Shown here: positions 1-48,465 of the stretch, piece after piece
Numbering within the stretch: the stretch's first letter is position 1
Layout: the number at the start of each line of letters is the position of its first letter
NCBI GenBank assembly: GCA_905338395.1
Contig: CAJPEW010001021.1
Span: 1-48,465, forward strand
DNA from: Cyprideis torosa
Taxonomy: Eukaryota
DNA: 48,465 nucleotides
Direction of reading: 5' to 3'
Made by a program: the position numbers and the translations under genes
Notes under the pieces: model-generated
Told to the model about the DNA's origin: nothing
What the model saw: the letters and a program-made list of their open reading frames with translations, nothing else
Databases searched by the model: none

Positions 1-138
1 CTTACCTCCTTGTTTCCAACGCAGCGTACTTGGACTTCAGCGTATCCGTAGTACACGACGAAAGCTTGGCGCCTGAAGTAGAAGTCCATCTGTACGACGA
101 AACTGGGAACTCCGTTGCCACTGCGACGGGAACGTCTG
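1..138 (+). CDS. GUSB: beta-glucuronidase (GH2) exon, partial at window start
   Basis: Frame 3 translation ...VEVHLYDETGNSVATATGTSG aligns to human GUSB [27 protein letters not shown] donor at 139. Confidence 0.75.
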
Positions 139-223
139 GTTAGTTGTTTGGCGATCCATTGTTTGGCAAACAACGCCTCAAATGGGAGATTTTTCAGATG
201 GATTATTTTGTCTCTCTCTGCAG

Positions 224-534
224 GGCGCCTCAGCATTGTGAATCCTGTACTTTGGTGGCCGTACTTGATGAACGAAACCTATGGGTACTTGTACGAGTTG
301 GAAGTCGTGGTTCGAACACCAAGCGTTCAGTCGAATGACCCTGCTGCCTTTGCAGTTTGGACCGAAGCAAAAAGTCTGCATTCCTTCCAAAGAGCCAAAC
401 GGGCCGGAGACGTGTTGGATGTTTACCGTCTCAAAGTCGGATTGAGATCTTTGACGTGGGACAATGATACCATGGCGATCAACTGCAAACCGATTTACTT
501 CCGGGGCTTCGGGATGCATGAAGATCACGATTTC
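224..534 (+). CDS. GUSB: beta-glucuronidase exon (NPVLWWPYLM...GFGMHEDHDF)
   Basis: Strong identity to GUSB [20 protein letters not shown]...GKPFYFHGVNKHEDAD; acceptor cag at 221-223, GTGAGT donor at 535. Confidence 0.85.
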
Positions 535-699
535 GTGAGTGCTGTTGAAGGAAGGAAAACCGTGGAGAAATGCAACGGAGATTCAATCCCAGAGAACAGA
601 AGTTCCAGGCACCATTTCCAGACCTGATAGGCAGTTAGTAGTTTCTGAAGCTCAACGACGTAACCTAGCCTCGTTTAAGAAAGGCGTGAAGCGTAATAG

Positions 700-778
700 G
701 CATGCGCCTTCTTTGCATGCAACTTGCAGACTCCTATGGGATTATGGTCATCGATGAACTACCAGCCGTAGCTCTTAG
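700..778 (+). CDS. GUSB: beta-glucuronidase exon (MRLLCMQLADSYGIMVIDELPAVAL)
   Basis: Aligns to GUSB [23 protein letters not shown]; acceptor aatag at 698-699 is uncertain; donor GT at 779. Confidence 0.6.
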
Positions 779-903
779 GTGTGGTTCCACAAGAAGGGTT
801 TCGTATAGAACTTCATGAATGGCTCTGAACTGCTTTGGTGTCGATCTCTCAATTAGGGTTTCGTATGCATCTCATGAGTGGCTGTAAACTCATTTCTTCG
901 TAG

Positions 904-1047
904 CAACTTCGATTCGGTCATCTTGTCTTTGCATCAACAAATGCTTCAAGAGCTGATCAATCGGGACAAGAACCATCCTTCTGTCGTGATGTGGTCTCTG
1001 GGCAACGAATGCCTCACCAACGATCCTTCCTCTGCTCCTTATTTCCA
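904..1047 (+). CDS. GUSB: beta-glucuronidase exon (catalytic acid region ...DKNHPSVVMWSLGNEC...)
   Basis: Aligns to GUSB RRDKNHPAVVMWSVANEP (acid/base Glu retained); GTAAGT donor at 1048. Confidence 0.85.
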
Positions 1048-1195
1048 GTAAGTTCAAGTGAAATCACTCACTCCTCCCTCCATACTCTGAACCAATAAGC
1101 CGATTCAGTTGGTTTGCGTTACATCTATCACCTGTATCGGAATACGAGTCGTTTAGCTGACATATGAGACGACGGTGTTTGCAAACGTATCACAG

Positions 1196-1280
1196 GACTT
1201 TGTCGACACTGGCTCGCATCTTGGATAGCTCAAGACCAATCACGAACGTCGTCAATAAACCCGTCGACAGTGACGTCGCA
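1196..1280 (+). CDS. GUSB: beta-glucuronidase exon, alternative copy A (QTLSTLARILDSSRPITNVVNKPVDSDVA)
   Basis: Aligns to GUSB [27 protein letters not shown]; acceptor cacag, GTGAGT donor at 1281. Confidence 0.75.
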
Positions 1281-1309
1281 GTGAGTAAACCCCAGATTTT
1301 TCTTCGCAG

Positions 1310-1394
1310 AACCCTCTCTTTCTTGTCTCGTCAATCGGACCCATCCCGTCCTGTCACCCTCATCATTAGTTATTCTGTGCACTCTGACTTTGCT
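1310..1394 (+). CDS. GUSB: beta-glucuronidase exon, alternative copy B (QTLSFLSRQSDPSRPVTLIISYSVHSDFA), tandem duplicate of the 1196-1280 exon
   Basis: Same 85-nt length and phase as copy A, own acceptor (cgcag) and GTGAGT donor at 1395; SDPSRPVT matches GUSB [8 protein letters not shown]. Confidence 0.65.
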
Positions 1395-1860
1395 GTGAGT
1401 CACCAATTGAATCCTGTGAAATGCTCGTGAGGCAGGGATTGATGGGATATAATTATATGCTTTAGTTAAACAAGTGTTTTTCATTAGCATGTCAGCGTTG
1501 GCAAATGACGTTTGTCGAATTTTATCAGTCAGCGTTTGTGGCCTGAATTTGCACACTTCTTTTGCATGTCGCAACGAATCGCCAAAGATGAAATCGATGA
1601 TGAAAGTGATAAAGCTCTCTCTTTACATCGATCGTTGACATCGTACTCAAAGCAAACCCACGCTCTCTTTTAGATGTATATTTGCTTCTAATCTAAGAGA
1701 AATTCTCTGAAGTGCACTTCATCTAGGAAGATCTGATTTTTCTTAAAGAAAAAGCTCCGAAGGATTCATTTTCAAACTAAGAATCATGGCTTGCCATTTG
1801 ATACACCAACCAAACCAATTGGACGCCTTCCTGACTATCATTTATTACTTGCTCACACAG

Positions 1861-1944
1861 GGTCATTACGTCGATATTCTGGGCATCAACAGATACTTCG
1901 CCTGGTATTCGAACGGCGGACGTCTGGAGGTCATACGTTCCAAT
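1861..1944 (+). CDS. GUSB: beta-glucuronidase exon (GHYVDILGINRYFAWYSNGGRLEVIRSN)
   Basis: Aligns to GUSB [28 protein letters not shown]; acceptor cacag, GTAAGC donor at 1945. Confidence 0.85.
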
Positions 1945-2088
1945 GTAAGCCATTGGTTTCGATTGATTCGTTCATATCATCGATGATGGTGACATACGGC
2001 ACCAATACACAAATGGATGTCAAAAGCAATCAGGTATTTAACCGGGTAAACTCAAAACAGTTGGTTGAAAACTTGGTTGATCATTCAG

Positions 2089-2181
2089 GTTCTTCATGAG
2101 TATCCGCAGTGGCATGCGAAGTACGGGAAACCGGTTCTTGTCACAGAATACGGAGCAGGCGCCGTGGCAGGCCTTCATTCA
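2089..2181 (+). CDS. GUSB: beta-glucuronidase exon (nucleophile region ...KPVLVTEYGAGAVAGLHS)
   Basis: Aligns to GUSB KPIIQSEYGAETIAGFHQ (nucleophile Glu retained); GTGAGC donor at 2182. Confidence 0.85.
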
Positions 2182-2277
2182 GTGAGCGATTATTCTCAAT
2201 TTGAATAGATTATAATGTCTCTATTGCAAAGATACGATTCCGACCTTCAATAATCGCGGTTTCGCTATTCAATAAAG

Positions 2278-2444
2278 GTTCCAAGTTATCAATTCTCTGA
2301 GGATTACCAAGTTGATCTTCTCAAGGAACACTTCGCTGCCTACAAAATCCTTCGAGAAAACAACAGCTATTTCATTGGGGAGATGATCTGGAACTTCGCA
2401 GATTTCATGACCAAAGAGGAGGCCAGGAGGGTCTATGGAAACCG
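2278..2444 (+). CDS. GUSB: beta-glucuronidase exon (SEDYQVDLLKEHF...[22 protein letters not shown])
   Basis: Aligns to GUSB TEEYQKSLLEQYH...[23 protein letters not shown]; exact acceptor position uncertain; GTGCGT donor at 2445. Confidence 0.8.
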
Positions 2445-2536
2445 GTGCGTCGTCCTTCGCATGACTTCCACATGACCGTCACAGGGCTTGTCGGTGATGG
2501 ATCATGGTATATAAGTAATTTGGTTTCTATTTTCAG

Positions 2537-2654
2537 GAAAGGAGTCTTCACAAGGAATCGGCAAGCCAAGCCTGCTGCGCATGTCACGCGTACCCACTAC
2601 CTGCAGCTGGCTGAAGAGCTCGACCATATGAAGCCGGACAGATATCCGAAATAG
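2537..2654 (+). CDS. GUSB: beta-glucuronidase terminal exon (RKGVFTRNRQAKPAAHVTRTHYLQLAEE...*)
   Basis: Aligns to GUSB [28 protein letters not shown]; acceptor tttcag; TAG stop at 2652-2654. Confidence 0.85.
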
Positions 2655-3092
2655 AACTTTTTGATGCGTACTTCTTTTTGTGATCTTTGGGATGCATATC
2701 TGCTAATGTGTATTTGTAGTCTTGAGGATGTATATTTGATGGATTAAAAATTATTGTTTTATTCTTCTTAAAATGTGACTCTGGGGTACCAAATTTTTTG
2801 AGCACTGCAATTGCTTTAGCTGCGTGTGTTACTTTTCCCCAAACTGCGCCGTACACCATGAAACCGTGTGAAGCATGGTCAGTGAAAGCAGCGGCAGACT
2901 CCAGCGCCTCCTCAACTGCAGAGAATATTCTGTCTTTAAGGATCGGGTGTATGTGGAGTCGAATTTCTTCGAGGTGCGAATGCCCGTTTTCGTGGAATGT
3001 CTTTCATTCACGATAAAACATTGATCAAATCGTTTCCTCCATCGGGTTTTGTCTAGCTAGATCCACACACCCACGGCCCACGCAGACAGATA

Positions 3093-3197
3093 TTGCTAGG
3101 TTTGAGTGGATTCTACTTCTTCGCGGCGTCGGAAGATTTTTGTGATTTTTCGTCCAGTTTCTTCGGTCTCATTCCCAACAGGGGAGCGGACATTCAG
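3093..3197 (+). CDS. hypothetical protein, exon 1 (start MLGLSGFYFF...)
   Basis: ATG-initiated ORF ending at a cag|GTACCT donor; phase 0 compatible with the next exon; no recognised homology. Confidence 0.35.
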
Positions 3198-3273
3198 GTA
3201 CCTACGACATCAAAGACAAAATTCCTTGATTCATTGAAGGCTCTCTCAATGACTCTGTATTTTGGTATTGCAG

Positions 3274-3351
3274 GATCTGGAACTGTGTCATCTAGCTCCG
3301 ATTCACGAGTTGGATTTTGAGACAACTGCCCTGGAACCGTATCTTCTGAAA
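3274..3351 (+). CDS. hypothetical protein, exon 2
   Basis: ttgcag acceptor and GTACGT donor; phase consistent. Confidence 0.4.
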
Positions 3352-3400
3352 GTACGTCCTCGAATGCGAAGTGTCTTCTTCGTCCGATACTTCTTCGCAG

Positions 3401-3652
3401 AAGCTGCCAAACGTGAGGTTCGTCCAAAAGATGTGTGTGTCACCACCCAGCGGAAAACGCAGTTCATCGTGTTCTGTTGATGTCCACCCACAGCTTTCGT
3501 GGAGGTCTTGGTGCCTCTTCGTCCAAGACATCTACTTGAAACGTTCGACAGCTTCTGGCCTAAGAAGCTTTCTGGCCAGGAATCTCGGCAATCCTGAAGC
3601 TGACAGGAAGAATGTGTCTGTGGGTCCCAGTCTCTGCTCCACCCACCGAAAG
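3401..3652 (+). CDS. hypothetical protein, exon 3 (Ser-rich)
   Basis: tcgcag acceptor, aag|GTTTGC donor; phase 0 on both sides. Confidence 0.4.
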
Positions 3653-3729
3653 GTTTGCCTTAGTTGATCGCAAATCTCAACGTTTTGCAAACTCAGTTTG
3701 ATAAATAATTATTCTTATTTCGTTTTCAG

Positions 3730-4010
3730 TCGACCAGATCTCGTGCTGAAAAGCCCACCGCTAGTCAACCGGAAGAGGAAGATTCGAACTCTGACTTCTC
3801 TTTCTTGCCGATGGTCGTTCCCGAATGTATCGTCAGCAGGGACAACCAACTAGGGGAAGTGGAATTTTATCACGAATTCTCACGGAATATTGCAGATCAG
3901 TTCACTACCAGTACCATCAGCATTGATGTGACTGCTCCATTTCTTCCGGACAAGCCTTGCATGCCGAACCCGTTCGACAACGGACTCCTAGTAGCTTGCA
4001 CCAAATGCAG
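3730..4010 (+). CDS. hypothetical protein, exon 4 (STRSRAEKPTASQPEEEDSNSDF...LVACTKC)
   Basis: ttttcag acceptor, cag|GTAAGA donor; the donor-containing 37 bp is tandemly duplicated at 4018-4054. Confidence 0.45.
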
Positions 4011-4136
4011 GTAAGAACGGACTCCTAGTAGCTTGCACCAAATGCAGGTAAGAAAAGGCATGAAAAGCTGTACATACACGGTCAATGTGAATAATCGTTA
4101 TACTTGTGTTTTCCACTGTTTTCTTTCCAAATCCAG

Positions 4137-4236
4137 ACTCACGGATTCCCGCTTTTATCCGGACGTGAACCTAGTTTCTATGCTGACCTGTCCAGCCGCA
4201 GTAGGAGACGCTGCACAGCTGGACGAAGACGATTAG
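4137..4236 (+). CDS. hypothetical protein, terminal exon (acidic tail ...AAQLDEDD*)
   Basis: atccag acceptor; in phase with exon 4; TAG stop at 4234-4236; the five exons sum to 816 nt = 272 codons. Confidence 0.45.
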
Positions 4237-4548
4237 TAAGAATGATAAAATAACCCATTGAATGTCTATCAGAACTCAGTTTTTTCATCTCAACGAAACA
4301 TGTTTACAGCAGTGACGAATCGAAGATGAATGTACCACACGGAAAGAGTCTGCCGAACAGTGTTTGTCGTCAGAAGTCCATTGACAACGAAGCACCAGTC
4401 GTTCCAAGGCGCCATCTGACGTCGAGGGTTGCAGGCAAACCAACAAATGCTGACGACAAAACATCAAACCTTCCAAACAAAGCAACAAGAAAAAGTAGAA
4501 GCGAATTCGTCATGTCGGAAAAGGAAGTCAAGCTGTTCTCTGCTTTCC

Positions 4549-4690
4549 AACGAATACGAAGATACAATAACAACGCTTCCTAAAACTACGAAGATACAAT
4601 AACAACGCTTCCTAAAACTACGAAGATACAATAACAACGCTTCCTAAAACTACGAAGATACAATAACAACGCTTCCTAAAACTGAGTAGC
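4549..4690. repeat. 32-bp tandem repeat x ~4.3 (gatacaataacaacgcttcctaaaactacgaa)
   Basis: Perfect copies at 4561, 4593, 4625 and 4657. Confidence 0.95.
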
Positions 4691-5379
4691 CCATCACGAC
4701 ATAGAGACAAGGAAAGGCCGAACGGAGAGGTGACGCTGACGCATATGATTACATCGCATGCATTTGAATTTCAACGTTACGTTCTACTCTACTTCCTTTC
4801 CCACCCCAGGTGTACAATTGGAAGAGTGTATGTGATGTGATGTGAGTAGAAAGTGGCGTTGAATTACCCAACAGAGTGTGTGTTGAGTAGACTGCAGTCT
4901 AATTCGTGGATTTGGCCCCTAAATATGAACCATACAACTGATAAATGGAAGCATTTAGCAGTCCACTTCCATCAACGGTCTATAGTTTACCATGCTCATT
5001 GGCTCATTCCCGATGAAAAATTAATGAACGTCGGACCCTGACACCCCCATGACAACGCTACGCTATATATTTTCTTCTTTTCTGGACCTATCCTCAAACC
5101 TTACCTTGCGATCAGACTCCGAACCTGAGTTTTCGCGGGTTGGAGCGAGACCGACTGTGACCTTGAGATGCAAGCTACCAGACAGACAGCCGACCCCGAC
5201 TAAGCGCAGAGGTCGCTCCCATTACTCAATCCTTGGATTCGAAACTTTTCCACAATTATTTTGTTATGGTGGTAGTATGATGTTTTAGCAGCTTGATTTC
5301 CAAAGCGTTAGGTAATTTCAATTCAGTAGTTGTTCATCCTGATTCATTATAGTGGTTCGTTCCTGATTCACTATCATTG

Positions 5380-5720
5380 GTTTGATTACTGGGGCTCCGG
5401 TGCTGTGGTTGTGATTCATACGCTCTCTCCACCCGTCGCCCGCGCGTACGAAGATACCGGGAGGTGCGAACCAGAAAGTGGTTATTGTGCTCCATGGAAA
5501 CAGCTGATCGATGACGATTCTTCGTTGTACGATCGATGGCAAGGGAACAGAGGCTTCCTCTTGTCGCCGGCCTTATCACACACACGCCGAATGAAGCGCC
5601 ATACCAATAATAGCGTACACGGTACACCGAACGAACCGCAGTGCATAGCCCGGCCGATTGCCGCCCTTGAGAAACGTGACGTAAGGAGGCTTTACAAAAG
5701 GTGGTGCAAAAGTCGGCAGA
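5380..5720 (+). promoter_or_regulatory. CpG-rich island with a CRE/ATF-like TGACGTAA (5677-5684); possible MVP promoter or 5' exon region
   Basis: Local CpG density is far above the rest of the window (cgcccgcgcgtacg, ccggccgattgccgcc); it lies ~1.1 kb upstream of the MVP start, and a 5'UTR acceptor sits at 6797. Confidence 0.25.
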
Positions 5721-6439
5721 ATAGAACTTGAACTTGGGTGCTGTTCGTCACATTGTCAGTTCGTTCGCAGTAGTCGTGTTTTGTTCTGTGAACGTGAGAA
5801 ACTCGAGGAAAACAAAAGTGTGGTTGCTGGTGGTCGGCAGTTATTGTCGTCCGTCAAAGGTGCGCTTGAGTCAAGGTGTTCCGTCCCTGTTGTTTGTTGC
5901 AGGAATTTGAAGTGATCCAAAGAATCGTTAGGATCACAACAGCCACAAACTTCATCCTCTACGCCCCTGGTGGCGAGGAATGCCGAAAGCCAAGTGAGTC
6001 TCAAAAGTCCTTGATTTCGATAACTGAAGTTATTGATCGTAGTAATGGTCAATGCTTTCACAGTTATTATCAGACATCACATCACTGATCGAGCGTTTTC
6101 GTGGCTGATTGAGTGCAACATCTCTGTGCGAGTTTGCACTGCAGTACACCTTTTCACTACTACTGGTTGATCGAGTATACTTGTCTCTGGCTTCCTATAG
6201 TAAGTAACAAACGAATATATTCACATAACATGGAGTTAACGCGACTCTCCTCTTTGACAGGAAACAGCAGCAGCACCAAAAGCAGAGCATTTCACAGGAT
6301 ATCGACATCCGACCATTATTTATCGAACCTTGGGAAGAGGAGCTCAACAACAAGTGAGTCATCTGCACGAGGAATTTTGTAAAATTAAATATTGATTGTC
6401 GCTCGCTCCTAGGACACGAATGGTATCGTTCGTTAAGAA

Positions 6440-6560
6440 ACTGGTCGCTGAAACATGAGAGTGCGATGATGAAACGTGAAAGTATGATGATGTGAGTTTA
6501 GGTGAAAGTATGATGATACGAGTTCTGGTGAAGCATGGAAGTATGATGATGCGAGTTGAC
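6440..6560. repeat. ~27-bp imperfect tandem repeat (gtgaaagtatgatgatgygagtt) x ~4
   Basis: Visible periodicity. Confidence 0.7.
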
Positions 6561-6822
6561 CTGACTGGAAAAGTCTTTAGCTTGAATGACACCTAGGGGT
6601 GAAAAGATTAGTTCTGATGGATGATTGAAATATGTTTTTTTTTTAATCGCCTGTGTGGACTTCTCATAATTTGGCCCACCACCAGTCGTAATCTTTCTTT
6701 CGTTTGATGGAACTCCGTTTGAGATCTTGTGGCGTGTCATGATGCAGTCTCCATTTTCTGTTTGTGTTGAGAACAATGTTTCCTCTCTGATTTACAGTTT
6801 TCCTTCACTACCTGAACAAACG

Positions 6823-6968
6823 ATGGAACGTCAGAGCGATTCGAAACGGGACACCTCCGTCATCTTCCCTGTGCCTCCTTACTACTACCTCCACGTCTTG
6901 GATCAGACGACGAATGTCACGCGCATCGAAATCGGCCCTCAGACTTACATTCGCAAGGACAATGAGAA
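6823..6968 (+). CDS. MVP: major vault protein exon 1 ([48 protein letters not shown])
   Basis: Aligns to MVP N-terminus [35 protein letters not shown]; ATG 6823 follows a 5'UTR acceptor tttacag; GTAGGT donor at 6969. Confidence 0.85.
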
Positions 6969-7375
6969 GTAGGTTGGAAGGAGGACCAGTTCTTGTGATT
7001 TTGGGATCATACTGGAGGATCACTAGGCACTGGCAATTTTTGTAGCTTGTTCGAAACAGGATGCAATGTGATAAAATGTGCCAAAAGAATTTTTATGTCT
7101 TCTCTAAATGTCTTCATTCTCGAGATATGCTTGGTTCTTTAGTCGATTCATCCCCTGTAGTATAGGTGCTCTCAGGAGCTGCCTATGTTGTACTTACTAG
7201 GTAGGGCAGGTGTGGTGGACCATCCATGCCTTGTCGTAAATCTCGAGAACGGAGACGCTGAAGAGGCAGAATTATTTTTTGCACATTTCATCGCTCGGGA
7301 AAAAAAAAATCAGTGCTTAGATCGTTGAATGCTGATTTCCTGTGTTCCTCGATCTAAAACTTTTCCTTTCGTCAG

Positions 7376-7517
7376 GGTGATCCTGCCCCCTACGGTCATG
7401 GTGATCGTTCCCCCGAGGCACTACTGCGTCATTGAGAATCCCGTTCAAAGAAATGTCAACAAGGAGGTTATTCTGGACAAAAATGGCCAGATCAAACTCC
7501 ACTACGCGGAGCTGGAG
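7376..7517 (+). CDS. MVP: major vault protein exon 2
   Basis: VILPPTVMVIVPPRHYCVIENPV...LHYAELE aligns to MVP repeat 1; donor appears to be GCGAGT (a GC-AG intron). Confidence 0.8.
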
Positions 7518-7609
7518 GCGAGTTCAGAAACAGACAAAGCGATAAGACAACAGCAATGTGATTGCTTGGTCATGAATAATAACAATGTTATGATAATCCG
7601 ATGTTTCAG

Positions 7610-7787
7610 GTGAGGATGGAGCAAGATCCTTTTCCACTCTATCCAGGAGAAGTTGTCAAATTTCCTGTGACTCCACTGAGAGTGGTTGAAACGGATTGCG
7701 CCCTGAGACTGAAAGCGATCAGAGACTTCACTGATGACGAAGGCAATTCCAGAGTAGCCGGTGATCAGTGGCTCTTCGAGGGACCTG
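7610..7787 (+). CDS. MVP: major vault protein exon 3
   Basis: VRMEQDPFPLYPGE...AGDQWLFEGPG aligns to MVP IRLAQDPFPLYPGE...AGDEWLFEGPG; GTGAGT donor. Confidence 0.9.
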
Positions 7788-7873
7788 GTGAGTTCCAGGT
7801 TGTACGATCCAGACTTGCATAGGATTTTCGATCTTCATACTTGTCTTCCAACCTGATGTCTCTTGTGTTCAAG

Positions 7874-7997
7874 GCACGTACATTCCCCGCAAAGAGGTGG
7901 TCGTTGTGGAGCAAGTCAAGGCCCGAGTGATCCTCCCCAACCAGGCCATCAGACTACGAGCCACCAGAGCGTGCAAGGACAGGGACGGAAACGATCG
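7874..7997 (+). CDS. MVP: major vault protein exon 4
   Basis: [13 protein letters not shown]...[11 protein letters not shown] aligns to [16 protein letters not shown]...RKECWDRDGKER. Confidence 0.9.
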
Positions 7998-8000
7998 GTC

Positions 8001-8207
8001 AGTGATGATGAGGCAACAAAGGACGATAAACTGATTCCTGAAGTGATGATGAGGCAAGAAAGGACGATAAACTGATTCCTGAAGTGATGATGAGGCAAGA
8101 AAGGACGATAAACTGATTCCTGAAGTGATGATGAGGCAAGAAAGGACGATAAACTGATTCCTGAAGTGATGATGAGGCAAGAAAGGACGATAAACTGATT
8201 CCTGAGA
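8001..8207. repeat. 45-bp tandem repeat x ~4.6 inside MVP intron 4
   Basis: Near-perfect copies of tgatgatgaggcaagaaaggacgataaactgattcctgaagtga. Confidence 0.95.
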
Positions 8208-8242
8208 GCAGAAGTGTGGTACAGTTTCTCTTCCACATTTAG

Positions 8243-8345
8243 GTGCACCGGTGAAGAATGGATCGTGAAGAAAGAAGGGGCATATCTCCCTGGTGTCTAC
8301 GAAGAGGTCATTGAAATAACCACGGCTCATGTCCTCACGGATACG
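8243..8345 (+). CDS. MVP: major vault protein exon 5
   Basis: [34 protein letters not shown] aligns to MVP [35 protein letters not shown]. Confidence 0.9.
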
Positions 8346-8518
8346 GTAAGAAAAAGAGAAGCACCTGAGCGGGTGGAAAAGAGAAGCACCTGAACAGAGA
8401 TTCTGGCATTTCGATTTGAGATCTCCACGCACGAACGTGGAGATATATTTTGAGCGTTGTACAAGAAGCTGCCTGGAATAGTTCTGTATATGGGGCACCT
8501 TTCTGTATTTCTCATCAG

Positions 8519-8632
8519 AAAGCCATCGCCGTTCGGGCAACAAAGACTTTCAAGGATGATCTTGGAGTCACCCGCAAGAACGGAGATGAATGGCTCGTGC
8601 GAAATACGGACACCGAAACTTACATCTTGGGA
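8519..8632 (+). CDS. MVP: major vault protein exon 6
   Basis: KAIAVRATKTFKDDLGVTRKNGDEWLVRNTDTETYILG aligns to the MVP repeat; GTGAGT donor. Confidence 0.85.
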
Positions 8633-8705
8633 GTGAGTCCTCAGAGCCCCTTGCGACAGTTGCACCGAAGGAAATCAATGTGGAACACGCCATTTTTTTC
8701 TTCAG

Positions 8706-8828
8706 GTTAACGAGACATTTCTGGACACGGTGAAGTTGACGACATTGACCAGCCGGCAGTACTGCGTGATCCTCAATCCCATCGGAAGTGACGGTCGACC
8801 TCAGTATGGTCAAAGGAAGCTGGTCAAG
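8706..8828 (+). CDS. MVP: major vault protein exon 7
   Basis: ...SRQYCVILNPIGSDGRPQYGQRKLVK aligns to MVP [26 protein letters not shown]. Confidence 0.9.
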
Positions 8829-9032
8829 GTGAGGCATTCATCCACCTTTGACGAAGTTTCGCAATGAATTCGTCAACGTCACCAATGTTAATTGTTACCA
8901 AGTTGTGGAAGCAAGGAGAGTGAGTTTACAATAAGGATGATAATTCAAAACACCTCCTTTTCAACACGTTCGTCTGCTATGATCGCGTTCAAAATGGAAT
9001 TTCTAATTTTCTGACATCTTTTAAACGGGCAG

Positions 9033-9173
9033 GGGGAAAAGTCATTCTTTCTGCATCCTGGCGAAGAGTTGGAAAATACGGACCGTACTCGGGATGGGAT
9101 TCAGGAAATCTACGTTCTTAGCGATGTCCAAGGATTAGTTGTCCGCGCCTCTGAAGCCTTCACCGATGAAGCG
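9033..9173 (+). CDS. MVP: major vault protein exon 8
   Basis: GEKSFFLHPGEELE...IYVLSDVQGLVVRA aligns to MVP GEKSFFLQPGEQLE...VYVLSEQQGLLLRA. Confidence 0.9.
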
Positions 9174-9246
9174 GTAATTTGTTTGGAACAATTAGTACTC
9201 TTTCCAGACCCGTTCCATATTGATCCAATTTTTATTTTGAAAATAG

Positions 9247-33084: not shown

Positions 33085-33250
33085 CGCTTTGCGCAGTTAT
33101 ATTTGCGCAGGTCACAAAAGCGCAGGTGCAACATTTGCGCAGGTGCGACATTTGAGCAGGTCCGCAAGTCACGAAAGCGCAGGTGTGACATTTGAGCACG
33201 TCAAAAGGTCAAAACGTCAAATGGTCAAAGCGTCAAAATTAAAAATCACA
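33085..33250 (+). repeat. array of ~21-bp direct repeats (gcgcaggtgygacatttgmgcaggt) at one end of a putative element
   Basis: About 6 units; reverse-complement copies lie at 33685-33745. Confidence 0.75.
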
Positions 33251-33684
33251 CATTTAATTCAATGTTGTAGGTAACACCAATGATGAATTCCTTCCTACTG
33301 TTTTGTCTGTTTTCGTAACTCGTTATCAGGTTCCTTAGACGGATGTTTACATCGCGATGCTTTTTGTAGGAAGTTCATGTCCCGCGCGCTAACTGCATAG
33401 CGACTGGTAGTTCGAATTCGCTTCTTTTTGAATAGCGTTCAGAAACTTCCACATCAACGGATTGGGGTTATCCACATGGGTCTGTAATGCCCGGTGCCAC
33501 CCTTCGATTTTATTATTGTCCTGGGCAATCATACACTCCATATTGTTAGGTGGTACATTGGAGGCCTTCGTCCTCTACCTCTCGGCCGTCCGACATATAA
33601 TATGTGTCTTCGATGTAATGAAACAGAAGAGAAAACTACCAGCGCAATTGTTGCCCTTGCGATTTTGACACGTGCTCCGAAGTG

Positions 33685-33745
33685 ACAAGCGCTGAGGTAA
33701 CACCTGCGCTCATGTACCTGCGATACCTGCGCAAATGATGGACAA
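33685..33745 (-). repeat. inverted copies of the 33085-33250 subterminal repeat (acctgcgc...)
   Basis: ggtaacacctgcgctcatgtacctgcgatacctgcgcaaatg is the reverse complement of the gcgcaggt motifs. Confidence 0.7.
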
Positions 33746-36700
33746 CCGTTATTTTGACCGGACGCACGCATACTTGGAAAGTGAAATCTTCTGATCAGCA
33801 TTTCGGTAACGTTTTTGCTTAGATCATTATTTATAGTGTTGAGAATGGGATTACCATCTTCTGCATCACCACGCTTATACTTCCTGTTCAGCTCTATTGG
33901 ATGACAATTTCAATAACCTTAGTGTATAATTCCTGTATGGAGGAGATGGATAAAATTCATCCATCTCTCTAAGTGTCAACCGTGATGTGTCTCCGTTGTC
34001 GAAATATGCTTGGTTCTTCAGTCGATTCTCCTCCTATTATAGTCTGAATGCTTTCAGGAGATGCCTGTATTATGTTCGTGGTAGAAATGTTATTTTCGTG
34101 GTAGAATCAAAATCATTCCCCTAGACCACCTCAAATTAAAAACTTTGTTCATTAACAAAATCACGCATAATTTTGATTTTCAATTTGATTTTCAAAGAAA
34201 GTTAGTTATATAACTGAGGTAACGGCAACTGAGGCTATACTGAAAATCGCTAATTAGAATACTCGTATCGACTCTTTCAGAGCCGTTAGCCGCGCCTTTC
34301 TCTCTAGTGTCTCGTAATATTATATTTTTCCTATATGGTTTTAGTTTGGTTCAAAAGTTGAATTGGCTTCCTGGGACAGATCCCCTTCAAATTAAATGAA
34401 AACTAATAGAACTTTTTTTTATCACGAGTTTCTTCAGCTTTGTTGTTTTTTCGTGACGAAAGAATGGAATGACGCCTCGTACAAACTAAGGAAAACTCAG
34501 TTATATTTTCTAGACTATACGACAAGGACACACTTCTGGTATCGAAATTTCTGTCATTTTGTTTTATCTGAAATTACTTGAAGCGGCAAGTTATTCAAAA
34601 GCCTTTATCAGAAAACAGCGTCAGAAGATCAGTTTCAATCATCCCAAAATAGATGGAATTTCTCGTCAGAATCATGCCACAACGGGTAAGATAATTATGT
34701 AAGACTACTTTCTCATTATAAAAATTTAATACGTGAAATTTTGTAAAAATTGTCTTCTTTTTTTTTTTTCGTTATTCACGAACCAGGGAAGCACGCACTC
34801 CCTCCCTCTTCCCATCGCCCTGTGGTGGTTGCCCTCCCGCCTCCACCTCTGGGCGGTCCTTGGGTGGTCAGCTGAGTGGACGCTGGCAGGGTCCAGCTGG
34901 GGCTATCAAAAGAGACAATTTGGCAATTTCTCGAAAAGGAGAACAGAAGTGTCTGAGACCTCAACCAGTGAACACCAGTGCTATCTCCTCAGTTGAAATC
35001 ATCCAAGACCTTCTTGGAGTTCTTCGATACCTCTCTGAGATCTGCTTTTTGCTCCACTACTGTATTAAATCTCCGAATTCAGTAGCGATGGACCAATGAG
35101 CACTTTGAAGAAGAGGTTCTTCCTGCAGTGATGGACTTAGAAATTTGCCCTCGCGGTGGAAGCCACTGTGTTATATACGTTCTGGACCGACTTGGCAATC
35201 GTATCGTATCGCAGTACTTTTTCAAAACGTCTTTGGTATCCTAAAGTCGTCGTGGAAAGTACTGTGATACAGAAGGTGAAAGACCTTCAAAACCAGATTC
35301 CAGCAAATCATTCTGGATCCCAAAGGATTCTAGTCTCTGTGTTTCTCCCTTTCCTGCCCCAGCAACTTCAGAGCTGAGCGAGTTCATCAGGCGTTTGTTG
35401 GCCAAGTCGTGTTGTCTCATTCATGACTAGGATAACAAATGTCCAATGCTTCGCCTTAGCCTTTCTGCTTCTGACCCAACATCACTCCAAGACTTCTGTG
35501 GATCTCAAGCAAAACGTATGTAGCTGATCTCAAGCAATCCATTATCTTGAGAAGTAGCATTTGGCCCGGTGGACCGGTGTTGCAATGCCGTAAGCAAACA
35601 GCAGAGGGCTCAGCACACCAGCCCGCCGAGTTCAACTGTTGCATTTTTGTCGACATCGCTCCAAGCGGATTGTGAAGCTTCCAAGAAGAACTGAGCCACC
35701 AAACAAAGGAAAACTTTCACAGAAATTTTAGCTCAGTTGGATGTCCCTGGGTCACGTGATTTTTCTGGATCTACAGGCCCATCCTTCAGTTCTGAGTGAA
35801 TCCTAACAACTGCGAAGAAAATCTCAGATTTGGAATTGACCAATACCAAAGTGTTCTATGGGTTGAAGCTGTAATTCATGTTGATTATCGTCATGACTTA
35901 TCTGTGACGAAGAAAATGGCCGCCCATGGAAAGATTTGTCCGCCTATGGAGAAAGCTTCTCTGGCGGTCTACGTTGCGCACACTCCGGCCTTTTAAAAAG
36001 CACGTTTTCTCTTATTAGCTAGTTCCTCTCGTAACTCACAGATGGCTCTAGCGTAGCACAGTAGATTTATCGTTCACCTTCTTGTTGTCAGGAACCTAGG
36101 AACAACTGTTTTTCTTTAATCCATGATTTATGAATATATACTGTATATGCTTAATTCAAGCTGATATCTCCCACTTGGATTGTACTTTTTGTTGTCACCC
36201 GTCATCGTGTTTTGTATCCCCATTTTTTATACTTCAGCCTCAAATGTGCTCTGCATAAGCACCCTCTTTTTCATATTAAATCAGACTTACTACAACTGAT
36301 GTCTCACGAATTTGAGTCTATTCCAGTTGACGGGTTTTCGCCCTTTGCACGAGTACTCATTTTTGGGTCCTTCTCATCACGCCTTTTGGCTGAACTTCAC
36401 TACTCCTTTTGGAGACCTCACCTGCTTGGCCTTTTGGCTTCCATCTGCTACTCCTTTCGGAGACCTCTCCTACTTGGCCTTTAGGCTTCATCTGCACCAC
36501 AAGTGGACCCTTCACCACTATCACAGGAACTCAACTCCGATCACACAGTTCCCTTGGCACGCCCCTCTCTCAGCACTGGGCTTGAGAGCTTCCCTGTACA
36601 ACGCGCTCCTTTTAAGAAGACTCCAACTGGGCAAAATCATTCCATAACTATACAGTCCTACCATAATCATACTCCTTTTCCACCACATATCCTTCCATCC

Positions 36701-37689
36701 ATAGTGCATTGTTCGGCAGTTCGCCTCAATATCAACGGTGATCAAAGTCATCGGCTTCTTTCTCTTGCGCTCCTGCTGCAATATTCAGCAGTGCGAGGGC
36801 AAAAATACCGTCCGTTGCTCCCTGTGGCCGACAGGACTTCCCTGATATTGAAGGACACCTGGAGGTGAGCAAAGTTTCGTATCCCTTTGCATGATCCTTG
36901 CTTTCCAGATCCTTGCTACCTCAGAGCTGGCCAGGTCCTTTCAGACGACTTTTGGCTCAGTCATGTTGCCCTATCTATCCGTGACAGCCGAGAGCCGTTC
37001 TGATGCTTTGCTCAGCATTTCTTCTGCGAACCAGTCACTTACTTTCCTTGGATTTCAGACTTCTGCACACCTTGAGCAAACTCTCGTGGAGTATAATAGC
37101 CACTGTGCCTGGTGGTCCTGTGTTGCAATGCCGTCCTAAGACACCAGGTCTTGCACACAGACCCACTGCGTTCCGATGCTGCATTTCGTTGACATCAAGA
37201 GTTCGGAGGAACCTTTGACTAGTTCCATTCTATAGTTCATCTCTCTCTGGCAACTCATCTTTGAGACGTCGGATCAAACTGTTCCTTCGGAGCCGAGTAT
37301 AAGCGGATTGTACATGGATGAGGCTTAGCTCCTGTTGGATTCTTCATGACTATGCCTGCATTCATGTAGTGCCTTGCTCGCCAATTCTTCAAATGACGAC
37401 GGCACAATTTCAGATCTTCATGTCACAGCTGAACTTCACTAGAGAAGTAGCTGTAGCTGTGGCGGCTCGTGTTGTTCCTAGTAGCAATTGCCGTGTGCAG
37501 ATTGCGTGGGCATTACACAAAGGTACATCAGGTTCCGTTACTGCGATTCGTCGACTTCAGACTTGACGCGACTTCGTCCTCCAACGTTTCCACTGCAACT
37601 TCAAGTTGACCAAACTGTTGGGCTGCGGCTGTTGTCCAGCGCTGTTGTTCATAAATGATTAACAATTTGTCTTCACTCAACCGTACGAC

Positions 37690-37930
37690 TTTATACCACT
37701 CAGGACACCTTCAGAGCTCAGTGCTAAATTTCCAGAGGGAAATCATGTTGCTGTCACATTCATGATTACCACTGGTGTTCATGATTAGCTCACCAACTCT
37801 TCGGTTTCTCATTGTCCACGGAAGAACTTCAGAGCTAAGCAATCTGTCCTAGATCGCTAGTGAGAAATCATGTTGTCACATTCATGATTTGCCACTGGTA
37901 GTCTGGTATGTCTTGCTCAGCATTTCTTCG
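37690..37930. repeat. ~125-bp direct repeat x 2 (cttcagagctmagyrmwaw...gaaatcatgttg..gtcacattcatgatt.ccactggt)
   Basis: Two diverged copies; related motifs (gtgttgcaatgccgt) at 35570-35600 and 37110-37130. Confidence 0.6.
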
Positions 37931-40900
37931 TTTACCTCTTCAAGTCCTCAATGACCTTTGTTAAGCATCGTTCTTTATGACCACGGAAGTTCTTCAGAGA
38001 TCAGCAAACTGTAGTAGGGGAATGGTGGCTCATCATGTTACCCTTGGACATGCTGTTCTATTCATGATAGACTACCGTTTCCCTGTTGCTTTGTTGAGCA
38101 TTCGCCACCCGTTCCGTTGCTGCATTACGTCGCCATCAAACTGGACTCTTTCTATTCGCCGTCTTACATTTTCCTTCGACTTTCTAGACCGCATCGATCT
38201 GTAGCACTCATCGAATGGTCTCCACTTACACCTCGCTTGGTATCTCTCGGTTGGATCAAGGGCATTGTCTTCACTCTCCCGATCCTGTCCTGACTTCGAT
38301 TTGCTACAGTACCGCATAATAGCAATATCGATAAACGTATTTATCACGTTTATTCGATGGATGTTGTTCACTATTCCTCTGCAATCTGTTCCTCAGATTC
38401 GCCCTGTATCGGTGACGCATTTTCGGCTACACTGTGGTCGTCTTTCCACATCCTCTGCTGTGGAATATTCAGTGTTCTATAGAAGGAGAGGCACTGTACA
38501 ATAGAGGGAGAAAAACTATGAAATAGAAGGATAACGCGTATAGAATTTTGGCGGTGGTCTTGATGACGCTTTTCAATCAATTTTGTGATTGTTGAAACTG
38601 GAAAACCTCTCTATAGATGATGGTCGAATTCCGAGGTGGGATCGTTCGACCTATTTTCTTCCTAATACAACGTAGATTTTCAGAAAGCCTATTTCAGTAG
38701 GATAAGAATGATCTGCACTTCGCTATATCACGGAAGGAACCTTGCTAATCGGTACCTTCGTGTCAGGCAATCATGTTGATGTAACGGCGCAGGGGATGTC
38801 TACCTAACAGGTTGTTGCTTGAATACATTTTTCTTCTAAAACAATCGCTGCTGAAATAAACTGTAAATTCGATTGAAATAAGTAGCTTAGGTACCTGGAT
38901 TGGTTCAAGATTCACATTCATTTAGAAGTAACCATCACTTGTATTGTATCTCTAGCGATTGCTGTAACGCCATCTTGGAACTTGTGTTATATGCAACTGC
39001 AGAATCCCGAGAGAGGGATCTGAAATCCCCGGCGGCTGCCTAAATCGAAGGTTATATAGTTGAAAAACTGGACTGAAACAATCACACATACACAAAAGGG
39101 CAGATCACAAAGAAGAAACTAGCGCTGAGTAGGATGCTGCAATCTAAAATAGCTCTCACCCAGCGATCCGAGGGATATGTGTAGTTATATTCCTGATTAC
39201 TGTATATATACTTTTTGAATTTTGAATCCTTGTTTTGATAAACACGAGACAACGAGCTAAAATTTTGGACTAAAAATATGCTCTAGTTTTCTCTGAGCCC
39301 AGCAACTCATGCGCTGAATTCAAAGAAAGTATAGAGTGGAAGGCGGGTCAAACAAATAAAAATCACAATTAAGTTGCGACGGTTTCTGTGGAAGAGTTTA
39401 ATGCCTACATTGTAAACACATAATTTGGAAGATTACGCTAATTTCTACCGTAGCTGCTGCGCAGGGGTAACTTCTTCTTCTCTCCAAAATGGAACAAAAA
39501 AGTAGAACGATTTGAATACCAAAGAAAAGCAAAATGTTATTTATTGCAAATGAAAGATTGTGCTTCGAAGATTCAATCGTGGATCTCGTTACTCAAGTCG
39601 ATTAATGTAATGTTGGGCAACTTCGCTGAGTTGAGGAACTTCGAACTAACTTCATCACCTTCCTTTTGTTCAAAATGATGAAATAGAGAACTTCACATGC
39701 TGCTGTGTCAGGTATAATCGAGAAGTTGATATCTAAAGTTAATCACTTTTGAACTGTCATCTTTGTTTTGTTTTGTCGAGATGTCAAAGGTTTTCAAAAT
39801 TGTGTTGTGGAGTCGAAGTTGGTAATTCAAAATCGCGTAGTTCAAGTTGAAAATCGCGAAGCCTATAGTAGTCAATGCTTCGCAATCGACTTATAAGTGT
39901 AATGCTTCGCATTTCTGACAGAAGCAGTTTTATACTGTATTTGCAGTAAACTAGAAGAAAAAGTAATTACTTGTGCTTGTTACACTGTCTGCATCTGGAA
40001 ACAAATACCTTCAAGACTGAGGCGGTTCCAAAATAGTGGAGTAAAAAAAAATATATGACTTTCATGATCTTGATCAAGGTCATGAAGAGCGCATTTTTCC
40101 TTTTTGGTTAACTGCCCAATCTCAATGAAGTTTCTTCGCGTCAGCCTCTGAACCATTTTGCCCAAAACTTTTTTTTCATATTTCACCATCATTGGGCAAG
40201 TGTGGTACCCTACCCGATCAACAGAAACGTCGATTACTACCGCCTGGATTTTAAAAAAGAAACGACAGGGCGCTGTCGCCAAACCATAGTCAACCGATGT
40301 TAGATTTTTGCTACCATCGCTGAAAGCGTTTATCCTTTATGAAGACGTGCACTGAAAAATATAAATTTCCCATAGAAAAAAAGGTTTCATGTTTTTTTGT
40401 TTTTTTTTTAAATCCAGGTGGTATAGCGTCTCGGTTGCTCGGGGTAGGAGCCTTCCGCGGACAGTTTGAGAGCAGAGTACTCGCTCACACACTGCCAAGT
40501 CGTGTGCCTTGGGTATCGCTTGTGGCAATCTCAATGCTACAGTCGAATTGTTGAACCTCGTTATGGGAAGTTTTCGTGCTGCTTTCTCCGTCGCTTTTCG
40601 AAGGTAACATGTACTGACAGGCACGATACTGAACGTTACGACGTATAGGAGTAGCAGAGCTGCAAATGTAACGCAAAATAATGCGTTGAGTTGAGAGGAG
40701 GTTACACCCTTCTAGTTATGGAGTGTTGTTGTTTCCTTTCATTTTTCAATGGTTTGTGGTCGGATAAGTGGAACGAACTTTGCGTGAGTATAAAATGATG
40801 TGATGAGTTGAAATTCTTACATGTAGGTTTGGAGAGTAATAATTTCGTTCCGTTCTTGTTTGTTTCATTTCTTCAGCGATTCTCTGCCGGCAGAAACAAA

Positions 40901-41789
40901 CTTCACGAAGACAAAGAGATGTCAGATGAACCTGTAATCGGTGAGAAACTGAGTCGGATTTAGATCATGAAAAATAATCCGTTTTTTTAGAAAAAGAAAC
41001 AGAGCAATCTCGAGGATGGAAAAATTTAGAGACATGATTCTTTTTGCACATTTCATCCCTGGTGTCCTCTTTCTGAACGAGCAAATAAACTGAAAATGAA
41101 TGATATTTTCCACCATCAACTAAAACTGAAAGACAGCAACGCAGTGAATTCAGGTGTTCGCCGAGACATATGGATCTGTAGAAACGAAGAAAAAACGAAT
41201 AAGAAAAGTCGAATAGCAATAAATAGTGGCAGGAGTGAAAATGCAGGGCCAGAAAAATTATTGAATGAATGAGAATTTTGATCCCTATGTCTTTTTTATT
41301 GCCTTCTCCAGTTTTCACTCTTGCACATACTGAAAACCCCGAAGGCATTTTGATCTTTAGAGGCTACTGAACGTTCGTTGAAGGTGGAGTATTCGTTGGA
41401 AACGGAGAATTCCGTGAAAATAAGTAAGCGTTTATCATCTTCTGATCAATCGGTGAATGTCATTGACGAAGGAAAATATTGTTTTCCGAGTCAATTTCAC
41501 GGAGGCGAAACTATTGTTTCCAGGACATTTTACACAAACCTCCGGCAAATGCATAGTACAAAATCGTATCAAATTTTGCGTCGACTACCGGGATTTGCAT
41601 GCAAAATTTTACTCAAATCGGACATAGTGGGTGAGGTATGGCCGAAAGAATTGGCCAAATTGTCTGTGTCTGTCCACTAGATTTTTGTGTCACGCGCATT
41701 AATCTCGAAAACGCCCGCCTAGTTCACCCTAGCGCAAATCTGAGGCCACGTTTTGGAGAATTGAGATATACAACTGTGTCATCCGGCTG

Positions 41790-42010
41790 GGACAAACCGT
41801 TAGAGGGTTAATGAATGATTTACTAGGGAAAATGTCTGTAAAAAGTGAATATCTCAAGAACGGATGAAGATAGCGCCAAGACGACTCAGTAGAGGTATTT
41901 TCGGTGAGAGCCTCGTCAAGGTTCATGTAGAAACGCACCTGATCGGGCGAAATGTGAATTGGCAAAATGTAATGAGAGCGAACGTCCTGATAACCGCTCA
42001 AGATGGCGCA
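41790..42010. repeat. solo dispersed copy of the 24.7-25.9 kb satellite unit
   Basis: gaatatctcaagaacggatgaagatagcgccaagacg and ...cgttagagggttaatgaatgatttactagggaaaatg match the satellite consensus. Confidence 0.6.
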
Positions 42011-42500
42011 GACAGTGTCCACGGTTTGTCAGGGACGTCACTATGGGGGGAGTGAGTGGGGGGACGCCCCCAGGGCCCCCAACTTTCAGGGGCTCAGAGG
42101 AGACTAGAAAGTATTTAATGATTATTTTCTTTTTGTCAGCTACGACTGTTAGTGTTTAGAGTTTGGATCAACCTGTGATACACCTTTGATCCTTGCAATT
42201 CCAGTGCAATAATAACTTTCTTCTTTCATATTTGCCAGGGGAAGACGGGGAGGTTTGGCATTGGCTTCTGATTGTTAGACCGGCACGATAGCTTTCGGTT
42301 GTAAAAAGGGTTTCATTTAACTTCATTTTTTATTTTTTTTATTCAAGACGGAAGCCTTCAATTTTGAAAGTTTGCCAGTCGAATAGGATAGGGCCTGCAG
42401 AGACCGCGGGTACTAGGATATGTGTGAAATATTTCATCAATGCTATGATTGAAAAAAAATTAAGCCCTTGAGCAACATTAGTTGCTTCTTTCCCGAGCGG

Positions 42501-43181
42501 CAGGTCAGCTCTAGTGACAGGTCAGCTGTAGGGACAGTCAGTTCTAGGGACAGGTCAGCTTTAGGGATAGGTCAGCTCTAGGGACAGGTCAGCTTTAGGG
42601 ACAGGTCAGCTTTAGGGACAGGTCAGCTCTAGGGACAGGTCAACAGGTCAGCTATAGGGACAGGTCAGGTCAGGTCTAAGGACAGGTTAACAGGTTAGCT
42701 ATATGGACAGGTCAGCTCTAGGGACAGGTCAGTTGTAGGGACAGTCAGTTCTAGGGACAGGTCAGCTCTAGGTATAGGTCAGCTCTAGGTATAGGTCAGC
42801 TCTAGGGACAGGTCAGCTCTAGGGACAGGTCAGCTTTAGGGACAGGTCAGCTTTAAGGACAGGTCAGCTTTAAGGACAGGTCAGCTCTAGGGACAGGTCA
42901 GGTCAGGTCTAAGGACAGGTTAACAGGTTAGCTATATGGACAGGTCAGCTCTAGGGACAGGTCAGCTGTAGGGACAGTCAGTTCTAGGGACAGGTCAGCT
43001 CTAGGTATAGGTCAGCTCTAGGGACAGGTCAGCTTTAGGGACAGGTCAGCTTTAAGGACAGGTCAGCTCTAGGGACAGGTCAGGTCAGGTCTAAGGACAG
43101 GTTAACAGGTCAGCTATAGGGACAGGTCAGCTCTAGGGACAGGTCAGCTGTAGGGACAGTCAGCTCTAGGGACAGGTCAGC
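42501..43181. repeat. 18-bp minisatellite (gggacaggtcagctctag) x ~38 with ~260-bp higher-order structure
   Basis: Variant blocks (caggtcaggtcaggtctaaggacaggttaacaggttagctatatggac; ggtataggtcagctctag) recur in the same order about 3 times. Confidence 0.95.
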
Positions 43182-43860
43182 GGGTTAAAAAGAAATCCAT
43201 TGCTGTGGTCATTGAAACACAATAATAAACCAAAGTGGTGAAAGGCATTTCTTTATTCTTCCCAAAGCCACCGAAGGTCTCACAGAAAGGCTGAAGATTA
43301 ATGACAGGAACAGTCGAGTCATTCCATGCACGATCATTAAAACAGACATTGGAAGTGGTCATGAAACGTTTCGAGCGTCCTTCAAGAGCTGGTTTAGTTT
43401 TTCACCCACAGCCACCCCAAACAATCCCTGGCGGATTATTCGCAGAAGAAATTGCAAAAGCAGCTGCAGCAATTGGTACAACAATTCTAACAACTCTCAG
43501 CAGTTATTTTACCTTCCCATGAATGTGTGCCCCAAAAGTAGCAGAATAAACACAGGCAAACTAGAATTTCACTACACAAGAACGATCTACAGTGGGACTC
43601 AAGGAAAAGTTTTCATCAGAGTCAATGATTGCGGAATGAGAAAGAGATACAAAACACTCGTATATAAATATAAAATACTCCTTCAAATCAAAAGCGTATG
43701 TTTTAAGTAATGAAAAAGTATTTAGAAGTGGAAAGCGAACAGTCCAAGAAGAAAACCAAATTTAAAGTCAAATCATACGTCAAAAGTAAGGATCAACGAG
43801 AGACCGCTGAGCAATGAAAGTCAAAAACTCATAAATCCCATGCGAAAGATTGCCAAGAAG

Positions 43861-43982
43861 CTGCTAAGAATCCTGAGTATTCCTCCGCTAAGAATCCTGA
43901 GTATTCCTCCGGTAAGAATTCTGAGTCTTCCTGCGCTGAGAATTCTGAGTCTTCCTCCGCTGAGAATCCTGAGTCTGCGCCG
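43861..43982. repeat. 27-bp tandem repeat x ~4.5 (gctaagaatcctgagtattcctccg)
   Basis: Direct observation; period is a multiple of 3 (9-aa LRILSIPP on + / EEDSEFSA on -). Confidence 0.9.
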
Positions 43983-44204
43983 GTGCTTCCTCCGCCTCAG
44001 GATCGAACGATGTCCCAGTGCTCAAGAGTGGATCTCTCCTCTGGGTGTCACATTCTCGTCCTTCTTCGCCTTGTCCCGACGGTTTTCCCTGTCGAACTTC
44101 CAGGCCACGAAAAGCGCCAGCCAATCCAAGATCATGACCACGCCAGAGAAGATCGCCATCACCTCGCAGATGATCATGGCGCCAAGGGATGGACGAGGCG
44201 TGGA

Positions 44205-44300
44205 AGCGTGCCACACGGTCTATGGAAACGAAGCACGGACACACGGTCTATGGAAACGAAGCACGGACAGACGGTCTATGGAAACGAAGCACGGGAGACG
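44205..44300. repeat. 30-bp tandem repeat x 3 (cacggtctatggaaacgaagcacggacaga)
   Basis: Direct observation. Confidence 0.9.
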
Positions 44301-47300
44301 GTGCTTCTGAGGGAAGACCAATCTCTGGGCAGAAACTTGGAACGCTTCCTTCACAAAAAAGAACGGAAGATTCACCAGAGGACTGGACGATGGATGGGCG
44401 GAGGAAGCGAGATCGAGTGTCTCCTGCTTGGAGGAGGCGGCTTCTGGCCCGAGGTCAATTAATGCGTATGACGGCTGCTGGACTGGGAGCGTCACTCGAT
44501 TCAGCGATCATCAGGGAAACTGCAAGAAACTGAAATTCTTCCTTCGATCAAAGCCTTCGGTCATCTGCGAAGAGAGTTATACACGAATTTATTAACCCTC
44601 CCAGAAGAAAATCAAACACTTTTCGTGTTTAGGATGTTCCAGACAAGAGTTTTCCAATGCTTCATTATATTATAAATGCTAAGATGTTCCACGCAATGAG
44701 GGTTGACTTTGACTAATTTCTGCCCTCGCTCGGACGCCCGAAATTGTGACTCTTTCCAGCTATAACGTCGCATTCAAGTGACACGATTTTGGAAGTTGGA
44801 CGACGTTTGAACAGCTCTTCATGGAAGCCGTGTGTGCATCATAATTAGGTCGGCCATGCCGTTACGCAATATCTAAGCGGAGGAGTCAAGTGCAGCTGAC
44901 GGGAAGAAGCCTGCCTCGACTCATAAATGAAAATATAAAAGAAGTGCAAACACCTGAATACATCTGTACTTACTGCACGGCTATGTAATGATGGCAGTTC
45001 GTTCCTATGGATGAAGGAGCAGAGAGCAAAAGTTTTTTTTTGTCAATTGCAAATTGTGGAAGTTGAATTTTTTATCACACGCCAGAATGTACGGACAAAG
45101 CCTTCGAACGGAATACCCTCTAGTCTGTATACCAAACAATGTGGTGTTGGTGTGGTGTGCTTGGGAAACCATGTCCCTCCATTTCAAGGTCATACGAGTT
45201 TCGCTTGACCGTGACCGTCTCTGTGAGGCTATTCTATTGCGAATCATATGTCGTTGCTCTGTCTGAACGCAACGCCGCAACCACATCAATAGAAATCCGT
45301 AGCTTTCCCTAGCTGAAATCAATTAACAAAGACATCAGCCCACGAGCTGAAGACTTCGACACCAAATTGTGGAAACAACTGATGTTCTGATGTTGAACTT
45401 CCACACACGTGATGTTCTTTCGTCACAATCTACAACTCTTGTTCGCGCAATATATCTGTATGGACTGAAAATTCTATTTTTTTCCCTGAGTGACATTTTA
45501 TATCCTAGATCTTGAGATTTACCAAGAGCAGCGTTATCCTCGTCAATATCAACCTTTCTTGCTTCGACATTTCTGTAATGTCGTTTTGAACTGTTTTGAC
45601 CATGCTATAGAAAATTTCATCAAATAGCTGTCCTTGCAATAGAAGCAAGTTTTGCTTCGATGACTTTTCTCCAGGGCGAGAAATGAAAATGTCCACTTAT
45701 TCGAGGTCACATGACCTTAAAATTCTGCAGAAGCAAACTTTGCGAGACCATACGCAACTTTTATTTCAACAACTATTCTGTCATAGGAGAATATGGTCAA
45801 GGTTACGTGACCTTCGGCCATGAAGGGCAAAATTTTCCAAAGCATCCTTCTGGTTGCTGCCACTTTTGCTAATTAGGTTAATTAATACTAATGATTCCAA
45901 AACTGATACAGATATCAAAATTGCCTTCATTTTCCCTCGAGAACTTTCAGTCCTCTATACCGAATAATGCAGGAACCACCTCTTGTCGTTTCTGAGGAAA
46001 AAATAAAGCAAAAAACATAGGCATTACAATACTTCTCCAACCCCTCCCTTCGTGTTGTTCAGGAAGCATCCAGTCCCAACATTCAACATTGAGCACTCCA
46101 ACTGCTACTAACCGCGCTTGTCGAATGTCTCCTCCCTCCACACACTCCGAGTAGTACATCAATGATTCCAACGGTAAAATTTATCGTCAACGAATGTTGG
46201 AACTATTCGAATATCTATTGGACTACATAGATCCCATTTATGCGCAAGAACCGCCACAGCAGCACAGAAAACAGCGATCGATGGGACGAAGAGGCCACGG
46301 TGGAGACCAAGCACTTGCAAGGGTCTGGGTCTGTCCAGAGAATATATAGATGTAACTGTCAAAGATGTGACAGAACTGGCGCCTCTCGCGGAGGGGACGC
46401 CATCCCCACGAGTGTGCGCTTCTTTACAAAAGAAGAAGAGAGGGGTAGCAAAAAGAGCTATATAAAAAAGTGCGAAGCGGTGAACCCGTCGTTTCCTACC
46501 CAGCCACCTCTCTTGGGTCGTTTATGACCTTGACACAAAAAAACTTACCCTACCCTTCCACCACTCCACTGTCATGCAGATGCGGTCCGCTGATGCTGAC
46601 CGAAGAAAGCTTTCGCCTTGCAACAAGAACTATTCAGATCTTAGTTCTTCTGGCAATCTTACATGAAGCTAAATAATGTTACATGAAGCTAAATTTATCA
46701 AAAAAAATTATTAAAGATCAAGACGTATTATCTGGCATTTATGTGTAATTCTTTGTCATGCATGTCATCACAGCTGTTTTTAAGGTGCGACATAAAATTC
46801 GATAATAGTAGGGGACACGGGGAATGAACACAACCTTGATAAATTCTGATATGCCAGCACTTGAGAGTGCAACTGAAAGGTCTGTCGGTCTCTTTCGTCC
46901 AGGGTGATGGTGTTCCTATCGCATTCCACCGAATTTGACTGCGACTCCTCCAACTGTTTCCACCGATGGCGGTACAGAAACTGAACCAACTACTGAAGCC
47001 CCGTCCAAGGTAAATTCGCAGCATGTAATATAATCGTAATTCTGTAATGTGCGGTACGAGCGAGCAGTGGCGATTTTCTGAGGTAGATTCTCTGCGGAAA
47101 GCGTCGCGTAACAGTACAGTTGTTTGATTTCTGAACAGAGCGAAGTCTGTGATTTGGCAGCTGCTTTTGAGGAGCCACCATCGATGCATCGGAAACCACG
47201 TTCGCTGGTCTGTTGCCTATTCCTGAGGAGCTTTTGGTAAGCGTAGCCGTAGAGAAAAACCTTCTTTTTTGTTTTTTAATTGAAACGCTCTTTGATTCCG

Positions 47301-47934
47301 AGTCTTGCTTTCACATAATGTATACACAAAGTTGAATGAGCGTCCTCGATTTCACAGAAACAGGAGCCTCAGAAAAAGGGGATTGGAGTTGCATTGCTAT
47401 CGTCATCGGAGTCGGTCCCTCATTTCGACTCCAATCCTCGCAAGGGCTCCATAACCCTGGTAAAAATTAGGAGCCGACCGATGGTAATCATCTGCCGATA
47501 CCGGTGATTGAAATTTTCGATGCCGCGTACATATGCATAGTAAGCTCTTTTTTTCCGTACTCGACCATCAGAGAGGAAGAACAGCTCTTATAAGACGTCC
47601 CTGTGTCGCCGTGTCTCATGGAATGTGTCAGGCGAATTTGAGAAAATTTTATAAGACGTAAATTGACTATACTTCAATTTAACTTTTTCATTTTAATGTG
47701 GGAAAATAGAGAATAACTGATGGCAGTACAATGCAGTTGGAACTAGGACACCATCTGTCGAGAAAACATCGGCATCGGCCGATAGTTTGTTGAAACGGAC
47801 ATCTTGTAACCTGTAAACAGGAGAACAGCCATTGGCTAACATGATATAAAAGAGCAGTGGCCACGGCTTATTATGGTCAGCAGAATCTTTGGTGGATTTC
47901 AGTTTGATATACATGAACACACCTAAGTAAAATA

Positions 47935-48048
47935 TAGGTTCTTGCTGCCAGACATTACAGGTCCTTGCTAGGAGACATTACAGGTCCTTGCTACGAGACA
48001 TTACAGGTCCTTGCTACGAGACATTACAGGTCCTTGCTACAAGACATG
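47935..48048. repeat. 24-bp tandem repeat x ~4.7 (acattacaggtccttgctacgaga)
   Basis: Direct observation. Confidence 0.9.
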
Positions 48049-48295
48049 CAGACATATACATATGTCACCGCTCCACAGCCTAAACCAATAACCCGATATA
48101 ATGAAAGAAACTGTTTGTCATTCTCAGCCACACCATTTAATGATCAATGGGGCCACCGTTGACAGCTAGCACGAGAAACCTCGCTCTCTTCATGATGACC
48201 AGCAAGCCACTATAGCTGTCCCCTTCCGGCCTATTGGCTGACCATATTGTAGCCACTTCAGATTAGGGCCGTGATGCCAACGGTGCGGTCTGGAC

Positions 48296-48465
<170 letters not shown>

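What the first reader, a model, noticed from the sequence alone, without database searches (positions are those of the whole stretch)
1196..1394. Tandemly duplicated 85-nt exons in the beta-glucuronidase gene that look like mutually exclusive alternative exons
Two adjacent segments each carry a pyrimidine-rich acceptor and a GTGAGT donor. They are exactly the same length (85 nt) and phase, and encode homologous peptides:
- QTLSTLARILDSSRPITNVVNKPVDSDVA
- QTLSFLSRQSDPSRPVTLIISYSVHSDFA

Both align to GUSB ...[23 protein letters not shown]. Because 85 is not a multiple of 3, including both would frameshift, so exactly one must be used per transcript. This is the classic signature of mutually exclusive exons, and it would give two beta-glucuronidase isoforms differing in a surface segment of the TIM barrel. 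The alternative is that one copy is a decaying duplicate.
Basis: seen in the sequence. Interest (0 to 1): 0.55.

Follow-up and report, generated by a model that had tools for sequence, protein, structure and literature searches.

The report
Alternative exon pair in crustacean beta-glucuronidase
Two adjacent 85-base copies of one beta-glucuronidase exon look like an either/or splicing pair that swaps a loop lining the enzyme's substrate pocket, a known kind of feature that other crustaceans are annotated as having at the same exon, though this gene copy also lacks an essential upstream piece.

Summary
Exon A (1196-1280) and exon B (1310-1394) are both 85 nt, in the same phase, AG-flanked, and followed by GTGAGT. 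Their peptides are 15/29 identical.

Both copies have been kept as coding sequence. 14 of 28 codons keep the amino acid, and 13 of those 14 use a different codon (P about 7e-5 under random placement of the differences). The "decaying duplicate" reading is therefore unlikely.

RefSeq isoforms of beta-glucuronidase differ by substitution of exactly this segment in decapods and the springtail Folsomia; in the fly Bradysia the substituted block starts at the same boundary but runs further downstream. In Penaeus japonicus the copies are tandem 85-nt exons. The two closest relatives found, the ostracods Darwinula and Notodromas, have a single copy.

Only 29 nt separate A from B, against 85-466 nt for the other introns, which argues for steric exclusion.

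- A + spacer + B (199 nt) stays in frame, so joint inclusion does not always shift the frame.
- The segment is strand beta-5 plus loop 5 of the aglycone pocket, not just a surface segment.
- The gene as assembled lacks about 31 codons (the RTSHYPY region), and the 534-to-700 junction is out of frame.

There is no transcript evidence for this species. This is a new member of a known kind.

The parts
904..1047 (+). Upstream constitutive exon (...DKNHPSVVMWSLGNEC...SSAPYFQ). Its donor GTAAGT at 1048 would pair with the acceptor of either A or B. It ends with two bases (CA) of a split codon.
   Evidence: Reading and translation. It aligns to all homologues. It carries the acid/base Glu in GNEC.
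1048..1195 (+). 148-nt intron before exon A. Its acceptor tract is comparatively weak: 10/18 pyrimidines, cacag|G.
1196..1280 (+). Exon A, 85 nt, encoding (Q)TLSTLARILDSSRPITNVVNKPVDSDVA. This is the more canonical variant: Asn-type loop 5, closest to the single-copy ostracod exon.
   Evidence: 64% identity to Darwinula against 44% for B; 32.9 bits.
1281..1309 (+). 29-nt spacer, GTGAGTAAACCCCAGATTTTTCTTCGCAG. It holds A's 5' splice site and B's polypyrimidine tract and AG, leaving no room for a normal intron. B's branch site must lie in or next to A's donor. The spacer is in frame (VSKPQIFLRR) if retained.
   Evidence: The other introns of the gene are 85-466 nt. Notodromas introns go down to about 58 nt. 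The <50 nt steric criterion is from PMC5740500.
1310..1394 (+). Exon B, 85 nt, encoding (Q)TLSFLSRQSDPSRPVTLIISYSVHSDFA. This is the more divergent variant (Ser-Tyr-Ser loop 5). It has a strong acceptor (14/18 pyrimidines) and a GTGAGT donor.
   Evidence: (26.9 bits).
1395..1860 (+). 466-nt intron between B and the next constitutive exon.
   Evidence: No further exon copy lies in it.
1861..1944 (+). Downstream constitutive exon (GHYVDILGINRYFAWYSNGGRLEVIRSN), entered in phase 0. It carries the N-x-Y-x-x-x-Y active-site motif.
535..729 (+). Lesion in the same gene. About 31 codons that every homologue has (RGKG..KDFNLLKW.GANSFRTSHYPY.EE) are absent. Homology resumes at about 717 (MQLADSYGIMVIDE). 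The exon ending at 534 is in phase 0, but the acceptors at 699/700 and 729/730 each need one base from the preceding exon.

Best explanation
The pair is a two-member cluster of mutually exclusive exons, created by a small (114-nt) tandem duplication of the 85-nt exon that encodes helix alpha-4, strand beta-5 and loop 5 of the GH2 beta-glucuronidase TIM barrel.

Each mRNA would take A (junctions 1047>1196 and 1280>1861) or B (junctions 1047>1310 and 1394>1861). Exclusivity would be enforced in two ways.

- Steric: A's donor and B's acceptor are only 29 nt apart. That interval cannot be excised as an intron. U1 bound at A's donor and U2 bound at B's branch site would compete for the same few nucleotides.
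- Frame: skipping both exons shifts the frame. So would joining A directly to B, if that junction were ever spliced. Such mRNAs would be expected to be removed by nonsense-mediated decay.

The two isoforms would differ mainly in loop 5. A has N-K-P and B has S-Y-S at the positions of E. coli V446/M447/F448 and human S485, which line the aglycone-binding pocket. The likely effect is a change in substrate (aglycone) preference, not in catalysis.

What is shown and what is inferred:
- Shown: the anatomy, the homology, selection on both copies, and the same exon being alternatively substituted in other pancrustaceans.
- Inferred: actual either/or usage in this species, the steric mechanism, and the functional consequence.
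- Uncertain: whether this locus is still a working gene, since an upstream segment is missing.
For: Anatomy and frame.

Homology: tblastn E 4e-5 with no other copy in the window. HMM scores are 32.9 and 26.9 bits, against at most 7.2 for shuffles.

Selection on both copies:
- Identity by codon position is 12/21/10 of 28.
- 14/28 codons keep the amino acid, and 13 of those use a different codon, including AGT/TCT Ser, AGA/CGT Arg and TTG/CTC Leu.
- Random placement of the 41 differences gives a mean of 6.6 identical residues, with P(>=14) about 7e-5.

Comparative evidence:
- RefSeq isoforms of equal length differ only by this segment in Penaeus monodon, P. indicus and P. japonicus, and in Folsomia candida.
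- The same segment is substituted, alongside other differences such as alternative last exons, in Cherax, Eriocheir, Homarus, Macrobrachium and Palaemon. In Bradysia the differing block starts at the same boundary but is longer.
- The P. japonicus genome has three tandem 85-nt copies. Two are intact and match isoforms X1 and X2. The third has lost its AG and the RP motif, which shows what a decaying copy looks like.
- The exon is 85 nt and in the same phase in Darwinula and Notodromas.

Spacer: 29 nt, against 85-466 nt for the other introns here. The steric criterion is <50 nt between donor and branch point (PMC5740500).

Loop-5 mapping. Role of the pocket residues: PMC7933434.
Against: - There are no transcript data for this species. 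No closer relative than 48% identity was found, so either/or usage is not observed.
- The authors of the human MXE atlas note that many similar neighbouring exons are not spliced exclusively (PMC5740500).
- A + spacer + B is in frame and free of stops, so a single long exon cannot be excluded from sequence alone.
- The two nearest genomes, Darwinula and Notodromas, have one copy only.
- The gene as assembled lacks the RTSHYPY segment and its 534>700 junction is out of frame. The locus may be a recently broken gene, in which case the cluster is a relic.
Confidence: 0.7

Rival explanations
1. The gene copy in this window is a pseudogene or a degenerating paralogue. The A/B cluster evolved as an alternative-exon pair but is now a relic that yields no functional enzyme.
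For: - About 31 codons that every homologue has (RGKG...GANSFRTSHYPY.EE) are missing between 535 and about 716, with no detectable remnant on either strand.
- The flanking exons are out of phase: 534 ends in phase 0, while 700 and 730 each need one base.
- No protein or transcript matching this gene exists in the 5.8-billion-protein collection.
Against: - All other exons are open and have canonical splice sites.
- They retain the catalytic and nearly all conserved residues that fall within them: NE acid/base, TEYG nucleophile, NRYFAWY, WNFADF, KG.FTR. Any inactivation would therefore be recent and due to one discrete lesion.
- The window ends in a run of 169 C, a sign of a draft assembly, so a local assembly error is conceivable.
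- A weak +4 donor (GTGA|GTGCTG) would restore the frame, but the barrel segment would still be missing.
Confidence: 0.3
2. Only one copy is a real exon. The other is an unused or dying pseudo-exon left by the duplication.
For: - B scores below all 120 family members on the segment HMM, and A is closer to the ostracod orthologues.
- A has a weak acceptor tract.
- Decayed copies of this exon do exist elsewhere: P. japonicus copy 1.
Against: - Both keep the exact length, an open frame, AG and GTGAGT.
- Both keep the family-conserved residues L, R, D, SRP, T and SD.A.
- Synonymous sites are saturated while the protein is conserved. This requires selection on both copies for most of the time since the duplication.
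- The decayed shrimp copy shows the contrast: its AG and its RP motif are gone.
Confidence: 0.12
3. The whole block 1196-1394 is one 199-nt exon. The protein then carries an in-frame internal tandem repeat of 38 residues: two copies of the beta-5/loop-5 unit joined by VSKPQIFLRR.
For: The start-to-start spacing is 114 nt, or 38 codons. Frame 3 is open through A, the spacer and B. 199 nt has the same phase as 85 nt.
Against: - The spacer keeps a perfect GTGAGT donor and a good polypyrimidine tract plus CAG acceptor.
- An open frame over about 10 codons is expected by chance about 60% of the time.
- Inserting an extra helix and strand into a (beta/alpha)8 barrel next to the active site should be disruptive.
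- The homologous copies in decapods are used as substitutions, not together.
Confidence: 0.06

Closest known systems
Alternative 85-nt exon cluster of beta-glucuronidase in decapod crustaceans (RefSeq isoforms, e.g. Penaeus monodon XP_037782638/39/40 and P. japonicus XP_042857678/79), and in Folsomia candida
   Same: It is the same exon of the same gene: the same boundaries (YF| ... A|xSSLD / GHYVD), the same 85-nt length and phase, tandem copies, and variation concentrated in loop 5. In P. japonicus the Asn-type copy lies upstream of the Ser-Tyr-type copy, as it does here.
   Different: - Decapods have three copies separated by about 500-550 nt. Here there are two copies separated by 29 nt.
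- Copies within a lineage resemble each other more than copies across lineages in the first half of the exon. Common origin and independent duplication cannot be told apart.
- The nearest ostracod genomes have one copy.
- I found no paper describing this cluster.
Sterically enforced mutually exclusive exons, e.g. alpha-tropomyosin exons 2/3 (own knowledge: Smith and Nadal-Ginard 1989). The class is defined in PMC5740500 as a donor-to-branch-point distance below 50 nt.
   Same: Two homologous neighbouring exons whose intervening sequence is too short to be spliced, so that only one can be joined to the flanking exons.
   Different: Here the entire interval is 29 nt, so the donor and the branch/acceptor region practically overlap. 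The mechanism is inferred and not tested. Joint retention would be in frame.
Tandem-exon-duplication substitution isoforms in general (Kondrashov and Koonin 2001, Letunic 2002; PMC9741552, PMC8373072)
   Same: Equal length, the same phase, protein homology, and isoforms identical except for a homologous structural segment that tunes function.
   Different: The host is a soluble glycoside hydrolase, and the swapped segment lines the substrate pocket. The gene copy seen here is not intact.

Membership tests
Mutually exclusive exon cluster from tandem exon duplication (criteria of Pillmann 2011 / Hatje 2017, PMC5740500) | Neighbouring internal exons of one gene, on the same strand, with nothing between them | tested here: met
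   A is 1196-1280 and B is 1310-1394, separated by 29 nt.
Mutually exclusive exon cluster from tandem exon duplication (criteria of Pillmann 2011 / Hatje 2017, PMC5740500) | Same or similar length and the same reading frame or phase, with no in-frame stop | tested here: met
   85 nt and 85 nt. Both complete CA|x and end in phase 0. Both are open.
Mutually exclusive exon cluster from tandem exon duplication (criteria of Pillmann 2011 / Hatje 2017, PMC5740500) | Protein-level sequence similarity between the exons | tested here: met
   15/29 identical. tblastn E 4e-5 in the window. Both match the family HMM.
Mutually exclusive exon cluster from tandem exon duplication (criteria of Pillmann 2011 / Hatje 2017, PMC5740500) | Canonical GT-AG splice sites on every member | tested here: met
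   cacag|G ... GCA|gtgagt and cgcag|A ... GCT|gtgagt.
Mutually exclusive exon cluster from tandem exon duplication (criteria of Pillmann 2011 / Hatje 2017, PMC5740500) | Exactly one member present in each mature transcript | not testable with these tools
   No RNA data are available and no near-identical protein or transcript is in the collections. The only support is indirect: substitution isoforms at the homologous exon in other pancrustaceans.
Mutually exclusive exon cluster from tandem exon duplication (criteria of Pillmann 2011 / Hatje 2017, PMC5740500) | A mechanism that prevents joint inclusion: frame incompatibility or a donor-to-branch-point distance below 50 nt | tested here: met
   The spliced A+B product is 170 nt and runs into stops. 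The spacer is 29 nt. Caveat: unspliced A + spacer + B is in frame.
U2/U12 splice-site incompatibility type of exclusive splicing | One intron with U12-type sites (/ATATCC or /GTATCC) and the other with U2-type sites | tested here: not met
   All the donors involved are U2-type: GTAAGT at 1048, and GTGAGT at 1281 and 1395.
Competing RNA pairing (docking site / selector) type, as in Dscam | Conserved complementary intronic elements that select one exon | tested here: inconclusive
   The fold of 1150-1450 is no more stable than shuffles (z +0.66). No orthologous two-copy locus is available to test covariation.
Functional GH2 beta-glucuronidase | Acid/base Glu (NE), nucleophile Glu (TEYG) and the N-x-Y-x-x-x-Y motif | tested here: met
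   GNEC, TEYGAG and NRYFAWY align with E. coli E413, E504, N466/Y468/Y472 and with human E451 and E540.
Functional GH2 beta-glucuronidase | A complete (beta/alpha)8 barrel, including the RGKG...GANSFRTSHYPY segment | tested here: not met
   The segment is absent between 535 and about 716. No remnant was found in any frame, and the junction is out of frame.
Functional GH2 beta-glucuronidase | N-terminal sugar-binding domain and signal peptide | not testable with these tools
   The gene starts upstream of the window. The window begins at about human residue 250.

The most novel reading that the evidence does not exclude
The loop-5 exon of beta-glucuronidase is an old pancrustacean alternative-exon cluster, with an Asn-type copy upstream and a Ser-Tyr-type copy downstream, that diversifies the aglycone pocket of a single enzyme gene. 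In this lineage it has been compacted into a minimal 114-nt toggle, in which the 5' splice site of one exon overlaps the branch site of the next. Occupancy by U1 or by U2 then directly decides the isoform. The 29-nt spacing would be under selection.
Probability: 0.25. Interest if true: 0.55.

Novelty: new member of a known kind. Interest (0 to 1): 0.4.

Why it matters
Most well-known mutually exclusive exon clusters sit in channels, muscle proteins and adhesion receptors. Here the swapped piece is the strand and loop that line the aglycone pocket of a glycoside hydrolase.

The same exon is substituted in several pancrustacean lineages, either through repeated duplication or through one ancient event. 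That points to loop 5 as the part of the enzyme that evolution uses to change substrate range without duplicating the whole gene.

The 29-nt spacer would also make a very compact natural test case for steric control of exclusive splicing.

For annotation, the practical points are these:
- Gene models at this locus should carry two alternative 85-nt exons and should not join or drop them.
- The upstream lesion should be checked before the gene is called functional.

Tried and rejected
- **DNA-level repeat detection.** The repeat finder, TRF and blastn self-comparison do not see the duplication, because nucleotide identity is 51%. It is visible only at the protein level.
- **A third exon copy, or an alternative last exon as in decapods.** Neither is present in the window.
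- **A second copy in the introns that flank the orthologous exon in Darwinula and Notodromas.** None was found at tblastn E<=50.
- **The missing RTSHYPY segment.** I searched with motif regexes in six frames, Smith-Waterman on both strands, and nucleotide alignment against shuffles. Nothing rose above chance. Apparent motifs such as LASFKK, or GFPSFNSTH on the minus strand, are at chance level.
- **RNA structure around the pair.** It is not more stable than shuffles.
- **Source species and close relatives.** The exact look-up of the ApoL-like ORF found nothing. The look-up for Folsomia P0043 found no record. The metagenome scan returned mostly bacterial or intron-less GUS sequences, plus two arthropod contigs (L051, L053) that have a single copy.
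- **Literature.** No paper links beta-glucuronidase with mutually exclusive exons.
- **A 31-nt GT...AG stretch inside exon 224-534.** I considered whether it is a tiny intron and rejected it, because removing it breaks the frame.
- **Common origin versus independent duplication, from 28-residue comparisons.** This stayed inconclusive. Copies within a lineage are more alike in the first half of the exon, and there are only weak cross-lineage affinities in loop 5.

Full report
**What is there**

Window 1-2655 (+ strand) holds the 3' two-thirds of a glycoside hydrolase family 2 beta-glucuronidase gene with short introns.

Exon boundaries were read by hand and checked by translation:
- an exon that runs in from upstream of the window and ends at 138
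- 224-534
- 700 or 730 to 778
- 904-1047
- A: 1196-1280
- B: 1310-1394
- 1861-1944
- 2089-2181
- 2278-2444
- 2537-2652, followed by the stop codon

The best structural matches are beta-glucuronidases, including human 1BHG at E 6e-57. The best protein hits are all arthropod. The top two are the ostracods Darwinula stevensoni and Notodromas monacha at 48% identity. They share the unusual GNEC motif in place of NEP. The source is therefore probably an ostracod-like crustacean that is not itself in the collections.

**The observation**

Each is 85 nt, preceded by AG and followed by GTGAGT. Each completes the split codon CA|x left by the exon ending at 1047, and each ends in phase 0 before 1861.

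The peptides are 15/29 identical and the DNA is 43/85 identical. In the whole 48-kb window, tblastn with A finds only B (E 4e-5), and there is no third copy. Against an HMM of this segment built from 120 homologues, A scores 32.9 bits and B 26.9 bits, while shuffles score at most 7.2. DNA repeat tools see nothing.

Two details need correcting:
- A's acceptor tract is not particularly pyrimidine-rich: 10/18, against 14/18 for B.
- The frame argument is incomplete. A joined to B by splicing (170 nt) does shift the frame. But the copies start 114 nt (38 codons) apart, and the unspliced block of 199 nt reads through without a stop.

**Is one copy decaying?**

Probably not.

- Of the 28 full codons, 14 encode the same residue in A and B.
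- 13 of those 14 use a different codon. These include AGT/TCT for Ser, AGA/CGT for Arg and TTG/CTC for Leu.
- Identity by codon position is 12, 21 and 10 out of 28.
- Scattering the observed 41 differences at random gives a mean of 6.6 identical residues, with P(>=14) about 7e-5.

Synonymous sites are saturated while the residues conserved across the family (L, R, D, SRP, T, SD.A) are kept in both copies. There are no indels, and both copies keep their splice sites. Both have therefore been under purifying selection as coding sequence for most of a long history.

A useful contrast comes from Penaeus japonicus. There the first of three copies of this exon has lost its AG and the Arg-Pro motif.

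**Comparative evidence**

I compared RefSeq isoforms within 90% clusters.

- Isoforms of equal length differ only by substitution of precisely this segment (YF| ... A|xSSLD) in Penaeus monodon and P. indicus (three variants each), P. japonicus (two variants) and the springtail Folsomia candida.
- The same segment is substituted, together with other differences such as alternative last exons, in Cherax, Eriocheir, Homarus, Macrobrachium and Palaemon.
- In the fly Bradysia the differing block starts at the same boundary but is longer.
- In the P. japonicus genome (L003) the variants are tandem 85-nt exons at 8701-8785 (decayed), 9343-9427 and 9939-10023. The spacers between them are about 500-550 nt.
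- The single exon in Darwinula (L001 22567-22651) and in Notodromas (L002 11817-11901) is also 85 nt and in the same phase. Their flanking introns hold no second copy.
- Two arthropod metagenome contigs also have one copy.

The either/or use of this exon is thus an annotated feature of the gene in several pancrustaceans. From my own knowledge, not checked here: NCBI's pipeline produces alternative variants only with transcript support.

Whether the window's duplication shares an origin with those clusters is unresolved:
- Within a lineage, the copies resemble each other more in the first half of the exon.
- The order (Asn-type upstream, Ser-Tyr-type downstream) and some loop-5 residues, such as HSDFA, echo the decapod variants.

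**Mechanism (inferred)**

The 29-nt spacer GTGAGTAAACCCCAGATTTTTCTTCGCAG contains A's donor and B's polypyrimidine tract and AG. The other introns of this gene are 85-466 nt, and the shortest ostracod introns seen are about 58 nt. A donor-to-branch-point distance below 50 nt is the accepted steric criterion (PMC5740500).

B's branch site must lie within A's donor or within the last bases of A. Recognition of A's donor and recognition of B's 3' splice site should therefore exclude each other. Skipping both exons shifts the frame, as would joining A directly to B.

The donors are all U2-type, so U2/U12 incompatibility does not apply. The local RNA fold is unremarkable (z +0.66).

**What the swap would change**

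Anchored on the invariant RP[IV]T, the next residues align without gaps as follows:
- E. coli: C443-V-N-V446-M447-F448
- human: F481-V-S-N-S485-N
- A: N-V-V-N-K-P
- B: L-I-I-S-Y-S

PMC7933434 places V446, M447 and F448 (loop 5) in E. coli, and S485 (loop 5) in human, around the aglycone-binding site.

The segment is therefore strand beta-5 plus the pocket-lining loop 5, and not just a surface segment. A Lys/Tyr exchange sits at the position of human S485. A change in aglycone preference is the most plausible consequence. This is an inference.

**Caveat on the gene**

All ten aligned homologues carry about 31 residues (RGKG..KDFNLLKW.GANSFRTSHYPY.EE) between HED... and ...MxxAD. In the window, homology stops at 534 and resumes at about 717. 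I found no remnant in any frame or on either strand.

The exon ending at 534 is in phase 0, whereas both candidate acceptors (699/700 and 729/730) need one base from the preceding exon.

The remaining exons are intact and keep the catalytic and nearly all conserved residues that fall within them. This looks like one discrete, recent lesion or an assembly error. The window ends in 169 C, which hints at a draft assembly. As assembled, though, the gene cannot encode a complete barrel.

**Verdict**

It is not proven by transcripts.

This is a new member of a known kind: a tandem-duplication-derived mutually exclusive exon pair. The same exon is already implicitly annotated as alternative in other crustaceans. 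The unusual point is the 29-nt spacing. Interest is moderate.

Noticed in passing
window 535-729: The beta-glucuronidase gene lacks about 31 codons that every homologue has (RGKG...GANSFRTSHYPY.EE). The flanking exons are out of phase. No remnant is detectable.
   Followed up: yes
window 313-402 (inside exon 224-534): There is an in-frame insertion of about 25 residues (roughly SVQSNDPAAFAVWTEAKSLHSFQRAKRAG) relative to all aligned homologues, in the immunoglobulin-like domain.
   Followed up: no
window 790-903 (intron): The intron before exon 904 contains a tandem duplication of about 60 nt (CAAGAAGGGTTTCGTAT... / CAATTAGGGTTTCGTAT...). It shows that small tandem duplications occur at this locus.
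   Followed up: partly
window 1006-1014: The acid/base motif is GNEC instead of the usual NEP. Among the aligned homologues only the ostracods Darwinula and Notodromas share this, which is a hint to the source lineage.
   Followed up: partly
window 20333-21283 (+), with further ORFs at 21192-22340 and 22865-23428: A 316-aa single-exon ORF matches Pfam ApoL (apolipoprotein L, E 7e-9). It is followed by two long ORFs with no Pfam match. The exact product is not on record in the collection.
   Followed up: partly
window 27392-28003 (-): An ORF contains a short, sub-threshold match to ribosomal protein S30 (Pfam PF04758, 24 bits against a cutoff of 27). It may be an exon of a FAU/RPS30 gene.
   Followed up: no
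window 48297-48465: The window ends in an uninterrupted run of 169 C. This is most likely a sequencing or assembly artefact at a contig end, and it cautions about local assembly quality.
   Followed up: no
window 3979-4054, 4555-4683, 8001-8205, 31193-31500, 42501-43181 and others: There are many minisatellites with periods of 17-182 nt. Several have 99-100% identical copies, for example 32 nt x 4, 41 nt x 5 and 100 nt x 3.1. A 17-nt unit is repeated about 41 times at 42.5-43.2 kb.
   Followed up: no
L003 8701-8785 (Penaeus japonicus): A third, upstream copy of the 85-nt exon has lost its AG acceptor and the Arg-Pro motif. The corresponding copy is annotated as isoform X3 in P. monodon and P. 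indicus, so this looks like a lineage-specific exon death.
   Followed up: partly
RefSeq isoforms of decapods, Artemia and Bradysia (P0113-P0182): These species also have alternative last exons that give two C-terminal versions...GNKKGIFTRNRQPK... and ...GACMKGLFTRARQPK.... No such second last exon exists in the window.
   Followed up: partly
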